The notes under the pieces are model-generated. The model was given only the letters and a program-made list of their open reading frames with translations, was not told the DNA's origin and did not search any database. A DNA stretch of 63,955 nucleotides, filler included, from Candidatus Coatesbacteria bacterium (GTDB lineage: Bacteria; JAFGND01): assembly GCA_016927185.1 (NCBI GenBank). It is 5 parts of 5 records of this genome, joined end to end, with 100 filler letters (N's around TTAATTAATTAA, not from the genome) between each part and the next. Parts side by side here need not be neighbours in the genome. Positions count along the whole stretch, not along the records: positions 47,914 to 58,011 come from JAFGND010000088.1; 4 more parts are not named here. One strand, given 5' to 3'. Shown piece after piece: positions 1 through 63,955 of this stretch. The translations under genes were made by a program, and so were the position numbers. The number at the start of each line of letters is the position of its first letter. Position 1 is the stretch's first letter.

Positions 1-30
1 CAAAATTATAATTAATAACAATCGTTTCAT
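1..30 (-). CDS. 5' end of a gene running off the window edge (MKRLLLIIIL..., signal-peptide-like)
   Basis: GGAGG RBS at 36-40 on the minus strand, ATG at 30, directly after the stop of the upstream PQQ-repeat gene. Confidence 0.6.
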   Translation of the reverse strand, partial: MKRLLLIIIL

Positions 31-40
31 TTTAACCTCC

Positions 41-1401
41 TTAATTTACCTTCACAACTCTCTTGCATTCCTTTCCTGACTTAACTATATATATTCCTTC
101 TCTCCAGCTGCTAGTATCAAGAGAATGTTTGCCTTTATCGAGGTTCATAATCAGCTGACCAGTAATAAAATAGATTGCTCCTGAGGAAGGAAGGGAGAGT
201 GACAAGCGAGAGGAGAAGGGGTTGGGGGAAACTGAGAGAGACCTGGAGGGTAAACTGGAAGAGGAATTGTTATTACTGAAACCAGATGGATCTTTATAGC
301 AATTTACACCATAATAGAAAATATTAGAAAATGTTTTAACTAATCTTCCATACTTATCCATAATCAGATTTTCATCATAATCTCCTCCGTAATTCCATAC
401 AACATTACCTTCTTTATCCAGGCAGACATCCATTTCATATATCCTGTCTTCCTTGTCTATTATTATTGGATAATGATTCGTATATTTCTGTCCACCATCC
501 CACTGGAACTTTATACTTCCATCTAGCTTGAAACAGTAAATATAATTACCATTTCTAAATACAATATTTCCTTCTGATGTTATTGATGGAGTACCTTCAG
601 CATAATATTCTATTTTGTCAAACCCATATCTCCATTTTTCAGTTCCATCTTTTCTTATGCAAAGCAGATTCTTGTCACAGACATAATAAATAGTGCTGTC
701 ACCGATACTTATACTTTGTGTTCCAGTAAGTGTTCCTAAATTGAATGTCCATTTTAACTCTCCAAGAGAATCGATACAATTAAGAACGCTTTTTTCATCT
801 ATGATATAACATGTTTCATCTATATCAATTGCTGGAGTTTTTTCATAGTGAATTCTGTAATCTTTTTCCCATATTGTTGTTCCATCAGGACTTATTTTAT
901 ACAACCAACCGCTATTAGCATAAATATTACCTTTTTCTGAAAGTACTAACTGATGAGCATATCCTGTGCCAGTTTTTGTCCATATCAAGTCTCCATCTGT
1001 TGTGTAAGCTTCTAAAGTTGTAAGTGCTTGGAAATAAAGCTGCTTTCTTGTATCGTCCAGAATCGTATAATTTGGATTTCCACTTGGTCTGAATTTCTTT
1101 TCCCATCTTGGATTTCCATTCATATCTAAAGAATGAAAATGCGTATCTGCATTCCCTTCTTCATCTATAGCTGCAAAATAGAAATTCCCATCACTATCTG
1201 TGACAATTCCTTTATTCTCCATGGATAATTACCTGTTGTATCTCTCCTGAATTCCCACCCTAGAGTAGGTTTCTTCAACAATCCATTTACATCAATATTT
1301 GAAGTATGTCTTGAATCAGCTCCGTATTGTGGCCAGCAAAGCTGGTCTGATGATAATGCTATAAATGAAAGTAAGACCACCAATATTATTAAAGATTTCA
1401 T
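41..1401 (-). pseudogene. Frameshifted PQQ-like beta-propeller protein with T9SS-like C-terminal sorting domain
   Basis: Signal peptide and WPQYGAD..HT N-terminus are in ORF 1165-1401. The propeller repeats (DG..KW) and C-terminal SPNPF...GIYIVK...KRVVKVN are in the overlapping frame 41-1222. The frames join near 1200-1240. Confidence 0.7.
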
Positions 1402-1944
1402 ATCAACCTTCTTTCTTCTTGCAAATCTTTGTGAAACAATCATTCATGCACATTTTTATATATTTGCAATATTCTTCTTTCAGTTGATAATTCATTTAAA
1501 AAAAGTCAAGGGTTTTATCTTCTAAAATATGCAAATATATAAATATAGTTTCAAGCAATTATAAACATTCTCAGTAAAGCGCAAAAGAAGATTTCAGAAG
1601 GCTTTGGAATTTGCTAACTATATAATATAGAATCATAATTATATATAATTCACTGATTTTAAAGTAATATTCAACGTGTATTATCTGCATATATAGAAAT
1701 ACTTTTCAGAGCAACTTCCTGCACTCTACAAGCAGTTTCTATCATAAAATTATTTTTTTTATTTTTTCATTTCAGAGTTTTCTATTATAAAATAAAAATA
1801 AAAATATTTTTAAACATGCTTCAAATCCGCTATAGCAAAACATATTCAATACATCGTGAAAATACTTAATAATTAAATCATTAAAAAAAACAATAAACAA
1901 TTCAGAAACAAATATTTTTAATACTTTGCTTTAAGTAATTTTTA

Positions 1945-2143
1945 TAAATCATTGATATGCAATTATTTACAAAATACATAATTTGCCTCAAAACATCATT
2001 TTTCGTCAGCAATTTTAGTTCATGACTAGCGTTAACATTTTTTTTTAGGATATGAAATCGGAAAGTGTTTATTCATCATATTTTATTTTATAAACTATTA
2101 CTATCAGATACAACATGTTAAGTGATTATATATCAATCAATTA
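1945..2143. promoter_or_regulatory. IHF-consensus boxes upstream of the HU/IHF gene
   Basis: TAAATCATTGATA at 1945-1957 (reverse) and TATCAATCAATTA at 2131-2143 match WATCAANNNNTTR. TTGACA at 2209. Confidence 0.4.
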
Positions 2144-2276
2144 AATATTTTATAGTATAAACTATTTTTTTATAACCCATTAAATTGCAAAGAAAAATAA
2201 TTTTTCTATTGACATAAATATTTTTATTTTTCTTAATGACTGCATCGTTAACATTTTAATTCCGGGAGGAATAGCA

Positions 2277-2579
2277 ATGGCAAAAGAAAAAGAACAGGCC
2301 AGAATGAGCAAAAATGAAATCGTCAAGAAAATTGCCGAAAAAGCTGGCATCAATCAAAAAGAAGCTGGAGCAGCATTGAAAGCATTGATCGAAGCAATCC
2401 AGGATGCATTAGTCCATGACAAGAAAGTAACCTTCATTGGATTTGGTACTTTCATGGTTGCAAAGAGAAATGCAAGAACTGGTATCAACCCACGCACCAA
2501 GAAGAAGATGAAGATCAAGGCAAAGAAAGTTGCAAAATTCAAGCCTGGAAAAGGTTTAAAGCAGCTTATTGAAAAATAA
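2277..2579 (+). CDS. hup: HU/IHF family DNA-binding protein
   Basis: GFGTF..KRNARTGINPRT...KFKPGK signature; GGAGGA RBS. Confidence 0.93.
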   Translation: MAKEKEQARMSKNEIVKKIAEKAGINQKEAGAALKALIEAIQDALVHDKKVTFIGFGTFMVAKRNARTGINPRTKKKMKIKAKKVAKFKPGKGLKQLIEK

Positions 2580-2604
2580 TGCTTCTCTTTTTGATGAAAC
2601 AAAG

Positions 2605-2640
2605 AGAGGGGAGATGAGTCTCCCCTTTTCTTTTTTTCTT
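2605..2640 (+). terminator. Intrinsic terminator after hup
   Basis: AGGGGAGA-tgag-TCTCCCCT hairpin followed by a T-tract. Confidence 0.8.
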
Positions 2641-2675
2641 GAACAATCATGAACTTTTTTCAAGCATGCCCGTAA

Positions 2676-3599
2676 ATGAAAAGAAAGCATCTCGAAATTT
2701 TCTTCAGGACTTCCCTCAGTATTGTCTTTCTGCTTCTCATCTTATATAAGGTTGGGGATATCAGGAAAGCATTGGAGATTGCCTGCAACATTCCATTATG
2801 GACACTTGCAGCAGCGGTATTCCTTTATTTCTTTTCATATATCATATCAAGCTATCGCTGGCAGATACTTTTTGACAGGGAAAACAAGCCAGCCCTTGCA
2901 TTTCTCTTGAGGAAAAACCTCATAGCACTTTTTTTCAACAATATACTTCCTACTGCAATTGGGGGAGATGTTTACAGGGGCTTGAGCATAAAAAGGTATG
3001 GTTTTTCTACTGTCTTCATGGAAAGGCTTGTGGGTTTTTCTGCAGTGGCATTGCTTTCCGTTGCAGGATTATATTACATAAAAGAAAATGCCTTGTTGAA
3101 AAAAATGAGTATATTGCTTATAATATTTGCAATATTGATAATGATGTTTTATCTTATAATCTTCATACCAAAATTTGCTCTTATGTTCATAAGATTTTTC
3201 AGAAAAATAAAAATTTTCAATATTGGAAAAGAACTTTCCAGATTCTGGGTTCATCTTTCCAGATTCAGGAAAAGAAAGATAGACCTTCTGAAAGTATTCA
3301 TTATCTCTATATTGTACCAGCTGGTTGTAGTAATAATCAACTTGATCCTTGGATATGCCTTGGGGATTGAAATCCCGTTTCTTGTTTACTGCACTGGAGT
3401 GAGTCTTGTTGCAATAGTGACTTCACTTCCATCAATTGGGGGAATCGGTTTCAGGGAAGGCGGTTATTACATACTTGTTACAATGATTTCCGGGAAAACT
3501 TCTGAGGAAGCATTCGCATTCAGCACTGTTATTTTCGCTCTCACTTTGTTTGGTGGATTGACAGGAAGCATCCTTTATCTTACTGAAAGAAAGAAATGA
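2676..3599 (+). CDS. Lysylphosphatidylglycerol synthase TM / flippase-like (UPF0104) membrane protein
   Basis: RW..L, FFNNILPTAIGGDVYR, ERL.G and LPSIGGIGFRE motifs; multiple TM helices. Confidence 0.85.
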   Translation: MKRKHLEIFFRTSLSIVFLLLILYKVGDIRKALEIACNIPLWTLAAAVFLYFFSYIISSYRWQILFDRENKPALAFLLRKNLIALFFNNILPTAIGGDVYRGLSIKRYGFSTVFMERLVGFSAVALLSVAGLYYIKENALLKKMSILLIIFAILIMMFYLIIFIPKFALMFIRFFRKIKIFNIGKELSRFWVHLSRFRKRKIDLLKVFIISILYQLVVVIINLILGYALGIEIPFLVYCTGVSLVAIVTSLPSIGGIGFREGGYYILVTMISGKTSEEAFAFSTVIFALTLFGGLTGSILYLTERKK

Positions 3600-4243
3600 A
3601 AAAAATCGCATTTTTTCTGCTGGCACTTCTGACATTTCTTAACGCTGATTCTGCATTGAAATTAGTCAGATTGAGATATGACGGGGGCGGAGACTGGTAC
3701 AACGATCCTGAAGCACTCATAAATCTTGCAAGGGAGATAAAAAAGAGGACAAATATAAGGATAGATCTGACAACTGATGTAGTAGATTTCAAGTCTAATG
3801 CAATAATGAACTATCCTTTCGTATTCATTACTGGTCATGGAGGGATAACTTTCAATCCTTCTGAAGTGGCAAGGGTAAGGGAATATGTCAAAAGAGGTGG
3901 ATTCATATATGTAGATGATGATTATGGAATGGATAAAAGCCTCAGGGAGCTTATAAAAAAAATATTCCCCAATGATGAGCTTCAGGAGATTCCAGCTTCA
4001 CATCCAATCTTCAATTGCTTCTATAAATTCCCCAATGGTCTTCCAAAGATACATAAGCATGATGACAAGAAACCTCAGGCATTCGGTATCTTCCAGAAAA
4101 AAAGGCTGGTTCTGTTCTATACATTGGAAAGCAATATTTCAGATGGATGGGCTGACCCCCAAACTCATAATGATCCTCCAGATATAAGAGAAACTGCATT
4201 CAGGATGGGTATTAATATAATCTATTACATGTTAACTGAATAG
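3596..4243 (+). CDS. DUF4159 domain-containing exported protein
   Basis: YDGGGDWY, PF..TGHG, GGFIYVDD.YG and D.W motifs; signal peptide. Confidence 0.85.
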   Translation: MKKIAFFLLALLTFLNADSALKLVRLRYDGGGDWYNDPEALINLAREIKKRTNIRIDLTTDVVDFKSNAIMNYPFVFITGHGGITFNPSEVARVREYVKRGGFIYVDDDYGMDKSLRELIKKIFPNDELQEIPASHPIFNCFYKFPNGLPKIHKHDDKKPQAFGIFQKKRLVLFYTLESNISDGWADPQTHNDPPDIRETAFRMGINIIYYMLTE

Positions 4244-5122
4244 ATCCTTGCCAGGAAATTTTTCTATTTCGAAATTTCCTGCAATCTCACAGACACCTTT
4301 CAAGTAATGATCGTTAATAGCTTTTGACGGAGCATAAATTACTGAATGCCTTAGAAGGCAAGTCCAGTCAAATCTCTCTTCAGAACTGCCGGATGAAAGG
4401 CAATAGATCTTTTTCAGGGGGGCAGAAGTATTGCTGGAAATTCCTCCAGTTCCGCAGAAAGGAGTCCCGGTAAGTATATATTTCTCTCCGTCATGATATA
4501 CTAAAGAAAGATCGTCGCTTCCAACAATAATATCCTTTCTTTCATCCGCTGTTTTCAGGGAAAGCTCCGATTTGCCATGCTTTTCCCTTCCAAGAACAAG
4601 TATGCCAGAATTATCCTTGAAAAAACTTGCCCCATGAAGAAGATACGCGCTTTTGTCGCGAACAAGGGTGGAAAAATATATTCTAAGGAATGCATTCAAT
4701 GGATAAGCTTTTCTCAATGATATAACTTTGTCATTCTCAACAGCTGTAAGTTTTGGATAAGCCATCAGGCTGTATTTTTCACTCTGGATTATTATTCCTA
4801 TGCAATCCCATCTTATGAAATAATGAGCATTGCCATGTATGAAATGCTCGAAACCTTCCCTGCCATCTATCTTTACTATTATATTTACTGAAGGTAGAAG
4901 ATGCGAATATTCTTTTATTACTCTTTTATCTTCAGTAAGGAAATCGCTGAATTTATCTCTCATGTGTTCAAAAATATCAATATTTCCTGTAAACAAGTCA
5001 AATGTAATATTGCCAATTTTCATTGGCTGAGCGTATTTTTCATTAAGATTCACCAATGATCTGAGCAGTTCATTTATCTTTATTACATTCCTGTAGAAAG
5101 ATTCCTTTGTAAGTTCAATCAT
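4232..5122 (-). CDS. HPr-kinase-related P-loop protein
   Basis: LLHGA...GILVLGREKHGKS...GSDD...GTPF pattern. Start chosen at ATG 5122; the ORF is open to 5209. Confidence 0.6.
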   Translation of the reverse strand: MIELTKESFYRNVIKINELLRSLVNLNEKYAQPMKIGNITFDLFTGNIDIFEHMRDKFSDFLTEDKRVIKEYSHLLPSVNIIVKIDGREGFEHFIHGNAHYFIRWDCIGIIIQSEKYSLMAYPKLTAVENDKVISLRKAYPLNAFLRIYFSTLVRDKSAYLLHGASFFKDNSGILVLGREKHGKSELSLKTADERKDIIVGSDDLSLVYHDGEKYILTGTPFCGTGGISSNTSAPLKKIYCLSSGSSEERFDWTCLLRHSVIYAPSKAINDHYLKGVCEIAGNFEIEKFPGKDLFS

Positions 5123-5370
5123 GATTTTGTTCGGTTCTTCCAATTGAATAAATATGTCAATACAAGAATAGAAATTCAATAATTGCTTAAAGACAAAAGA
5201 AGAAATCAAGGGCAGGAGAATGAAATAATACCTGAATGGTTTAAATCGTTATTATACAAGGATTTCAAGTTTTCAAACAGAATTTTCAAATTTTGCTTGA
5301 CATACTTGTCAAATATCAGGCAAGGACTTGTCTTATTAAAAAGTCAGTATTAAAAGAGAGTGGACAATTT

Positions 5371-5865
5371 GTGAATAATACTGAGCTCAAAAAAAAGATA
5401 ATAGGCAGAGAGCATTTAATATCACTTTCTTCCAGATGGCATGATAAAGGTAAAAAAATTGTTCTCGCAAATGGTCTTTTCGATATCCTTCATGTTGGAC
5501 ATATAAGGTATCTCAGAGAAGCAAGGAATTATGGTGATATCCTTCTTGTAGCAATAAACAGCGACAAATCTGTAAGAGCGCTCAGGGGTGAAAAAAAACC
5601 GATAATCAATGAACAGGACAGAGCCTATCTTGTTTCCGGGCTTGAAATGGTTGATTATGTAACTATTTTTGATGAAACATCCGTGGAAAATATATTAAGA
5701 ATTGTAAAACCACATGTTCATGCAAAAGGGACTGATTATACAAAAGATAATGTACCTGAGAAGGAACTGGCAAAAGAGCTTGGCATTGAGATAATAATAG
5801 CAGGTGATGAGAAAAATCATGCAACAACAGATATAATAGAATATATTGTAAGGAATTTTTGTTAG
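5371..5865 (+). CDS. rfaE2: D-glycero-beta-D-manno-heptose 1-phosphate adenylyltransferase (RfaE domain II)
   Basis: NGLFDILHVGH (HxGH), NSDKSVR.L.G, KG.DY; likely GTG start at 5371. Confidence 0.85.
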   Translation: MNNTELKKKIIGREHLISLSSRWHDKGKKIVLANGLFDILHVGHIRYLREARNYGDILLVAINSDKSVRALRGEKKPIINEQDRAYLVSGLEMVDYVTIFDETSVENILRIVKPHVHAKGTDYTKDNVPEKELAKELGIEIIIAGDEKNHATTDIIEYIVRNFC

Positions 5866-5875
5866 GCAAGGGCAG

Positions 5876-6370
5876 ATGAAAATAGGAATTTTATCAGACA
5901 GTCATGATAATCTGCAGAAAGTGAAAGCTGCTTCTGAAATATTCAGGAAAAGTAATGCAGGATTGATAATTCATGCTGGTGATATTGTAGCTCCTTTCAC
6001 CTTGAAACCTCTTCTTGAGCTCAATGTGCCTGTTTATGCAGTAAGGGGAAACAATGATGGTGAAGTTATTCTCTTGAATAACCTTATTGCAAGAACAAAC
6101 GGGCGATTTCTTAGAAGCAGTTGTTTCGTGAAATGGAATGATATTAGAATAGCTATTTTTCATGAACAGGATATTGCTCTTGAGCTTAAGGATTGCCCTA
6201 ATTTTGATTTAGTGGTTTTCGGTCACACACATGAGATATTCATTAGCAAAGGAAAACCCTTGATCCTCAATCCCGGTGAATCTTGCGGAATTCTTTCAGG
6301 CAGGTCAACAGCAGCGATTGTTTCGGTCGATAATAATAATGTAATGGATGCAGAAATATTGGATTTGTAA
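5876..6370 (+). CDS. YfcE/MJ0936 family metallophosphoesterase
   Basis: SDSH, HAGD, GNND, GHTH and NPGE motifs. Confidence 0.9.
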   Translation: MKIGILSDSHDNLQKVKAASEIFRKSNAGLIIHAGDIVAPFTLKPLLELNVPVYAVRGNNDGEVILLNNLIARTNGRFLRSSCFVKWNDIRIAIFHEQDIALELKDCPNFDLVVFGHTHEIFISKGKPLILNPGESCGILSGRSTAAIVSVDNNNVMDAEILDL

Positions 6371-7404
6371 TGAGGGACATTTTTCTTGGTATAGATACTT
6401 CATGTGATGATACATCGATAGCTTTATATTTCAGTGGATCAGGTAAATTCATTGAGGAAAGAAAAACCCAGGATGTACATGAGAAATTCAAAGGGGTTGT
6501 TCCAGAGCTTGCATCAAGAGATCATCTTGAAACCCTGCCAGTATTGCTTGACAGCTTGCTTGAAAAAGCACAGATAGAGCCATTTGAACTGGCAGGAATT
6601 GGAGTAACATACAAACCGGGTCTTATTGGAAGTATTCTTGTGGGTCTGTCTTTCGCAAAAGCTTATGCATATTCACTTTCAAAACCTTTTATCGGGATAG
6701 ACCATATAGAAGGACATCTTTTTTCAGCTTTCCTTAATAATACAAAACCTGAATATCCATTTCTTGGTGTAGTACTTTCTGGGGGACATTCAGAGATATT
6801 TCTTGTCAAGAATTTCGGGGATTACGAGCTTATTTCAACCACTGTGGATGATGCAGCAGGTGAGGTTCTGGACAAGATGGCAAGATACATGGATATTGGT
6901 TTCCCTGGAGGTCCTGCTATTGAGAAAATCGCTATCAATGGAGACAGGAAAAGGTTTTCTTTTCCATTGCCAATAGTAAAACAGAATGATAATTATTTTT
7001 CCTTCAGTGGAATAAAAACTGCTGCACTTGCTTATTTTCAGAAGGAAGACAATCCTGATGATAAATTCAAATCGGATCTTGCAGCAAGTTTTCAGGATGC
7101 AGTAATCAGGCAGGTGATAGACAGATTGAAAAAAGCCTTGAATTTGACTAAATGTCACAGAATTGTAATGGGAGGAGGTGTAACAGCTAATACAAAATTG
7201 AGGAATTCGATTATTGAGGAACTGGGAGATAATGCTGTAATTCTCATACCTGATATAGAGTATTGCACTGATAATGCTTCAATGATTGCCCAGCTTTCAG
7301 CATGGAAAATTATCTCAGGCAATACAGATGAATTGTCTATAGAAGCGCATTCAATATCAGATTTGGGAAATTACTACATAAAAAAGAACAAAATTGGATT
7401 TTAG
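6370..7404 (+). CDS. tsaD: tRNA N6-adenosine threonylcarbamoyltransferase
   Basis: GIDTSCDDT, GVVPELASRDH, HIEGH, SGGH, DDAAGE, FSFSG.KT, CTDNA.MIA. Confidence 0.96.
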   Translation: MRDIFLGIDTSCDDTSIALYFSGSGKFIEERKTQDVHEKFKGVVPELASRDHLETLPVLLDSLLEKAQIEPFELAGIGVTYKPGLIGSILVGLSFAKAYAYSLSKPFIGIDHIEGHLFSAFLNNTKPEYPFLGVVLSGGHSEIFLVKNFGDYELISTTVDDAAGEVLDKMARYMDIGFPGGPAIEKIAINGDRKRFSFPLPIVKQNDNYFSFSGIKTAALAYFQKEDNPDDKFKSDLAASFQDAVIRQVIDRLKKALNLTKCHRIVMGGGVTANTKLRNSIIEELGDNAVILIPDIEYCTDNASMIAQLSAWKIISGNTDELSIEAHSISDLGNYYIKKNKIGF

Positions 7405-7678
7405 CAGGAAAATGTTTTTTTGGGGGAAAAAAGAATTTATTCCTTATAATTCAATGACTGATAATTGGTTATATGAGAATGCTAAAGTTAGATAATAAAG
7501 AAGGTTCTGTAAGTTGTTGAAAAAAAATATTTTTACAGATTTACTGATAAATTCTAACTTTTATAGGTATTTACCTTGGAATCTTGACTGAGCTTTAATA
7601 TTTTTAGCTTGACAAAGAATTCCTCATATTTAATCTTGAACCTAACATTGTTATCTTATTAGAGGCAAGGAGAGGGGC

Positions 7679-8719
7679 ATGTTTTTTAAATCAAAGAAAC
7701 AACAGGTGATTGGCCTTGATATCGGAAGTGGATTAATCAAGGTTGTTGTATTGGAACATGCTAAGGACAGCATAAGTCTTGTTAACTATAAAATGATCTC
7801 ATTATTACCTGATGCAATAGTTGATGGGGAAATAATGGATAGACTCGCTGTTGTTGATACCATAAGGGATCTGATTCAGCAATCTAGCATCAAGACTAAA
7901 GATGTTGTCACAGCTGTAAGTGGTAGAGCGGTAATTATAAAACGCATCAAAGTTGACAAATGTACTCCTGAAGAACTGGCTGAATCAATAAGATTCGAGG
8001 CAGAGAGTTATGTCCCGTATCAAATTGATGAAGTCAATGTTGACTTCCAGATACTAGATGATACTGAAGAAGGGGCACAGATGGATGTCCTTCTGGTTGC
8101 TGCAAAAAAAGACCATGTAAACAATTATACTTCACTTATCAAGGAAGCAGGTCTTAATCCGAGAAGAGTGGATGTTGATTCATTTGCTATCCAGAATGCT
8201 TATGAACATAATTATTCAATAGATCTTGATAAGACTATTGCATTCCTTAATATAGGCTCGTCAGTAACCAATGTCAATATAATGCGCGGGGGCTTCCCTT
8301 ATTTCACTAGAGATGTTACATTCGCAGGTAATACAATAATAAGTGCTTTGCAAAAGAATATAGGTTTATCATATGATGATGCTTCTGCAATATTGAAAGG
8401 TGAAGAGAAACCAGGTATTGATAATGAAGCAGTGGAATCAGTTGTTTCAACAATAGCCAAGGACTTGGCTCTGGAAATAAACAGATCATTTGCTGCTCTA
8501 AAATCAGTGGGGGCAGACATAAGTAAAATTGATCTGTTGATTCTTAGCGGAGGATGTGCAAAATCACCAGGGCTTAAATCATATTTCGAGAACAATCTTA
8601 ATGTCCAGGTAGAAGTACTTAATCCTATAAAAAGAGTTAATATTTCCAGTAAACCTGATATTGCTGAAGATGCCCATATTTATACACTGGCTCTGGGTTT
8701 AGCTTTAGTTGCGCCATAA
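7679..8719 (+). CDS. pilM: Type IV pilus assembly protein PilM
   Basis: IGLDIGS..IK actin-like fold, VLLVAAKK, LSGG; first gene of the pilMNOPQ cluster. Confidence 0.93.
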   Translation: MFFKSKKQQVIGLDIGSGLIKVVVLEHAKDSISLVNYKMISLLPDAIVDGEIMDRLAVVDTIRDLIQQSSIKTKDVVTAVSGRAVIIKRIKVDKCTPEELAESIRFEAESYVPYQIDEVNVDFQILDDTEEGAQMDVLLVAAKKDHVNNYTSLIKEAGLNPRRVDVDSFAIQNAYEHNYSIDLDKTIAFLNIGSSVTNVNIMRGGFPYFTRDVTFAGNTIISALQKNIGLSYDDASAILKGEEKPGIDNEAVESVVSTIAKDLALEINRSFAALKSVGADISKIDLLILSGGCAKSPGLKSYFENNLNVQVEVLNPIKRVNISSKPDIAEDAHIYTLALGLALVAP

Positions 8720-8738
8720 GGGAAAGGTGTGATGGATT

Positions 8739-9359
8739 ATGATAAAGATTAACTTACTTAAAGAAGAAGCAGGAAAAGAGAAAGGGCAGAAAAAAGGTAT
8801 AACTTCTGCTCCAAAGAAAGGTGCTGAAGCCGCTCCAATAGGAGGACCTGCTCCAGCAGGAATGGGTATCTTGCCTGTAATAGTTATGCTTATTCTCCTG
8901 TTTATTTCAATACTGGGATGTCTTGGTATGTTTATGATGCAGACTTTGAAAATCAAGAATCTCAAGAAGACAGTGGTTTTGAAACAACAGGAATTTGAAG
9001 ATAAAAGCAAGAAACAGCAAGCATTGAAAGCTTTGAATGAACGAAAAGAGAGAATTAATCAACGCATAAATGCTATACAGCAGCTTAATCAGGACAGATA
9101 TCGTTCAGTTTCCATATTGCAGGAGATAAATACTTGCTTACCTCAGCAGATATGGCTTACTCAATTGAAGCAATCAGGAAAGAGTACTATTGAATTCAAG
9201 GGAGTATCCATAACTAATTTAACTATACCTGACTTCATGGCAAGACTTGAAACTTCACTCATGTTCAGTAATGTGCAGCTAATAGAATCAAAACGAACAG
9301 ATGTTGAAGGTAAAAGTGTAAGAGAATTTACTATTCAATCTACGGTTGATCAATTCTAG
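8739..9359 (+). CDS. pilN: Type IV pilus assembly protein PilN
   Basis: MIKINLL N-terminal motif, TM helix, coiled coil, LP..IWLT. Confidence 0.88.
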   Translation: MIKINLLKEEAGKEKGQKKGITSAPKKGAEAAPIGGPAPAGMGILPVIVMLILLFISILGCLGMFMMQTLKIKNLKKTVVLKQQEFEDKSKKQQALKALNERKERINQRINAIQQLNQDRYRSVSILQEINTCLPQQIWLTQLKQSGKSTIEFKGVSITNLTIPDFMARLETSLMFSNVQLIESKRTDVEGKSVREFTIQSTVDQF

Positions 9360-9370
9360 GGGGGATTGAA

Positions 9371-9823
9371 ATGAAAAAGCTACTTATAATAACCCTGATA
9401 ATGATATTCTTGATGCTTCTTTCCTGCGACAATCCTTTCGAGGATTCAAGATCAGGAAATTATGCCAAGATAATAGGAAGGGTTTTTGAGGATAGTCTGA
9501 ATACAATACCAGCCAGGAACGTTCAGATTACGATGACTGGTGATGTTTCTGGAGAAGCACCTTATCATGGCGGAGATATAACAGTTTTTTCCCAGAAAGA
9601 TGGAAGTTATGCTATAGAAGCTTTCCTTGGATCATATGTTGATACATTGGGAAGATTTCACACAGTTTATTATGCTGATGTTTTAGTAACTTTTAATAAA
9701 CAAAGAGCGGATTCAACCCAGATGGATTCCTGGGTATATAATTCATATTTTGGAGGCATTAGAATTTCTCCTAATAAGACAATATCTTTACATGATGTTA
9801 ATCTAGAGCAAATGACAAAATAA
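9371..9823 (+). CDS. Predicted lipoprotein (beta-sandwich, carboxypeptidase-regulatory-like)
   Basis: Lipobox LLSC, I.GRVF.D, DGSY; paralogue of the next gene. Confidence 0.7.
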   Translation: MKKLLIITLIMIFLMLLSCDNPFEDSRSGNYAKIIGRVFEDSLNTIPARNVQITMTGDVSGEAPYHGGDITVFSQKDGSYAIEAFLGSYVDTLGRFHTVYYADVLVTFNKQRADSTQMDSWVYNSYFGGIRISPNKTISLHDVNLEQMTK

Positions 9824-9839
9824 AGAAGGGCGGATAGAT

Positions 9840-10322
9840 ATGAAAAAGAATGGTGTTTGGATAATTTCTGCGCTTCTTCTTGCAATAGCAATAAGTATCT
9901 ATTTAGGAAGCTGTGAAAATCCATTAGAGCAAGATGATGACAATGATACAGCCATCATAACCGGTAGAGTTTTTACCGATGAGTTCATGGATACTCCTGT
10001 CGGCGTAAACCAAGTAAGAGCTCAGGTTACAGGAGATCCGACATCTGATGTTCCATATCAGGGAACACTTGTTTATGATTATACTGATGCAAATGGTGTT
10101 TATGAAATTCATATTCCACTTGGATCATATAATAATGCGACAAGTACTGGTACAGGTGAATACTATGAATATAAAGCCAGATATGTTGCAGGAGTAATTT
10201 TGACTTTGATTTATAGTAAATACAAATGGGAGAAATCCGGTATAACTGTATCCCGTGGTCGCAAATATTATATGTGGGACGTTTCTCTGGACAAATTCGC
10301 TAATACAAGTGGAGGAGAATAA
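9840..10322 (+). CDS. Predicted lipoprotein, paralogue of the upstream gene
   Basis: Lipobox LGSC, ITGRVFTD, TDANGVY. Confidence 0.7.
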   Translation: MKKNGVWIISALLLAIAISIYLGSCENPLEQDDDNDTAIITGRVFTDEFMDTPVGVNQVRAQVTGDPTSDVPYQGTLVYDYTDANGVYEIHIPLGSYNNATSTGTGEYYEYKARYVAGVILTLIYSKYKWEKSGITVSRGRKYYMWDVSLDKFANTSGGE

Positions 10323-10376
10323 AGAGAGGGTTTATGAAGATATATAATTCTATATGCAGGAAAGGAGGGGTTGAGC

Positions 10377-10955
10377 ATGGCGATTGATTTTCGAGATCCT
10401 CAATTGCAGAAAGCTCTTATAATCCTGCTATTGGTTCTTGGTGTTATTGGGTTCTATGGATTTACGGATTATTTACCGATATGCTATCCTGTAACCAAAA
10501 AAGAGATAGCCAAAATAGATAAAGAGATCCAGGATATTCAAACTAAAATCAATAGTATTGGATTAGAAGCTGGTGAAGTGGAAAGACTTCGTGAGGAACT
10601 TCAAGTTTTATCAAAGGAACTTGAAAAGGCAAAAGCAATGCTTCCTCAGGAAGTTGAAATGATAAAATTTATGGAAACCTTGACACGCAGTGCTCGTCAA
10701 ACAGGTTTGGAACTGACTTTAATCCATCCTGATCCTCCTCAGAAGAGAGGTATTTATACTGCTATTCCAATATCTGTAATTGGTACTGGTGGTTATCATC
10801 AGCTAGGAATGTTCATGAATAGCCTTTCAAATCAGACTCGTATTATAGCTGTGAAAGATATTGAAGTGAGTAAATCGAAAGATCCTAATTCACAAGCTAC
10901 TATTGAAGCAAAGATGATAATCGAGACATATATGATGGAAGGTGGTGCCGAATGA
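10377..10955 (+). CDS. pilO: Type IV pilus assembly protein PilO
   Basis: TM helix, coiled coil, LP..., GGYHQLGMF, RII. Confidence 0.88.
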   Translation: MAIDFRDPQLQKALIILLLVLGVIGFYGFTDYLPICYPVTKKEIAKIDKEIQDIQTKINSIGLEAGEVERLREELQVLSKELEKAKAMLPQEVEMIKFMETLTRSARQTGLELTLIHPDPPQKRGIYTAIPISVIGTGGYHQLGMFMNSLSNQTRIIAVKDIEVSKSKDPNSQATIEAKMIIETYMMEGGAE

Positions 10956-11485
10956 AAAGGCTGATTACTTCCTTTATATTTCTGCTGCTTCTTTTTTCAT
11001 TCTCTGGTTGCGGAAAGAGAAAGAAGCCAAAAGAGGTAGCCAAGAAAGATGAGACTCAACAAGTTGTTGCAAAAGTTCCGCAGCAAGGAACTCCTGAACA
11101 ACAGCAGCAGAAAAGCATGCTTGATACAGGTGTAAAGAGAATATATAAAGCCGGCGGGATAAATGGTGAAGGAGCCATGAGAGATCCATTTGCTTCACTG
11201 CTGCAGAAAAGCGGTGTTACAAAAGAGGGTGAAATCAACCTTGAAGGCATGAGGTTGGTTGGTGTTATTGGTGGAACTCACGGCAAGAAGGCTTTATTAC
11301 AGGATGTTGAAGGCAATGGTTATATAGTACGTGCTGGTGACAAGATAGGTGGAGGAAATGTTAGCAACATTTCGGATAATGAAATAATTATTGAACAAGA
11401 AGAACTTGGAATCAAATACCAGGTATCCTTGAAATTAGAAAAAAAGGGTAAGGAGGATAAAAGCTATGGAAAAAGCAATAAGTAG
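10952..11485 (+). CDS. pilP: Type IV pilus assembly lipoprotein PilP
   Basis: Lipobox FSGC, RDPF, L.LVGVI, GYIVRAGDKIG; lies between pilO and pilQ. Confidence 0.8.
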   Translation: MKRLITSFIFLLLLFSFSGCGKRKKPKEVAKKDETQQVVAKVPQQGTPEQQQQKSMLDTGVKRIYKAGGINGEGAMRDPFASLLQKSGVTKEGEINLEGMRLVGVIGGTHGKKALLQDVEGNGYIVRAGDKIGGGNVSNISDNEIIIEQEELGIKYQVSLKLEKKGKEDKSYGKSNK

Positions 11486-13172
11486 ATTGTTCATAGCTGG
11501 AGCATTAATTCTTTTGCTAATATCAAGTCAGATTTATGCTGCAACTATAACAGATATATTCATACACCCGCAAGGTGGTGCGATAAAGAAAATTCCAGGT
11601 AGAGTTGAGAAAGTAAGGATACTTGGGGGAAAAACTGTTATTGAGGTTTTAACAGATTCTCCTTGTTCGGCACAATACTCATTAGCTGCCAATGGTATTA
11701 TCCTTACCATACCAAATTCTACCCATAATTTGTCTGCATATCAATATATGGGAGTAAACAGAGGTGGAGTTAAAACCATAATTGCGAAGCAGATTGCCCC
11801 GACAACTGTTCAGATAGCATTCAATCTTGAATACGCTCCCTCAGGTTTCAATATGAATCAAGGGAATGACAAGATTATTCTTTCTTTTGACAACAAGGAA
11901 AGCATGGCATATAGTGTCTGGAATGCAATCACATATAACCAGGGGGCAAACTTCAATGCTTCAAAGGAATGGTCAAGAACACCATTTTTCAGGGGCGGAA
12001 GCGGAAGAAGAATAAGTCTTGATCTTCAGAGTGCTGAACTCAGGGCAGTTTTGCGTCTGATAGCAGATTATAGCGGTTATAATATAATCAGCGGTGAAGA
12101 TGTAAAAGGAACAGTCACAATAAAAGTCAAGAATGTTTCCTGGAAAAATGCACTTGTAAATATATTGAAAGCAAATGGTTATGCTGCAAAATACGATCAT
12201 GGCATAATAAGGGTTGGAAAAATCAATGATCTGTATCAGGAAGACATTACTGAAGTAAAGAATGAGAGAGACAGAGACGAGCTTATTGATCTTGAGACAA
12301 AAGTGTATTATGTCAATTTTGCAAATGCTGCTGAGCTGAAATCAACAATCACAAAACTTCTTTCAAAGCGCGGTCAGATAGAAATAGATGAGCGTACAAA
12401 CAGCGTGGTTGTTACTGACATACCAAAAGTTCTTGGTAATGTAAATAATATAGTCAAGCAGCTCGATAGCAGAACTCCACAGGTAATGATTGAAGCCAAG
12501 CTAGTTGAAGTTGATTACAGGGCTTCAAAAGAATTTGGAGTAAACTGGAGAGCAGGTAATGCAGAAGATTACACTGTTGATACTCATATGCAAGGTAATG
12601 TTAACCTTGGTGTCGGGAATCCAACTGGGTCAATCCAGTTTGGAACACTGATAAACGGTTTCAATCTTGATGCTACACTCAGTTTCCTTCAGGAAACCAA
12701 TAAGGCAAGAATTCTGTCAGAACCAAGAATTGCAATTGTGAATAATCGCGAAGGAACAGTGATTTCAGGTAAAAAGATACCTTTATCATTAAAAGACGAA
12801 AGTGGAAATACTGTAACCAAGCTTATGGATGTTGGTGTAAAACTGACAGTCAAGCCTCACATCAATTCAGATAACAAGATAACTCTTGATCTTAATCCAG
12901 AAGTAAGTGATCTGTCAGGTGAAGCTACTGTATCAGGAGATATCATAATCCTGACAAGCCAGGCAACAACCCGTCTCATTATCAATGACGGTGAAACAGC
13001 AGTTATTGGTGGAATTATGCGTAGCAAGAAAAGCCAATTGACACGTGCAATTCCAATTCTTTCAAAAATTCCGTTGCTGGGTAAATTATTTGAATACAAG
13101 GCTGACACAGTTGATAGAACGGAACTCCTGATTTTTGTGACACCTCACATTATAAAATCCGGAGATATTTAA
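11466..13172 (+). CDS. pilQ: Type IV pilus secretin PilQ
   Basis: G.RISLD, DERTNS, QVMIEAK, P.LSKIPLLG.LF, TELLIFVTPHI. Confidence 0.95.
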   Translation: MEKAISRLFIAGALILLLISSQIYAATITDIFIHPQGGAIKKIPGRVEKVRILGGKTVIEVLTDSPCSAQYSLAANGIILTIPNSTHNLSAYQYMGVNRGGVKTIIAKQIAPTTVQIAFNLEYAPSGFNMNQGNDKIILSFDNKESMAYSVWNAITYNQGANFNASKEWSRTPFFRGGSGRRISLDLQSAELRAVLRLIADYSGYNIISGEDVKGTVTIKVKNVSWKNALVNILKANGYAAKYDHGIIRVGKINDLYQEDITEVKNERDRDELIDLETKVYYVNFANAAELKSTITKLLSKRGQIEIDERTNSVVVTDIPKVLGNVNNIVKQLDSRTPQVMIEAKLVEVDYRASKEFGVNWRAGNAEDYTVDTHMQGNVNLGVGNPTGSIQFGTLINGFNLDATLSFLQETNKARILSEPRIAIVNNREGTVISGKKIPLSLKDESGNTVTKLMDVGVKLTVKPHINSDNKITLDLNPEVSDLSGEATVSGDIIILTSQATTRLIINDGETAVIGGIMRSKKSQLTRAIPILSKIPLLGKLFEYKADTVDRTELLIFVTPHIIKSGDI

Positions 13173-13199
13173 TATAGAACCTTTCATAGTACCTCAACA

Positions 13200-13238
13200 G
13201 AAAGGGGAGTTAAACACTCTCCTTTTTGTTTTTTCTTT
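13200..13238 (+). terminator. Intrinsic terminator after pilQ
   Basis: AAAGGGGAGT...ACTCTCCTTT hairpin plus T-tract. Confidence 0.7.
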
Positions 13239-13244
13239 CAGGAC

Positions 13245-13961
13245 ATGGAATTACTTTTAGTTGTTTTTGTTACCCTGATGTTCATTGGGATTGTTTTTAT
13301 GATATTCGCAGTTACAATATTTTTCATAATAAAATCAACTGGGAAATTCCAGAAAAAAACAGCAATGACATTTCAGGAACTGGCACATGAGTTCAAGGGA
13401 AAATACCATGAAGCAGGTCCCAGATTTGGAAGGATAGCTGCATTATTTCAGGGAAGGAAAGCTCTTCATGATTTCAGTAAAAAATACAGAGGTGGTTATT
13501 ATCCTGCATTGAGCTTCCCTGTAAAAGGAGGGGAAGGAATAGTTTTGTTTCAGACAACTGGAACAGAAGAAACCCTTGAGTACTGGACTGACATTGTAAT
13601 AACCCTGGATAAGCCTTTTGGGAAAAACATCTCTGTTTGCAGGGAAGGTTATATTGATAAGTTTACCAAACTTCTAGGTGCACAAGACATACAAGTAGGA
13701 GATTCTGAATTTAACAGAAGATTCATAATAAAAAGTGATGATGAGATATTTGCCTTGAATAAACTTGACATTGCTGCTAGGAAGATAATTAACAGAATAT
13801 CAATGCTTACAAGAGGCTATTCTGAGGTGAGGGTTGGCAGCAATATTTTCATTAGAATAAACGGATTTCTTGATGAAAAGGGAAAAATCAGAGAATACTT
13901 GATACTTGCAATGGATTTATGCAGGCATTTCATAAGAAGCATTGATGAAGCAAACCTGTAA
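13245..13961 (+). CDS. Hypothetical membrane-anchored protein
   Basis: 238-aa ORF with an N-terminal TM helix and DIQVGD.EF..RFII segment. Confidence 0.7.
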   Translation: MELLLVVFVTLMFIGIVFMIFAVTIFFIIKSTGKFQKKTAMTFQELAHEFKGKYHEAGPRFGRIAALFQGRKALHDFSKKYRGGYYPALSFPVKGGEGIVLFQTTGTEETLEYWTDIVITLDKPFGKNISVCREGYIDKFTKLLGAQDIQVGDSEFNRRFIIKSDDEIFALNKLDIAARKIINRISMLTRGYSEVRVGSNIFIRINGFLDEKGKIREYLILAMDLCRHFIRSIDEANL

Positions 13962-14103
13962 TGAGTTACAGTAAAGTTTTCCTGTCGGATGAGCAATTGC
14001 AGGAGAATTGTTTTTTCATGCATTTAAGGAGGGACTAAAACAATACTTGACGTCCATTGAGCATCTATCAAATTGATGCACTAAACTTTAAAAAAGCAAA
14101 AGA

Positions 14104-14856
14104 ATGATAAAAAAACTACTGGAACCTTATTTCAATTGGATAGGAACTTTTTCTATTTTCTTTTCAAGCACCTTGATAAGGCTATCATCTGCTCCCCACT
14201 ATTTAAAAGAGATATTGGAACAGATATATTTCATGGGTAATAGATCCCTTCCGCTTATAACAGTCACAAGTGCATTTACCGGCATGGTTACGGCAATCCA
14301 GACTTTTTATCAGCTGGAAGATTATACGCCCCAGAAATTCGTGGGAAGTGTTGTAGGAAAGACACTTTTAATAGAACTGGGTCCGGTCCTTACCAGCCTT
14401 CTTATCAGCGGCAGGGTAGGTGCAGCAATTGCAGCAGAACTTGGTACAATGAAAGTCACAGAACAGATAGATGCAATTGAGACACTGGCAATAGATCCTA
14501 TAAAGTATCTTGTTGTACCAAGATTTGTTGCAGGATTGATAGTACTGCCAGCACTTGGATTGTATGCTGACTGGATTGGTGTTTTCAGCGGCTGGTATGT
14601 CTCTGTCTACAGTCTTGGTATAGACTCAACTGAATATATAAAAGGTGTACAGGACTTTTGTACATCTTTCGATCTCTTTTTTGGATTGTTAAAGGCTTTC
14701 ATATTTGGAGGAGTAATAACACTCGTGAGCTGCTTTGAGGGATTCAATACAAGGGGTGGAGCTGAAGGGGTTGGAATTCATACTACAAGAGGAGTTGTAA
14801 TAAGCTCACTTTTCATTCTTCTTCTTGATTTCTTTATTGCTCATACTATTCTTTAA
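14104..14856 (+). CDS. mlaE: MlaE family ABC transporter permease
   Basis: ELGPVLT, GRVGAAIAAELGTMKVTEQIDA, LVVPR, GGAEGVG. Confidence 0.93.
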   Translation: MIKKLLEPYFNWIGTFSIFFSSTLIRLSSAPHYLKEILEQIYFMGNRSLPLITVTSAFTGMVTAIQTFYQLEDYTPQKFVGSVVGKTLLIELGPVLTSLLISGRVGAAIAAELGTMKVTEQIDAIETLAIDPIKYLVVPRFVAGLIVLPALGLYADWIGVFSGWYVSVYSLGIDSTEYIKGVQDFCTSFDLFFGLLKAFIFGGVITLVSCFEGFNTRGGAEGVGIHTTRGVVISSLFILLLDFFIAHTIL

Positions 14857-15717
14857 ATCCTCTGTTCTCGTTTCAGCCAGGATAACATATTCTTTCTCTG
14901 TTTCATAACCTATATATCTGCGTCCAAGTTTTAATGCAGAAGCGAGTGCTGTTCCACTTCCACAAAAAGGATCAAGTACAACATCGTCTCTGAAACAATA
15001 CAATTTTATCAGTCTATCTGAAAGTTCCTCAGGGAAAGGAGCTGGATGACCTGTTCTTTTTGCTGATACTGGCTGCATTCTCCATATACTCTTTGTATAT
15101 TCAACGAATTCCTCATTAGTAATAGTGCTTGTCATGTCAGTTTTTTTTCTTGAGAAATCACCCTTGGAAAATATAAGTATATATTCATGGATATCTCTCA
15201 GAACAGGATTTGATGCAGAACAGAAGCTTCCCCATGCGCAAGATGCTCCTGCAGCTGCAGATTTATCCCATATTATTTCACCCCTCATCATGAAATCTGC
15301 TTGCATCATTATTTTTATTATATGAAAATGAAGGGGAATATATGGTTTTCTTCCAATATTAGCTATATTTATGCATGCTCTTCCGCCATTAACAAGAACC
15401 CGATATGTTTCCCTGAAAACCTTTTCAAGCATATACAAGTACTCTTCCAGTGACAAGTCCCTGTCATATTCCTTGCATGCATTATATGGGGGAGAGGTTA
15501 TCATCAAATGAATACTCTGATCCGGCAATTCATGCATTTCCTCGCTTGAATGATTGTATATCCTGTTGATAATGCTTTCATCCATATGATTTTCCATGGA
15601 TTGAGTAACCTTCTTGCCTGCCATTGATTTATACATCTTGCTTTCATAGAAGATTGTTGCATCATGGCTAATTCGCTCTGAAGATCCGAATGACTTTGTT
15701 CTTGATTGTTTTTTCAT
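14806..15717 (-). CDS. Orphan site-specific DNA methyltransferase (N4-C/N6-A, beta class)
   Basis: ITSPPY (motif IV) precedes HPAPFP and VLDPFCGSGT (motif I); no adjacent endonuclease. Confidence 0.9.
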   Translation of the reverse strand: MKKQSRTKSFGSSERISHDATIFYESKMYKSMAGKKVTQSMENHMDESIINRIYNHSSEEMHELPDQSIHLMITSPPYNACKEYDRDLSLEEYLYMLEKVFRETYRVLVNGGRACINIANIGRKPYIPLHFHIIKIMMQADFMMRGEIIWDKSAAAGASCAWGSFCSASNPVLRDIHEYILIFSKGDFSRKKTDMTSTITNEEFVEYTKSIWRMQPVSAKRTGHPAPFPEELSDRLIKLYCFRDDVVLDPFCGSGTALASALKLGRRYIGYETEKEYVILAETRTEDLKNSMSNKEIKKKNEK

Positions 15718-15878
15718 GTGCATAATTGAAAATACTGATGAATTCAAGTCAAATAAATTATCAGGAATTCTTTGGTTTTTTGCCGTCTTTATATGTTCTG
15801 ATTGTTTTTACTGTTTGAAATACCAGGAAGCTGTTTTTTTCAAGGGAATTTGCAATAGCAAGTTTGCTTAAAAAAGGC

Positions 15879-15906
15879 TTGACAAAAAAAGTGATTTGAT
15901 TATAAT
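15879..15906 (+). promoter_or_regulatory. Consensus sigma70 promoter
   Basis: TTGACA-16 nt-TATAAT upstream of the two acidic peptide genes. Confidence 0.75.
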
Positions 15907-15967
15907 ATCAGCAAGGTTTAAAAGGGATATTAAGAAAAACCGCTACAATCTATAATGGAGGTCTGAA

Positions 15968-16153
15968 ATGAAAAGATTCCTACTTTTGTTAGGACTCGTA
16001 CTTATGCTCTCTACCTGGGCAATCGCAGAAGATGAAGATAGTGATGATGGAGATGACACAGGAACTACCGAAACATCAACAGGAACATCAGATACAGGTG
16101 ATGACACAGGTGATGACACAGGAGATGACACAGGTGATGACGACGAAGAATAA
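15968..16153 (+). CDS. Small secreted acidic D/T/G-rich peptide 1
   Basis: GGAGG RBS, signal peptide ending AIA, then DDTG repeats. Confidence 0.75.
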   Translation: MKRFLLLLGLVLMLSTWAIAEDEDSDDGDDTGTTETSTGTSDTGDDTGDDTGDDTGDDDEE

Positions 16154-16225
16154 TTAAAAGGGTATTTAAACAATAAATTTGAAGAAGGCTAGATTTTCTA
16201 GCCTTTAATTTTAAAAGGAGGATAA

Positions 16226-16420
16226 ATGAAAAAGCTCTTGTTGACAATCGCATTTGCTCTCTTGCTTTCAAGCTGGGCATTTGCAGAGGATGATGGCGGT
16301 TGTGGGGATGACACTGATACAGGAACTACGGATACAGGGACAACTGATACCGGTTCAACTGACACTGGTTCAACTGATACTGATACAGATACAGATACCG
16401 GTGACGAAGATACTGAATAA
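16226..16420 (+). CDS. Small secreted acidic D/T/G-rich peptide 2
   Basis: AGGAGG RBS, signal peptide ending AFA, then TDTG and DT repeats. Confidence 0.75.
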   Translation: MKKLLLTIAFALLLSSWAFAEDDGGCGDDTDTGTTDTGTTDTGSTDTGSTDTDTDTDTGDEDTE

Positions 16421-16433
16421 AATCAATAATTAA

Positions 16434-16461
16434 GTGGAGCTTTTTAACAAGCTCCACATTT
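16434..16461 (+). terminator. Hairpin after the acidic peptide genes
   Basis: GTGGAGCTT...AAGCTCCAC inverted repeat; a second hairpin AAGGCTAGA/TCTAGCCTT at 16185-16205 lies between the two genes. Confidence 0.55.
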
Positions 16462-16474
16462 CAAGGGAGGAATC

Positions 16475-16957
16475 ATGCAGGTGCTGATAATCTATTACTC
16501 ACGATCAGGAAATACCGAGAAACTGGCTTCAGAAATTGCAAAAGGCGTAACAGAAGTAGAAGATGTAAGCTACATAATGAAACCTGTTGCTGAAGTCACA
16601 AGGGAAGATTTTCTTGGATCAGAGGGAATAATTGCAGGATCTCCAGTATATTTCGGAACAATGGCTTCGGAACTTAAGGAAACACTTGACAAATTTGTAA
16701 GCATTAGACCAAAGATGGGAAACAAAGTCGGGGCAGCATTTGCCACAGGTGGTGCTGTAGCAGGAGGAATTGAGACAACCTTGATTTCCATAATTGAAGC
16801 ATTCCTGATTTATGGAATGATTGTTGTAGGAGATCCCCTTGATGCAACAGGGCATTATGGGATTGCCTGCATAGGCTCTCCTGACGAGAAAGTCTCCCTG
16901 AATGCAAGAAAACTTGGAAAAAGGGTTGCCTCGCTGGTTAAAAAACTTAATAGTTAA
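16475..16957 (+). CDS. WrbA/flavodoxin family NAD(P)H-dependent oxidoreductase
   Basis: YYSRSGNT, GSPVYFG, KVGAAFATGG..GG.E. Confidence 0.9.
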   Translation: MQVLIIYYSRSGNTEKLASEIAKGVTEVEDVSYIMKPVAEVTREDFLGSEGIIAGSPVYFGTMASELKETLDKFVSIRPKMGNKVGAAFATGGAVAGGIETTLISIIEAFLIYGMIVVGDPLDATGHYGIACIGSPDEKVSLNARKLGKRVASLVKKLNS

Positions 16958-16966
16958 TATTTTGAA

Positions 16967-18232
16967 ATGAATTTCTTGTTTCTTGTCATGTTGTTTTTCT
17001 TTTCAGCAGAAAAAGAAAACATGGAAGTAGCTGACAGTCTCGATTTCAAGGATGAGCAAGCTTACTCTCAGAATTTTGAGAAAGTATGGGAGGATTTCAA
17101 TAATAATTATCCAAAATTCTTCAAAAAAGCAACTGACTGGCAGTCAGTAAAAAAAGAATACTCTGAAAAGGTAGAAAAAGTTAAGGATGATTTAAATTAT
17201 ACTAAAATTATTTCAGAAATGTTAGATGATTTGTATGATCCGGGATTAGAGAGTATGTATATCTACGGATACATGAAGAGGCATTCCTGTTATGACATAT
17301 ATGCCAGAATGATAGATAACAAGGCAATTGTACTTGATGTAAAAAAGGGAAGTGCTGCTGAAAGAGCAGGGATCAGGAAAGGCGATGTTATAGAAAAAAT
17401 TTCAGGGCAGGAAATATCAACTTTACTTCCTGCTGCATCTGACAAGGAAAAAAGGGAATGGTTTCTGAATAAAGCTTTGTCAGGAAAAATTCTTGAAAAC
17501 AGGAAATTTACTGTAGTATCCGGAAAGAAAAGATATGAAACTGTTATTGAGGCAGATGACAGCTTCCTGGAAGACAAAACAGGTGTTCAGGCAAAGATTT
17601 TCAAGAATCAATGTGGTTATCTGAGAATAGATAATTTCCTGCTCAGGAAAAACGAATTACTTGAAAAATCACTTGCTTATCTCAAGGACTGCAAGGGAAT
17701 CATGATAGATCTGAGAGGAAGCAGTGGGGAATGGGTTGCAGCAAAGAGATTTCTGGGGCATTTCATGAAAAAGAAGACAATACTCTATTATCTGGCAATG
17801 AGAGAATCCAAAAATTCTGCTGATCTTGGGAAGCTTGCTCCTGTTTTTACAGATCCTGAACAGCCCTATTATTCATTTCCCGTTGTAATTCTTGTTGACA
17901 GATGGACAAGACAGGGAGCAGCAAGATTTGCTTTCACAATGGACAGCATTGGAAGGGCAAAAGTGATAGGAGATGCAATCAGCCATGATTTTGAAAGTGT
18001 CAGTAATCCGTCAAAAGCAATAACAGCGTATCGCATTGTCTCCCCGAAACTTACGATTTTCCACAATGCAGGATTTCATTTCAGTTATTTCGAACCTGAG
18101 AAAGTACTTGAAAACAAAGATTTGGTAGAATCTGCAAACCAGAAGCTAATTCAGCTTATAATGCTCAAGGAGGATCAGGAAGCAATTGACAAGCTTTTCG
18201 GTCCAGGGCTTATCATTGATGAAAACAACTGA
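16967..18232 (+). CDS. S41-family peptidase-like protein with PDZ domain (catalytic motif degenerate)
   Basis: GSAAERAGIRKGD (PDZ), GYLRI..F, IDLRG, PVVILVD, VIG. Confidence 0.75.
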   Translation: MNFLFLVMLFFFSAEKENMEVADSLDFKDEQAYSQNFEKVWEDFNNNYPKFFKKATDWQSVKKEYSEKVEKVKDDLNYTKIISEMLDDLYDPGLESMYIYGYMKRHSCYDIYARMIDNKAIVLDVKKGSAAERAGIRKGDVIEKISGQEISTLLPAASDKEKREWFLNKALSGKILENRKFTVVSGKKRYETVIEADDSFLEDKTGVQAKIFKNQCGYLRIDNFLLRKNELLEKSLAYLKDCKGIMIDLRGSSGEWVAAKRFLGHFMKKKTILYYLAMRESKNSADLGKLAPVFTDPEQPYYSFPVVILVDRWTRQGAARFAFTMDSIGRAKVIGDAISHDFESVSNPSKAITAYRIVSPKLTIFHNAGFHFSYFEPEKVLENKDLVESANQKLIQLIMLKEDQEAIDKLFGPGLIIDENN

Positions 18233-18380
18233 TGAAAAAAGCGGAGTGGAACTGCCACTTGATAATCATTCTTCTTCAGAAAGCAAAGAACCTGCAAAAT
18301 GGCTGCCTGAATTCATAAAGAAAATAATAAGATTCTTGAACAGGAAGTCGGATAACACGAATGATCCATTCAGTGCTTGA
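18219..18380 (+). CDS. Small hypothetical protein (MKTTDEK...)
   Basis: Fills the gap between the S41 gene and the convergent radical SAM gene; ATG overlaps the upstream gene end. Confidence 0.35.
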   Translation: MKTTDEKSGVELPLDNHSSSESKEPAKWLPEFIKKIIRFLNRKSDNTNDPFSA

Positions 18381-18381
18381 T

Positions 18382-19446
18382 TTACTTCTTAATCATTCCA
18401 ATTATTGATTTAAGGCTTCTCTGGATATTCAGATGAGCCTCACACTGCATCCAGCAATGGCATCTATTCTCTTTTATGAATGTCCTTACTTTCTCAGCTT
18501 CTTCCTCAAGCCAGAATCTGGAAAAATCGTTTTCCCTGATATTCCCGAAGCATTTGTCTAACATTATGCATGGGTAAACATTTCCAAGTGGGTCGAGAAA
18601 CAGGCTGTGACTTCCACTGAAACATGGTATCATTCTTCTCGGTTTCTTCTGGTATTCAATTGATTTCTCCAGGAAAAACCTGTTTCTTGCAGCACTCAGT
18701 TTTTTCTGAATCCCTTTTTCCATGCTTGCATCTTCAGTGAGTCTTGAAAGAACCCTGAAAACCTCATTCAGTTTCTCATTATCCCACAAAAATTCCTTGT
18801 CCCTGTTTACGAAATATATGCTGCTTTGCTGGACAAACTGAAGGAAAAAGCCCATGCCAAGGCTCTCTGCATATTCCTTTACCTTCTCTATTTCCCTGAA
18901 ATTAAGTGGTGTCAATGTGAAGGAAATTGACAGGTTAAGCCTTTCCTTGAAGCCGATGAGTGCCTCAATTGTCTTAATGGTTCTGTCATATGCTCCCTTT
19001 ATTCCCCTGATTTCGTCATTCAGTGGTCCCAGTGCATCAAGGGAAATGGAAAGGTTAAGCTTGCTTGATTCTGTTTGCTCAAGAATTGTCTTTATAGTAT
19101 TCACTATGAGGCTGGTTGAAAGTCCGTTTGTCTGCAGATCTATGTCAACTGACCGGAATTCCTTCAAGAAAAAGATAGTCATTTCTGCCAGGTCTTTTCT
19201 TATGAATGGTTCACCGCCAGTTATGTTTATTTTCTTCAGGGATTTCAGAAGTGGATTGTTCGAAAAAAATGATTTTATCTCGTCAATACTCAGCTCAGCT
19301 TTGTCTTCATCATTTCCCCTTTCCCAGATATTACAAATTATGCACTTGCTGTTGCATCTGTATGTAACTGCGAAAGTAACTCTTATAATATCCTTTGGGG
19401 AAGGTGGTTTCAAGAGCAATTCAGTTGCCCTTATGATCTTGCCCAT
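18382..19446 (-). CDS. Radical SAM/SPASM domain protein
   Basis: CNSKCIIC, ITGGEPF, TNG, SISLD; C-terminal C..G...DPLGNVYPC...CHCW.C. Confidence 0.92.
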   Translation of the reverse strand: MGKIIRATELLLKPPSPKDIIRVTFAVTYRCNSKCIICNIWERGNDEDKAELSIDEIKSFFSNNPLLKSLKKINITGGEPFIRKDLAEMTIFFLKEFRSVDIDLQTNGLSTSLIVNTIKTILEQTESSKLNLSISLDALGPLNDEIRGIKGAYDRTIKTIEALIGFKERLNLSISFTLTPLNFREIEKVKEYAESLGMGFFLQFVQQSSIYFVNRDKEFLWDNEKLNEVFRVLSRLTEDASMEKGIQKKLSAARNRFFLEKSIEYQKKPRRMIPCFSGSHSLFLDPLGNVYPCIMLDKCFGNIRENDFSRFWLEEEAEKVRTFIKENRCHCWMQCEAHLNIQRSLKSIIGMIKK

Positions 19447-19448
19447 TC

Positions 19449-19898
19449 TTATTCTTCTTTTAGGAGTTTGTATGCAGCATTGAGATCGAAGCCATTTCTT
19501 TCTACTGCTGAGAGAAATCTCCTTTTTGCAGAATCATTTTCCTCTGTCATATATTTATTGTATAAACTGAAAAGAGCTTCTTCTTCTTCATCGAGACTGT
19601 AAAGTATCTTGAGTTGATCGTTAATGAAGTTGTTCTGGAAACCTCGTTTGAGAAGTTCCTGCAATATCCAGAATCTACCTTTGCCCTTGTCCTTGTAATA
19701 AATGATTATGTTGTTTACAGACTGGATCTCGCTATAAATGCCAGAATCAACTAACTGTGTAAGCAGGTTTTTTGCAGATTCGCCATTAATACCTTTCTCC
19801 TTGAGTTCCTTAAGCAATTCCTTCTTGCTTATGGGCTTTCTTGTAGCAATGCGAACCGCTATTTTCCAATGTTCTAGATTCTGATCTTTTTCATTCAT
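19449..19898 (-). CDS. recX: RecX-like regulatory protein
   Basis: A.R....S..EL...L..KG, KG...I.QEL..RG and C-terminal R.GF pattern. Confidence 0.65.
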   Translation of the reverse strand: MNEKDQNLEHWKIAVRIATRKPISKKELLKELKEKGINGESAKNLLTQLVDSGIYSEIQSVNNIIIYYKDKGKGRFWILQELLKRGFQNNFINDQLKILYSLDEEEEALFSLYNKYMTEENDSAKRRFLSAVERNGFDLNAAYKLLKEE

Positions 19899-20039
19899 TT
19901 AGACAGTTATTGAAATTCTTTTGCGTCCTCTTGCTCTTCTTCTCTTGAAGATCAATCTTCCACTATGCGTTGCATTTCTGTTTCTGAAGCCATGAGTATT
20001 TCTTCTTTTTCTCTTGCTTGGCTGGAAAGTCCTTTTCAT
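19899..20039 (-). CDS. rpmH: 50S ribosomal protein L34 (absent from the ORF track)
   Basis: Translates [46 protein letters not shown] (46 aa); GGAGG RBS. Confidence 0.95.
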
Positions 20040-20151
20040 CACTTGCCTCCATTTATTACTATGGTCAAATTCCACTTTACTTGCTTTTCAGTCAAGAAAG
20101 TTGTAAAAATTTAATGGAAAAGTTCAAGACATGGTGGACTGAGTTATGAAA

Positions 20152-20229
20152 CTCACCCCTGCCTTTCTCTTTGTTGACACCTCACCCCTTGCCCCCTCTC
20201 CTTGTAGGAGAGGGGGCAAGGGGTGAGGT
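20152..20229. repeat. REP-like GC-rich palindrome
   Basis: Perfect 24-bp stem ACCTCACCCCTTGCCCCCTCTCCT-tgt-AGGAGAGGGGGCAAGGGGTGAGGT (20179-20229), preceded by a partial copy CTCACCCCTGCC. Confidence 0.75.
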
Positions 20230-20281
20230 TAAAAATTGAACAATTCTACCAAAGTAAAGCCTTTTCTATTGGATGTTAAAA

Positions 20282-20836
20282 CTAGTTTATCTTCACAATC
20301 CTCTTTGTTTCCTCCCCAGCCTTTACTATATAAATTCCCTCTCTCCACCTGCTAGTATCAATAGAGTGCTTGCCTTTGTTCAGTTCTGTTATAAATTGCC
20401 CGGTAATAGAATAGATCCTTGCTTTGTCAGATGTTTCTATAGTCAATCTGTCTCTGAATGGATTGGGATGTGCGGAGAGGGAGGGAGAGGGAAGCTGCTG
20501 AGAGGTTCTTCCGTCTTCAAAACCTTTCTTCTCTCCAATATTCACTGCATAAAGATAGCCATCTTCACATCCAAAGTAAATAATACTGTCTTCAATGCAT
20601 GGAGTGGTTCTTATTTCTGCATCTGCCTTGAATATCCATCTCCTTACACCATCATTTGTATTTATTGCATGAAGATAGCCAAACTCGCTTCCTATATATA
20701 CAGTTTCATTTGCAACACATGGAGAAGAGTATGATATTGTACCCAACAAGGATCTCCATATGAGATCTCCATTATTTGCATTTAGAGCATATAGATACTT
20801 ACTATATTCTGAAGCATAGTAAACAACTCCCTTTGA
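20282..20836 (-). CDS. PQQ-repeat beta-propeller protein with T9SS-like CTD (5'-truncated by contig end)
   Basis: SSP.V...VYIGS..GYL.AIN repeats; C-terminal PNPF...GIYIVK...KRIVKIN. Confidence 0.8.
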   Translation of the reverse strand, partial: SKGVVYYASEYSKYLYALNANNGDLIWRSLLGTISYSSPCVANETVYIGSEFGYLHAINTNDGVRRWIFKADAEIRTTPCIEDSIIYFGCEDGYLYAVNIGEKKGFEDGRTSQQLPSPSLSAHPNPFRDRLTIETSDKARIYSITGQFITELNKGKHSIDTSRWREGIYIVKAGEETKRIVKIN

Positions 20837-20936
20837 NNNNNNNNNNNNNNNNNNNNNNNNNNNNNNNNNNNNNNNNNNNNTTAATTAATTAANNNNNNNN
20901 NNNNNNNNNNNNNNNNNNNNNNNNNNNNNNNNNNNN
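20837..20936. other. Artificial contig linker
   Basis: N-run containing TTAATTAATTAA (stops in all six frames), 100 bp in total. Confidence 0.98.
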
Positions 20937-21650
20937 CCAGGTTTTTATGCTTAAAATATCTTCCCAGAAGCCAAAATCCTTTGGATACTTTCTGAACCAT
21001 CTTACACCTCTTACTGGACCATAAAGAAAGAAGCTTAAACCGAAAAGAAAAAGCAGGAAGGTGATTATTATCTTCTTTGGTTCCTTATAACCTCTATAAA
21101 TCAAGTAAAGAGCTATAAATGGAGCAAATAAAACTATTGTTTGATGATGATTTGTGCTCAAGCCTACAACATATCCTATTATATAAGCATATCTCCAATT
21201 CCTTGTTTGTTCAAATTTCCATACAAGCAGAAACAATAGAACTATGAATAACAGGTTTAGAGTATATACTTCAGGTATATTTGCCTGAGACCACATGACA
21301 GGACTAAAACCTATCAATAAAACAATAATGGGAGGAATTAGCTTGTTGTTTGTTATTTGTTCCAGTAACAGGTATAAAATCCATAATGAAATAACTCCCC
21401 ATAGACCTGATAAAATGCTTAATATATAAAATGTGTTAACAGGAGAAAAATCAGTAAACAGTTTACCCATGCAAATATAAAGTGGGTATCCAGAAGTTAC
21501 ACTAAATCCCAAAAATCTTGATGTAATGGCTAATTGAACGCTATCTCCCTTGCTGATAACAATACCTGGAGGAGTAGTATAGAAATAGATTGATCCTATG
21601 AACAAGAGTGTTATAAGGATTAAACTATGCTTCTTCAGAAATTTTATCAT
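20937..21650 (-). CDS. DUF2723 / TMEM260-like membrane glycosyltransferase (3'-truncated)
   Basis: GDS..L, GYPLY, WSQA...EVYTL, HH motifs; multiple TM helices. Confidence 0.8.
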
Positions 21651-21652
21651 TT

Positions 21653-21682
21653 AAAAAAAAGCCCATAGAGAACTATGGGCTT
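21653..21682 (-). terminator. Intrinsic terminator after the PQQ-repeat gene
   Basis: AAGCCCATAG-agaa-CTATGGGCTT with an A-tract on the left. Confidence 0.7.
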
Positions 21683-21701
21683 AAATACTTCCAGACAATC
21701 A

Positions 21702-23126
21702 TTATTTAAGAACTAAGAACTTCTTTTTAATCAATTCTCCGTTATTGCTTATATTAATGAAATAGACACCATTGTTTATTTGAGATGGAATCTGCCATGA
21801 ATAAGTATGAGAGCCTGATTTAACTTTTCCAAAGTCCTTTATTAATCTGCCATTAACATCATATACTTTCATGTTAGAATCATTTTCAAGTGTGCATCTG
21901 AATTTCAGTATATCTTTAACTGGGTTGCATAAAATATCAAGAGATGATTTTTGGGGAAGTTTTCTGGCAGTTTTCTGGTCTTTGAAACCAGTTGTACCAG
22001 TTATAGCCACTACAGTACCATTATCAAGAGGAACTATTATCTGTCCGTTTGCTGCTAATGCTAGTTCTCCTGATACTGCACTTGCCAGATTATATTTCCA
22101 CTCAAGGGTTCCATCTCTGTGCAGGCAATGCAACCAGCCATCTTCTGAAACAAAAATTACGTCTCCGGTAACATCAACCAAAGCTTGTTTTCTTATTGCA
22201 TCATTAGCAGTAAATAGCCAGTTTCTTGAACTATCTTGCTTGATACTATGGATTTTATAGTCGTCGCAGCCAACGTTGATATTGCCATTCTGATCAATGG
22301 AAGGGACACACTGGCTTTCTCCACTTAATCTGTATGTCCAGTAAATAGTCTGGTTTTCTGCATCATGGCAATATACAACCATGCTTTCACCAGTGAAATA
22401 GAGATTACCGCTAGCATCTACTGATGCAGGATAATAAATTGAAGAAGTATCATAATACCAGCGAACACTTCCTGATTTTTCAAGCATAGTCAAATGACTT
22501 CTTGAAGAAACGAACACTCCACCTGATCTGTCCAGAGTTGGAGCAAAAACCGAGGAAGCATCTACATCGACAGACCATTTAAGACCACCAATAGAATTAA
22601 CACAATAAATATAACCATTGTTAGCTCCAAAATATACATTACCATAATCGTCTACTATTGGAGCTCCTGTCATGGTTGAAGAGAATCTGTAAGACCATTT
22701 CATGTTTCCATCATGGAAATAGCAATAAAAATATCCATCATTACTTCCGAAATATACCTGTCCATCTCCATCAATACAAGGAGTTGTTCTGATATCTCCA
22801 TAAGTTATTTCTTTCCAGACTAAACCACCATTACTATTAATACAATAGAACCAGTTATCATCTGAGCCAAAGAATATTCTTCCATCATGATTTATTGCTA
22901 CGCCGCCATATATTGGATAACCAACTTCATAAGTCCATGCTTTTTGAATATTCACATCTGGTCCATCATAGTTACTCTGAGCTGTCCTGTATTGATTCTG
23001 ACCAAAGCATGGCCATGCACCAGTATTTGCTTCATCCAGCATCTTTGAAGTAAGCATCACTCTTGAGTTCGCGAAGAGCAAACCTATTGAGCAGAAAAGA
23101 ATTACAATCACAAAAAAGTATTTCAT
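21702..23126 (-). CDS. PQQ-like beta-propeller protein with T9SS-like CTD
   Basis: Signal peptide, WPCFG, G..YFGS.DG.FYC....G..KW repeats, C-terminal NP...YDVNGRLI...GVYFI. Confidence 0.85.
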   Translation of the reverse strand: MKYFFVIVILFCSIGLLFANSRVMLTSKMLDEANTGAWPCFGQNQYRTAQSNYDGPDVNIQKAWTYEVGYPIYGGVAINHDGRIFFGSDDNWFYCINSNGGLVWKEITYGDIRTTPCIDGDGQVYFGSNDGYFYCYFHDGNMKWSYRFSSTMTGAPIVDDYGNVYFGANNGYIYCVNSIGGLKWSVDVDASSVFAPTLDRSGGVFVSSRSHLTMLEKSGSVRWYYDTSSIYYPASVDASGNLYFTGESMVVYCHDAENQTIYWTYRLSGESQCVPSIDQNGNINVGCDDYKIHSIKQDSSRNWLFTANDAIRKQALVDVTGDVIFVSEDGWLHCLHRDGTLEWKYNLASAVSGELALAANGQIIVPLDNGTVVAITGTTGFKDQKTARKLPQKSSLDILCNPVKDILKFRCTLENDSNMKVYDVNGRLIKDFGKVKSGSHTYSWQIPSQINNGVYFINISNNGELIKKKFLVLK

Positions 23127-23297
23127 TATACACCTCCACTTTCCTACATTGTTATTAGATGTAGGTTTTGTATTATTCTTTTTTTGTCAAGTAATTAATA
23201 ATGTTGGTTTAATTGCAAATCTACTCTTCCTGGGCAAGAGATGAGAATTTGATAAATTGATTTTATTATAAAAATCAAGAAGAAGTATTTTTTTCCT

Positions 23298-24533
23298 TTA
23301 TTCCTTATATCTTGCTTTGCTGCATAACTTTTTTCTGAGGAGATCCAGAGAATATACAATTGCCAACTCTCTTATGACTGCTCTTGAGCCTTTAAAAAAA
23401 TGTCTTTCAGAAATTGTTTTCATATCTGCACAGGCAATTGCTATACAGACTGTTCCTACTGGTTTATCTGAAGATCCTCCATCAGGCCCAGCTATTCCCG
23501 TTATTGCAAGAGCATAATCAGAATTGAATTTTTTCATGCAAGATTTAGCCATTTCTTCAGCAACTTCAACAGAAACTGCCCCATATTTTTCCAGGAGCTT
23601 GTCGGAAACTTTCAACAGTTTTCTCTTGGCATCATTTGAATAAGCGATTATCCCTCCCTTGAAATAGGAAGAACTGCCTTTTAATTCGGTTATGCGTCCT
23701 CCAAGTAGTCCACCAGTACAGCTCTCTGCTATTGAAAGAGATTCTTTTCTTTCAATCAATTTTCTATGTATGAAGTTATAGAGATTATCTTCGTCGAAGC
23801 CTATGAATTTATCTTCAAGAAGTGAACAAAGTATTTTTGATTGACTTAGAATCCATTTTTTATTATTGCTAGTTAATCTGACTTCTAATGTCCCAAGTTT
23901 GGGAAGAAAAGCAATATTATTGCAGCCAGTTGATCTTTCTTCATAGATGTTTGAAAGCTCACTTTCAGGTTGTCTTGCACAGTTGATAATCCTGTTGTAT
24001 TTTTTTTCCTTGATGCTGAATTTTTTCTTTATATAGTCGGAGACACCATTTTCCCAAAGTGATTTCACTTCTCTCGGTACTCCAGGTAAAAGAATAATCG
24101 TTCGATGTTCATCATTGAATATTAGCGATGGAGCAGTTCCTTCGGGATTTTTTATTACAGTACATCCTTCTATGATTTCACCTTGTGTCTTGTTTGATTT
24201 TGGCATTTTCCTGTTTCTTTTTTTAAAGAAATTCTGGGTGTTCTTATATAATTCTTCATTGAATACCAGCTTCTTTTTGATTGCTTCAGCAACAGCATAC
24301 TTCGTGAAATCATCTGGGGTGGGTCCTAAACCACCTGTTATAATAATCATATCACTTTTTTCCCTTAATTCCAGAAATACTTCTTTGATAATTTCCTTTA
24401 TATCTCCTATTGTAATATGATAAGATAAGAATAAATTGATCTTTGAAAGCTCTGTTCCTATAAAAGCTGCATTTGTATCAATAGTATGTCCAATTAGTAC
24501 TTCTGTTCCAACAGTCAATAGTGAAATCTTCAT
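23298..24533 (-). CDS. cinA: CinA family competence/damage-inducible protein (NMN deamidase)
   Basis: VGTE.L.G..DTN, TGGLGPT.DD.T, LPGVPRE, AESCTGG, GAVS.EVA, TGIAGPDGG. Confidence 0.94.
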   Translation of the reverse strand: MKISLLTVGTEVLIGHTIDTNAAFIGTELSKINLFLSYHITIGDIKEIIKEVFLELREKSDMIIITGGLGPTPDDFTKYAVAEAIKKKLVFNEELYKNTQNFFKKRNRKMPKSNKTQGEIIEGCTVIKNPEGTAPSLIFNDEHRTIILLPGVPREVKSLWENGVSDYIKKKFSIKEKKYNRIINCARQPESELSNIYEERSTGCNNIAFLPKLGTLEVRLTSNNKKWILSQSKILCSLLEDKFIGFDEDNLYNFIHRKLIERKESLSIAESCTGGLLGGRITELKGSSSYFKGGIIAYSNDAKRKLLKVSDKLLEKYGAVSVEVAEEMAKSCMKKFNSDYALAITGIAGPDGGSSDKPVGTVCIAIACADMKTISERHFFKGSRAVIRELAIVYSLDLLRKKLCSKARYKE

Positions 24534-24670
24534 TGGATTCTCCTTGAAATATCTTTTGACAGACATCCAGACTGATATCATCCCTCAGGTATTATAGTCA
24601 ATATTATTCGAAGATCCGGATAAATTTTCAATTGACTTAATTTGCTTTAATAATCTAACAAGCAATAGTC

Positions 24671-25753
24671 ATGGAAAACAAGATTGGTGTAGGGAATTTA
24701 TTCTCATTATTTGGTCAGAGTATTACATATGGAATAAATAGAACCAATGAAGCTTTGATTAAATCATTCTCTTTGAAACGTTATGTTTATCTTGGATGGC
24801 TATTCTTTTTAGCTTCTCTGGGACAAATGGGAATACCCAATTTTAATTCAGGTTCCAACAATTTCGGAAGATCATCACAATCATCAGCATTTTTCAAGGA
24901 ATCCTTTGATTTCATTAAAGATAATGTTGCATTGGTGATTGTAATATCAATTATTATTTTCATAATATTCATAAGTTTTATGCTCCTTCTCAAATATATT
25001 GGAGCAAGATACAGGATGGTATGGTTAAGAACTCTGCTTAAAGCTCCATTTTTCGAGAGTTATGACAAATCTAGTATTCATCTCGGGAATAGCCTGTTTG
25101 TTTTTGAACTTGTAGTCCAGTCAATAATTATTGCCATTCTATTGATTTCATCTATACCATTGATAATTTACTTGATTGCTTTGTTTCCAGATATTAGTGA
25201 GATATTGGATTCTCCTGGCGAAGAAATCATTCCAGTAATTATTTTACTTCTTTTTGTAATTTTCTTTGTAGTAATTCCAGTTTCAATTATATTTTCAATG
25301 ATAAATACCCTGACTAATGATTTTGTTATTCCTGTTATGGATAGCAAAGGAATGCGCTGTTATGAAACATGGAAACTTCTATATCCATTCTTTAAAGCCA
25401 ATTTCTGGAGTCTTTTTTTATATATAATATCTATTGGTTTTTGTATGGGAATTTTGAATGGACTCCTTAGTGTCTTAAGCTTCTTCATTATCTTACCTGT
25501 GGGACTATTTTTAGCTGGATTTGCAATATTAGGATGGATAATCGCGGGGGGCTGGAATCCAGCACTTCTGATTTTGTACATACCTTTAGGTTTGTTTTTA
25601 GCAGTCTCAGTTTGGTTCATAATTCTTTTATTCATGCTGCCAGCTGGAGCTTTAAGAAGATACATAAGTTATGATATGATTACAAAAATGAAACCGGATT
25701 TATTTGACTTAAATGACTCTCTGCTTTTGCCAGAGGATAAAGATTTCTCTTAA
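24671..25753 (+). CDS. Hypothetical multi-pass membrane protein
   Basis: 360-aa ORF with about six hydrophobic segments; DFVIPVM motif. Confidence 0.75.
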   Translation: MENKIGVGNLFSLFGQSITYGINRTNEALIKSFSLKRYVYLGWLFFLASLGQMGIPNFNSGSNNFGRSSQSSAFFKESFDFIKDNVALVIVISIIIFIIFISFMLLLKYIGARYRMVWLRTLLKAPFFESYDKSSIHLGNSLFVFELVVQSIIIAILLISSIPLIIYLIALFPDISEILDSPGEEIIPVIILLLFVIFFVVIPVSIIFSMINTLTNDFVIPVMDSKGMRCYETWKLLYPFFKANFWSLFLYIISIGFCMGILNGLLSVLSFFIILPVGLFLAGFAILGWIIAGGWNPALLILYIPLGLFLAVSVWFIILLFMLPAGALRRYISYDMITKMKPDLFDLNDSLLLPEDKDFS

Positions 25754-26704
25754 AATAGATTCTTTCATTTTCATTGCATCTTTTTTGTCATATATAACAA
25801 AACTGGCTGAAGCTGCTCCTTTATGACCGTCACCAATATTCAAAGTCCTGAATATCTCCCCAAGATCAATCTTGTCGTCTTTCACTCCAAATCCAAGAGA
25901 AAAAGAGAGGAGAAGATCAGCTTTTTTTGATTTATTCTGGAATTTATTGGAAATTACCAGAACTGCTAATGATCTCGGATAATGTATGAATGCCAAAGGT
26001 CTCAAGATAGCATTCTGGAAACGTAACCTGGTTTGGTCTATTATCACAATTTCATTATTTACATCTTCCTTCAAGAAATAGATAATTGGTTTTATCATTT
26101 CAAGATTGTGTTTTATAAAAGCTCTATAAGAACTATCTTTGCTCTTTATTTCCTTCATCTCACATAATTTTTGAGGTGTCAGTTCCTTGATGAGATTTGT
26201 CAATCTATTTAGAAAAACGATTTTCTTGTTTAAATCATCGCATTTATCTTTTATTGCAAAGTCTAATATCCTTGATGGTTTTTCTGCCAACCATTCCAGG
26301 GGTGAATCATATTTGAAGCTATCTACTTCATCTGCAATATCTATGTAAGATTTAAGTATATCAGAGAAAGAGATCTTATCCTTGAAATAATTATAAATGA
26401 CTCTGGCACAAGAATCTTGCTCGGAAAAGCTTCCAGGAATACTTGTAATATCTATTTTCCTGTAATTCAAATCTTCAAGATTCCCTGTATGATGATCAAA
26501 CCATGCCCCGCAGCATGTACTATAAGGCAGATCGCATATTATATCAGTTTCAAGGAGAACATGTTTCTTGTTGATGATATTTGTCGGACCAGTAAAGAGA
26601 AACTGTTTTATGCCTGTAATAGATGATAAAAGGGATGATGATATTACCCCGTCTAAATCGTTGTGAGAAACAATCCTCTTATAGTTGTCTTTGTTAAATT
26701 CCAT
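25709..26704 (-). CDS. DHH family phosphoesterase
   Basis: HNDLDG, DLP, WFDHH, SCAR, GDGHKGAA. Confidence 0.85.
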   Translation of the reverse strand: MEFNKDNYKRIVSHNDLDGVISSSLLSSITGIKQFLFTGPTNIINKKHVLLETDIICDLPYSTCCGAWFDHHTGNLEDLNYRKIDITSIPGSFSEQDSCARVIYNYFKDKISFSDILKSYIDIADEVDSFKYDSPLEWLAEKPSRILDFAIKDKCDDLNKKIVFLNRLTNLIKELTPQKLCEMKEIKSKDSSYRAFIKHNLEMIKPIIYFLKEDVNNEIVIIDQTRLRFQNAILRPLAFIHYPRSLAVLVISNKFQNKSKKADLLLSFSLGFGVKDDKIDLGEIFRTLNIGDGHKGAASASFVIYDKKDAMKMKESILREIFILWQKQRVI

Positions 26705-26934
26705 ACTACTGGCAATTTGATATCAGATGTTTCAGTCAAGAGGAAAAATGGATTGACATATTCATTTACAGCAAATTTAAATATTCCATCAGAAATATCA
26801 AAACGTTTAAGAGATTTTTTGAAATCTTTTAAGGGATTGATAATCAATTAATTATAAAAGCGTTTGACAAAAAATTAAGGAAATTGATAGACAGACCTAT
26901 TGCATAAGCTACCAAGCTTTCCAAAGGAGCTAAT

Positions 26935-27402
26935 ATGGAAATATTAGATTTAATTCCCAGACAGCAAATTCTTATTCAAATTCCAGAAACAGATAAATCA
27001 GAAATATTGATGAAGATGCTGCAAGTCTTTAAATATAGATGGAAGGATATGGATGAATCTTCATTGATAAAAGCTTTACTCGAGAGAGAAAAACTTGGAA
27101 GTCCTTACCTTCCATGTCAGCTTGCAATCCCGCATGTAAGAATCCCAAATATAGAAGAAGAATTAGCTGCTTTTGCAACACTTGAAAAAATTGTTGATTT
27201 TGCTGAGAAGGGAGATAGTATTCCAAAACCAACTCAACTAGTTTTTCTGGTATTGTCTCCTGAAAATAGAATAAAGGAATACTTAACTATTTTATCTAAA
27301 ATATCAACCATAGTAAGTAGAAATAACACATCTAAGTATTTGATTGAAGCTAAGAGTAGTCAGGAGGTTGTTGATATCTTGGCATTAGCTAATCAAACAT
27401 GA
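26935..27402 (+). CDS. PTS EIIA (Ntr/fructose-type) domain protein
   Basis: LLERE.LGS....LAIPH.R, LVFL.LSP, L..LSKI. Confidence 0.85.
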   Translation: MEILDLIPRQQILIQIPETDKSEILMKMLQVFKYRWKDMDESSLIKALLEREKLGSPYLPCQLAIPHVRIPNIEEELAAFATLEKIVDFAEKGDSIPKPTQLVFLVLSPENRIKEYLTILSKISTIVSRNNTSKYLIEAKSSQEVVDILALANQT

Positions 27403-27518
27403 ATACCGAAATAGTATTTCTAGTCTATGTTTTCCTTGCTCTAAGATTATTTTTGCTGTTTGGTTTGGGATATTTGATATATATAGAGATAAAAAAACTG
27501 AGGAAGAAACAAAAGTAG
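27399..27518 (+). CDS. 39-aa single-TM small protein (absent from the ORF track)
   Basis: MNTEIVFLVYVFLALRLFLLFGLGYLIYIEIKKLRKKQK; ATGA overlap with the EIIA stop; ends just before the RBS of the next gene. Confidence 0.55.
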   Translation: MNTEIVFLVYVFLALRLFLLFGLGYLIYIEIKKLRKKQK

Positions 27519-27526
27519 AGGTTTTA

Positions 27527-27850
27527 ATGTCTGATTTCATGAATGATTTGAAAAAACTTATAGATGAAGAAAACAAGCTGGTATCAGAAAAAGAAAAAAT
27601 CAAAAAAATGCAAGATGAAGAAATAGCAAGGATAGAAGAGGAAGGGAAAGCACAATTAAATGAAATTGAAGGAAATAAAAATGAAATAAAGAAAAAGATC
27701 ATAGAAGAGAATTATGAGAAACTGGAAAAGGAAATAAATAACTTAGAAATAGAAAAGGACAGGAATATTGAGAAAAAAAGAATAATATATGAAAAAATGA
27801 AAAAACAATTGCTTCAAAAGCTTCTCAAACAATTCTTTTGCGGACAATAA
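27527..27850 (+). CDS. V/A-type ATPase subunit G/H-like coiled-coil protein
   Basis: E/K-rich coiled coil at the head of the ATPase operon. Confidence 0.65.
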   Translation: MSDFMNDLKKLIDEENKLVSEKEKIKKMQDEEIARIEEEGKAQLNEIEGNKNEIKKKIIEENYEKLEKEINNLEIEKDRNIEKKRIIYEKMKKQLLQKLLKQFFCGQ

Positions 27851-27851
27851 T

Positions 27852-28844
27852 ATGCAAGTAACTGGTGTGAGTGTAATAGCTAGAGTACATGCAAGAAAGA
27901 GCTATTTCCTCAACAAATCTGATTTCGAAGAGTTACTGTCGTTTAATTTCAATCAAGCCGCAGATTGGCTTTTCAAGCATAAAGGATATCAAGGATTAAT
28001 ACCAGTAAAAGGCAAGCTGTTGGACTGGCAAACCAGAGTTTTACTAAAAGAGGTGAGTCTTTTCTCCATCTGGGCACAAGGCAAGTTTTATGAAACTCTA
28101 AAATGGTTTGTTGGACAGAAGGAACTGATAAATATAAAAATAGCAATAAGATACCTGGAACTGGAGCAGAAAATAAAACCAGAAGATTTAGTTGATATAG
28201 GGTCATGGAGTTATGTCAGAAATGGTGAATTAGCGGATATCCAATCAATCAATAATCTCATGGATCTATATATAAAGAAGCCTATTTATAACTTCCTGAA
28301 AAATGCATTAGAGAGATACAAAAATCACAAGAATCTAGGTTTTCTGGAAACGGAATTGGATTCTGAGTATTACAAGTTGTGGATTAGTTCAACCAAATCA
28401 TCCATTACCAAGAATATTCTAAACTCGCTGATATCATGGAAAAACCTTGAAACCCTTATAAGATGCAGAGAAATCTATAAACTTGATTGGATAGATGCTG
28501 CCAACCTGTTTGCTTATTCAAAAGAACCTTTTACTCTTAAAGTATTATCAGAACTTTACCTCTCAGCATTCAACCAATGGAAAGTCATACTTCCTTATCC
28601 ATTCAGGAATAATATTGAGTTCATGAAATCGGAGGATATTAATTATGGTATTATTCTCCCTTTGAAAAAGGAATTTGTTTCAAGATGCAGGAGTCTTATT
28701 ACGCAAAGCAGCTTTAAACCAGAAGGTTCTCTTGCTTTTTTGTATTTAAAGTCTATTGAGATTGAAAATATAGCATTATGTCTTCAGGGAATAGATATGG
28801 GTTTCAGCAAAGATGAAATTCTAGGAGAATTAGTTTATGTTTAA
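27852..28844 (+). CDS. V/A-type ATPase subunit C (d)
   Basis: ARV.A.KS.FL, E..N.K..IR, E..LD..YY, L.LK..EI.N; operon position. Confidence 0.8.
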   Translation: MQVTGVSVIARVHARKSYFLNKSDFEELLSFNFNQAADWLFKHKGYQGLIPVKGKLLDWQTRVLLKEVSLFSIWAQGKFYETLKWFVGQKELINIKIAIRYLELEQKIKPEDLVDIGSWSYVRNGELADIQSINNLMDLYIKKPIYNFLKNALERYKNHKNLGFLETELDSEYYKLWISSTKSSITKNILNSLISWKNLETLIRCREIYKLDWIDAANLFAYSKEPFTLKVLSELYLSAFNQWKVILPYPFRNNIEFMKSEDINYGIILPLKKEFVSRCRSLITQSSFKPEGSLAFLYLKSIEIENIALCLQGIDMGFSKDEILGELVYV

Positions 28845-30765
28845 ACCTCAAGCTCTTCAGTTTATTAGACTCTTCATTCCTCAGAAAGAATTATTTAATG
28901 CTGCTTCAGCAATTCTGGATACAGAAAAAGTGCATTTTGCAGAATATAGCGGTATAAAATTGTTTAATAAGGAACAAAAGTCGAGTATTATATCGAAAGA
29001 TAGTGAGATAGTATCTGCAGTAAATAATCTTTACTTGAAAACAAAGAAGATAATAAAAAAACTGGAGATAATTCCCGAACCTAAGACAATCAGGAAAGAT
29101 CTCTGGACTTTGGAGCAGACAAAACAGGCAAATAGGAGACTGGATAGCTGGGAAAAAAGTATTGATGAATTCAGGGATAAGCAGAATAAGATAAAAGATA
29201 GCAGAAGCAGGAATGAATTTGCTAAACTTATAAAAGCAAACTGGGACTGGCTAACAGAATATGAGGCACAGAATTTTGTATGGTATATTGTCGAGATCCC
29301 AACCAATTATGATATTGATTCAATACTTAATTTAAGTGACAAATCTGGAAGTCAGGTTATCACTCATCTGATGCTCGTTGGAACAAGAAAAGCAGCATTG
29401 ATAGTAACACATATTAAAGAGAAAGAGCAAATTGAAAAAGCCTTGAAAAATCACGGTTTATTAACAATCTCAAGCACTGGTTTCAGAAAAGAGATTGCTG
29501 ACTTCAAAATTGAAGGAGAACATGCAAATTCAGAAAAGATTAACACTGAAATTCTGTATTTGTTTAATGAGATAATCTGGCAGAAATATTTGATTGAATT
29601 TCATTTAAACCTCCAGCAAATTCCTAGGGGTTACCTTTTCTTTGGTTTTGTACCCAAGAAGGATATTCATTCAATAAGCAATGAAATTGAAAAAAGAGTT
29701 CCTGGATCCTTGATAGATTTCATTGAACCACCCTTGACTGAAGATAGTGAAACTGGAGAGATGGGATTCCCTCCGATGCCCGAACCTCCTGTGAAGCTGA
29801 ATAATCCAAAATTAATAAAACCATTTGAACTTATTACAACATCATATTCTATACCAAGATACAGGGATATTGATCCTACTGCCATAGTAGCTTTTGTCTT
29901 TCTTTTAATGTTCGGTTTGATGTTTGGGGATATAGGTCATGGATCTGTATTAGCAATAATTGGAATAATCATTTCCTTAAAATTAAGGGATTATAGAAAT
30001 ATTGGATATTTGATGATAAGTTCTGGGATTTCATCAGTAATTTTTGGTATTCTTTTTGGATCTTGTTTTGGATTTGAGTTTAAACCTTTGTGGCTAAAGC
30101 CTCTTGAAAATATTGAATTACTGGTATTTATCTCTATATGCTTTGGTATTTTTGTAATGTTCCTGGGAATGTTTTTCCAGATTTTGCAGAAACTAAAAAG
30201 AAGAGACTGGATTGGTTTTTTTATAGGACCTTGGGGTTTGGCAACGAGTAGTGTATACGGATTGATTTTGGGTTTCTCTGCATATGTATATTTCAATCCC
30301 GAAAGTTCAAAATGGGCTCTATTCGCACTTGTAATTTCCATGGTTTTATTGCTTTCACCGATTGCTTTCCAGGTACAAATCATAAAATATCTGAATAGAA
30401 GGAAACTAAGACCTTTAAAGGTGCATGGTGATACATTGAGTAGCTTTGCAGAAATTGCAGAAACTATCTTGAGTTATTTTGCTAATACTGTTTCATTCAT
30501 TCGCGTTTCAGCATTTGGTTTAAATCATGCTGCATTATCATTGGCAGTGTTTGCCATTTCAGACGCTTTCAGCAAGAATGGTGTCCCGACAGGAGGAGTA
30601 GATATCATAATAGGAAATATATCTATAATATTGCTGGAAGGTTTGATTGTTTCTATACAATGCCTGCGTTTATTATACTATGAGTTCTTTTCAAAGTTTT
30701 TTACAGGAGGAGGTAGTCTTTATAGACCTTTATCTGAAAACCATTTATATGAGGAGGTTAAATGA
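28837..30765 (+). CDS. V/A-type ATPase subunit I (a)
   Basis: P.Y.DIDPT, FGLMFGDIGHG, NTVSFIRVSAF.L.H, QCLRL.YYEFFSKFF. Confidence 0.93.
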   Translation: MFKPQALQFIRLFIPQKELFNAASAILDTEKVHFAEYSGIKLFNKEQKSSIISKDSEIVSAVNNLYLKTKKIIKKLEIIPEPKTIRKDLWTLEQTKQANRRLDSWEKSIDEFRDKQNKIKDSRSRNEFAKLIKANWDWLTEYEAQNFVWYIVEIPTNYDIDSILNLSDKSGSQVITHLMLVGTRKAALIVTHIKEKEQIEKALKNHGLLTISSTGFRKEIADFKIEGEHANSEKINTEILYLFNEIIWQKYLIEFHLNLQQIPRGYLFFGFVPKKDIHSISNEIEKRVPGSLIDFIEPPLTEDSETGEMGFPPMPEPPVKLNNPKLIKPFELITTSYSIPRYRDIDPTAIVAFVFLLMFGLMFGDIGHGSVLAIIGIIISLKLRDYRNIGYLMISSGISSVIFGILFGSCFGFEFKPLWLKPLENIELLVFISICFGIFVMFLGMFFQILQKLKRRDWIGFFIGPWGLATSSVYGLILGFSAYVYFNPESSKWALFALVISMVLLLSPIAFQVQIIKYLNRRKLRPLKVHGDTLSSFAEIAETILSYFANTVSFIRVSAFGLNHAALSLAVFAISDAFSKNGVPTGGVDIIIGNISIILLEGLIVSIQCLRLLYYEFFSKFFTGGGSLYRPLSENHLYEEVK

Positions 30766-31169
30766 TGTTAAAAAAGGTATTCAGAACATTTCAAGATAGA
30801 AAGCTATTTTCATATTCTTTCGCAATAACTGGAGTTTCATTAGCACTGCTTGTAACAGTGCCTTTGTTCATAGCGCTTTTTCATAAGCCTTTATTTGCCT
30901 CGACTGAAGGTGATTTGTCTCTTTTAAAACTCACTGATATGGGGACAGCAATAAGATTGAGTGCCGCATACTTATCAATAGCTATATGTACAGGTCTTGC
31001 AGCAATTGGAGCAGGTGTGGGAACAGGAATAGTAGGAGCTGCAGCTGTTGGAGTTTTGGCAGAGAAACCTGATCTTTTTGGAAGGGTACTTATTTTTGTA
31101 GGACTTGCAGAAGGTATAGCTATTTATGGTCTGGTTATGAGTATTTTCATCTTGGTAAAATCAGGGTAA
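30762..31169 (+). CDS. V/A-type ATPase subunit K (c)
   Basis: GLAAIGAG, AE.P..FG..LIFVGLAEGIAIYG. Confidence 0.9.
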   Translation: MMLKKVFRTFQDRKLFSYSFAITGVSLALLVTVPLFIALFHKPLFASTEGDLSLLKLTDMGTAIRLSAAYLSIAICTGLAAIGAGVGTGIVGAAAVGVLAEKPDLFGRVLIFVGLAEGIAIYGLVMSIFILVKSG

Positions 31170-31175
31170 TAGCAA

Positions 31176-31502
31176 ATGAAATGCTACGTTTTAGGTGATA
31201 AAGTAAGTATAAGATTATTCAATCTTCTAGGAATTGAAGGAGTGGTTCATTCTGGCAATCCCCTGGAAGATTTGGATAGACTCCTTAAGAATCCAGATGT
31301 AGGAGTTATATTTGTCACTAAGGGTTTGGTTAATCAAGTTGGCGCAAGGATGGAATCTTATTTTAAAAGCAAGTATCCTGTTGTAGTAGAAGTACCAGAT
31401 TATGAAAACCCTGAGTTTAATGATACTGTGATAAACAAGATGAATACTATGTTTGGTTTTGGAAAGGCAGAGGAATCTGATGGAAAAAAAATCGGGTCTT
31501 GA
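31176..31502 (+). CDS. V/A-type ATPase subunit F
   Basis: V.GD....F.L.G.EG, DVG.I.VT, P.VVEVP. Confidence 0.85.
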   Translation: MKCYVLGDKVSIRLFNLLGIEGVVHSGNPLEDLDRLLKNPDVGVIFVTKGLVNQVGARMESYFKSKYPVVVEVPDYENPEFNDTVINKMNTMFGFGKAEESDGKKIGS

Positions 31503-32064
31503 GATGCTTCTTGAAGAAATCAAGAAGGAACAAGAGGATTTGATGAAGCATTCCAGGGAAATTTTCAGGAAGTTGAAATCGAAAACAATAGCTATATATA
31601 ATGCAAAAACTAAAATGATTGAGAAAGAAATAAGAGAGGAAGTTGAAAAGCAGATCCGGATTGAAAGTCAGATTAAGCTGTCAGATAAATGGAAAGAGAT
31701 TCAGAAAGAAGAGTTGGATTTTGAAAGGACTTTGCTGACTGATTTTGAAAAAGAATTTCATGAGTTGATTATGAAACAAAAAAATTCTCAACTATACAGG
31801 GATTTCTTTGCAAAGAAATTAGAATCAGTACAAAAAATCTATACAGAAACTTTTGTAATTCATACTTCTGAAGAGGATTATGAATTTTTCAGGAAAATCA
31901 TCCCTGAAGAATGGGAAATAAAGAAAGGAAATTATATTGATGGAGGTTTTATAGTAGAGACAATGGATTGTAGATTCAGATTGGACAATAGTCTGGATAC
32001 TATTTTCAAGGAATTCAGCAAGACAATAGAGATTGAGCTCAAGAGGGTTTTACAAAGTGAGTAG
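31480..32064 (+). CDS. V/A-type ATPase subunit E
   Basis: N-terminal coiled coil, IDGGFIV....R.DNSL. Confidence 0.8.
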   Translation: MEKKSGLEMLLEEIKKEQEDLMKHSREIFRKLKSKTIAIYNAKTKMIEKEIREEVEKQIRIESQIKLSDKWKEIQKEELDFERTLLTDFEKEFHELIMKQKNSQLYRDFFAKKLESVQKIYTETFVIHTSEEDYEFFRKIIPEEWEIKKGNYIDGGFIVETMDCRFRLDNSLDTIFKEFSKTIEIELKRVLQSE

Positions 32065-32067
32065 GGA

Positions 32068-33828
32068 ATGGAAGATTCTATAAGGATTTTAAGAATAAAT
32101 GGTCCAATAATATGGTCATATGGAGATACTCCACTAAAGATAGGAGAACAGGTTTTTGTTGGAAACCTGCAATTGATTGCCGAGGTTATAGGAATTGAAG
32201 CAGACCATACTATTATTCAGGTTTATGAAGATACAATTGAATTGAAACCAGGGGAACCTGTATATCCGACAGGTCTTCCATTGTCTATTGAACTGGCACC
32301 CGGATTGATATCCTCAATATTTGATGGAATAGGTAGACCACTTGATTATCTTGCTACAAAAGAAGGTGATTTTCTGAAGAGAGGGACTCATTCAGAAGGA
32401 CTTGATAGAGAAAAAAAGTGGGAATTTACCCCCTCCGTAAAAAAAGGAGATTTGATAAGCGGCGGAGAGATAATAGGTAATGTCAAGGAGACAAGCCTCT
32501 TCAATCATAGAATCTTGTTACCGCCATCCATTTCGGGAAGAGTAGTTTCGGTAAGAGAACATGATGAATACACAATTGAAGACGAGATCCTGCAAATAGA
32601 AACGAGTAAAGGAACTGAATCAGTATCAATGCTTCAAAAATGGCCAGTAAGAACTAGCAGACCATTTATAAAAAGATTGCAGAACAAGAAAATGCTTTTT
32701 ACTGGTCAGAGAGTACTGGATTTTTTATTCCCGATACCAAAAGGAGGTGTAGCAGCAATTCCAGGCGGGTTTGGAACTGGCAAGACAGTTACACAACATC
32801 AACTCGCTAAATGGAGTGATGCCGATATAATAATATACGTTGGATGCGGAGAACGAGGTAATGAAATGACTCAGGTTTTAACTGAGTTCCCGGAACTTGT
32901 AGATCCAGTAACTGAGCGTCCCTTGATGGAAAGAACAATATTAATCGCAAACACTTCAAATATGCCTGTAACTGCAAGAGAATCTTCAATCTATACTGGT
33001 ATAACATTAGCTGAGTATTTCAGGGATCAAGGTTATGATGTTGCAGTCATGGCAGATTCAACTTCCAGATGGGCTGAGGCATTGAGAGAGATTTCTGGCA
33101 GGCTAGAGGAAATGCCAGCTGAACAGGGATATCCGGCATATCTCGGAAGCAGACTTGCTGAATTCTATGAAAGAGCAGGTTCAGTACTTGCTTTAAGCCA
33201 TAGGGAAGGATCGGTGTCAATAATAGGAGCTGTTTCTCCTGCTGGTTCAGATTTCTCAGAACCTGTTACCCAGAATACAAAGAGGTTTATAGGCGCTTTT
33301 TGGGCTTTGTCAAAGGAACTAGCTTCAGCAAGACATTTCCCCGCTATTTCCTGGACTGATTCATATTCGGAATACATTGAAAATGTCAAGCCATGGTGGG
33401 ATCAATTCGGAAATGATAAATGGAGCTCTTTCAGAAACAGGATGATGTATTTATTGACAGAGGATCAGAGATTGCAGCAAATCATTAAAATAATCGGAGC
33501 TGATTCTTTGCCTGATGATCAAAGATTAATACTGGAAACGGCTAAATTAATAAAACAGGGATTTCTTCAACAGAGCGCAATAAATCCAAATGATGCTTAT
33601 TCAAGTATAGAAAAGCAAATGAGTCTGGCTGAATTGATTCTTTATTATTATGACGAGTCAAGGGAATTATTAAAGAAAGGTATTCCTGTAATCAGGATTT
33701 GGGCATTACCAATAACGACAGAAATACTGAGAATAAAAGATAAAACCCCTAAGGGAGAAGAGCATTTTATTTCGGAATTGAAATCAAGAATCAACAAGGA
33801 GTTTTCTGAACTGAAAACAAGATATTAG
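32068..33828 (+). CDS. atpA: V/A-type ATPase catalytic subunit A
   Basis: [49 protein letters not shown]. Confidence 0.97.
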
Positions 33829-33879
33829 GATTTTATTAGATTTTTATTTATCTGCATTTACTGTTAAAAAGGAGAATTA

Positions 33880-35244
33880 ATGTCAGTAAAAGAATATACT
33901 GGTGTTGAAAGAATAAATGGTCCTTTGCTAGTTGTGAGTGGTACGAAAGACATAGGTTTTGGTGAAATAGTAGAAGTACTGGATAGGAATTCTGAGAAAA
34001 GACTGGGACAAGTTCTTATTGCTGACATGAATTTTGTTCTTGTTCAGGTCTTTGAGGGAACCAAGAATCTTGATTCGCCTGCCACTAAAGTCAGATTTAT
34101 TGGTAAATCAGTTCAATTTGCGGTTGGAAAAGGTATACTTGGAAGAATATTCGACGGACTTGGAAGGTTAAGAGATAATTTGCCACCTTATCTGGCAGAG
34201 GATTTTTTATCTGTTAACGGACTTCCTATTAATCCAATCAAACGGCAATACCCGGAGGATTTTATACAGACCGGAATATCATCCATAGATGGGTTGAATA
34301 CTTTGATTAGAGGCCAAAAATTACCTATTTTTTCAGGAGCGGGACTTCCATCTCACAGATTGGCTGCTCAAATTGCCACTCAATCAAGGCTTTTGGGAGG
34401 AGAGGACTTCGTGGTTGTTTTTGCGGCGATGGGAGTAAAAAATGATCTTGCAGAGTTTTTTGTAGAAAAGCTATCTCAAACCTCAGGTAGTTCTAGATCG
34501 GTCTTTTTTCTTAATCTTGCAAATGAACCTGCAATAGAAAGAATTATTACACCAAGATGTGCATTGACAGCAGCAGAGTATCTTGCATACACACTTGGAA
34601 TGCATGTCCTTGTTATTATGATTGATATGACTTCATATTGTGAGGCATTAAGAGAAACTGCTATTGCCAAAGAGGAAGTTCCTTCTCAGAAAGGATATCC
34701 TGGCTATTTGTATTCGGATTTAGCAAGCCTTTATGAAAGAACAGGAAGAATAAAGGGGAGATCTGGTTCAATAACGCAGATAGCAATATTAACAATGCCA
34801 AATGATGATATATCTCATCCAGTACCTGATCTTACAGGATATATAACTGAAGGTCAGATAGTTCTTGATAGAAGGCTTTATGGTCTAGGAATTAATCCTC
34901 CAATAAATGTATTACCATCATTATCAAGATTGATGAAAGATGGAATAGGGAAAGACAAGACAAGAGAAGATCATGTAAATCTTTCTTCTCAGTTATATGC
35001 AGCTTATGCCAAGGTACATGAAATAAGGGCACTAGCAGCAATAATAGGTGAAGAGGATTTGTCTAGTCTGGATAGATCATACATCGAATTTGGCAACAGG
35101 TTTGAAAAGGAATTCATAGGTCAGGGTTTTGATGTTGAAAGAAAGCTGGAAGAAACCCTGAATCTCGGCTGGAGTATACTTAGAATACTTCCAAGATCGG
35201 AGCTAACAAGAGTAACTGAAGAAGAGATAGAAAGATATCTGTAA
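33880..35244 (+). CDS. atpB: V/A-type ATPase subunit B
   Basis: [41 protein letters not shown]. Confidence 0.97.
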
Positions 35245-35253
35245 GGAAAAGTA

Positions 35254-35883
35254 ATGAATATTGCACCAACAAAAGCTAATCTATTGATGACAAAAGCACA
35301 ACTTAAAGTTGCCAGAGAAGGGCATCAACTCCTTTCGGAAAAAAAGCAAGTCCTTCTTATGGAAATATTAACAAGAATACATGATTTCAGGAAACTGGAA
35401 TCTGAAGTACAGAAGAGGATAAAAAAGGCTTTCAATAACTTGAGAAAAACAATCCTGACTTTAGGTGAGGAGAAAATAGATTATCTTGCAAGAGTCTATA
35501 ATAAATCGCTTGATTTCGAGATTCTTGAAAGAACCACAATGGGCATTGTAACTGTAGATATAATTCCTTCCAGAACTGATATAATACTGAATGCTTCTCT
35601 CTGGGATACAAATTACTATTATGATATCCTTCAGAAAGAGCTAACTGATGTATTTCCACTTATTTTTAAATGGTTATCTATGAGGATAACAATTATGAGA
35701 CTTGGAGACGAGCTAATTAAAACGCAAAAAAGAGTAAATGCACTTGAGAATATCTACATTCCTGAATACGAAACTCAGGAATTATGGATAACTAATATAC
35801 TAGAAGAGTTATCAAGAGAGGAATTTTATAAAGTAAAGAAATTGAAAGATAAGATGAAAAGGAAGAAAGGATTGATTCAATGA
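35254..35883 (+). CDS. atpD: V/A-type ATPase subunit D
   Basis: PTK.NL, G..LL..K, KTQKRVNALE..IP, LEE..REEF. Confidence 0.93.
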   Translation: MNIAPTKANLLMTKAQLKVAREGHQLLSEKKQVLLMEILTRIHDFRKLESEVQKRIKKAFNNLRKTILTLGEEKIDYLARVYNKSLDFEILERTTMGIVTVDIIPSRTDIILNASLWDTNYYYDILQKELTDVFPLIFKWLSMRITIMRLGDELIKTQKRVNALENIYIPEYETQELWITNILEELSREEFYKVKKLKDKMKRKKGLIQ

Positions 35884-36320
35884 GTTTTCTGAAAATCAAA
35901 ACAATACTCTATTATGTTACGACATCCCCAGGAAGTCTTGAAGCATTCGAGAAGTTTTCCCCTTTCTGTTTGATACATAAGGCAAGTCTTGTTGAGTTAT
36001 TTGTGCTTGATCCTCTCGTGATAATGGAAATATCAAGATCTTCAGGAAAAAGCAGATCCCAGGTGGAGATTGAACAGGAAGAGAATGGATGGATATATTT
36101 GTATGAAATAGAAGAATTAGCCAAAGATACAGGTATACATGTGGAGGTCAGTTTACAGATAGGAAATCCTCTTGATAAGCTTCTCGAAGTTAGAAAAATG
36201 CATCAATGCGAATTGATAGTACTTCCTTTTCATATGATTTCTTCTTCCAAGAGGATAGATAGGCTGGTACAGGATCTATTATTAAGATCTCCAGTTCCTC
36301 TTCTGATATTGCCATTTTGA
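35880..36320 (+). CDS. Universal stress protein (USP) family
   Basis: USP-fold pattern with G.P...L....C.LIV and SPVPLLI; overlaps the atpD stop. Confidence 0.75.
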   Translation: MSFLKIKTILYYVTTSPGSLEAFEKFSPFCLIHKASLVELFVLDPLVIMEISRSSGKSRSQVEIEQEENGWIYLYEIEELAKDTGIHVEVSLQIGNPLDKLLEVRKMHQCELIVLPFHMISSSKRIDRLVQDLLLRSPVPLLILPF

Positions 36321-36325
36321 AAGAG

Positions 36326-37360
36326 TCATTTCTTTTCAAGCACTTTTCCATTAATGTCCCAGCTTGTAAAAGAATCTTTAACTATTTTTCCTTCCTTGTA
36401 TATACATTCAACTTTCTTCTTTCCATTTTCATAAAATTGTTTGTGTTGCCCTGTTAAAATACCTCTTCTGAAAGTTGTAAGCCTTTCTATTTGTCCATTG
36501 GTATAGTATCTTATCATTTGCCCATCAGGGACACCATCGAAGTTTTTTTGCATATTGTGTACGAAAAAGGGAACAAGCTTTGCTTTAAATCCTTCCTTCT
36601 TGGCATCTTCTTTGCTTAATTCAATATATACTGCTGATCTCTCCGCTTTCCCATTGCTATAATAAAAGACAGCCTTTCCAATTAGTTGCCTGTTCTTTAT
36701 TATCATTGAAATAAATTTCTTTTTATTTTCATAAGTTCCAGAAACTTCTCCATTACCAACAGGGAATGTTGCCTTGAATGATATTCCAAGGGAGTCTTTA
36801 CCTGTCCATTCTCCAACTGGAAAGTCATCCTTGAAGTTTCCAGTCGCTCTTAATTGAGAGTTTGCATAGTAATAAATCCATTTGTCTTGCTTCTTTCCAT
36901 AATAATAAGAACCTTTTGATTCAAGATTTCCATTTAAGTAATATAGTTCCCATATGCTATATGGCTTGCCTTTCTTGAACATCCCTTTTGATTTTAATTT
37001 ATCTCCATCATACCAGGATTTATAGGGTCCATCTTGAATATCTTGCCTGAAATTTGCTTCTTCCGATTTTTTTCCGTCCTTTGTAAATATCGTCCATAGA
37101 CTGTCTTTTTTTCCATTATAATATTTGCCTGTGGCATATAGTTTCTTGTCAGGGAAATATACTTTCCATATTCCATGCTTAACAGGTTTCCCTTTATCTG
37201 AGGTCATAACTGGTCCTCTTTCGAAAAAACCTCCTTCCATCTTGTATTCTTTCACACTTTTATCAGTAGAAATTACTTTTGCTTCTTTCTTTGTCATTTT
37301 ATTACAGGATATTGATTGAATAAAGAAAATCAAGCCAGACAGAAGTAAAATTATTCTCAT
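36326..37360 (-). CDS. MORN-variant repeat (YwqK-like) lipoprotein
   Basis: Repeated G.W..YY.NG.L...G.Y; lipobox SISC. Confidence 0.8.
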   Translation of the reverse strand: MRIILLLSGLIFFIQSISCNKMTKKEAKVISTDKSVKEYKMEGGFFERGPVMTSDKGKPVKHGIWKVYFPDKKLYATGKYYNGKKDSLWTIFTKDGKKSEEANFRQDIQDGPYKSWYDGDKLKSKGMFKKGKPYSIWELYYLNGNLESKGSYYYGKKQDKWIYYYANSQLRATGNFKDDFPVGEWTGKDSLGISFKATFPVGNGEVSGTYENKKKFISMIIKNRQLIGKAVFYYSNGKAERSAVYIELSKEDAKKEGFKAKLVPFFVHNMQKNFDGVPDGQMIRYYTNGQIERLTTFRRGILTGQHKQFYENGKKKVECIYKEGKIVKDSFTSWDINGKVLEKK

Positions 37361-37446
37361 AATGCTCAATTTTTCATATAATGATGTTTTGTCAAGAATG
37401 TATATCTTAAATAGTCAGTTATGTTATATTTCAAATGGAGATTAAT

Positions 37447-38664
37447 TTATAAATCATTTGAAGAATATCTAGCTATTATACCAGTTGCTGAACCATCAGA
37501 ATAGTATGGCTTGAATTTGAAGTCCATTAGATAAGATACGAAATTCCTATCCATGTCTTTATCACCTGTAGACTGGATGAGAATCACTTTTTCCACTTTT
37601 CCTCTAGAACTTATATAAATATCAGCTATGAATGCTGTTTGATAAGCACTCTTATCAGAATAATAACCGGTTTTAGCTTCACTTCTTTTTTTAGATGTAT
37701 CAGCAGGATACTTTGAAGGTTTGCTTATTATTGAAAGACTTGAGAATGATGTTCTTAAATAAGTTTCTTTGCTGTCTCTATGACCCTTATCTTGTGCTAT
37801 GCTCGAAGGTTTTTCTTTAGCTGTTTCCATACTGCTTTCTTCATCATCAGATATTTCTCTGTCTTTTGATAATTTTGATCCAGCTATATCTTTTTTTCTT
37901 TTATTCTGGTCATCCAGATTCTCCGCAGGTGCAGTTGGAGTTTCTATCTTGTACATCTGTCTTGGAGTTCTGGCTAGTGAAGGAGTAACTGGAGCTGAGC
38001 CCGCTTTTTGAGAACCAAAGCTTTCTGTTTCATTTTTTGAAAAATCTTCTACTGATAATTTTGGCTGATCCGAGGATTTCATTTCGTCTGCTGATTTGTA
38101 AATTTCACCAGTAGATGTTTCTCTTCTCAAGGGATCTTTTTCCTGGGATTTTTCAGTTTTCTTGTAAGGTTTAAAACCGTTTCTTTCTTCTGTTCTGGTT
38201 TCTTCCTCTGCTGGAGATTGATCAGGAAGAGTACTTTTGAAACTGTCCTTTTTTTCTACTTGCTGAACAAATTTGCTTGAGGTTTCAGGTTCAGTCAATT
38301 CCTTAGTTCTACCTTTTATCATAATGAAAGCAATTATTAAAACTGCAGCTGGTACTAATGCCAGTCTTAGAGGGTATGCTTTCAAATAATCAAGTATTTC
38401 CGCAAACAGGTTTTTCTTCTTTTTTTCATATTTAGTATTCAAACCAAGTGTATTCATTATTATCATTTTATTTTCGGCAAATTCTTTTATTGAAGGATTA
38501 TCCATCGGCTTCTTGAATGCTTCATCAATCATTCTCATGCTTTCAAGATATTTCCTGCAATTAGCGCATTCCCTTAAATGATTATTTACTTTCACTACAT
38601 CTTGACTAGATAATTCATTATCTATGAAAGCGCTTGCCAACAGATGAAATTCTTTGCAATTCAT
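37447..38664 (-). CDS. zf-HC2 anti-sigma factor with TM helix and C-terminal TonB_C-like domain
   Basis: MNC...LASAFIDNEL...HLRECANC, TM helix, long charged linker, IYISSRGKVEKV.LIQSTG...MD......FKFKP. Confidence 0.78.
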   Translation of the reverse strand: MNCKEFHLLASAFIDNELSSQDVVKVNNHLRECANCRKYLESMRMIDEAFKKPMDNPSIKEFAENKMIIMNTLGLNTKYEKKKKNLFAEILDYLKAYPLRLALVPAAVLIIAFIMIKGRTKELTEPETSSKFVQQVEKKDSFKSTLPDQSPAEEETRTEERNGFKPYKKTEKSQEKDPLRRETSTGEIYKSADEMKSSDQPKLSVEDFSKNETESFGSQKAGSAPVTPSLARTPRQMYKIETPTAPAENLDDQNKRKKDIAGSKLSKDREISDDEESSMETAKEKPSSIAQDKGHRDSKETYLRTSFSSLSIISKPSKYPADTSKKRSEAKTGYYSDKSAYQTAFIADIYISSRGKVEKVILIQSTGDKDMDRNFVSYLMDFKFKPYYSDGSATGIIARYSSNDL

Positions 38665-39227
38665 ATCATTAACTCTCTCAGGAAAAATTGTAATTTCTCT
38701 CTTGCTCTTGCAAGTCTTGACATAACTGTACCTTCAGGAATTGATAATACTGATGCAATATCCTTATAGCTCATCTCTTCCTGAACTCTTAAAACAAAAA
38801 CGGCTCTATAATCTGGTTGAAGTTTCTCAATTGCTGCCTTGAGTTTTTCTTCAAATTCAGCATTCAGAAGTTCTCTTGCTGGTTTTTCACAATCAGCGAG
38901 GAGATCGTCCGGATTTTCTAGGCTATCAAGATAAACCATTTCCTGCCCCTGGTTTCTCCTGTTATAGGTTTTTATTGCTGCATTATAAGCTATTCTGTAT
39001 AGCCAAAGATAGAAAGATCTTTTAATATCAAACTGGTCAAGTGCTCTGTAAGCTAAAACGAAAGCATCTTGAACAGCATCTAAGGCATCATCTCTGTTAA
39101 GCAGGATTTTATAGGCTAGTTGATATAGTATCGGTTGATATCTATCAACTATTTCTCCGAAAGCTTCTGTATCACCTGCTCGTATGTCTGCCACTGTCTT
39201 TCTATCAGCTTCATCTCTAGCTTTCAT
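38661..39227 (-). CDS. ECF RNA polymerase sigma-70 factor
   Basis: GD.EAF..IV.RYQ, DA.DAVQDAF, F..WLYRIA.N, SY..IA..L.IP.GTVMSRL.RAR. Confidence 0.94.
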   Translation of the reverse strand: MKARDEADRKTVADIRAGDTEAFGEIVDRYQPILYQLAYKILLNRDDALDAVQDAFVLAYRALDQFDIKRSFYLWLYRIAYNAAIKTYNRRNQGQEMVYLDSLENPDDLLADCEKPARELLNAEFEEKLKAAIEKLQPDYRAVFVLRVQEEMSYKDIASVLSIPEGTVMSRLARAREKLQFFLRELMI

Positions 39228-39363
39228 TAGTTAATATCTTATAACCTCCAATAATATTCCAGGAAATGTTAACGTAGTAAAAAAATATTTAGTTTTAGGC
39301 AATGAAAAATAGAAAAACAGTTTTATCTTTACAAACAAATCTAATATGCTTGTTAATGGCATC

Positions 39364-40323
39364 ATGTATAGTATATTGTTCACAAATGTAGGAAAACATT
39401 GTGAAATAATCCAATATTTTAAATCAAATGGATTCAGGGTAACTGGAACTGATATTTATCAAGACAATTCAATTCCAGCTTCCTCTTGCTGCGATAGTTA
39501 TTACAGGATTCCGTTTTATAAAGATAAATCATATGCAGCTGCAATTCTTGATATCTGTCTGGCGGAAGATGTTAAGTTGGTTTTTCCTTTATCCCATAAT
39601 GACATCTTTATAATAGATGAGCAAAGGGATATTTTTAGAAAGAGTGGAGTTTTTCTTTTGTTACCAGAAAGAGATATTTTATTGAAATGCATGAATTTAT
39701 GGGAAAGGTTTATTGCCTTCAGGCACTTGAGTGTTCCTACTCCACAGACATGGTTACCATCTCAAATCAGCATTTCCAAATTCGATTATCCCTTATACTT
39801 CAAATCTATAGATTCTTTAAGTCAATACCCAAATCAGATTGTGAAAAATGCCAGGGAATTAAACTTTTTCCTTTCTGAATGCAAGGCTTCAGTAATTCAG
39901 GAAATAATTACTGGAAAGGAATACGTAATAAATATACTTTCAGATATTCGGGGAAGAGTTGTTTCATTGTATCCGGTAAATGTAAACATAAGGAAAACTT
40001 CAAATACCAGGATTTTTACTTTGGAGAAATCTAATGATATATTCAGAAAGATTTCCGATATTGCAGTTCTCTTCGAATTGACTGGTCCATCTTCAATAAA
40101 ATTCATATATAATGAGGAAAATGAAAAAAGTTATATAATAAGTATAAAACCGGGTTTTGATAATTCTGTTTTGTTAACTATGAAAGCTGGACCATTCTAT
40201 GCAAAAGCATTCAAGTCATTCATAAAAGGATGGGATATATTGCCAAATGCAGATGATCATAATTTGAATATGTCAATGTTTTTTTATGAAAAACCTTTTT
40301 TCTACCAGAACAAGAATAAATGA
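39364..40323 (+). CDS. ATP-grasp domain protein (carbamoyl-phosphate-synthase-like, degenerate)
   Basis: IL.T.VG, G.D, VPTP.T, YPL..K, IQE.I.GKEY; adjacent to a HAD gene. Confidence 0.7.
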   Translation: MYSILFTNVGKHCEIIQYFKSNGFRVTGTDIYQDNSIPASSCCDSYYRIPFYKDKSYAAAILDICLAEDVKLVFPLSHNDIFIIDEQRDIFRKSGVFLLLPERDILLKCMNLWERFIAFRHLSVPTPQTWLPSQISISKFDYPLYFKSIDSLSQYPNQIVKNARELNFFLSECKASVIQEIITGKEYVINILSDIRGRVVSLYPVNVNIRKTSNTRIFTLEKSNDIFRKISDIAVLFELTGPSSIKFIYNEENEKSYIISIKPGFDNSVLLTMKAGPFYAKAFKSFIKGWDILPNADDHNLNMSMFFYEKPFFYQNKNK

Positions 40324-41012
40324 TAAGATCGATTATTTTTGATTTAGATGATACTTTGTTTCCGGAGATGGAATACATACATAGTGGATTTAGAAAAGTC
40401 TCCAGTTTTCTAAGCGAGAATACAAAAATAAATTCCAAGGTCATTTTTGATGATTTAACTGGATCTAATATTTTCAAGGAAGATAAGTTACTATTCACAA
40501 GATTATTCAAAAAACTGAATATTGACAGGACGCTTTTAAAAGACTGTTTAGACTGCTATAGAAGCCATAAGCCTGATATCAGACTATCCAATGATACTGA
40601 AAGTCTATTAAGTATCTTGAAAAAAAGATATGATCTTTGCTTGATAACTGATGGACCTCCTCAGATTCAGAGAAGCAAGTCAATAGCTTTGGGGCTAGGT
40701 AGATTTTTTAAAATCCAGATATTTACTGAAATTTTTGGAAAAACTTATAGAAAGCCAAGTGTTTTACCATTTGTTTTAGCTATAAAAGAGCTAGAAGTAT
40801 GTCCTTCGGAATGCATATACATAGGGGATGATCCTTTATTAGACTTTTCTGCACCAAGAGAAATTGGTATTTATTCAGTCAGACTTCAATATCCTGAACA
40901 AAAGCACTATATGGTTGAATCTGAATATGGATTAGAACCAAACGAGACGATATGGGATATTGCTGCAATTCAAGGGATTATCAGGGAACGTTCTGATTTC
41001 ACTATTATCTGA
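40320..41012 (+). CDS. HAD family hydrolase
   Basis: IIFDLDDTL, LITDG, KP, YIGDD. Confidence 0.92.
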   Translation: MIRSIIFDLDDTLFPEMEYIHSGFRKVSSFLSENTKINSKVIFDDLTGSNIFKEDKLLFTRLFKKLNIDRTLLKDCLDCYRSHKPDIRLSNDTESLLSILKKRYDLCLITDGPPQIQRSKSIALGLGRFFKIQIFTEIFGKTYRKPSVLPFVLAIKELEVCPSECIYIGDDPLLDFSAPREIGIYSVRLQYPEQKHYMVESEYGLEPNETIWDIAAIQGIIRERSDFTII

Positions 41013-44000
41013 CAACAAGCAACTTTCCTATAGATGCAACCTTGTTTCCATAAGAATCAATTGCAGAAACCTTGAAGAAGTATATTCCATTAGATATGGA
41101 ATCTCCCTCATTATCCTTTCCATCCCAATATACTTGATTATATCCTTCATTTCCCCTTATAGAGATGGTTTTTATTAATCGTCCTTTTACAGTCCTGAGC
41201 TCAATAGTTGTATTTCCTGATTTTGTTTGAAGCCATGTTAGATAAGTGTATCTTTTCATAGGATTTGGATAAGCAAGCAGATCCTTCAGTTTGAATCCCT
41301 CTTCCTGAACATTTACATTTATTGAGGTAATTTCTGTGTTTCCAAAATTATCACTAGCCCTAACTTTCAGATTATGTTTCCCGCTGGAAAGATAACAGGG
41401 ATAAAATAGTCGTCCTTTCCTGTAGCTTCCTGTATCATATTCGAAATATCTGGATATATCTATTTTTCTTTTTTCATCATTATCTATAGTAAGAACTATT
41501 TGCTGTCCATTTTTTCCAGTCATATTAATACCATGCTCATCTTCAGCTCTTATTTCAAGTGTAAATCTTTCTGCTATGGGTATATAATCATACATTTCTT
41601 GATTGTTATAATAGAATTTTACAGTTGGGGGAGTTGTATCAGAGGATGATTCTTGAGATTCCTTTATGATGACATCTGCAATATAGCCAATTGCCTCATA
41701 TTTATTATTATATGCATATGCATAGACTTGTCCCTTATTGCCTTTGGTTAAATCAGAAGGGGAATAGAATTCAATTTCAAATTTACCATTCTTGATTTCA
41801 CAGCTTCCAGAATAAATTCTTGAAGGTTGCTTGAGATATTTAAGGGAGTCACTTCTATCAAATGTATATTCAGTTTGCTCTCTAAGAGAATCGAATATTG
41901 TTATGAATAACATTCCATTGTTGAAAGGAGCTTCACCATTTACTTTTGATAAATGCTTTTCTTTTATCGTATTTGCTGGATGAAGAACCATATTGAAACT
42001 AAGTTTCTGGAACGTGAATATTTGTGCAGGATCACCGAACAGGCAATATCTGTGATTATTGGCTCTATTTGATGCTTTCTCCTTCCCAAGGCTGATTGCA
42101 TCTCCTATCCTTGTATCCGGTTCATAAAGATATTCAATTATTGATTTAAATAGAAAGTCATTCGATAAAGGAGAAGTTGGTCTGCTTGCAGCAAAAGTTG
42201 CTATTGTTGCCCCGTCATTCTTAAGAACAGTAAGCTCACCCAATGAATCATAGGTTGGATTATCAAAATCAGCAACATCACATGAAGCACATAACCAGAA
42301 TGGAAGTTTATGTATATTGTTTAGTCTCGATATATCATCTATTCTGAATAATCTCTCATGTGCTATTGAATTAAAGCCACCATGTCCAAAATAAAGAAAA
42401 AGATTGCAGCCATTATTTAAATGGTATATGAAATCCTCTGTCGCTTCTGGTTTATATCTATCTATCCGTTGATATTCAATCATATATAATTTTTGAGATA
42501 ACTGAGAGTGAGGAATATAATTCTGATAGATTTCCTCTGTGCTTCTTGTATGAGAAACTTCTGTGTCATCTTCTGCAGTATCGAAATCATCTGCAACTAA
42601 AAGTGCTCTGTTTCTCCACTTCCCGAAATATCTGGATTTATCTTTTTGAAAAGACAGGGATTTCTTTACCCATGATTTCAAGTCATTTATGTTTTTAACA
42701 GGGATTCTTCCAATAGATACATCAAGATGATGAGCATATTCATTTGTATAGAATATTGCAAAATACTCCTCAACTGATTCATGATTTATACTGTCAATAA
42801 ATGGAGGAATGTATTGAACATCATTGTTACCCAGATAATTCTTGAAATCATAGTTCCCGTTTCCTACCAGAAGGGCATACCTGGGTTTTGTGGAATAGTT
42901 TTCGAATGCATATTTCAAAAAATCTCTGATAGCTGTTGGGTCACCATTTCTTCCATATCCTATTTCAGAGTAAATTTTCTCAACAGGAATCAATGCTGTT
43001 TTGAGTCCTGTTTCATTATGATAAGAACATATGGGCTCCAGATAGTATACAAATGATTGTGGAGTTATAATGTAATATTTAGCTCCTTCAGTTAAAGATC
43101 TGAGATAATCAGGCTGATATTTTTTTATGCTGAAAGGCTTCTTCAGTTGAGTTTTATCTGACACGCAGAATCTTTGCTTTCCAAGAACATTTTCAGGTAA
43201 CCTGAATGAGTATTCTTTTTTAGCTTTATCATATGTTCCATTTCTTAGCATCTTGAGGCTTTTATAATTAGTTGTTTCCCATATAAATGGTTGTTCGGAA
43301 TTGATGTTTTTAAGCATTACCTTATAGTCTTTATCAGGAGAAGGAAGCAAGTATATGTCTTTTTGTGAATCTTGGAAATCAAGTGATCTGTAAAATACAA
43401 TTTTGAACCAATCAAACAGCAAGACATCATTTGGATCCCTGTCTCTTACTACAATGATTTCCATTAAGTTATCATCTTTCAGATTTTTTGCTTTTGCATA
43501 TAAAAATGAGTTGCCTGGACCTCCTCTCCAAGTTGTATCAAGTATTTCTTCATTATTTAGAACAATTTTTACATGATGATCATATAATGTCTTTGCATAA
43601 AAGACTAATAACAAATCAGCATCTGATTTTGTGGCACCCAACTTGAATCTAATTATTTCGTTTTCTGAACCTGATTTTACGAAATTTTTCCATGAATAGT
43701 AATCACTTGTATGGAACTGGGAATCTCCCAGATAGAGGTTTTTTTCCAGGTGATTAACAGACAGGTAATCATTATCATAATTTTCTTCATTTCCTTCAAG
43801 ATTGGCATCAGTATAACTTACTCTTTTTCCTTCATTTCCTCCAATAGCAAGAAAGTAATTATGCTCCCATGAATATTTATTACAGAAATATGAAAACTGG
43901 TTATTCAAGTCTAGCTCAAATCCCCTGTTGGTTATCCCATAGAATATTATCTTATCACTTTTGTCAAATTTACCGTCATTACCATCGTCGATATATATCG

Positions 44001-44871
44001 GCATCTCTTCAAATACCGGTTTGATTGAATCTGGTTTTTCAATCAGTTCCTGGTGGCCACCATCAAATAACTGGATTTTGGCAGGATCCAGGGTAGAAGG
44101 ATTTATTCCTGCTTTTTCCAGATCATCATATGTTATTTCATATAGACCTGTTCCATAGTTTTGTAATGGCAAGTAACTGTTTTCTGTGAAATTTGTATCT
44201 CTTATACATATTTCAAGCCATTCAGATGCTTTCTTGAAGGGATCTTCCGGTGCCTTATGGTGCACATTCTTGTACCAACCAATACATTGTGAATAATTAA
44301 TGATCCCTTTTTTCAGAATACTGTCTTCATCTATCTGGATTAACTTATGATATGAATTGGCAGGGAATCTTATCTCTATTTCAATTTCATCATATTCCAA
44401 TAACTTGTTCTTCTTTACAATCAAGGGATGAATCTCAAGAATGGCAGTGTTTATTCCCCTCCATTTGCCTGAATACTTCATAGAAACAACTTCATTATTT
44501 TCAATGTAATTTCTGGGTTTCTTATTTTCATAAAATGAAGGTAATGAGGAGAAAATACTTCTTGCATCCTTCAGTTTATAGTTTAAAGTGAATTTTCTTG
44601 ATAAAGGAAGACCTATTGTCAGTTTTTTTACTGGCAAGATTCTTTTTCCTTCTTCATATTCCAAATCAGCATTTTTAATTTTATAGATAATTTCTTTTTT
44701 GGAAGTCGTTTCTTTCTTGATTGGGAGGGGTTTATAGATAATTCTTATGCTGTTTTCTGATTGGTATATTTTCAAATCATTATCAATCTTGCCATTCTTG
44801 ATTGAACTTAGGTCTTGGTCTTTTATTAGCGTAATGAGGAAGAATGTTAACAGACAAGCAATAATTTTCAT
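41005..44871 (-). CDS. porU: PorU-like C25 (gingipain family) sortase with FlgD/T9SS-like CTD
   Basis: G.Y.ITY, DPTAIRDFLK, IGRIP, VADD, YFGHG and ASC catalytic motifs, L.GDP, YPNP...WDG.D..G..ISNGIYF. Confidence 0.8.
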   Translation of the reverse strand: MKIIACLLTFFLITLIKDQDLSSIKNGKIDNDLKIYQSENSIRIIYKPLPIKKETTSKKEIIYKIKNADLEYEEGKRILPVKKLTIGLPLSRKFTLNYKLKDARSIFSSLPSFYENKKPRNYIENNEVVSMKYSGKWRGINTAILEIHPLIVKKNKLLEYDEIEIEIRFPANSYHKLIQIDEDSILKKGIINYSQCIGWYKNVHHKAPEDPFKKASEWLEICIRDTNFTENSYLPLQNYGTGLYEITYDDLEKAGINPSTLDPAKIQLFDGGHQELIEKPDSIKPVFEEMPIYIDDGNDGKFDKSDKIIFYGITNRGFELDLNNQFSYFCNKYSWEHNYFLAIGGNEGKRVSYTDANLEGNEENYDNDYLSVNHLEKNLYLGDSQFHTSDYYSWKNFVKSGSENEIIRFKLGATKSDADLLLVFYAKTLYDHHVKIVLNNEEILDTTWRGGPGNSFLYAKAKNLKDDNLMEIIVVRDRDPNDVLLFDWFKIVFYRSLDFQDSQKDIYLLPSPDKDYKVMLKNINSEQPFIWETTNYKSLKMLRNGTYDKAKKEYSFRLPENVLGKQRFCVSDKTQLKKPFSIKKYQPDYLRSLTEGAKYYIITPQSFVYYLEPICSYHNETGLKTALIPVEKIYSEIGYGRNGDPTAIRDFLKYAFENYSTKPRYALLVGNGNYDFKNYLGNNDVQYIPPFIDSINHESVEEYFAIFYTNEYAHHLDVSIGRIPVKNINDLKSWVKKSLSFQKDKSRYFGKWRNRALLVADDFDTAEDDTEVSHTRSTEEIYQNYIPHSQLSQKLYMIEYQRIDRYKPEATEDFIYHLNNGCNLFLYFGHGGFNSIAHERLFRIDDISRLNNIHKLPFWLCASCDVADFDNPTYDSLGELTVLKNDGATIATFAASRPTSPLSNDFLFKSIIEYLYEPDTRIGDAISLGKEKASNRANNHRYCLFGDPAQIFTFQKLSFNMVLHPANTIKEKHLSKVNGEAPFNNGMLFITIFDSLREQTEYTFDRSDSLKYLKQPSRIYSGSCEIKNGKFEIEFYSPSDLTKGNKGQVYAYAYNNKYEAIGYIADVIIKESQESSSDTTPPTVKFYYNNQEMYDYIPIAERFTLEIRAEDEHGINMTGKNGQQIVLTIDNDEKRKIDISRYFEYDTGSYRKGRLFYPCYLSSGKHNLKVRASDNFGNTEITSINVNVQEEGFKLKDLLAYPNPMKRYTYLTWLQTKSGNTTIELRTVKGRLIKTISIRGNEGYNQVYWDGKDNEGDSISNGIYFFKVSAIDSYGNKVASIGKLLVVR

Positions 44872-44872
44872 A

Positions 44873-47503
44873 TTATTTGGTAATCATTTCTGATTTCATT
44901 TTGGGGAAGATTTTTTGGGTTTCCTTGTAAAGCCTGTCTTCAGAATATACTTTTACGAATTCTCCCTTGTTGTCACTTAAGAGTTTAAGTGCACTTGTCT
45001 TGTTACCAAGGAGATATTCTGCATAACCATTTCTTACTCTGAAATCCCATGCTATCGTATAATTATCCGCACCTGCTTGAACAAATTGTTTTCTCATATT
45101 AACTACTTTATCAATAATCTTTTTTGCAGTTTTGAAATCCTTTTTATCAAGTAAATACAAGTCAACTAGTGATTTAATATTATCCAGGCCAGCAGGTTCT
45201 ATGTTCATTGCAATGAGAAATGCCTGTTCTGCTTCATCGAATTTTCCTTGATTTTGAAGCAATACACCATATAATCTGTAACAACTATCTAAATCATAAC
45301 TTTTCAAAGGAAAGATAGACTCCATTATTTTCAGATAAGAAGGTATTTCTTCACGCGTATAGTCAAAATCCTTCATCTTGCTTATAACAGCATGAACATG
45401 ACTGTAATTGGTTACCTTGAAAGGTGGTTTCAGATTAATCCATTTATCAATAAGCTTTTTATCTTTTAAATCGAATTTTATTTCAGTTATATCTGGATAT
45501 ATTCTTGGCATTACTGGAAGGATTTCAAAATACAGTTTTCTTGTTTCTGGATTTTCGTGTTCCTTTTCTAATGTATTATAGCTTATCTCAACCATATACC
45601 TGAATGCTTCAATATAGCTTTGATGAGCTGCTTTAACCAGCTCTGGAAGTGCTTTTTGGAATTCTTTTTGTTTTAGATATGCAACAGCTTTGTCATGATG
45701 AAGAAGAGCATAATCAGGGCATATTGATGACAAATAATCATATATTTCAGATGATTTTCTGTAGCAATTCAGGGAGAGATTTGAATAATTCTCTTTCTTT
45801 CCTATTCCCGAGTTTTTATCAAAAAATTTATGATATGAATGAAGAAATTCATTCCATTCACCAAGTCTTGTATATGAACCTCCCAATCTGTACCATGCAT
45901 AAAAATAGTAAGGATCATTTTTTACGGATTCATTAAGGTAGCCTATTGCTTCTTCAAGAAAAAGATCATGTCTTTCAAGGGGACTTAAGAATCTGTTTTT
46001 TATATTGTTATTTACATCTGTTTGATAATTTTCAAACTTCTCCTTGAAAACTTCCATATATCTATGCCCAACTGAACCACTTCGTTCTGCATTTATAAGC
46101 TTGATATCCTCTCTCGCATAATAAATGAAGCTGATGCATATAAGCAATGTAATCCCTAATACGTATTTTTTTAAATTCGGTTTTTCAGATAGATTGTATT
46201 TCCCCCAATAATCAGTATTCTGGAATACCCCCATATGAATGCCAGCAAGGAAGAATATCAATCCCAGGACAGAGAATACCCTCATTCCAACACCTAACAT
46301 CATGTCAACTAACGAAGCGAATAAACCTACTCCTATTATATAGAAAACTTGATGTTCATTTTTATCCAGTTTTAATATTTCAGGAGACAGGAAGAAACCT
46401 CTAATCCATGTATAAAGAACAATCAAACTTAAAATCAAACCTACTATTCCTGCTGTTCCCATTATCTCCAGAATTTCATTCTCTGCATTTAATGTATTAT
46501 TTGACACTCCAATAAACCCATAGAAGGGATTTCTGAAACGTGGAAAGAAAATCTGGAAATTTCCTGTTCCGACACCTAAAACAGGAGCAGATTTCCACAT
46601 TTTTATACTGGATTGCCATATTACTTTTCTTATTTTCATTGTACCTCTGCCTCCTATATAAGGAAGCTTTTCTTCAAAGAAATAAAAGACAAGGAAAACA
46701 ATTATTATTGATGCGAGGAAAGATAATCCAAGTCTTATTCTAAGTTTTCTTGATTTTACAAAGTATAATCCTGCTCCAATGAAAACAATGAAAACATTAA
46801 GTGTACCAGCTCTTGCTTTGGTCAGATAGAGTGCCCAGATTTGAATGGCAGCTGCCATCAGGTAAAGAAATCTTAATATTATGTTTTTATCTGTTATAGA
46901 GAAATATGCAGTCAGACAAAGTCCTATTGCCAGGGTAGTTGCCAGCCAGGTTGGGTTACCTATTGTTGAGCATATTCTGTCCCTGTTAACTCCCTGCTTT
47001 CCTACCCATGGGATTGGCGACATGTCATAAGCGCTTAATATTCCTATCAATGCAACAATAACAATACTGAACAATAATATATAAAAAACATTCCTGTATT
47101 GAGTTCTTGAGAGGGAAAGCTGTGAACCAAGGAAAAAAAGCATTACTGCAGGGAAGAAATATCTCAGATAATACCATGAAGCGAATTTGAATTCTGCGAT
47201 AAAGATTGCATTTATAACCAAATATAGCGAATAGACAAGAATGCTGTATAGAGGCAATCCTCTAAGAAATCTGAATTCTTTTTCCTTGAATGTCTTTATC
47301 AACCATATTATTATTATTGGAATGAACATGACATGAGCAACTAATGGTTTTGATGTATGAACATTAAATGCATTAACCAATAATATCAACAGAATTCCTG
47401 CCAGCATTAGTCCGCTGAGAAGGATATAAGCAATGTTTAAGAAATCAGGTTTTGATTTATCTGCTTCTCTTGATTCTGAATATTTCTGTTTTCGCTTTGC
47501 CAT
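44873..47503 (-). CDS. O-antigen ligase family protein with C-terminal TPRs
   Basis: STIGNP..LA, T.ARA, R..IW......P.LGVG.GNF, AENE.LE..G.VG; TPR-like helices. Confidence 0.85.
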   Translation of the reverse strand: MAKRKQKYSESREADKSKPDFLNIAYILLSGLMLAGILLILLVNAFNVHTSKPLVAHVMFIPIIIIWLIKTFKEKEFRFLRGLPLYSILVYSLYLVINAIFIAEFKFASWYYLRYFFPAVMLFFLGSQLSLSRTQYRNVFYILLFSIVIVALIGILSAYDMSPIPWVGKQGVNRDRICSTIGNPTWLATTLAIGLCLTAYFSITDKNIILRFLYLMAAAIQIWALYLTKARAGTLNVFIVFIGAGLYFVKSRKLRIRLGLSFLASIIIVFLVFYFFEEKLPYIGGRGTMKIRKVIWQSSIKMWKSAPVLGVGTGNFQIFFPRFRNPFYGFIGVSNNTLNAENEILEIMGTAGIVGLILSLIVLYTWIRGFFLSPEILKLDKNEHQVFYIIGVGLFASLVDMMLGVGMRVFSVLGLIFFLAGIHMGVFQNTDYWGKYNLSEKPNLKKYVLGITLLICISFIYYAREDIKLINAERSGSVGHRYMEVFKEKFENYQTDVNNNIKNRFLSPLERHDLFLEEAIGYLNESVKNDPYYFYAWYRLGGSYTRLGEWNEFLHSYHKFFDKNSGIGKKENYSNLSLNCYRKSSEIYDYLSSICPDYALLHHDKAVAYLKQKEFQKALPELVKAAHQSYIEAFRYMVEISYNTLEKEHENPETRKLYFEILPVMPRIYPDITEIKFDLKDKKLIDKWINLKPPFKVTNYSHVHAVISKMKDFDYTREEIPSYLKIMESIFPLKSYDLDSCYRLYGVLLQNQGKFDEAEQAFLIAMNIEPAGLDNIKSLVDLYLLDKKDFKTAKKIIDKVVNMRKQFVQAGADNYTIAWDFRVRNGYAEYLLGNKTSALKLLSDNKGEFVKVYSEDRLYKETQKIFPKMKSEMITK

Positions 47504-47813
47504 AATGACATGAGCTCAATTTAATCAGTTAAATATTTGTCAATGATAATTAATCCTGAGGACTACCCAGTTTTTCAAGAGTCAAGAGACTTATTTAGTT
47601 TATTGCTAAACAAATAATTTAGATATAAAGATAAGACACCAGCTTTATTTAGCCTCTTCTTAAGGAAAAACTATAAAGATAATATGCTGGTGTCAGGAAC
47701 TGTTCTTAAATATACATTATAATGTTCAAGGTAAAATCATACTTATACAGACTGTAAATAATATATCAAGCATTGTCTTTGTTAATGATAATAATTCTTC
47801 AGCAAGTTATAAA

Positions 47814-47913
47814 NNNNNNNNNNNNNNNNNNNNNNNNNNNNNNNNNNNNNNNNNNNNTTAATTAATTAANNNNNNNNNNNNNNNNNNNNNNNNNNNNNNN
47901 NNNNNNNNNNNNN
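47814..47913. other. Artificial contig linker
   Basis: N-run with TTAATTAATTAA. Confidence 0.98.
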
Positions 47914-47989
47914 TCATTATATTATGTCATTATGGTAAAGACTTATATTTTAGGTGATATAACAATTTACGATTGTCAGGTAAGGAAAC

Positions 47990-48436
47990 ATGTCTGATTT
48001 TTTAAAGGATGCAGAACAAATAGCAAACAAGTTGAGAACACTGGGGCAGGTTGCTCCCCAGAAAGCAAAGTCAGGACTTGCTGCTGCTGCTTCTGCAATC
48101 TCCAGTCAGGCAAAGGCACTTGCACCAAGAAGGACAGGGCATTTGAAACACAGCATATCCCAGTCAGTATATCCTGTTGTTGGTGGAATGAAGGCAGTTA
48201 TTGGAACTAATGTTCATTATGTAGTTGTAACAGAAGAAGGGACAAACATTTATCCAATCATACCAACAAGAAGGAAAACAACAAGGAGAAGGAAAAGAAC
48301 AAGAAGATACTTTAATCTGAATAGACAAAAGAGAGTTAAAAAGAATGTTTATAATATTGATGATTTGCTTTTCCTGATTGTTGAAAAAGTCAGCAAAGAA
48401 GTTAATGATAGTGTAGAACAAATTTTCAAGAAATGA
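47990..48436 (+). CDS. HK97 gp10 family phage tail-component-like protein
   Basis: AKALAP.RTG.L..SI...VIGTNVHY...E.GT motif; AAGGA RBS. Confidence 0.75.
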   Translation: MSDFLKDAEQIANKLRTLGQVAPQKAKSGLAAAASAISSQAKALAPRRTGHLKHSISQSVYPVVGGMKAVIGTNVHYVVVTEEGTNIYPIIPTRRKTTRRRKRTRRYFNLNRQKRVKKNVYNIDDLLFLIVEKVSKEVNDSVEQIFKK

Positions 48437-48463
48437 TTTGTTTCTTGAAAATTTCTTAAACAA

Positions 48464-51160
48464 TCACTTGAAAACTTCTGTCAACACTTTGAAATTATTC
48501 AACTTATCTCTGTAGTCTTCCCACTTGCCTTGCTTGACATATAGAGAGTGGAAGTTGCAATCCTTGTAAAATTCTGATGCTTCTCTGCACCATTCTTTAA
48601 GTCGTTCCTTTTTCAACAAGGCATTAGTATCTTCAAGTCCTTTTGTTTCAATAATCCAGACATTATCTTTATTCTCTTGAACTATAAAGTCAGGATAATA
48701 ATTTGAAATATTCCCTTCGCAATCCCTGTAATCAATCTTGAAACCTATTGGCATGTAATTCTTTACAAAAGAAATAATATCATTGCAACTGTCAAGAAAT
48801 GCTGCAAATTTAAGTTCCAGATTATTATCACCTACTATTCTATTAAAGATAGAACGCATTGGAAAAATATATTCTTTCCAGTCAGAAAGAAAAGGTCTTG
48901 TATTCTTTACTGAAATAGTTTCTTTTAATTCAGTTACTCCTCTGTCCTCAACAGTCAGCTTGTTCAAAGCCTCTCTAAAAGCTTCTATAATTCCTTTTGT
49001 AACAGTCACTTCTGACAGATTGCAAAGCACATTCCTGTCTTCAATATTGACTGGTATTTCAAAGAGTCTGGTTTCAATGTATTGCTTCACTTTTTCATAT
49101 AGGAAGTCCTTGCCATCTACAAGATGCATGCTTTTTGTAATTGCAAGAACAAAGAAACCTATTGCATTCTGATAATTCTGAATGTATGATTCCTGCAATT
49201 CTGTTCTATGACTTTCTTCTTCAAAAACTAGCTTCTTGAAGATTATCTCCCTCTTGTCTTTTTCTTCAAATTTTGTAAGTTTCATATTCAGGAAAGGCAG
49301 GTCATTTATATTCAGGTTTGCAATGTTCTTGTATTCCCTGTAAAAGCGGGAAGATAATACTGGCAGTTTTATATTCAGGTTCTCTATATTCTTCTTCTTG
49401 TTATCAGTATCTATTTCAATCAAGAAAGGTTTGTTATTTAACTTACTGCCAATAGTCATTGGTTCATATTCCAGTTTAACACCTTCTCTTTCAATAGATT
49501 CCACAAATTCTATAAAAGCAGAAGTTCCTATGACACTAACTTTTTCTTTTAATTCCTGACCTCTGAACATCAACCTCAGTCCTCTTCCAAGTGTTTGTTC
49601 TGGAAGTATTCTGCTTTTTGCTTTGTAGGGACGCAAGCCAACCATTGTAACTACATTCCTGACATCCCAGCCTTCCCTTAACATCATAACTGAAACTATT
49701 GCCTTGTATTTGTTTTCTTCATTGTCAATTTCATGACTGAGCTTTCTCAGGCTTTCCAGTTCTTTCTTTTTGCTGCTATCAGAAGGAGCTTCTGAAATTT
49801 CACCATTGCTCTTTGTATGAATTACCAAGACACCATCTGAAAGAAGCGGGTAATGCGTTTTCAGGAATTCACCAACTTCATCGCAATTCCTTGTATCATC
49901 AGTCATTATGAAAAGCACAGGCTTCTTGCCACTCGGGTTAAACTCATTATAGGACTTTTCCCATTCTTCATATCCCAAGTCAAGATAGTCCTTGTAACGT
50001 TCAGTAAATTTGTCACTGCTTTTTTCTTTCAGTTTCTCACGTGATGCTTTGTCAGGCAACACTGGAGTTTTTACAATATGCTGTTTTATTGCTTCAACTA
50101 ATGGATAGTCACTTATGGTTTCTACAAAGATGCTTCCATTAGTATGCTTTGGGGTTGCTGTGAAATCCAGCTGCAAGGAAAGCTTGCTGTCATTCAAACG
50201 CAGATTGTTGGAAATATCTTCTATATTCTTGAACCATTCCAGCTCTTCATCATGAATATGATGAGCCTCGTCATTAATGACAATCAGGTCAGGAATTCTT
50301 CTTATTATCTGACCTACATCAAGTTTACCGTCAGTTGTCTTGCCTGCTGGTTTCTTTCCAAGAAAGTAATCCATTGTGTTCTCATCATCAATTGAAGGCT
50401 CTTTTGTCCTGCTTTCATATACTCTTTGAATATTTGTTAAAAATATGTTTCCATTGTTTGAAATCAATCCTATATTATCCTGAAAGTGAACTGAAAGCTG
50501 GAAATCATCAAGCCAGTTCTGTCCTTCAAATCCATTGTCAGGTATAATGGGATTTTTGTGAAAAATTTGAAGTGATTTAAAATCAGATTTCAGTCTTTCA
50601 AAAACTATTATGTTTGGGGCAATCACAAGAAAATTATTGCTCAAGTCTTTGCTTTCTTCATATTTCCTGTTGTAGTATGCCCATGCAACAAGCATTGCCA
50701 TGACAACTGTCTTGCCTGTTCCTGTTGCCATCTTTATTACATATCTTGTCCAGTCTTCTGGAAACATCTTTTCTGATATTTGGCTTGAGCTATCATAACG
50801 CATAAGTGAATATGGGTCATGAGCTTTCTCTATTTCAAATAACCATATTACTGATTCAACTGCTTCCCTTTGTGCAAAGTAAAAACAGAATTTGTTGAAA
50901 ATATCTTCTGTGTATTGAACCCTTTCTTCAAGATAATGTTCTGTATCAAACCAGAATTTGAACAAGGCTTTTGTTGTCTCAGTTGCTCCCTTGTAATTGC
51001 TTCTTCTCCATTCCTTTACACCTTTCCTTATCTTGTCAACCAAGGGAGGAATGAGTGTTGCATAATCCTGTTCAATAATCTCATTTTCATCTGGTTTCCA
51101 TCTCAGGGAAGGGTCTATTATCTCATATGGATTTTCTGGAAAATTTTCAAACAAAGCCAT
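48464..51160 (-). CDS. res: Type III restriction-modification Res subunit
   Basis: MATGTGKT, INDEAHH, TATP, LREGWDV, QTLGRGLR, C-terminal YYPDF...IETKG. Confidence 0.92.
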   Translation of the reverse strand: MALFENFPENPYEIIDPSLRWKPDENEIIEQDYATLIPPLVDKIRKGVKEWRRSNYKGATETTKALFKFWFDTEHYLEERVQYTEDIFNKFCFYFAQREAVESVIWLFEIEKAHDPYSLMRYDSSSQISEKMFPEDWTRYVIKMATGTGKTVVMAMLVAWAYYNRKYEESKDLSNNFLVIAPNIIVFERLKSDFKSLQIFHKNPIIPDNGFEGQNWLDDFQLSVHFQDNIGLISNNGNIFLTNIQRVYESRTKEPSIDDENTMDYFLGKKPAGKTTDGKLDVGQIIRRIPDLIVINDEAHHIHDEELEWFKNIEDISNNLRLNDSKLSLQLDFTATPKHTNGSIFVETISDYPLVEAIKQHIVKTPVLPDKASREKLKEKSSDKFTERYKDYLDLGYEEWEKSYNEFNPSGKKPVLFIMTDDTRNCDEVGEFLKTHYPLLSDGVLVIHTKSNGEISEAPSDSSKKKELESLRKLSHEIDNEENKYKAIVSVMMLREGWDVRNVVTMVGLRPYKAKSRILPEQTLGRGLRLMFRGQELKEKVSVIGTSAFIEFVESIEREGVKLEYEPMTIGSKLNNKPFLIEIDTDNKKKNIENLNIKLPVLSSRFYREYKNIANLNINDLPFLNMKLTKFEEKDKREIIFKKLVFEEESHRTELQESYIQNYQNAIGFFVLAITKSMHLVDGKDFLYEKVKQYIETRLFEIPVNIEDRNVLCNLSEVTVTKGIIEAFREALNKLTVEDRGVTELKETISVKNTRPFLSDWKEYIFPMRSIFNRIVGDNNLELKFAAFLDSCNDIISFVKNYMPIGFKIDYRDCEGNISNYYPDFIVQENKDNVWIIETKGLEDTNALLKKERLKEWCREASEFYKDCNFHSLYVKQGKWEDYRDKLNNFKVLTEVFK

Positions 51161-51180
51161 GTCAACTCCTTTACAATTTA

Positions 51181-51606
51181 CTACAGCTCATCTGACAAAT
51201 CCTTTAGCTCAGGATTCTTTTTCCTTATCAGTTTTCTCTTTGCTGTCATTGTCCATTTCTTGAAAATATTCACTTTTACAGATGCTTCTTTGTAGTCTTT
51301 CACTTTTTCAAAGTAAACCAGTTTCTCGAATACTTTTGACTGTCTTACCAGTTTATCTCTTCTCTTGAGTTTTGTTATTCTCTGTTTCAAATCAGCAGTC
51401 ACATCAATAAAGAAGATTTCATTAGCTTCATTTGTCAGTATGTAAACAAAATAACCTGTTTCTTCTACCTTGTCTGCTGCTTCTTTTAATTCCTTTACAA
51501 CCTTCTTGTTTTCTTCAAGCAAATCCTTGTAGTATGGTTTATCCAAGTCAATGATATTCATTGGATTACTGACGTCATGAGGGTATCTGGTCTTTTCTTT
51601 TTTCAT
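51181..51606 (-). CDS. GIY-YIG family protein (degenerate)
   Basis: YFVYILTN...FFIDVT.DL..R, LVYFE, K.W...K..LI...NP...DL. Confidence 0.75.
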   Translation of the reverse strand: MKKEKTRYPHDVSNPMNIIDLDKPYYKDLLEENKKVVKELKEAADKVEETGYFVYILTNEANEIFFIDVTADLKQRITKLKRRDKLVRQSKVFEKLVYFEKVKDYKEASVKVNIFKKWTMTAKRKLIRKKNPELKDLSDEL

Positions 51607-53717
51607 ATTCTCACCTCTATCACTTTTGTTGTGTCATTCCCGAAAATGTCTATGACCTTGACTGCTATTTTGTATTTGCCTTTTTGTTCATATTCATGAG
51701 AAACACTTGTCAGATCCAGTGTTCTGTCCTTCTTTTTCCTGAAGCTCTGCCACATGTTCTCAAAAATATAGCTGCCAGTCCAGACTTCTCTCTTAGATTC
51801 TCCCTCTTGTATCTTTATTATCTCCTTCTTGCTTTCATAGTCAAAGTCAACAGACCAGTAGTCAATCCAGTCAGTCCATTCTTTAGTAAGTATTTCCCTT
51901 GAAACAATTCCCTGTTTGTCTTTTGATATTTTCACTACATTCCCGTTTTCAACAATCACCTTGAAAGCTCCGTTCTTTAATCTCTCTTCTGTTTCCCTGT
52001 TATCATCCTGCCTGTAAAATACACCATAATCTTTCAGCTTGATAACAAGGGAGAGATTCTTTATTTCAGGAAGGACTTCAATATATGCAACATCAAAGAA
52101 CTGGACCTGACCTTTTTCTATTGCACGCCTGTCAAATACATCTCTCGGGATATATTTCAAGGCAAGGTTCACACCCCTGAGTTTCGCTTCGTCTTTCATG
52201 AAGTGAACTACACCCATCTCGTAATCAAAACCTAAAACATCAACCTTGCTAATCTTGTTTTTCCTGCATGATGAAATCACTTCATTAAGCAAAGACAATG
52301 TGACAGGGGAGTCGTATGAACCAACATAAAGCATTGTTGAAGCTTTCTTGCCATGAAATGGAGGAAGCTGGAAAACTCGTTCTGCTTTGTATGCCTGAAG
52401 AATTATATTAATATAATGCTCTTCTTTTTGAATGGACAGGACTTTTTTCTGCTCTTCAGGAAGGTTTGGATCAATTCCAACAAAGTATTGCCTTTCGTAT
52501 TTGCCAAGATTAAGGATTTCGAAACTTCTGTAAGGTTTGCCATCCTTCTTGAGATTTCTCTGGACATCAATAAGTCTTTTTCTTGAAGTATGAATTGCAA
52601 AGCGTCCCAAATCACATCCTATCCATTTCCTGTTAAGCTTTTCTGCAACAGACAAAGTTGTCCCAGAACCGCAGAAGAAGTCTGCAACTAAGTCGCCTTC
52701 ATTAGAAGAAGCTTTGATTATGCGGTCAAGTAAGGCTTCGGGTTTTTGAGTAGGATAGTTTATACGTTCTTGCACAGTAGGTATTTGTTGAAAAGACATT
52801 ATATCATTCCAGACATCACCAATCGCTTTGCCTTTTTCTAAGACTTCATCCAAATATCTTTTTACTCCTCTTCCATCAAAATATTTTCTCCCATCTTTAT
52901 CAATTTTATTGAATCTATTAATATATTCAATTCTATGTTCAGTGCATAGTTTGTTGAAAATAAAAGTACTGTTTTTTGTAACAAAAAAGATTGTATCATG
53001 TCCTCTAATCCAATTTTGGGCTAAACTCTTAAAACCACTTAATACACTAATATCCCATATTATTTCCCTCTGAAAATTCTCTCCCCCAAATACTTCATCC
53101 ATAATCAACCTCAAATGACTGTTAACTCTCCAGTCACAATGAACGTATATACTTCCATCATCTGAAAGCAAATCCCGCATCAAGCTAAGCCTTTCATACA
53201 TCATTGAAAGATAGGAATCTGTTCCTCTTCCCCATGTGTCTCTGTAAGCCAGCTCTTCAATTACTGACTGCTCTTTTGTAAGCTCCTCTCCTTCACCAAC
53301 TTCTATTGAAAAAGAGAAGTCCGCACCTACGTCAAAAGGAGGGTCAATATAAATGAGCTTCAATCCACCTGCCTGTTCTATCTCCTCTCTCAGATATCCA
53401 TTCTTCAATGATGACAGAACCAGCTTGTTGTCCCCCCAGATTAGCTTGTTTGTCCATCCGCCTTTCTGCCTTCCAGTCAGTTTGTCCAGCTCAAACAGAC
53501 CTATTTCTGCAGAGTCCTTTTCCTCTCTTGGTTCGTCAATGTGTTCTATGGACTGGAAAGGAAGGACAATGTTTGTCACTTCATTAGTCTTTCCCTGCCA
53601 TATAAGCTCTGTCTCAAATGGCTCTTCAAACAGCTTGTGTCTGTAATGAGCAGGAAGCGGTTGCCCTTTGTCAATCAAGCTCTTTATTTCCTCTTTTTCC
53701 CTGTCAGTCAGTTGCAT
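51603..53717 (-). CDS. mod: Type III restriction-modification Mod subunit (m6A methyltransferase)
   Basis: NKLIWGDN, LIYIDPPF, YPTQKPE.L..RII.ASS, DFFCGSGT. Confidence 0.92.
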   Translation of the reverse strand: MQLTDREKEEIKSLIDKGQPLPAHYRHKLFEEPFETELIWQGKTNEVTNIVLPFQSIEHIDEPREEKDSAEIGLFELDKLTGRQKGGWTNKLIWGDNKLVLSSLKNGYLREEIEQAGGLKLIYIDPPFDVGADFSFSIEVGEGEELTKEQSVIEELAYRDTWGRGTDSYLSMMYERLSLMRDLLSDDGSIYVHCDWRVNSHLRLIMDEVFGGENFQREIIWDISVLSGFKSLAQNWIRGHDTIFFVTKNSTFIFNKLCTEHRIEYINRFNKIDKDGRKYFDGRGVKRYLDEVLEKGKAIGDVWNDIMSFQQIPTVQERINYPTQKPEALLDRIIKASSNEGDLVADFFCGSGTTLSVAEKLNRKWIGCDLGRFAIHTSRKRLIDVQRNLKKDGKPYRSFEILNLGKYERQYFVGIDPNLPEEQKKVLSIQKEEHYINIILQAYKAERVFQLPPFHGKKASTMLYVGSYDSPVTLSLLNEVISSCRKNKISKVDVLGFDYEMGVVHFMKDEAKLRGVNLALKYIPRDVFDRRAIEKGQVQFFDVAYIEVLPEIKNLSLVIKLKDYGVFYRQDDNRETEERLKNGAFKVIVENGNVVKISKDKQGIVSREILTKEWTDWIDYWSVDFDYESKKEIIKIQEGESKREVWTGSYIFENMWQSFRKKKDRTLDLTSVSHEYEQKGKYKIAVKVIDIFGNDTTKVIEVRI

Positions 53718-53804
53718 TGAAACATTCCTTTCTTCTGAAAGTTTTGATTTTTAACACTCTGCATTGTTTTAATACTTATTAGTCAAGGAAGATTTTTTAT
53801 AAGC

Positions 53805-53901
53805 ACCTCGCCCTCTATCCTATCAGAGGAGGGGAGGAGAAATTCCTCACTCCCTATCTCTCCTTGTAAGAGAGGGGAGAAAGAATGACTGAGGAGAGGT
53901 T
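53805..53901. repeat. Degenerate REP-like element related to 20152-20229
   Basis: CCTCACTCCCTATCTCTCCTTGTAAGAGAGGGG...GAGGTTAAAA resembles CCTCACCCC...CTCTCCTTGTAGGAGAGGGG...GAGGTTAAAA. Confidence 0.65.
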
Positions 53902-53931
53902 AAAAGAAAGTTTACTGAGCTATTCAATCAA

Positions 53932-54066
53932 ATAAAAGCCCTCATCCAGTTTGATTAAAAATAAAAAAGGATAAATCATAATCTTGGTGGATGAGGGCAG
54001 TCGGTTATTATGATTAGTGCAGTAAATAAAATTAACAGTTTCAGGTCAAGGGAAAAGCACCAAGCT
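53932..54066 (-). ncRNA. Detached promoter-sRNA-terminator unit plus a truncated second unit
   Basis: GCCCTCATCCA (53938-53948)/TGGATGAGGGC (53988-53998) stem with A-tract, GGTCAA at 54044-54049, then GAAAAGCACC as in the main array. Confidence 0.55.
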
Positions 54067-54199
54067 CTAATATATCATCTTCATAGAATTTCCTTATAAA
54101 GAAATTTAATAAAGCAACTATCAAATATTTGTATCTATAATTAACTTGACAAGAAAACATATTCTCCATTTCTTTAATATAATTTAAAAGGAGTAAAAT

Positions 54200-55258
54200 A
54201 TGACAGTCTGGGTAGTAAGAGCTGGAAAATATGGAGAGTTGGAATCTATTGCTTTAAATAAAAACATTGTTTTAATAGGCTGGGGTTTAAAATCTCTTAG
54301 TTCTTTTAAAGATATGAAAGAAATAAAGGAAATGCTCGCAAGTAAGTATGCTGATAAAAGCAAAAATAGTATTTCAACTATAGCATCTGAATTGTGGTCT
54401 TTTGCCCATGACATTAAAAAGGGAGAATTAATTGTGTTACCACGCAAAACCAATTCCACTATTGCAGTTGGCGAAGTGATAGGGGATTATGAGTATAGAA
54501 GTGAACTTGAATATAGTCATACAATACCTGTAAAATGGTTGAAAACTGATATCCCGCGTGCACATTTTGATCCAGATTTATTATTTAGTTTTGGCAGCTT
54601 ATTGACAGTTTTTAAAGTAAATAGAGAAAATGCAGAAGAAAGAATAAAGGCATTAATAAGTAATACGAAACCAAATATTAGTGATGATAACAGTGATTAT
54701 TCAGCTGACATAAAGCAAAATTCAGAAGACCAGATACTAAAAATTAGTGATGATAACAGTGATTATTTTACTAACATAAAGCAATATTCAAAAGATCGGA
54801 TACTAACATATATACTAAGAAAATACAAAGGTCATAAACTAGAAAAACTAATAGAAGAGATTTTGAAATCAGAAGGTTATTTCACGCAAGGATCAAACAT
54901 AGGAGCAGATGAAGGAGTAGATATTCTTGCAGGTTCAGGGCAGTTTGGTTTTTCCCATCCCAATTTATGTATTCAAGTCAAATCAGGAAACAATCAAGTT
55001 GATTTAGCTACTTTTCGTAGTCTTCAAGGAACAATGAAAACTTTTAATGCTGAACATGGTCTTCTTGTTAGTTTGTTTGGATTTTCAAGTGCTGTGAAGA
55101 AAGAAGCGAAAAAGAGTTTTTTCAAGATAAGATTATGGGAATTAAATGATATATTTGAAGCTGTTTTAAAAAATTACGAAAAGTTTTCTGAAGATTTAAA
55201 GACAGAATTGCCATTACAAAGAATTTGGATTTTATCAGAAAAAGAAGAAGAAATTTAA
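54200..55258 (+). CDS. Mrr-like restriction endonuclease
   Basis: VWVVRAG N-terminus, C-terminal E.LI..IL...GY, GAD.GVDILA, IQVK, GLLVS..GF, IRLW. Confidence 0.85.
   Translation: MTVWVVRAGKYGELESIALNKNIVLIGWGLKSLSSFKDMKEIKEMLASKYADKSKNSISTIASELWSFAHDIKKGELIVLPRKTNSTIAVGEVIGDYEYRSELEYSHTIPVKWLKTDIPRAHFDPDLLFSFGSLLTVFKVNRENAEERIKALISNTKPNISDDNSDYSADIKQNSEDQILKISDDNSDYFTNIKQYSKDRILTYILRKYKGHKLEKLIEEILKSEGYFTQGSNIGADEGVDILAGSGQFGFSHPNLCIQVKSGNNQVDLATFRSLQGTMKTFNAEHGLLVSLFGFSSAVKKEAKKSFFKIRLWELNDIFEAVLKNYEKFSEDLKTELPLQRIWILSEKEEEI
54677..54808 (+). repeat. 66-bp in-frame tandem duplication in the Mrr linker
   Basis: ISDDNSDYSADIKQNSEDQILK / ISDDNSDYFTNIKQYSKDRILT. Confidence 0.9.
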
Positions 55259-55313
55259 TAGTTATTAGAGAAATATAAAACTACTGGAGAATTGTAAAAG
55301 CGAAATAATTGAT

Positions 55314-55348
55314 AATAGAAAAGGCTTTTGTTAAAGCCTTTTCTATTG
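55314..55348. terminator. Bidirectional terminator between convergent genes
   Basis: AATAGAAAAGGCTTT-tgtt-AAAGCCTTTTCTATT. Confidence 0.75.
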
Positions 55349-55358
55349 GAGGTAAAGA

Positions 55359-56624
55359 CTAATTTATTTTTACTATTCTTTTTGTTTCCTTCCCTGATTT
55401 AACAATATAAACTCCTTCTCTCCAGCTGCTTGTATCAAGTTTATGCATGCCTTTGGGAAGGTTCATTATCAGTTGACCTGTAATGGAATAGACAGCTCCT
55501 GAAGAAGGCAAGAAAACTGACAAGCGGGAGGAAAAGGGGTTGGGAGAAACTGAGAAGGATTTGGCTGGTATATATGAAGCTGTTTTGCTAGCCTTGAAAC
55601 CTGTATAACCAGTATCTATTGCATAAAGATAATGATCATTACTGCCTATAAACACAGTTCCTCCTCCAATGCTTGGTGAAGAAGCAACATTACCTCCAGT
55701 CAAATATCTCCAAAGAAGAGTCCCATCAGAAATATTTATTGCATAAAGATAACGATCATTACTGCCTACGTAAGCTGCTCCATTTGAAACACAGGGAGAT
55801 GTTACATTTCCACCTGTTAGATATCTCCATACAAGGGTTCCATCTGAAATATTTATAGCATAAAGATAACGATCATTACTGCCAACATAAACAACTCCAT
55901 TTGCAACACATGGTGATGAGTTTATTGTATTTCCAGTTAAATATCTCCAGACAAGAGTACCGTCTGAAGCATTAATTGCATAAAGATATCTATCATCACT
56001 GCCAACATAAACAACTCCATTAGCTAAACAAGGAGAAGAGCTTACATTGTTTCCAGTGAGATATCTCCAGCTTAAAGTACCATTTGAAGCAGTTACTGCA
56101 TAAAGGTAGTTATCATCACTACCAACAAATACTGCTGTGTTTGAAACGCAGGGAGATGAAGTAACATTGCCCCCGGTTAGATATCTCCATATAAGGGTTC
56201 CATCTGAAGTATTGATTGCGTATAGATAACGATCATTACTTCCAACGAAAGCAACTCCGTTTGCAACATATGGTGATGACGTTACGTTTCCACCTGTCTG
56301 ATATCTCCATATAAGGGTTCCATCTGAAGTATTGATTGCGTATAGATGACGATCATTACTTCCAACGAAAGCAACTCCGTTTGCAACATATGGTGATGAC
56401 GTTACGTTTCCACCTGTCTGATATCTCCATGCAAGCGTGCCATCAAAAGTACTATTAGCATAAAGGAAACGATCATTACTCCCTACGTAGACAGTATTGC
56501 TTAGAACATAGGGAGAGGAAGCAACATTGTTTCCTGTCTGGTATCTCCATAACAGGTCTCCTGGTGCTGAAAAAAGACATTCAAATAAACAGACAATGAA
56601 TAGAAAAACAATATAGTTTCTCAT
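55359..56624 (-). CDS. Eight-repeat PQQ-like beta-propeller protein with T9SS-like CTD
   Basis: GGAGG RBS, signal peptide, eight ~40-aa WRY.TG.NV.SSP.V..G..YVGSND..LYAIN..DGTL repeats, SPNPF...GVYIVK CTD. Confidence 0.9.
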   Translation of the reverse strand: MRNYIVFLFIVCLFECLFSAPGDLLWRYQTGNNVASSPYVLSNTVYVGSNDRFLYANSTFDGTLAWRYQTGGNVTSSPYVANGVAFVGSNDRHLYAINTSDGTLIWRYQTGGNVTSSPYVANGVAFVGSNDRYLYAINTSDGTLIWRYLTGGNVTSSPCVSNTAVFVGSDDNYLYAVTASNGTLSWRYLTGNNVSSSPCLANGVVYVGSDDRYLYAINASDGTLVWRYLTGNTINSSPCVANGVVYVGSNDRYLYAINISDGTLVWRYLTGGNVTSPCVSNGAAYVGSNDRYLYAINISDGTLLWRYLTGGNVASSPSIGGGTVFIGSNDHYLYAIDTGYTGFKASKTASYIPAKSFSVSPNPFSSRLSVFLPSSGAVYSITGQLIMNLPKGMHKLDTSSWREGVYIVKSGKETKRIVKIN

Positions 56625-56762
56625 CAAAATCCCTCCTTCTTTAATCAGAAATCCTAGAGAAAACAAATATTTATTTGTCAAATAAAAAATTAGGATATAC
56701 TAATCTAACCCCTAGACATGATGGACTGAGAAGAAGGAACAAAGCAGTATGGACAGGGAAGG

Positions 56763-57662
56763 AAAAGAAAACCCTCATCCAAATTTACAAATGATATTAA
56801 TGAAGGTAAATATTATTTGACCTATTAAATGGATGAGGATTATTATTAACAGACGCAAGCATAAGAATAATATAAGCATTTGAATGTCAAGAAAAAAAGC
56901 AGCTCTCAGAGGAGTTCCTCTTTGAGCTGCTTAGTAATAACAAAAATGAGGTCTTTAAACCTTGTGCTCTATAATAATAATAAAAAACTTTCTGTCAAGT
57001 CGAAAGCGCTCCGATATGAATTATCGGAATACTAAAAGAAGCAATAAAATGAAACCTTAGTCAGAGCTGTTAAAAAAATTAATATTACCGAGTCAAGAGA
57101 AAAGCACCTCAAAAGGGATATCCGTTTGAGGTGCTGAAGATCAATATTTGAGGTTTGAAAAACCTAGTAAACATCTATATTTTTTAAACAGTTTCTGTCA
57201 AGAAAAAAGCACTCCGATTTGAATAATCGGAGTACTAAAAGAAGCAATAAGATGAAACCTTAGACAGAGCTGTTAAAAAAATTAATATTGCGTTAAGAAA
57301 AAAAAGCACCATGCCATTTTTAAAGCATGGTGCTGGAGTATGATATGAAAACAACAAAGCAATATATCGCCTTGATGTAACAAAAACAAGGATATATAGA
57401 TAATAGAATTAGTCAAGAAAAATGCACCAAAGTTTTTCAAAAAGCTTTGGTGCGTAGAGAGAAAAAGAAATTAGTAAAATCAAATTCAGGAGAGAATTTA
57501 ATTTCAGGGAAAAGATATAAATGCTTGCAAAATAGGTCAAGGAATAAATAAAACTTCACCAGATTAATCTGGTGAAGTAGTTGTTCAAAAAAAAGTCAAC
57601 AAACAAGTCTTGTGATTGCTTGTTGCTGCCATGCAAGATAATATATGAGGAAATCTTGTCAA
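56763..57662 (-). ncRNA. Tandem array of eight putative promoter-small RNA-terminator cassettes
   Basis: -35-like boxes (minus strand TTGAC) start at 56885, 56993, 57091, 57196, 57291 (degenerate), 57411, 57535 and 57657. Each unit ends in a GC-rich hairpin plus U-tract abutting the next -35. No substantial ORFs. Confidence 0.7.
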
Positions 57663-57715
57663 GAGGAAAGGGAGAGAAGGAAAAAATCCAAGATAGTATT
57701 AATAAAAACCTTAAA

Positions 57716-58011
57716 TTAAAAACTTATCTCCTTAGTATATTCTATAACATTGAAATCTTCAAACATGCAAGCTTGATTTAATAAGTGGCTTATTAAAACA
57801 TAGAAAAATAATAAAGGTTTAGTAGTCAAACTTGCTATAGAAATAGATCCTTGACTCGGTAAAGCTGAAAAATTCCCTAGCTGATCTTTATTTATTATTA
57901 CTCCCTTTCTTAATATACAAATAGAATCTATTCTTTTATCAACTTCATCATTTGACTGCAATTCAATCAAGTTTTTATTGACCACATCTGGAGCATCTGA
58001 ATCAAATGCAA
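57716..58011 (-). CDS. 3' part of a hypothetical protein (DUF6602-like), truncated by contig end
   Basis: Frame open to the gap: AFDSDAPDVVNKNL...IDSICILRKG. Confidence 0.55.
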
Positions 58012-58111
58012 NNNNNNNNNNNNNNNNNNNNNNNNNNNNNNNNNNNNNNNNNNNNTTAATTAATTAANNNNNNNNNNNNNNNNNNNNNNNNNNNNNNNNN
58101 NNNNNNNNNNN
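58012..58111. other. Artificial contig linker
   Basis: N-run with TTAATTAATTAA. Confidence 0.98.
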
Positions 58112-58384
58112 AAAGGATGTCAATTGATTCATAATGAATACAGACATCCTATGTACTTCCAAATCAGCGGGACCGCTGAATCATGTGCCCAGAACAAGGG
58201 GGGAATTAATACTTCGCAAATCTTTATTATTATATGCAAATATAAATACTAACACAGATATACAAGCTTTTAAACAGAATATTGTGAAAAAAGAAAGTAA
58301 AAGAAAGTAATAAATTGTTTTAGTTATTTCTTAGTTAGCTAAATCATTTCTATCTTTACATAGGATATTTAATGAACTAAGAAA

Positions 58385-59749
58385 ATGAAACAAGCCAAAT
58401 TCAAGGCTTTACTTTTTCCAAAGCCTTACTCCAATGGATTATATCCTATTTATATAAGGATATATCAAAACAGAAAATCTAACTATATATCTATGGGGCA
58501 TTCTATCCCGCAGGGGGCTTGGAATCCTGATAAGAATGAAGTATGGGAATCAAAGCCCAGCCTTACAGAAAAACTGAAGCAATCCTTATCAAAAGAAGAA
58601 ATAAAAGCATTCAGACAAAAACAAGCTTCTATCATTCTCATCACAAATGCTATAAAGATTAATTCAGATATTAGGGTTAAAATAGCAGAACTTGAAAGCC
58701 TTCAAAATAAATTGTCAGTAAATCAGGAAGCTATTACTTCTGGGATATTAAAGAACAAGGCAGACAGGAAAGATATTGCTGAAAAATCAAGGAAGGATTT
58801 TCTTCTTTATATTGAAGAAGTAGCTAAAAGGAAATATGAAAAGAAACAGATAAGAACTTCAGAGAAATATTCAGCTTTGCTTAGAAAACTGAAAGCATTT
58901 AGGAAGGATAAGCCCCTGCCCCTTGAAGAATTAACAACAAGCTTCCTGAATGATTATCAGTTGTATCTTCAGAAAGAAGGAAGCCATCAAAACTATATTA
59001 ATGTAAATCTAAGTGTCTTAAGAACAATCATTCAGAAGGATGCAATCAAGGAAGACAAAATATTATCACCTGAAAAAAATCCTTTTATTTGGTTTACAAT
59101 GCCAAAGATTCTTCCTACTCATAAAGAAAAACTTGATATTAATGAACTACAAAAAATTGAAGGTTTACAGCTTGAAAAGAATCAATCACTATATCATGTT
59201 AGAAATGCTTTCATCTTCAGCCTTTATAATGCCGGGATAAGAATAGGGGATTTACTCCAACTGAAATGGTGCAATATTAAGGAAGATGGAAGGCTGGAAT
59301 ATTATATGGGCAAAACAGGAAGTGAAAGAAGTATAAAGCTTCTTCCCCAATCTATGAAGATTCTTAAGCTTTATGAATCAGACAAAGAAAAAGATGCAGA
59401 TTATATCTTCCCCTTCCTTGACAACAAAGCCCCGTATTCTAAACTGATAAGTCCAGAAGATTTTCAGAAGGCTTCCCCAGAACTTCTGGTATTATTATAT
59501 AATAAAATTGAAAGCCAAGCAACGATGTATAATCTGGCTTTAAAAACCATTGCAAAAGAAGCAAAAATCAAGAAGAAGATTTCTTCTCATATTGCTAGGC
59601 ATTCATTTGCTGATATTGCCAGGAAGAAAGTATCAGTTTATGACATTCAAAAGATGCTGGGTCATACATCGATGAAAACAACTGAAGCTTACCTTAAATC
59701 TCTTGATAATGATGCAATGGATAAGGCAATGGAAGAAGTATTCAAATAA
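58385..59749 (+). CDS. int: Site-specific tyrosine integrase (arm-binding + SAM-like + catalytic domains)
   Basis: G.YPIYIRI N-terminal arm domain; AGIRIGD (R), KT, SHIARHSFA (H..R), LGH, T..Y. Confidence 0.95.
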   Translation: MKQAKFKALLFPKPYSNGLYPIYIRIYQNRKSNYISMGHSIPQGAWNPDKNEVWESKPSLTEKLKQSLSKEEIKAFRQKQASIILITNAIKINSDIRVKIAELESLQNKLSVNQEAITSGILKNKADRKDIAEKSRKDFLLYIEEVAKRKYEKKQIRTSEKYSALLRKLKAFRKDKPLPLEELTTSFLNDYQLYLQKEGSHQNYINVNLSVLRTIIQKDAIKEDKILSPEKNPFIWFTMPKILPTHKEKLDINELQKIEGLQLEKNQSLYHVRNAFIFSLYNAGIRIGDLLQLKWCNIKEDGRLEYYMGKTGSERSIKLLPQSMKILKLYESDKEKDADYIFPFLDNKAPYSKLISPEDFQKASPELLVLLYNKIESQATMYNLALKTIAKEAKIKKKISSHIARHSFADIARKKVSVYDIQKMLGHTSMKTTEAYLKSLDNDAMDKAMEEVFK

Positions 59750-59758
59750 TCCCCTCGT

Positions 59759-60586
59759 GTGATGAAAATGAACTTACAAATACCAGATTTTGATAAGATA
59801 TATTCTGCTTGTAGCGTAAATATTGTTAATGCAACTGATCCTGAAGCACATAAAGTCTTTTTGGAGTATTATAACACAATGTGGGACGAATTAATTAAAA
59901 GCGAAATTCCTAATGAGATTGATACAAAATTTAGATTGCTTATTGAAGAATATTCACTTGAAAAACATTATAGCAATTTATTCTTCCTTGCATTTACATT
60001 TATTAAAGATTTCACATCATTTAGAGGATGGCAGGGATACACTTTACTATTCCCTGAAAGGAATAGGGAACTTCTCTATGCATTGAAATTTTATTTTGAT
60101 AACAATCTGAAAGATATTAAAGTTGTAATAAAGCATAAGATTAAAAACCAATCAACTACTATTAATAACCTACTATTGATTCAAGTAATTAAGGATGCAC
60201 TTCTTAGTGAATTAAAGGAAAAGAATCTTTATGATGCCTACGGCCGATCGAAAGAACCAAAACATGAGATAACTGATTGGATAAAATATATTAATACAAT
60301 CATTGCCGAAAAAAAAGTATCTGGATTACAAAAAGGTAGGAAAAAGAGACACGATACCCCTAGAGCTGAAATTGATGTATTACAGGTTTATCTTCAGGAA
60401 TTTACTAATTTAAAAGCAGAACCTGGTAAACCTATATCAAGAAAGCAGGCTTCCTTTATTTATAAATTACTCGATCAATTTGGTTTCTTTCCTGAAGACT
60501 ACTCTTGGAAAGAAGATAGTATCAGACATATGCTTATTGAAAGAAGAAGTTCAAATAAGAAATTTCTTGAATGGTATGATGAGTGA
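59759..60586 (+). CDS. Hypothetical protein
   Basis: 275-aa ORF directly after the integrase. Confidence 0.7.
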   Translation: MMKMNLQIPDFDKIYSACSVNIVNATDPEAHKVFLEYYNTMWDELIKSEIPNEIDTKFRLLIEEYSLEKHYSNLFFLAFTFIKDFTSFRGWQGYTLLFPERNRELLYALKFYFDNNLKDIKVVIKHKIKNQSTTINNLLLIQVIKDALLSELKEKNLYDAYGRSKEPKHEITDWIKYINTIIAEKKVSGLQKGRKKRHDTPRAEIDVLQVYLQEFTNLKAEPGKPISRKQASFIYKLLDQFGFFPEDYSWKEDSIRHMLIERRSSNKKFLEWYDE

Positions 60587-60733
60587 AACACCAACATTAA
60601 ACATTATATTACAGGAAATCAATAAGAAATAATTACCCCCTAAATAGCCTATTTCTTTCTTACTTAAATTATTGATTTACAGATTGATTGATCATACCTT
60701 TGCTGGGTCTAAATTAATAAAAATCTGTAAATA

Positions 60734-61015
60734 ATGGAAGTTACTATTATTCCAACTCAACAATTTGAATCTATCCATGCTGATCTGAAAGAAATCAAAT
60801 CACTACTTCAAGAAAACAATAAAAAGGTCGATTTGAACAAATGGCTTACCAAAAAAGAAGCCAGACTAAAACTTAAAGTCTGCATGAAGACTCTTGATAA
60901 CTATTTGGCAAAAGGCATAATGCCTTATTCCAGATTTGGAGGGAAGATATATGTAAAATCTTCTGATATAGAAGCTCATCTTGAAAGAAATTACATTTCA
61001 AAACTTGAGAGATGA
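60734..61015 (+). CDS. Excisionase-like helix-turn-helix protein
   Basis: WLT.KEA...LKVC.KTL.NY...G..PYSR.GGKIY.K.SDI. Confidence 0.88.
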   Translation: MEVTIIPTQQFESIHADLKEIKSLLQENNKKVDLNKWLTKKEARLKLKVCMKTLDNYLAKGIMPYSRFGGKIYVKSSDIEAHLERNYISKLER

Positions 61016-61407
61016 ATCCAGAAGATTGTAAACGATTTGAATCATGTAACGCAAATCTCTGTCCTTTGGAAGAAAGTATCCTGAAAAAAGGTAATTGGTT
61101 CAGTGATGAAGAAATTTGCTCTTCACTTGATTTCAGCAGTGAACCCTGGATAAAAAATCAAAAGCGAATAGCCAAAAAGTCTAATGAAACTGATACCTGT
61201 TATACTTATCGCATGCTGAAACGGAATTGTGTCATTCGCAAAGGTATCACTGGAATTGGTGCTGATTTAACTATTGATGAAATTGAGAATGCTGAAGAAA
61301 AGTGGCTCAAGGAACATCCTGCAATTTCTAATGAAAGGCGAGAAGAATTATCTCAAAAGATGAAGAAAGTAAGAAAGTCTTATTGCGATGGGGATAAGTC
61401 AATTTAA
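61012..61407 (+). CDS. Hypothetical protein (Cys-rich N-terminus)
   Basis: ATGA overlap with the upstream gene; C.RF..C.A.LCPL. Confidence 0.7.
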   Translation: MNPEDCKRFESCNANLCPLEESILKKGNWFSDEEICSSLDFSSEPWIKNQKRIAKKSNETDTCYTYRMLKRNCVIRKGITGIGADLTIDEIENAEEKWLKEHPAISNERREELSQKMKKVRKSYCDGDKSI

Positions 61408-61573
61408 AAACAGGTTATCTATTGGATTTTTTGATGAAAAATAGGTCTATCTATTGGGAAATTAGAGGTAACCTACCCTTGGGAATACCTAAGTGCCACT
61501 CAGGACATATATCGTTAATACTACCCATAGAAAGCAATAATAACTCTAAAATATACAACTAACAGAATTTATT

Positions 61574-61876
61574 ATGGAAAACTTTAACAAACCAGAATCA
61601 ATCTTTAATGATCCACAAAAACTTAGGAAAATAATGAGATACATGTCAATATTTAAAATTGAAGTTGACTTAAATACTCATTGGGGTGGATATCTCTTTT
61701 TAGGAGAGAAGGTAGTCACACCACACAGGATTTTACTAAAGCTATCAAAAGATAATCCTGACTTGACTTTTAAAGCATCATATGAGCATCAATACTATGA
61801 ATTTTCAACAACGTATATAGTAAAATATAAGAATGGTCAGGTAAAGGATTATGATATTGAAGAATGGCCTTTTTGA
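61574..61876 (+). CDS. Hypothetical protein
   Basis: 100-aa ORF co-oriented in the element. Confidence 0.55.
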   Translation: MENFNKPESIFNDPQKLRKIMRYMSIFKIEVDLNTHWGGYLFLGEKVVTPHRILLKLSKDNPDLTFKASYEHQYYEFSTTYIVKYKNGQVKDYDIEEWPF

Positions 61877-61902
61877 AAAATCATAATTAAAAGAAGATCG
61901 TT

Positions 61903-62094
61903 ATGGCAGCAGCATTTAGCATAATCAAAAAAAGTGAAAAAATCTTATTGTGGCTCTACCGTGAGGACAAGACTATGACTTGGCTTGCTCAAGAACTTGG
62001 ACAGACAAAGCAATCAATCTCTCATAAGATTAAAACCAACACATTTTCAGATTGGGATTTAAGGAGGATCGAACAACTTGGATGTCCTCTGTAA
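61903..62094 (+). CDS. Small Cro/XRE-like HTH protein
   Basis: T..WLA.ELG.TKQ.IS..I. Confidence 0.65.
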   Translation: MAAAFSIIKKSEKILLWLYREDKTMTWLAQELGQTKQSISHKIKTNTFSDWDLRRIEQLGCPL

Positions 62095-62117
62095 TTTTTT
62101 TATCCAATTTTTAAAAA

Positions 62118-62217
62118 NNNNNNNNNNNNNNNNNNNNNNNNNNNNNNNNNNNNNNNNNNNNTTAATTAATTAANNNNNNNNNNNNNNNNNNNNNNNNNNN
62201 NNNNNNNNNNNNNNNNN
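62118..62217. other. Artificial contig linker
   Basis: N-run with TTAATTAATTAA. Confidence 0.98.
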
Positions 62218-63110
62218 GCAAAAAAGGATCTTGCTATTGTATCACAGAATATAAGCAATATACCTCCAGCAAATACTGATGCGGGTAAGAGAAGCCTATG
62301 ATCAGCCCCAAGACTTCTTCTTATGACATGAGGTATTATCAGACCTACAAAGCCAATAGGACCTGATACTGAAACGCAGGTTGAAATAAGAATAGAAACC
62401 ATTATCAGAAGGTTTCTTTGAGTAGACTTTACATTCACTCCTCTTGTTGCAGCAAAATCACTTCCAAATGAAAGCAAATTCAGCGCACCTGCTTTATATT
62501 GCAAATATGGATATACTACGAGGAATGCAGGGATTACTATCAAGACATATCTGTATCCAACAGTATCAAGATTCCCCATAGTCCAATATATCATTTGCTG
62601 GGTTTCTCCATAAGATGATATATAATAAATAAATAGAATAGCAGCACTTGCAAGGTATCCTAGAGTAACACCTGCAAGAAGAAGGTTTTCAGGGACAAAT
62701 CCATGCTTATTCTTCATTATAAAATAAAGAAGGAAAAGAAACAGTAATCCACCGGTTAATGCAAAAATTACAGTCATTGGAACAGAACCGGTTAATCCCT
62801 CCAGTCCGAGATGAATAGCTATGACTACGGCAAGAGAAGAACCAGAAGAAGCTCCCAAAGTATATGGAGTTGCAAGTGAATTCCTGAAAAGTGATTGAAA
62901 TACAGCACCTCCCAAAGAAAGAGAAGCTCCTACCAAAAAAGCTAGTAGTACTCTTGGAAGTCTTATCTTGAAAAAAACAATACCTTCTTGCGATTGAGGA
63001 TTTTTCAAAGCATTTATTATATCTATTTTTGTTGGGCCTATATATGGAGATATGCCTAATAAGATTAAACATAGCAAAACCAGTAAAAAAAGAATTACTA
63101 TTTTTCTCAT
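62218..63110 (-). CDS. FecCD/BtuC family ABC transporter permease (3'-truncated)
   Basis: IRLPR..LA.LVG..L...G..FQ..FRN.LA.P..LG.S.G, G.IGFVGLI.PH..R. Confidence 0.93.
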
Positions 63111-63111
63111 A

Positions 63112-63885
63112 TCAGTCTATTTTTGGAATGATTATTGGTTTAGAAGAAATAGGGTGTGATTCTATAAGAAATATATCTCCGAAGATAGGCTTCAAGTTTT
63201 CATCTGTCAAGACATTTTCTACCGGACCACTTGCAACTATTTTCTTGTTATTTATTAGTAACAGGTTATCACAAAATAAGGAAGCAAGAGAGAAATCATG
63301 TGTTACAATAATCGCTGTGGTACCTTTTTCTGAGAGGCTTTTCTTCAGTATTTTTAAAAAATCAATTTGATAATGAAGATCAAGCCCTGTTGTAGGTTCA
63401 TCAAGAAATAATAGCTCAGTATCTTGGGCCAATGCTGAAGCAAGAAGTACTCTTTCCTGCTCACCTCCACTTAAGTCATGAAATGATCTTTCAAGGAGGT
63501 TTTGAAGAGAAAGCATTTCTATAACATTATCAAGGATTTCCCTTGAAACAGCGTTGTCTATTCCAAGAAAATTCCTGTAAATCTCTCTTCCCATACCTAT
63601 TACTTCCTTAACTGAATAAGGAAAGACTGAAGTCAGGTTCTGGGGTATATAAGAAACTATTTTTGACAGGGAATAGTTATTATAGGTTTTTATAGATTTA
63701 TCCTTTATGTAAATATTTCCCTTTTCCATAGGTAATAATTTCAATAGAAGCTTTAAAAGAGTTGATTTCCCGCTGCCATTGGGTCCGATTATACCTGTCA
63801 AGCTGGTTCTCCGAACCTCGAAAGAGATATCTTCTATTATATAGTTATCCTGATACTTGAAATAAATATTTTCAGCCTTAATCAA
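63112..63885 (-). CDS. FecE/BtuD family ABC transporter ATP-binding protein
   Basis: GPNGSGKST, LSGGE..R..LA.ALAQ, LDEPT..LD, THD. Confidence 0.93.
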   Translation of the reverse strand: MIKAENIYFKYQDNYIIEDISFEVRRTSLTGIIGPNGSGKSTLLKLLLKLLPMEKGNIYIKDKSIKTYNNYSLSKIVSYIPQNLTSVFPYSVKEVIGMGREIYRNFLGIDNAVSREILDNVIEMLSLQNLLERSFHDLSGGEQERVLLASALAQDTELLFLDEPTTGLDLHYQIDFLKILKKSLSEKGTTAIIVTHDFSLASLFCDNLLLINNKKIVASGPVENVLTDENLKPIFGDIFLIESHPISSKPIIIPKID

Positions 63886-63955
63886 AAAAAACCCTCTACA
63901 AGAGAGGGTTTTATAGAGTTATATTTTGTCAAGTATTAGTGATGAAGAATTCTGC

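Follow-up and report, generated by a model that had tools for sequence, protein, structure and literature searches.

A candidate cluster of tandemly duplicated small-RNA genes in a bacterial defence island

The locus and its units

The DNA analysed here, a 64-kb stretch referred to below as the window, is made up of five contigs with N spacers between them and has a G+C content of 35%. The region of interest sits on a 10.1-kb contig (47914-58011) that also carries a phage tail gene, a type III restriction-modification system, found by gene annotation and a defence-gene search, and an Mrr-like nuclease corresponding to a PADLOC candidate defence gene (Table 1). The contig ends within a further nuclease gene. 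Its 97-aa C-terminal fragment has five homologues, with 47-58% identity to the C-terminal parts of proteins of 224-273 aa, and PF20247 is present in all five; one of them, the full-length P0002, has matches to solved NucC structures with E values of 7e-17 to 1e-13. The DUF6602 domain of this gene lies past the contig end, leaving only the C-terminal part in the window, and the family to which the fragment belongs has 5,041 representatives at E<=0.001. By homology, the fragment is a predicted member of the NucC-family endonucleases. NucC is an effector nuclease of CBASS and of type III CRISPR systems. The earlier note on this DNA had placed the region in a defence island, which the restriction-modification system, PDC-S02 and the NucC-like fragment bear out; indeed, the fragment makes the island richer in defence genes than that note saw. 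The window's other contigs encode PorU, PilMNOPQ, a V-type ATPase and an ECF sigma factor, and this gene content together with the G+C content points to a bacterium with a type IX secretion system (T9SS) as the source.

Between the NucC-like fragment and a gene for a secreted beta-propeller protein, whose likely start is the ATG following AAGGAGGG, lies about 0.9 kb of gene-free DNA (56766-57662) occupied on the minus strand by some eight short units, the first of which begins 54 nt past the stop codon of the NucC-like gene. On that strand the array carries seven CTTGAC boxes and one CTTAAC (in U4), which on the plus strand start as GTCAAG at 56886, 56994, 57092, 57197, 57412, 57536 and 57658 and as GTTAAG at 57292. 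The box-to-box spacings of 108, 98, 105, 95, 120, 124 and 122 nt are exactly those reported earlier, the box coordinates then given being one base low. Each box lies 6-12 nt past the preceding GC-rich hairpin with its U tract, and -10-like hexamers follow 16-17 nt after the -35 in five of the eight units (U1, U2, U3, U5 and U7); hexamer ends formerly placed at 57635, 57512, 57389 and 56971 were confirmed together with their spacers, and the TATAGA of U5 is visible as well. Six of the eight units end in a strong GC stem with a U tract, while U6 has a weak one and U8 a long-loop stem of atypical form whose tail is U-rich. All of the stems claimed before were recovered by a hairpin scan and by folding. 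The hairpins share one orientation, and a short conserved junction resembling GCTTTTTTCTTGAC stands between otherwise variable unit bodies.

Table 1. Predicted units of the array, related elements and neighbouring genes. Positions are those of the window, except for L083, whose positions are those of its own locus; z compares folding with that of shuffled sequences, and n/12 gives matches to the promoter consensus.
Feature	Position	Strand	Promoter elements	Terminator	Fold z	Remarks
U1	57541-57662	-	TTGACA 57662-57657, 16-nt spacer, TATCTT 57640-57635; 10/12	57553-57578	-6.26	5' hairpin, then a run of eight U
U2	57417-57540	-	TTGACC, 17-nt spacer, TATCTT ending 57512; 9/12	57424-57453	-7.30	5' hairpin loop contains CUCUCCUG; C/U-rich linker of 22 nt
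U3	57297-57416	-	TTGACT, 16-nt spacer, TATCCT ending 57389; 9/12	57305-57334	-5.42	5' hairpin 57355-57374; ACUCC in linker
U4	57202-57296	-	degenerate -35 TTAACG; no -10-like hexamer	57208-57236, intact	-6.01
U5	57097-57201	-	TTGACA, 16-nt spacer, TATAGA 57179-57174 (read from sequence)	57103-57135	-5.70	5' hairpin AGGUUU/AAACCU
U6	56999-57096	-	TTGACT; no -10-like hexamer	57005-57033, weakened: one A.C mismatch, U tract interrupted (UUUCGAC)	-1.14	fold equalled by 29/200 shuffles
U7	56891-56998	-	TTGACA, 16-nt spacer, TATTAT ending 56971; 11/12, the region's best	56897-56932	-4.19	5' hairpin AGGUU/GACCU
U8	56766-56890	-	TTGACA	56770-56841: 12-bp stem CCUCAUCCA / UGGAUGAGG around a 48-nt AU-rich loop, then U/C-rich tail	-3.38	final unit ahead of the beta-propeller gene
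U9	53935-54049	-			-6.05	diverged copy of U8, same strand, 2.8 kb away; lies between the methylase gene and the Mrr-like gene
Orphan terminator 3' half	~54050-54065			GCTTGGTGCTTTTCC; partner half missing		precedes U9
HK97-gp10-like tail gene (phage tail)	47990-48436	+				array contig
Type III restriction-modification system	48464-53717	-
Res	48464-51160	-
GIY-YIG gene between Res and Mod	51181-51606	-
Mod (methylase)	51603-53717	-
Mrr-like nuclease, PDC-S02	54200-55258	+				Mrr_cat E 4e-19; PDC-S02 E 1e-123
Secreted PQQ-like beta-propeller, T9SS C-terminal sorting domain	55359-56624	-				downstream neighbour of the array
NucC-like/DUF6602 C-terminal fragment	57716-58009	-				upstream neighbour of the array; cut by the contig end
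Tyrosine recombinase	58385-59749					on a different contig
L083 array, uncultured Clostridia genome	~700-1330	-				four to five units of ~113 nt

Folding predicts RNAs of 60-95 nt, each consisting of a 5' stem-loop, a U/C-rich single-stranded linker of 11-22 nt and a Rho-independent terminator. This two-hairpin layout is common to seven units, with a unit size of 95-124 nt, and eight of the nine predicted RNAs (U1-U9) folded better than all of 200 shuffles (z -3.4 to -7.3), the exception being U6 (z -1.1). The strong terminators that divide the units make a single precursor implausible, as had been held before. Judged from these features, about five or six units look complete, not eight, and some copies look as though they are decaying, namely the promoter of U4 and the terminator of U6. 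Of the eight self-contained genes that the earlier note had seen here, the tiling stands, whereas self-containment does not extend to U4 (TTAACG and no -10), to U6 (no -10, weak stem, U tract interrupted) or to U8, which has a hairpin of another type.

Non-randomness, promoter signal and kinship

The tiling of boxes and terminators is beyond chance. Of the window's 49 copies of CTTGAC, a total that itself exceeds the 26.3 +/- 5.1 found in shuffles, seven fall within 780 nt of the array, each of them on the minus strand. A pattern joining a T tract to the box has five of its seven matches in the array, against 1.4 expected for the whole window, and a pattern of three successive junctions matched twice in the window, only in the array, and in 0 of 100 shuffles. 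Among 55 terminator-like matches in a whole-window scan, eight lie in the array, which makes up 1.6% of the window, and all eight are on the minus strand. These scans support the layout of sigma70-type -35 boxes and intrinsic terminators on the minus strand that had been proposed. A built-in consensus scan of the region gave four terminators (1.7 +/- 1.4 expected) and 16 promoter-like sites, not significantly enriched over the 10.9 +/- 2.9 expected, and promoters with at least 9/12 consensus matches were found in only four of the eight units.

The distribution of the box across the window bears on how it may work. Per kb, there are 0.50 copies of CTTGAC in coding DNA, 2.14 in intergenic DNA other than the array and 6.89 within the array; the box is thus four-fold enriched in intergenic DNA, with many copies shortly upstream of start codons. 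By this pattern, (C)TTGAC probably behaves as a -35 box in this genome. Moreover, the U1 promoter, from the -35 to about +1 with its spacer, is near-identical to 7609-7640, which lies 70 nt upstream of pilM. This pair scores 17, the top of 9,576 pairs of TTGAC sites, with 12 for the runner-up. The likeness is the best single argument that a promoter may be working here, at least in U1, and it hints that U1 is perhaps co-regulated with the pilus operon.

The units are paralogous. A self-search found a 98-bp duplication with 91% identity (57192-57289 and 56989-57086), and the array shows a two-unit periodicity of 203 bp; apart from this unit duplication, of 98/130 nt, and the short junction motif, it contains no other repeats. 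Whole-unit identity is 86% for U4/U6 (z 18), 69% for U5/U7 (z 7.6) and 64% for U8/U9 (z 5.3), and 14 of 36 unit pairs reach z >2.5, identity across units ranging from 55 to 86%. The three clear paralogue pairs indicate that the array has expanded through duplication in tandem, followed by divergence, and they speak against the earlier picture of a cassette library of unrelated bodies. Divergence is uneven inside one and the same 203-bp duplication, identity being 86-91% in the U4/U6 part and 69% in the U5/U7 part. By eye, the top of the U4/U6 terminator differs by a paired change of U-A to A-U and the U5/U7 terminator by one of C-G to G-C; only these two pairs of paralogues supply such changes. 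The terminators of U2, U3 and U5 have a common base, GCACC/GGUGC, and inner stems that are entirely different yet complementary. In a k-mer search, AGGUUU was common to U4-U7 and UAUUGCUU to U3, U4 and U6, and neither a motif common to all unit bodies nor a common seed was found. Motifs of the anti-Shine-Dalgarno type (CUCC/UCC) occur in only two to three units.

Known families, precedents and a layout analogue

Searches for a known RNA or protein family gave no assignment. No Rfam family reached its gathering threshold on either strand of 55000-58015 at E<=10, and the units fall into no known family; two matches were at chance level, mir-1264 with 18.8 bits against a threshold of 79 and sR39 with 14.8 against 50. 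With ARAGORN, the window gave neither a tRNA nor a tmRNA. None of the array's 11 ORFs of 32-66 aa matched Pfam at E<=1, the longest (66 aa) being without a homologue, in line with the earlier statement that the region holds no real ORF. No blastn match was found between the array and phage records; a plasmid match of 59 nt (81% identity, E 5e-4) within a Fusobacteria ABC-transporter gene was taken as chance. When eight unit bodies were scanned for targets in 57 start regions, the best z among 456 tests, with 30 shuffles each, was -4.2, and no convincing target emerged within the window, the flanking genes not being conspicuous. Prediction of duplexes between units flagged only the paralogous terminators, and no RNA chaperone gene was found within the window.

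Clusters of sibling sRNA genes are known from other bacteria. The LhrC genes of Listeria monocytogenes each have their own promoter and terminator, some of them are adjacent, and they carry C/U-rich pairing motifs. LhrC1-5 and the PrrF1/PrrF2 of Pseudomonas resemble the array in being multicopy sibling sRNAs of about 100 nt with a promoter and terminator each, and differ from it in having fewer tandem copies and conserved seeds. A review names LhrC1-5 as a family and gives the prrF genes as tandem (PMC6794450). Another precedent is NsiR1 of Nostoc sp. PCC 7120, an sRNA of about 60 nt whose 12 tandem copies lie upstream of a protein gene and are each driven by a promoter of their own (PMC9045159). 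The likeness thus lies in short tandem sRNA genes with a promoter each, whereas the units of our array are only 55-86% identical to one another, have a TTGAC-type -35, lie in a defence island and bear no sequence relation to NsiR1. Tandem, individually transcribed sRNAs are known already from NsiR1, and the suggestion of an undescribed RNA system is not supported. A full-text literature search for tandem sRNA arrays in defence islands returned nothing relevant, which is no proof of absence.

Genome contigs were also scanned with the three-junction architecture pattern, which gave at least 119 loci; among those listed, none was similar to the window by blastn. Most of the matches listed are coding or near-identical tandem repeats, for example a near-identical 95-nt repeat (L067) and 34-codon repeats of coding type that look TPR-like by eye (L079 and L048), and Rfam searches on 14 of the listed loci returned only a tRNA and sub-threshold noise. 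Nine of the loci listed have at least three phased junctions of hairpin, T tract and TTGAC. Six of these nine were inspected (L006, L061 and L097 being left out); they comprise three near-identical tandem repeats (L031, L089 and L096), two coding-like repeats (L007 and L008) and one true analogue, L083. In its architecture this last array is like that of the window: every unit opens with TTGACA, which a 17-nt spacer separates from an extended -10, and continues with some 50 nt of variable body up to a terminator, the U tract of which runs directly into the next TTGACA. It differs in that its terminators are near-identical across units and CCUCC is present in three bodies, and it comes from a different phylum, with no sequence similarity. 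No Rfam family was found for it, and Pfam on its neighbours was uninformative. L083 shows that the array layout recurs independently; it has no bearing on conservation of the window array itself. The earlier note had asked for tiling by TTGAC and terminators in related genomes: the scan gave an analogue from another phylum and, among the loci listed, no relative of the window.

Weighing the explanations

The reading we favour, with about even confidence, is that the region is a cluster of non-coding sRNA genes, each transcribed independently, which were duplicated in tandem and have been diverging. Each unit would be transcribed from its own (C)TTGAC -35 promoter and halted by its own terminator, and repeated tandem duplication with divergence would have given rise to a family of sibling small-RNA genes. 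As a layout of stem-loop, linker and terminator is typical of trans-acting base-pairing RNAs, the U/C-rich linkers and 5' loops may be seeds that pair with mRNAs; the CUCUCCUG in the 5' loop of U2 and the ACUCC in the linker of U3 could mask ribosome-binding sites, and diverged siblings would have diverged targets. Transcription of each unit, base pairing and the existence of targets are what we infer from the sequence. Arguing for a cluster of sRNA genes are the phased CTTGAC boxes and terminators, which within the window occur in the array only, folding beyond shuffles, the intergenic enrichment of CTTGAC and the U1/pilM likeness, and in addition the paralogy, the paired stem changes, the lack of a coding signal, L083 and the NsiR1 precedent. 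Against it stand the small number of good consensus promoters, the lack of a target, of a common motif and of a chaperone gene, and the fact that U4 and U6, the best-conserved pair, have no recognisable -10.

The main rival to a cluster of sibling sRNAs is that the region is regulatory debris, that is, promoter, 5'-leader and terminator ends left over from deleted cassettes, or neutral terminator-promoter duplicates, whose RNAs would be idle. This we consider possible but doubtful. The copies U8 and U9 bracket an intact segment with the Mrr-like and beta-propeller genes and each lies directly upstream of a protein gene, as leftover ends might, and an unpartnered terminator half stands beside U9; the loss of the -35 in U4 and of the U tract in U6, the fast-turnover kinds of gene nearby and the failure to find targets or an all-body motif would fit as well. 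Debris would not lead one to expect units so uniform in size with the same two-hairpin layout in seven of them, nor hairpins that are maintained through paired changes and differing inner stems that are still perfect, nor a -35 box at a fixed distance from the terminator in seven of eight units. The unequal divergence of the U4/U6 and U5/U7 parts of one duplication is likewise unexpected under uniform neutral drift.

The stack of terminators might instead serve as a transcriptional insulator that blocks read-through from the nuclease operon, the -35-like boxes being incidental or re-starting transcription. It is true that all of the terminating hairpins point along the transcription of the NucC-like gene, with none effective on the plus strand, and that the sequence between the stop codon of that gene and U1 holds no terminator. 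Such an insulator is nevertheless unlikely, as one or two strong terminators would suffice and it leaves the phased boxes, the -10-like hexamers, the 5' hairpins and the U1/pilM likeness unexplained.

The surroundings raise the question of a part in anti-phage defence or counter-defence, with the RNAs acting with the neighbouring nuclease as antitoxin-like inhibitors, decoys or sensors. Position is the one link between the array and defence: it begins just past the NucC-like gene and shares its contig with PDC-S02, the type III restriction-modification genes and the phage tail gene. CRISPR and ToxI-like arrays are series of near-identical direct repeats that are cut out of a single precursor, and in ToxI-ToxN the RNA units come first and the toxin gene follows. 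The window array is like both in being periodic, non-coding and placed in a defence island, and unlike both in having no such repeats and, per unit, a promoter-like box and a terminator. Near-identical direct repeats of 24-48 nt with unique spacers are absent, which excludes a CRISPR array and agrees with the earlier note on this point; a ToxI-like array is excluded by the lack of near-identical short repeats and by a downstream gene that encodes the secreted beta-propeller. The nuclease gene, a homologue of DNA endonucleases, lies upstream of the RNA units, opposite to the arrangement in ToxI-ToxN, and phage records hold no match to the array. We therefore regard a defence or counter-defence role as quite unlikely, and as improbable the more specific version in which rapidly diversifying short RNAs, structured, encoded by the host and each expressed on its own, work with the adjacent NucC-like and PDC-S02 nucleases, for example as inhibitors or decoys that are lost or sequestered on infection, freeing the nuclease. 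The earlier proposal of an undescribed RNA system for defence, anti-defence or silencing drew on the neighbourhood, and with no co-occurring protein, phage match or target found, we do not uphold it. On present evidence, the position in the island reflects where variable DNA accumulates rather than function.

That the units encode very small proteins or type I toxin-antitoxin pairs is very improbable. Reading the sequence, one may point to a possible leaderless ORF of 15 codons near the predicted transcription start of U1 and to an 11-codon ORF with a GGAG site on the plus strand of U3. No ORF, though, recurs across the units or is common to paralogues, the frames of U8 and U9 differing, Pfam gave nothing for the longer ORFs, and opposite the units we read no plus-strand peptide that is hydrophobic and preceded by a ribosome-binding site.

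MITE and REP elements come in numerous dispersed, near-identical copies bounded by terminal inverted repeats, and attC elements are imperfect palindromes that have bulged bases and lie between inverted core sites, RYYYAAC ... GTTRRRY. A mobile or recombination element, either a cluster of MITEs or REPs or an integron-like array whose hairpins would be attC sites, is suggested by the one-way hairpins, the short junctions between variable bodies and a tyrosine recombinase on a separate contig, and is most improbable, since by inspection each stem is a perfect palindrome with a U tract behind it, without attC cores or bulges, the TTGAC has no inverted partner upstream, a self-search of the window returned only the internal duplication and the diverged U9 as further copies, and the recombinase reaches 41 bits against an integron-integrase cut-off of 265. 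Defence genes are reported from chromosomal integrons in a preprint that mentions DUF6602 once (10.1101/2024.07.02.601686). Integron arrays share with ours hairpin-forming sites of one direction between variable segments, whereas the window array has no inverted cores, perfect terminators, 'cassettes' of about 100 nt without ORFs and no linked integrase.

To conclude, the array is, by analogy with NsiR1, most likely of a kind already known, a set of tandem sibling sRNA genes, here unannotated, and its defence-island position does not at present lift it above an ordinary uncharacterised sRNA cluster. Were the RNAs to act with the neighbouring nucleases after all, they would form an RNA-based defence module without repeats of the CRISPR type or the layout of a type III antitoxin. 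If transcribed, the array would be among the larger tandem sRNA clusters known, and it would come from an uncultivated T9SS bacterium, a group with almost no described riboregulators. For co-regulation with type IV pili, the likeness of the U1 promoter to the stretch ahead of pilM gives a concrete starting point. Transcription of the units would also mean that the birth of sRNAs through duplication, divergence and decay has been caught at a single locus.

Defence genes on the array contig

Along its whole length, the Mrr-like nuclease encoded on the same contig as the array of small-RNA-like units matches PDC-S02 (E 1e-123), which PADLOC lists as a candidate single-gene defence family. In the type III restriction-modification system, a GIY-YIG domain gene separates mod from res. 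The ORF truncated at the contig end codes for the C-terminal part of an endonuclease of DUF6602 / NucC-like type, so the DNA immediately past that end may hold a CBASS or type III CRISPR locus.

A ninth unit and a bracketed segment

Between the Mrr-like and methylase genes lies a ninth unit, U9, a copy of the last array unit, U8, preceded by the 3' half of a terminator that has no partner. U8 and U9 flank the Mrr-like gene and a beta-propeller gene, a segment that looks like an insertion into an older array or the product of recombination through one. Two GC hairpins, pyrimidine/purine-rich, occupy the interval between U9 and the methylase promoter. The most intergenic-enriched 5-mer was CCCTC/GAGGG, at 6-fold.

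Coordinates of the features discussed; positions are those of the window, except for the Clostridia locus
Feature	Position	Strand	Sequence
Site upstream of pilM	7609-7640	+	
Promoter beside small genes	15879		TTGACA-16-TATAAT
First small gene	~15968-16153	+	
Second small gene	~16226-16420	+	
Palindrome adjoining L34 (rpmH) gene	~20180-20230	+	CCTCACCCCTTGCCCCCTCTCC...GGAGAGGGGGCAAGGGGTGAGG
GIY-YIG domain gene	51181-51606	-	
First hairpin	within 53790-53930	-	CUCCCCUCUC...GAGAGAUAGGGAG
Second hairpin	within 53790-53930	-	CCUCCCCUCCUC...GAGGGCGAGG
Ninth unit with the terminator half	53935-54065	-	
Mrr-like nuclease	54200-55258	+	
U1 promoter	57662-57633	-	
DUF6602 / NucC-like C-terminus	57716-58009	-	
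Tyrosine recombinase	58385-59749	+	
Element before ABC-transporter ATPase gene	63888-63932	-	
Clostridia array (locus L083)	~700-1330	-	

Elements elsewhere

The two adjacent small genes, beside a perfect promoter, each encode a signal peptide followed by acidic Asp/Thr/Gly-rich repeats. The intergenic palindrome is long, perfect and GC-rich. The element directly upstream of the ABC-transporter ATPase gene consists of a TTGACA box and, ~25 nt further on, a strong terminator hairpin; it may act as a leader or an attenuator, or may instead be the end of a gene outside the window. The tyrosine recombinase (454 aa, weak XerC/XerD-type matches) is on a separate contig, which in the window comes after that of the array.

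A second array and the stretch upstream of pilM

A tandem array that lacks annotation also occurs in the genome of an uncultured Clostridia member. Its 4-5 sRNA-like units each have their own predicted promoter and a near-identical terminator, and three of the bodies contain CCUCC; no Rfam family matched this array. Within the window, the promoter of U1, the first array unit, is nearly identical, spacer included, to a site 70 nt upstream of pilM, a pair that ranks top among 9,576 TTGAC-site pairs. Such resemblance in sequence hints that the two sites share an operator, or that one promoter was copied.

Follow-up and report, generated by a model that had tools for sequence, protein, structure and literature searches.

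The minus strand of a gene-free gap in this Candidatus Coatesbacteria genome carries eight head-to-tail units, each with a predicted promoter and a predicted terminator and none with a conserved open reading frame. This layout fits that of a small-RNA gene array. On balance we think it probable that the locus is a tandem array of sibling small-RNA genes comparable to the NsiR1 array of cyanobacteria, a reading in which transcription and regulation are deduced from the sequence.

The window, that is, the whole stretch of 63,955 nt that was analysed, consists of five contigs joined via N/TTAATTAATTAA linkers. The array lies on a contig of 10,098 nt (window 47914-58011, G000:C19), about 350 nt from the contig end, so that its upstream context is incomplete. 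The genome assembly comprises 2.99 Mb in 109 contigs with 36% G+C, is 93% complete and alone represents its phylum in the reference species searched. A sediment metagenome is the best DNA source matching the sequence and may be the origin of this bacterium. The gap extends from 56625 to 57715 (1.09 kb) between two minus-strand genes. The downstream gene encodes a PQQ-like beta-propeller protein that also matches the T9SS type A sorting domain model (TIGR04183) at 25 bits, the cut-off being 23, and its paralog family is very large, with 147 matches in the genome. The upstream gene has no family match, and no terminator is found between its stop codon (57716) and unit 1. A 30-nt motif is present in 15 copies in the genome. 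Every copy is followed after 10-25 nt by a (C/A)TTGAC box, and many copies stand ahead of propeller paralogs. Here the motif stands before the TTGACA of the downstream gene (56681-56676); no array lies alongside the other 14 copies.

Read on the minus strand, the gap resolves into eight units, seven of which are 95-124 nt long (57663 to 56892). Every unit opens with CTTGAC (CTTAAC in unit 4) and closes with a hairpin and a T-run. An earlier note on this DNA had described an array of four units; these four are real and are part of the eight promoter-to-terminator units. Our unit coordinates are offset by one base from those given there. Units 5 and 7 are called type 1 and units 4 and 6 type 2. 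The features are as follows, in the direction of the minus strand.

57716..58011, minus strand: 3' end of the upstream gene, 97 codons, truncated by the contig end; stop at 57716
57542..57663, minus strand: unit 1, 122 nt; CTTGAC at 57663-57658; fold z -5.37
57627-57594 and 57578-57553, minus strand: two predicted terminator hairpins of unit 1, the former followed by T8, the latter by a T-rich tail
57418..57541, minus strand: unit 2, 124 nt; CTTGAC at 57541-57536; fold z -5.45
57506-57475, minus strand: 5' hairpin of unit 2 with a UCUCCU loop, followed by a pyrimidine-rich linker
57453-57424, minus strand: predicted terminator of unit 2, followed by T5
57298..57417, minus strand: unit 3, 120 nt; CTTGAC at 57417-57412; fold z -4.53
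57378-57351, minus strand: hairpin of unit 3
57334-57305, minus strand: predicted terminator of unit 3, 11 pairs, followed by T8
57203..57297, minus strand: unit 4 (type 2), 95 nt; CTTAAC box; 57-nt conserved body; fold z -5.61
57236-57208, minus strand: predicted terminator of unit 4, followed by T6
57098..57202, minus strand: unit 5 (type 1), 105 nt; CTTGAC, promoter-like TTGACA-16-TATAGA; fold z -4.72
57165-57151, minus strand: small AGGU...ACCU hairpin of unit 5
57135-57103, minus strand: predicted terminator of unit 5, followed by TTTTCT
57000..57097, minus strand: unit 6 (type 2), 98 nt; CTTGAC box; conserved body; fold z -0.45
57033-57005, minus strand: weakened predicted terminator of unit 6, with one A.C mismatch; tail TTTCGA
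56892..56999, minus strand: unit 7 (type 1), 108 nt; CTTGAC, promoter-like TTGACA-16-TATTAT (11/12); fold z -4.93
56962-56949, minus strand: small hairpin of unit 7
56932-56897, minus strand: predicted terminator of unit 7, followed by T7
56735..56891, minus strand: unit 8; CTTGAC at 56891-56886; long hairpin and T-rich tail; 3' limit approximate
56841-56830 and 56781-56770, minus strand: arms of the unit 8 hairpin, an inverted repeat
56701..56730, minus strand: 30-nt motif, 15 genome copies
55359..56624, minus strand: downstream gene, 421-aa PQQ-like beta-propeller protein (PF13570, PF13360)

The predicted RNA form is a small 5' hairpin, a pyrimidine-rich linker of 15-22 nt and a terminator, and the minus strand of the array is 60% pyrimidine.

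The box occurs on the minus strand of the array seven times as CTTGAC and once as CTTAAC, each copy right behind a T-run and with a spacing of 95-124 nt. Since CTTGAC is positioned ahead of genes and tRNAs throughout the genome, we take it to be the housekeeping -35 box of this organism. In 277 kb of gene-upstream DNA it is found 479 times in forward and 280 times in reverse orientation, 264 of 396 copies sit 40-80 nt ahead of a start codon, and the density of TTGAC[A/T/C] in intergenic DNA is 2.3 times that in coding DNA. TTGAC also stands 38-61 nt (mostly 44-51) ahead of the mature 5' end in 18 of the 44 tRNA genes; the tRNA genes without it are mostly internal members of tRNA clusters. For the -10 element, EM found no positioned consensus motif in this genome, and TAnnnT is only 2-3-fold enriched genome-wide, at spacers of 13-16. 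Within the array of this genome without a sharp -10, a TAnnnT-like hexamer is found at 16-17 nt in units 1, 2, 3 and 7 by scanning and in unit 5 by eye, the TTGACA-16-TATCTT of unit 1 scoring 10/12. Unit 8 has weak candidates only (15-17 nt, by eye), and no convincing -10 is seen in the type-2 units. Given this missing hexamer, the CTTAAC of unit 4 and a 3-nt discrepancy between units 4 and 6 in the spacing from box to body, the type-2 units may be without a promoter of their own. A consensus promoter scan gave 14 promoter-like sites against 4.7 ± 2.7 expected, seven on each strand, and is thus not strand-specific.

The hairpins are best read as predicted intrinsic terminators of the minus strand rather than as a novel folded RNA domain. 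On this strand each hairpin runs into a T-rich tail, the weakest being that of unit 6, while on the plus strand the same hairpins lead, with one exception, into A- or G-rich sequence. All units have stems of 8-13 pairs. A consensus terminator scan found four sites, all on the minus strand, against 0.5 ± 0.8 in shuffles, and a looser scan combined with folds places a hairpin with a T-rich tail at the close of every unit. Like intrinsic terminators in general, the array stems are G+C-containing stem-loops that run straight into a T-run, and such stems tolerate any paired sequence, as the compensatory changes of the array show. Intrinsic terminators are normally single and stand at gene ends, whereas here 1 kb contains nine predicted ones, all joined directly to promoter boxes. 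Genome-wide, a terminator lies within 100 nt of the stop codon in 151 of 2543 gene calls; these gene and terminator calls come from our own rough scripts, with the 2543 ORFs covering 88% of the genome.

The earlier note had also placed the RNA on the minus strand, arguing from stem imperfections, most of which are G.U pairs on that strand only. The strand stands, yet it is the T-runs and the CTTGAC boxes, not the G.U pairs, that decide it. The G.U asymmetry is real and weak, with 23 G.U pairs in the minus-strand folds versus 17 in the plus-strand folds. Folding energy barely separates the strands. The z values of units 1-7 are -5.4, -5.5, -4.5, -5.6, -4.7, -0.45 and -4.9 on the minus strand and -4.4, -4.1, -3.7, -3.8, -3.7, -0.3 and -5.1 on the plus strand, so that six of the seven units favour the minus strand by about one z unit and unit 7 folds better on the plus strand. 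Unit 6 has no significant structure on either strand (z -0.45 and -0.29). The selection on RNA structure that had been proposed can be kept in so far as structures are preserved; what is preserved, however, appears to be intrinsic terminators.

The duplication of a two-unit block with a period of about 203 nt, proposed earlier, is borne out by a 130-nt direct repeat at 203-nt spacing and 82% identity in a repeat search and by global alignments of the units. Unit 4 is identical to unit 6 at 84 of 95 positions (z=28) and unit 5 to unit 7 at 71 of 103 (z=10.3), and in neither case was any of 200 shuffles as good. The other 19 of the 21 pairs among units 1-7 are shuffle-like (z<3). The near-identical core quoted in that description is present with its A/G and T/A differences, as is the small AGGT...ACCT hairpin, which we found in units 5 and 7. 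The paired stem changes were likewise recovered. CCGATA/TATCGG versus CCGATT/AATCGG is a single A-U to U-A swap of the loop-closing pair between units 4 and 6, and GCAGCTC/GAGCTGC versus GCACCTC/GAGGTGC is a single G-C/C-G swap in the lower stem of unit 7 versus unit 5. Among the 12 pairs of the unit 4/6 stem, nine are invariant, one carries the two-sided change, another has turned from C-G into U.G, and the last has lost its pairing (A-U to A.C). Compensatory changes thus exist, one per duplicate pair, but their statistical weight is nil: with two sequences per stem covariation has no power, and 236 of 500 shuffles reach the observed score. The simulated chance of one compensated pair per stem is 0.11 and 0.03, the lower stem having been chosen for this simulation after seeing the data.

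Diversification after duplication, also suggested before, is clear, and it was unequal. The type-2 body differs at 2 of 57 positions between units 4 and 6 (55/57 identical), the type-1 pair at 32 of 103 (p=1.4e-5). The type-2 terminator and tail differ at 7 of 30 positions, which sets the body apart from its own terminator (p=0.007). A related wetland metagenome contig (X2; 151 nt, depth 2, ~80% identity), compared by way of a list of differences, covers 56901-57056 and repeats this pattern in a second organism. Its unit 7 terminator stem (56901-56932, 32 nt) and -35 box are unchanged, while its unit 7 body has undergone 19 substitutions and 4 deletions over 57 nt; the covered part of the unit 6 body has no changes in 23 nt. 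One of its differences repairs the A.C mismatch of unit 6 to A-U, two lengthen the T-run of that unit, and one is a half-step of the loop-closing swap. Boxes and terminators persist in all eight units, and the bodies are unalignable apart from the duplicate pairs. We read this as purifying selection on the start and stop of transcription and on the type-2 body, with the type-1 bodies either free to change or undergoing replacement.

Conserved open reading frames were not found in the array; the only frames differ between the duplicates. A type-2 minus-strand frame was considered as a gene and rejected: by eye it runs for 27 codons in unit 4, and the compensatory change leaves it with 7 in unit 6. 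A plus-strand frame of 14 codons was rejected as well, with start codons that differ between the two copies.

The search for targets gave one borderline lead, namely a possible antisense match of the type-2 body to a ribosome-binding site with its start codon. On its plus strand, unit 6 can be aligned with positions -20..+38 of the gene G000:C82:31927-32256, ATG on ATG, with 47 identities in 63 columns and 3 gap openings. The alignment has a Smith-Waterman score of 45; shuffle maxima over 2527 start regions are 31.9 ± 2.9, and the score was reached by 0/120 and 0/40 shuffles. This gene encodes an HPr-kinase-N-like protein of 109 aa, and its operon also codes for NuoE-like, NuoF-like and ferredoxin-domain proteins and an FAD oxidoreductase. 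The predicted pairing consists of two helices of 9 bp, one covering the ribosome-binding site and the other the start codon. By duplex energy the gene ranks 17th of 2536. Its whole-genome blastn E value of 0.016 is no better than the best chance matches of other units (0.006-0.03), and nhmmer does not report it. Duplex energies of the units against 2539 start regions have minima and means no better than those of shuffled RNAs, and the genome holds no long near-perfect target of the type-2 body. Start-region look-alikes of units 1, 2, 3, 5, 7 and 8 were not found; a start-region match of unit 5 was rejected as promoter-to-promoter similarity. The best whole-genome blastn matches of all units (E 0.006-0.74) are background. 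Units 4, 5 and 6 pair better with 57 propeller-paralog start regions than with other genes, the paralogs being non-independent, and this bias partly survives shuffling of unit 6; the corresponding alignment test is borderline (1-2 of 100 shuffles, 16 tests). Neither Hfq nor CsrA was found in the 93%-complete genome.

Clustering of this kind is rare in the genome. The array is the sole cluster of at least three among 393 genome sites in which a T-run precedes CTT[GA]AC, and it contains 5 of the genome's 18 terminator-then-box junctions. Fully intergenic units of a box, 55-140 nt and a terminator number seven in the genome. Four are in the array and one is a tRNA gene, which indicates that the pattern picks up real small-RNA genes. 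Homologue searches were negative. A DNA search of 41 genomes, the 40 others being related only at domain level, gave short chance matches (E>0.001), and the exact type-2 core pattern has no match in metagenome contigs or in genome contigs. Around relatives of the propeller protein, 80 metagenome loci contained no cluster of T-run and box and no nhmmer match to the units. A distant search of phage and plasmid collections returned chance matches of 33-59 nt only. An Rfam scan of 55000-58012 with E up to 10 yielded two chance matches only, to a miRNA and a snoRNA model (15-19 bits versus gathering scores of 50-79), and ARAGORN found no tRNA in the array. None of the sequencing runs listed as containing the sequence is an RNA run, and the two metatranscriptomes of the source study (X3 and X4) gave no sequence on 56500-58011 and are uninformative on expression either way.

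Three known classes of repeat were considered and rejected. For a CRISPR array or the RNA repeats of a type III toxin-antitoxin system, Tandem Repeats Finder reports no array in 56625-57715, the units, 95-124 nt long, are mostly unrelated, and the neighbours encode a propeller protein and an unknown protein. The core of integron attC sites is GTTRRRY; the plus-strand boxes of the array read GTCAAG, which is not this core, and no cassettes are seen by eye.

In the reading we prefer, the minus strand of 56735-57663 would be divided into eight small transcription units that start and stop independently of one another, each with CTTGAC(A) against the preceding T-run, a non-coding body and an intrinsic terminator of its own. 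We infer that the units are transcribed, that transcription ends at the predicted sites and that the RNAs regulate other genes. The products would be RNAs of about 45-100 nt, a size that follows from the spacing between box and mature tRNA 5' end. Small regulatory RNA is the default reading of short, non-coding, independently started and terminated RNAs, and most likely these are base-pairing regulators, that is, sibling small RNAs. The array grew by tandem duplication, the latest step being the copying of a two-unit block (units 4+5 and 6+7), and the stem changes keep the terminator hairpins closed. The type-2 RNAs may block translation initiation of one or several mRNAs, since the complement of their body resembles a ribosome-binding site with a start codon. 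In type 1, the predicted promoter, the small 5' hairpin and the terminator are kept while the linker changes fast.

Several other explanations have to be weighed. One is transcriptional punctuation, in which a stack of terminators shields the propeller gene from upstream read-through, the boxes are weak or incidental, and tandem duplication merely multiplied a terminator-promoter junction. The upstream gene without a terminator before unit 1, the two terminators within unit 1, the bodies of units 1-3, 5 and 7 without sequence constraint, the downstream gene with its own promoter and 30-nt family motif like its paralogs, and the failure to find a target signal all agree with it. It would account for the hairpins. 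We nevertheless consider it unlikely, as one or two terminators would suffice and eight are unneeded, none of the eight units has lost its -35 box while the bodies have randomised, and conservation of the type-2 body far exceeds that of its own terminator and extends to the wetland contig. A multi-step attenuator in one long 5' leader of the propeller gene, read from a promoter further upstream and acting in cis through a processive antitermination factor or alternative folds that overcome the serial terminators, would explain why the array lies directly upstream of that gene and on the same strand. It could also draw on a 13-nt complementarity between the 5' part of type 2 and the promoter spacer of unit 5, with which read-through RNAs could form long-range helices around the unit 4 terminator. 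But such complementarity is at chance level (by a rough estimate about 3-4 are expected in 1.2 kb of AT-rich DNA), and the gene has a CTTGACA-type promoter and motif of its own downstream of the array, while 14 motif copies do without an array. With a -35 box after every terminator that a leader would not need, and with no match to a riboswitch or leader family, we regard this explanation as very improbable.

The resemblance of the type-2 plus strand to positions -20..+38 of a real gene bears on two further readings. The units may be decaying relics, tandemly duplicated inverted 5' gene fragments whose type-2 conservation reflects recent gene conversion. In keeping with this, the plus strand reads V-K-K-I-N-I-T where the gene has I-K-K-V-N-I-T, with a stop codon between the ATG and this stretch, and units 5 and 6, read on their plus strands, resemble propeller leaders slightly more than shuffles do (2/100 and 1/100). 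Relics, however, would not have retained -35 boxes in eight units, nor eight terminators with T-runs all on one strand. Nor does gene conversion inside a single genome account for a part of the type-2 body that is unchanged in a second organism in which the neighbouring unit 7 body is about 40% different, and the similarity to the gene fragment is only borderline; there is little chance that this account is right. Alternatively, the array may be a bank of trans-acting antisense cassettes whose bodies are inverted copies of the ribosome-binding site and first codons of their targets. Type 2 would then derive from the small HPr-kinase-N-like gene of the NuoEF-type oxidoreductase operon and unit 5 from the leader of the hugely expanded secreted-propeller family; type-1 bodies, which turn over fast between flanks that stay constant, would be undergoing cassette replacement or retargeting. 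We hold this reading to be rather improbable. If it were true, the genome would encode a way of making translational repressors via inverted duplication of the target. Plant microRNA genes are born through inverted duplication of target genes, and if the type-2 lead is real both would come from an inverted copy of a target 5' region. This likeness concerns origin only; kingdom, machinery and RNA form (a hairpin precursor in plants) differ, and the evidence here is borderline.

For the preferred reading of a sibling small-RNA array, the closest described system appears to be the NsiR1 array of Nostoc (Anabaena) sp. PCC 7120. According to the published account, NsiR1 is an RNA of about 60 nt whose gene is repeated 12 times in tandem ahead of hetF, every copy under a promoter of its own. 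The central copies are identical and the peripheral ones diverged, and regulation is by pairing at translation-initiation regions, with different copies acting on different targets (PMC9045159). On that account the two arrays are alike in layout, unit size and the mix of identical and diverged copies. They are not related in sequence (Rfam scan). The NsiR1 promoters carry a specific heterocyst motif, whereas the units here have a housekeeping-type box, and one NsiR1 copy is antisense to the leader of its neighbour gene, unlike the present array, which is co-oriented with its neighbour. The array is also more heterogeneous than NsiR1 as described there, with six unrelated bodies, and its transcription is predicted.

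Side-by-side duplicated small-RNA genes with their own promoters and intrinsic terminators are described for PrrF1/PrrF2, OmrA/OmrB, AbcR1/2 and the csRNAs, and tandem siblings of this kind have conserved ends and divergent middles (PMC4211561). The same source reports PrrH, a longer RNA formed by read-through of a leaky first terminator in PrrF1/PrrF2 (PMC4211561); the weak terminator of unit 6 ahead of unit 7 would fit this pattern. As far as this source describes them, such families have two to six copies and known regulators and often use Hfq. The array differs in having eight units, in the absence of Hfq and CsrA from what was found in the genome, and in showing no regulator site upstream of the boxes.

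Listeria LhrC1-4 are a further example of tandem small RNAs. To our knowledge, nothing is known of RNA regulation in the candidate phylum to which this bacterium belongs. The genome-wide analysis also provides a promoter rule that can be applied to this organism, with CTTGACA about 45 nt ahead of mature tRNA 5' ends and no sharp -10. Were the array untranscribed, it would merely be an oddly repetitive stretch of terminators. If it is transcribed, its units would be the first small-RNA genes of the phylum and would form one of the larger bacterial tandem small-RNA arrays described, next to a gene whose protein family is matched well over a hundred times in the genome. Constant flanks around a variable body, both between paralogs and between two organisms, would then make the locus a case of sibling small-RNA diversification.

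The promoters of the genome assembly (G000; C plus a number denotes one of its contigs), both upstream of genes and of tRNAs, seem to carry a strong CTTGACA −35 box without a sharp −10 hexamer. TAnnnT is mildly enriched in the upstream regions, with spacers of 13-16 and not 17. Beyond the array and one tRNA gene, only two fully intergenic mini-units consisting of a CTTGAC box, 55-140 nt and a terminator are found in the assembly. Each is possibly a single small-RNA gene. Within the array itself, promoter-like matches lie on the plus strand, among them one in each of the near-identical type-2 units U4 and U6.

Intergenic mini-units and plus-strand promoter-like matches
G000:C69 about 1823-1950, plus strand, intergenic mini-unit
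G000:C109 about 21920-22020, plus strand, intergenic mini-unit
57058-57085, plus strand, match in U6 (TAGTCA, by eye)
57261-57288, plus strand, match in U4 (TAGACA-16-TAATAT, promoter scan)
56817-56846, plus strand, match in the hairpin loop of unit 8 (TTGACC-18-TATTAT)

If active, these three sites would drive transcripts that run antisense to units 5, 3 and 7. No terminators are found on the plus strand after them.

The start region of a gene on C82 bears a borderline resemblance to the plus strand of U6. This gene belongs to an operon (G000:C82:26500-34200) that seems to encode a flavin-based NADH-linked redox complex. C40 carries two distant paralogs of the operon's 109-aa protein.

Members of the C82 operon
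Unknown 179-aa protein; 109-aa HPr-kinase-N-like protein
NuoE-like 2Fe-2S protein; 640-aa NuoF-like protein
227-aa 2Fe-2S/4Fe-4S protein; 534-aa FAD/4Fe-4S oxidoreductase

Five contigs (C11, C12, C19, C27 and C91), separated by N runs around TTAATTAATTAA, are concatenated in the window. No feature should be read across the joints (20837-20936, 47814-47913, 58012-58111 and 62118-62217). In the remainder of the array's contig (47990-55258), the gene content is defence-like.

Genes in the remainder of the contig
47990-48436, HK97-gp10-like tail component ORF
48464-51160, type III restriction res subunit
51181-51606, GIY-YIG protein
51603-53717, N6/N4 DNA methylase
54200-55258, Mrr-type endonuclease, containing a 66-nt tandem repeat (54673-54806; 2 copies, 86% matches)

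The gene directly downstream of the array (55359-56624, minus strand) encodes a PQQ-like beta-propeller that carries a T9SS sorting tail. Its family is very large, with 147 matches at E<=1e-10 across this 3-Mb genome, and an N-terminal-anchored alignment was obtained for 57 rough gene calls. Genes of this family are seen at the ends of many contigs.

A 30-nt motif is found at 15 sites in the assembly, namely at 56701-56730 (minus strand) and at 14 further sites, for example on C30, C38, C43, C47, C53, C56, C60, C67, C73, C88, C89, C95, C97 and C106. Its consensus is approximately CTCAGTCCATSATGTCTAGGGGCTAGATTA, with the palindrome TCTAG-GGG-CTAGA inside, and every copy is followed 10-25 nt downstream by a (C/A)TTGAC box. 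Propeller paralogs often lie downstream of the copies, and contig ends are often close to them. The motif looks like either the site of a common regulator or the border of some repeated element.

Follow-up and report, generated by a model that had tools for sequence, protein, structure and literature searches.

Several described systems resemble the locus reported here, and we summarise them as they stand in the available parts of the published accounts. LhrC of Listeria monocytogenes consists of two stem-loops that flank a single strand, is poor in G and binds the Shine-Dalgarno (SD) sequence through CU-rich motifs; the lhrC1-4 genes are clustered and each has its own promoter, Hfq is not needed for blocking the SD of a surface-protein mRNA, and the copies are almost identical, 111–114 nt long and equipped with three UCCC motifs (PMC4132741). 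The Csr/Rsm decoy RNAs are characterised in the same account by a GGA motif (PMC4132741). Tandem siblings such as AbcR1/2, OmrA/B, PrrF1/2 and the csRNAs are adjacent sRNA genes that are independently transcribed and have diverging targets (PMC4211561). FopS of Bacteroides, which goes with the RRM protein RbpB, comprises paralogous sRNAs of 65–70 nt that end in an intrinsic terminator and repress translation near the start codons of envelope genes (PMC11697453). In T4-type phages, PeSLs join a terminator hairpin to a strong -35 box in a plastic region (PMC2839356; PMC4122927); they end in an SD and a start codon and flank ORFs, and in one subclass a stem-loop lies within an AT-rich stretch before the -35 box (PMC2839356). 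Finally, the ncRNA arrays of UG27 reverse transcriptases consist of sequence-diverse, structurally alike units of 135–167 nt with conserved internal motifs (10.64898/2026.09.22.753630).

We analysed a window of 63,955 nucleotides (the whole stretch of DNA studied), in which contigs are chained via N linkers and adjacent contigs need not be neighbours in the genome. It derives from the genome of an uncultured sediment bacterium (2.99 Mb, 36% GC, 93% complete). The contig that bears the array (10,098 bp, window 47914–58011; C19) contains eight minus-strand units of 95–130 bp, in which each -35 box abuts the hairpin and U-tract of the preceding unit, with zero spacing between the U-tract and the next -35 box. 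The units (the higher coordinate is the unit start) and the other features of this contig are as follows.

U1: 57541 to 57662, minus strand, 122 bp; -35 box, -10 TATCTT, 5' hairpin, 15-nt linker and terminator hairpin at 57553–57578; folding z -5.8.
U2: 57417 to 57540, minus strand, 124 bp; 5' hairpin with an unpaired anti-SD loop (CUCCU), 21-nt C/U linker and terminator; folding z -7.7.
U3: 57297 to 57416, minus strand, 120 bp; the linker is the antisense of GGAG + 6 nt + ATG, and neither of these words is paired.
U4: 57202 to 57296, minus strand, 95 bp; variant -35 box TTAAC; paralog of U6.
U5: 57097 to 57201, minus strand, 105 bp; paralog of U7; its 5' hairpin holds an anti-GAGGU word in the 3' arm.
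U6: 56999 to 57096, minus strand, 98 bp; decaying copy of U4, with a stem mismatch and the U-tract lost.
U7: 56891 to 56998, minus strand, 108 bp; best sigma70-like promoter (11/12); has diverged from its paralog U5, the terminator stem showing a compensatory change.
U8: 56761 to 56890, minus strand, 130 bp; long hairpin whose outer stem is invariant; belongs to a family that has four copies in the genome.
U9: 53930 to 54056, minus strand; U8-family unit that stands alone and precedes the type III mod gene, overlooked in the preliminary description; folding z -5.6.
DUF6602 / NucC-like nuclease gene, 3' end: 57716 to 58011, minus strand; truncated by the contig end; 47–58% identity to five PF20247 proteins.
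Copy of an element of about 30 bp: 56702 to 56729, minus strand; found 21 times in the genome.
PQQ-type beta-propeller gene: 55359 to 56624, minus strand; secreted, with a Por secretion tail and its own -35 box; large host family.
Mrr-like gene: 54200 to 55258, plus strand; PADLOC PDC-S02.
Type III R-M mod and res genes with a GIY-YIG gene between them: 48464 to 53717, minus strand.
HK97 gp10-like gene: 47990 to 48436, plus strand; at the opposite contig end.

The preliminary description had seen at 56763–57662 a row of eight self-contained small RNA genes in DNA devoid of a real ORF. Its eight GTCAA or GTTAA boxes, five -10-like hexamers and eight stems were all found in place, and the longest ATG-started ORFs of this interval have 34 aa (minus strand) and 29 aa (plus strand). 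The hairpin and U-tract that it assigned to every unit are present in most of them, but U6 has lost its U-tract, and may be read through into U7, and U8 has a 66-nt irregular hairpin and no standard terminator. The units are indeed non-identical, as it had stated, but it had overlooked a 130-nt repeat of 82% identity and the 93% identity of U4 and U6 over 84 nt.

A three-junction pattern had two matches in the window, as against none in 100 shuffles, and terminator-like sites numbered 4 vs 0.8 ± 0.9 in shuffles. In the whole 2.99-Mb genome we found 46 junctions of a hairpin and U-tract with TT(G/A)AC, which formed a run at the array locus only. Predicted RNA folding was strong in seven of the eight units (z -3.4 to -7.7), with U6 at z -1.1. 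That the array is an assembly artefact or a chance arrangement is extremely improbable: the genome is a metagenome bin and the contig ends at 58011, about 350 bp upstream of the array, but a second, separately assembled contig is identical over 56401–58011 (0 differences) and has no joint within the array (it comes from the only DNA run in which the array was found, a sediment metagenome that may be its source, and may derive from the same reads), and the shuffle, junction-run and fold statistics also speak against it, as do the internal paralogs described below, which are diverged and therefore cannot be explained by misjoining. The tiling is real, beyond chance and free of misassembly.

We then looked at the promoters. 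Upstream of 706 genes, CTTGAC was found 256 times in sense and 84 times in antisense orientation, and it is the dominant promoter mark of this organism. The box is preceded by C in 64% of 556 sites, TAnnnT reaches at most 5.4% at any spacing, and promoters across the genome have a strong cTTGACa -35 box and almost no TATAAT-type -10. A motif fit gave a diffuse -10 and placed the eight units within the range of ordinary promoters; together with the dominance of CTTGAC, this makes the -35 boxes of the array credible. The weak -10s of U4, U6 and U8 are no objection, since the -10 is weak genome-wide, and the predicted start sites are uncertain, among them those of U4, U6 and the U8 family. The promoter scan by itself was weak (14 sites vs 7.6 ± 3.4 in shuffles). 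No sense-strand ribosome-binding site with a frame was found in the units, whose start-site scores were 1.2–6.2 vs a median of 11.3 for real starts. The earlier view of independent promoter-RNA-terminator units thus stands at the level of sequence, where the organism's -35 mark, a fold and a terminator recur from unit to unit, but not for the ends of U6 and U8. We consider it quite likely that the units are transcribed as discrete RNAs; they would be separately transcribed small RNA genes, with RNAs of about 60–95 nt.

Regarding their anatomy, U1–U5 and U7 have a common plan, that is a 5' hairpin, a single strand of 11–21 nt, a terminator hairpin and a U-tract, without a common sequence. Their six linkers, 94 nt in total, contain 4 G and 70 C/U. 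Based on pairwise comparison, the eight units fall into six sequence classes: U1, U2, U3, U4/U6 (z 13), U5/U7 (z 5.4) and U8. In particular, U4-U5 and U6-U7 form a tandem duplication of about 203 bp, with one double-sided change at the loop-closing pair of U4/U6 and another in the terminator stem of U5/U7. In six units (U2, U3, U4, U5, U7 and U8) an anti-SD or anti-start word is left unpaired; CUCCU is fully unpaired in the 5' loop of U2, a mirror of GAGGU lies in the hairpin arm of U5/U7, and U8 has an anti-start word in its loop.

A structure common to the units, with no such commonality of sequence, would also be expected of protein-binding decoys or antitoxin-like RNAs, acting on an RRM protein or on the product of the NucC-like operon. 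The genome has one RRM gene, U-rich single strands suit RRM proteins, and the array follows the NucC-like gene on the same strand. No loop motif common to the classes was found, however, neither CsrA nor Hfq was found in the 93% complete genome, and the U8 homologs lie away from the nuclease gene; we therefore hold this explanation to be unlikely. The preliminary description had proposed a search for a consistently co-occurring protein gene, and none was tied to the array.

The U8 class has three solitary homologs, all including the -35 box: U9 in the window (53930–54056), C8:290–417 and C30:6594–6723. They precede the type III mod gene and two further genes on C8 and C30, which we take to be type I hsdR-like and seryl-tRNA synthetase-like. 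All three are located shortly upstream of genes that have a separate -35 box, so that the solitary copies are not needed as leaders. In the four-copy family, 92.5% of stem cells were paired and 4 pairs had changed on both sides (8/500 shuffles), values that come from only 4 sequences and from a structure derived from those same sequences. A model built from the four copies found no fifth copy in the genome and no match in 100 unrelated genomes, and the U8 pattern scan of viral contigs gave 0 matches. U8 is the only class with copies elsewhere in the genome; the mini-gene scan recovered 4 of the 8 units and 1 of the 3 U8 homologs, and further solitary units may exist. We also observed that two solitary U8-family units precede restriction-modification operons, and that the C8 copy and the window have the same terminator after a secreted-protein gene; in the window, the Mrr-like gene sits between that terminator and U9, as if inserted. 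A REP-like palindromic repeat with a few copies elsewhere in the genome lies at about 53800–53900, between U9 and the mod promoter. Judging from the paralogs and the solitary copies, the cluster has grown at least partly by duplication of units (U4-U5/U6-U7) and by the adding of a unit that is also found alone (U8 family).

The same junctions could have arisen if regulatory or selfish promoter-terminator cassettes, PeSL- or MITE-like and with functionless transcripts, had been stacked, as emptied gene slots or insulators piling up by recombination at the T-tract/-35 junction. The absence of any spacing at this junction fits such stacking, as do TTTTTCTTGA at both ends of two of the three solitary U8 homologs, the position of all three before genes with separate -35 boxes, the decay of U6 and the plasticity of the region, and also the PeSL subclass whose stem-loop precedes the -35 box within an AT-rich stretch, as far as the available part of that account goes (PMC2839356). 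Yet the PeSLs described there end in an SD and a start codon, which are found in none of the array units, an insulator needs neither the 5' hairpin nor the G-poor linker of similar length that are present in six units, and of the six classes U8 alone has copies elsewhere in the genome. We regard stacked cassettes as a doubtful explanation.

Our preferred reading, to which we give a probability of roughly one half, is that the array is a tandem cluster of varied small RNAs which act in trans and block ribosome sites. Through a G-poor, C/U-rich single strand or loop, each RNA would base-pair in trans with target mRNAs, at their start codon and purine-rich ribosome-binding site; this pairing would block their translation as in LhrC, AbcR and FopS, without Hfq and perhaps with the one RRM protein of the genome. 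Once discrete transcription is granted, such anti-RBS action is rather probable.

We examined the pairing of 11 bodies (the 8 units and the 3 U8 homologs) with 500 translation starts, and all of them paired slightly better with starts than with matched coding controls (D 0.49–1.79). The background was D 0.21 ± 0.56 in 900 intergenic controls, and the sense strands of the bodies gave D of at most 0.12. With a background matched for composition (pyrimidine content), 1 of the 11 bodies was significant (U9, p 0.015; others 0.10–0.48), and the bias towards starts may therefore reflect U-richness only. A start-site model applied to the antisense strand gave p<0.05 for two of the eight units (U3, whose antisense strand reads GGAG, six bases and ATG, p 0.04; U6, p 0.042), p 0.104 for U4 and p 0.28–0.99 for the other five (U1, U2, U5 and U8 at 0.64–0.99). 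For the best single host target among 1,961 starts, 1 of 11 bodies was at p<0.05, and in the start-anchored target test 2 of 9, both uncorrected; the searches in the own genome left no robust single target after controls.

Propeller genes recurred among the matches. Propeller-operon junctions made up 8 of the 20 top matches of U2 (p_max 0.06), the family holding 85 of the 1,961 starts, and U2 against the adjacent propeller start ranked in the top 0.9%, as one of 54 comparisons. In U5, 5 members of the family were among the top 22 of 2,216. This enrichment may be explained by the strong purine-rich starts of the family. For every unit, the mod, res and Mrr-like starts ranked at the top 8% or lower, and in ten viral starts that match the U3 pattern no match extended beyond the pattern. 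Different units would have different targets, which may be host envelope or secreted-protein genes, at which the weak propeller hints point, or genes of mobile elements that are absent from the assembly.

On the minus strand, the 3' end of the DUF6602 gene is followed by the array and the beta-propeller gene, then by the Mrr-like gene (opposite strand), the type III mod, the GIY-YIG, the res and the HK97 gp10-like genes. NucC models were matched by a homolog (P0001) of the DUF6602 gene, the remainder of which was not found elsewhere in the assembly, and no viral locus was found in which DUF6602 is linked with such arrays. The GIY-YIG gene (51181–51606) is wedged between mod and res. No tRNA or tmRNA was found on the contig. 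The element of about 30 bp has the core CCAT(C/G)ATGTCTAGGGG, is located mostly 15–35 bp upstream of a -35 box, and often precedes secreted propeller or other exported-protein genes; three of its copies at contig ends have further sequence in common, as if they opened a collapsed repeat or mobile element. We also noticed that the first 13 bases of U6 (57085–57097) are a perfect inverted copy of 57850–57862 inside the DUF6602 gene, which is probably due to chance. On a separate contig (58385–62094), small genes accompany an HTH_17 excisionase-like gene and a tyrosine integrase of Bacteroidota type; it is the end of an integrative element, and the integrase at 58385 need not be linked to the array.

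The contig does carry the defence genes on which the preliminary description had built its suggestion of a defence or anti-defence role: the type III R-M system and the PDC-S02 Mrr-like gene, to which the cut NucC-like gene adds, with the HK97 gp10-like gene at the other end. The role itself found no support, as the direct downstream neighbour of the array belongs to a large host propeller family (107 phmmer hits), the pairing with defence-gene starts was not notable and no partner protein emerged.

The operon upstream of the array is cut by the contig end, and an enzyme encoded beyond it could use the units as a guide or template array of the CRISPR, TIGR or UG27 kind. Sequence-diverse units with a common fold are also found in the UG27 arrays, in the part of that account available (10.64898/2026.09.22.753630), but UG27 units measure 135–167 nt and have conserved internal motifs there. 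With a promoter mark and an end hairpin of its own for every unit, no constant repeat or handle, and neither Cas1 nor a reverse transcriptase found in the assembly, such an array is highly improbable.

Other array types were considered and rejected. CRISPR arrays, CreTA and Racr have constant repeats or a repeat-like handle, with cas genes in the host; here we found neither a constant repeat nor a handle, and Cas1, the cas gene that was searched, is not found in the 93% complete genome. In type III toxin-antitoxin systems, the repeats of the array are nearly identical, belong to a single precursor and precede a nuclease toxin gene. The array is downstream of the NucC-like gene, and its units are dissimilar and separately terminated. 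In type I toxin-antitoxin repeats, each RNA has a toxin ORF, small and hydrophobic, next to it or opposite; plus-strand ORFs of the array have at most 29 aa and are not hydrophobic, and an SD-led frame of 11 codons is present in U3 only. The repeated GGA loops of Csr/Rsm decoys were not found in the units, and CsrA was not found in the genome. Finally, no integron integrase scored above the TIGR02249 cut-off in the 93% complete genome, which speaks against an integron cassette array.

Comparison with outside collections placed the units in no known Rfam family, an assignment that would have refuted the preliminary description: no match in the window reached the gathering score of Rfam 15 (best E 0.13, all far below gathering), including FopS, LhrC and AbcR in the scans of the array. 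A blastn search of the array against 60 unrelated genomes gave a best E of 0.001 over 29 nt, the genomes compared including no other member of the source phylum, and matches in phages and plasmids were at most 59 nt long. No homolog was found outside this genome, which leaves no deep covariation to draw on. The family-specific junction pattern was found 0 times in viral contigs and at 12 metagenome loci, none of them an array.

Scans for the architecture alone (71 + 23 + 40 viral loci and at least 119 genome stretches) gave, among the matches listed, one clear analog (L033) and one partial one (L266), the others listed being coding or near-identical repeats. L033 (G061:39216–39763) is an array of four promoter/anti-start/terminator units at the end of a 39.8-kb phage record, which is rich in pentapeptide-repeat-like genes. 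Its unit 1 has 13 exact bases against the start of the phage gene at 36298 (p 0.016; 123 starts, array excluded), the start match of unit 3 had p 0.026 and that of unit 2 p 0.118, and unit 4 is without an anti-ATG; thus two of the three testable units match starts of the phage's own genes better than shuffles, a modest support for antisense targets in this phage. One unit of L033 scored 34.3 bits against Rfam suhB/MmgR, below the threshold of 41. L033 supports the design principle only, because its sequence family differs. L266 (2380–2790) has two or three promoter/structured-RNA/terminator units after the end of a holin-like gene in a viral contig. In Okeania sp. (L135) we observed tandem repeats of 105 bp that are nearly identical; every one has a hairpin and a perfect TTGACA/TATAAT promoter.

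A bolder reading, which we consider very unlikely, is that the array is a modular, evolving antisense library. Units would be gained, duplicated and lost whole at the T-tract/-35 junction, each would mirror a different translation start, and a host or mobile element would thereby gather protein-free silencers of incoming, defence or surface-protein genes. If this were true, recurrence of the design across unrelated bacteria and phages would make it a widespread, undescribed class of RNA arrays. As to the tandem cluster of ribosome-site-blocking RNAs that we prefer, a spacer-free row of eight units with six unrelated classes and one fold, in a genome in which no Hfq was found, would mean that sRNA repertoires can be built from movable units; tandem sRNA genes in the available parts of the compared literature are pairs or near-identical siblings, and a partial literature search found no published account of a spacer-free row of unrelated small RNAs. 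The simple signature, a terminator U-tract fused to a -35 box, can guide the detection of small RNAs in phages and in microbes that have not been cultured.

Compared with known systems, as far as their accounts were available, LhrC appears to be the closest working model of the array. Like LhrC1-5, the array has the plan of stem-loop, single strand and terminator, is G-poor and CU-rich and has a predicted promoter per copy; unlike LhrC, it has six unrelated sequence classes, shorter RNAs, no repeated UCCC and no Rfam match. The tandem siblings of the 2014 review are pairs of related RNAs (PMC4211561), whereas the array has eight mostly unrelated units without spacer DNA. The setting, with one RRM protein and no Hfq found in the source genome, resembles that of FopS, but the FopS RNAs, in the part described, begin with a seed that is single-stranded, lack a 5' hairpin and have an R1 sequence in common. 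With PeSLs the array has in common stem-loops joined to a sigma70-like promoter, a plausible route for the gain, loss and duplication of units, and it differs from the described ones in that its units have no ORF and no 3' SD and start codon, and have a second hairpin. It differs from the UG27 arrays, as partly described, in unit size and fold, and no reverse transcriptase was found in the assembly, which on the upstream side ends with the contig. The term "undescribed RNA system" of the preliminary description was too strong, given that the architecture has precedents (LhrC1-4, AbcR1/2), and we regard the array as a well-formed candidate rather than a new system. By analogy, it most likely works like the known tandem sRNAs, while belonging to none of their families and differing from them in size and heterogeneity.
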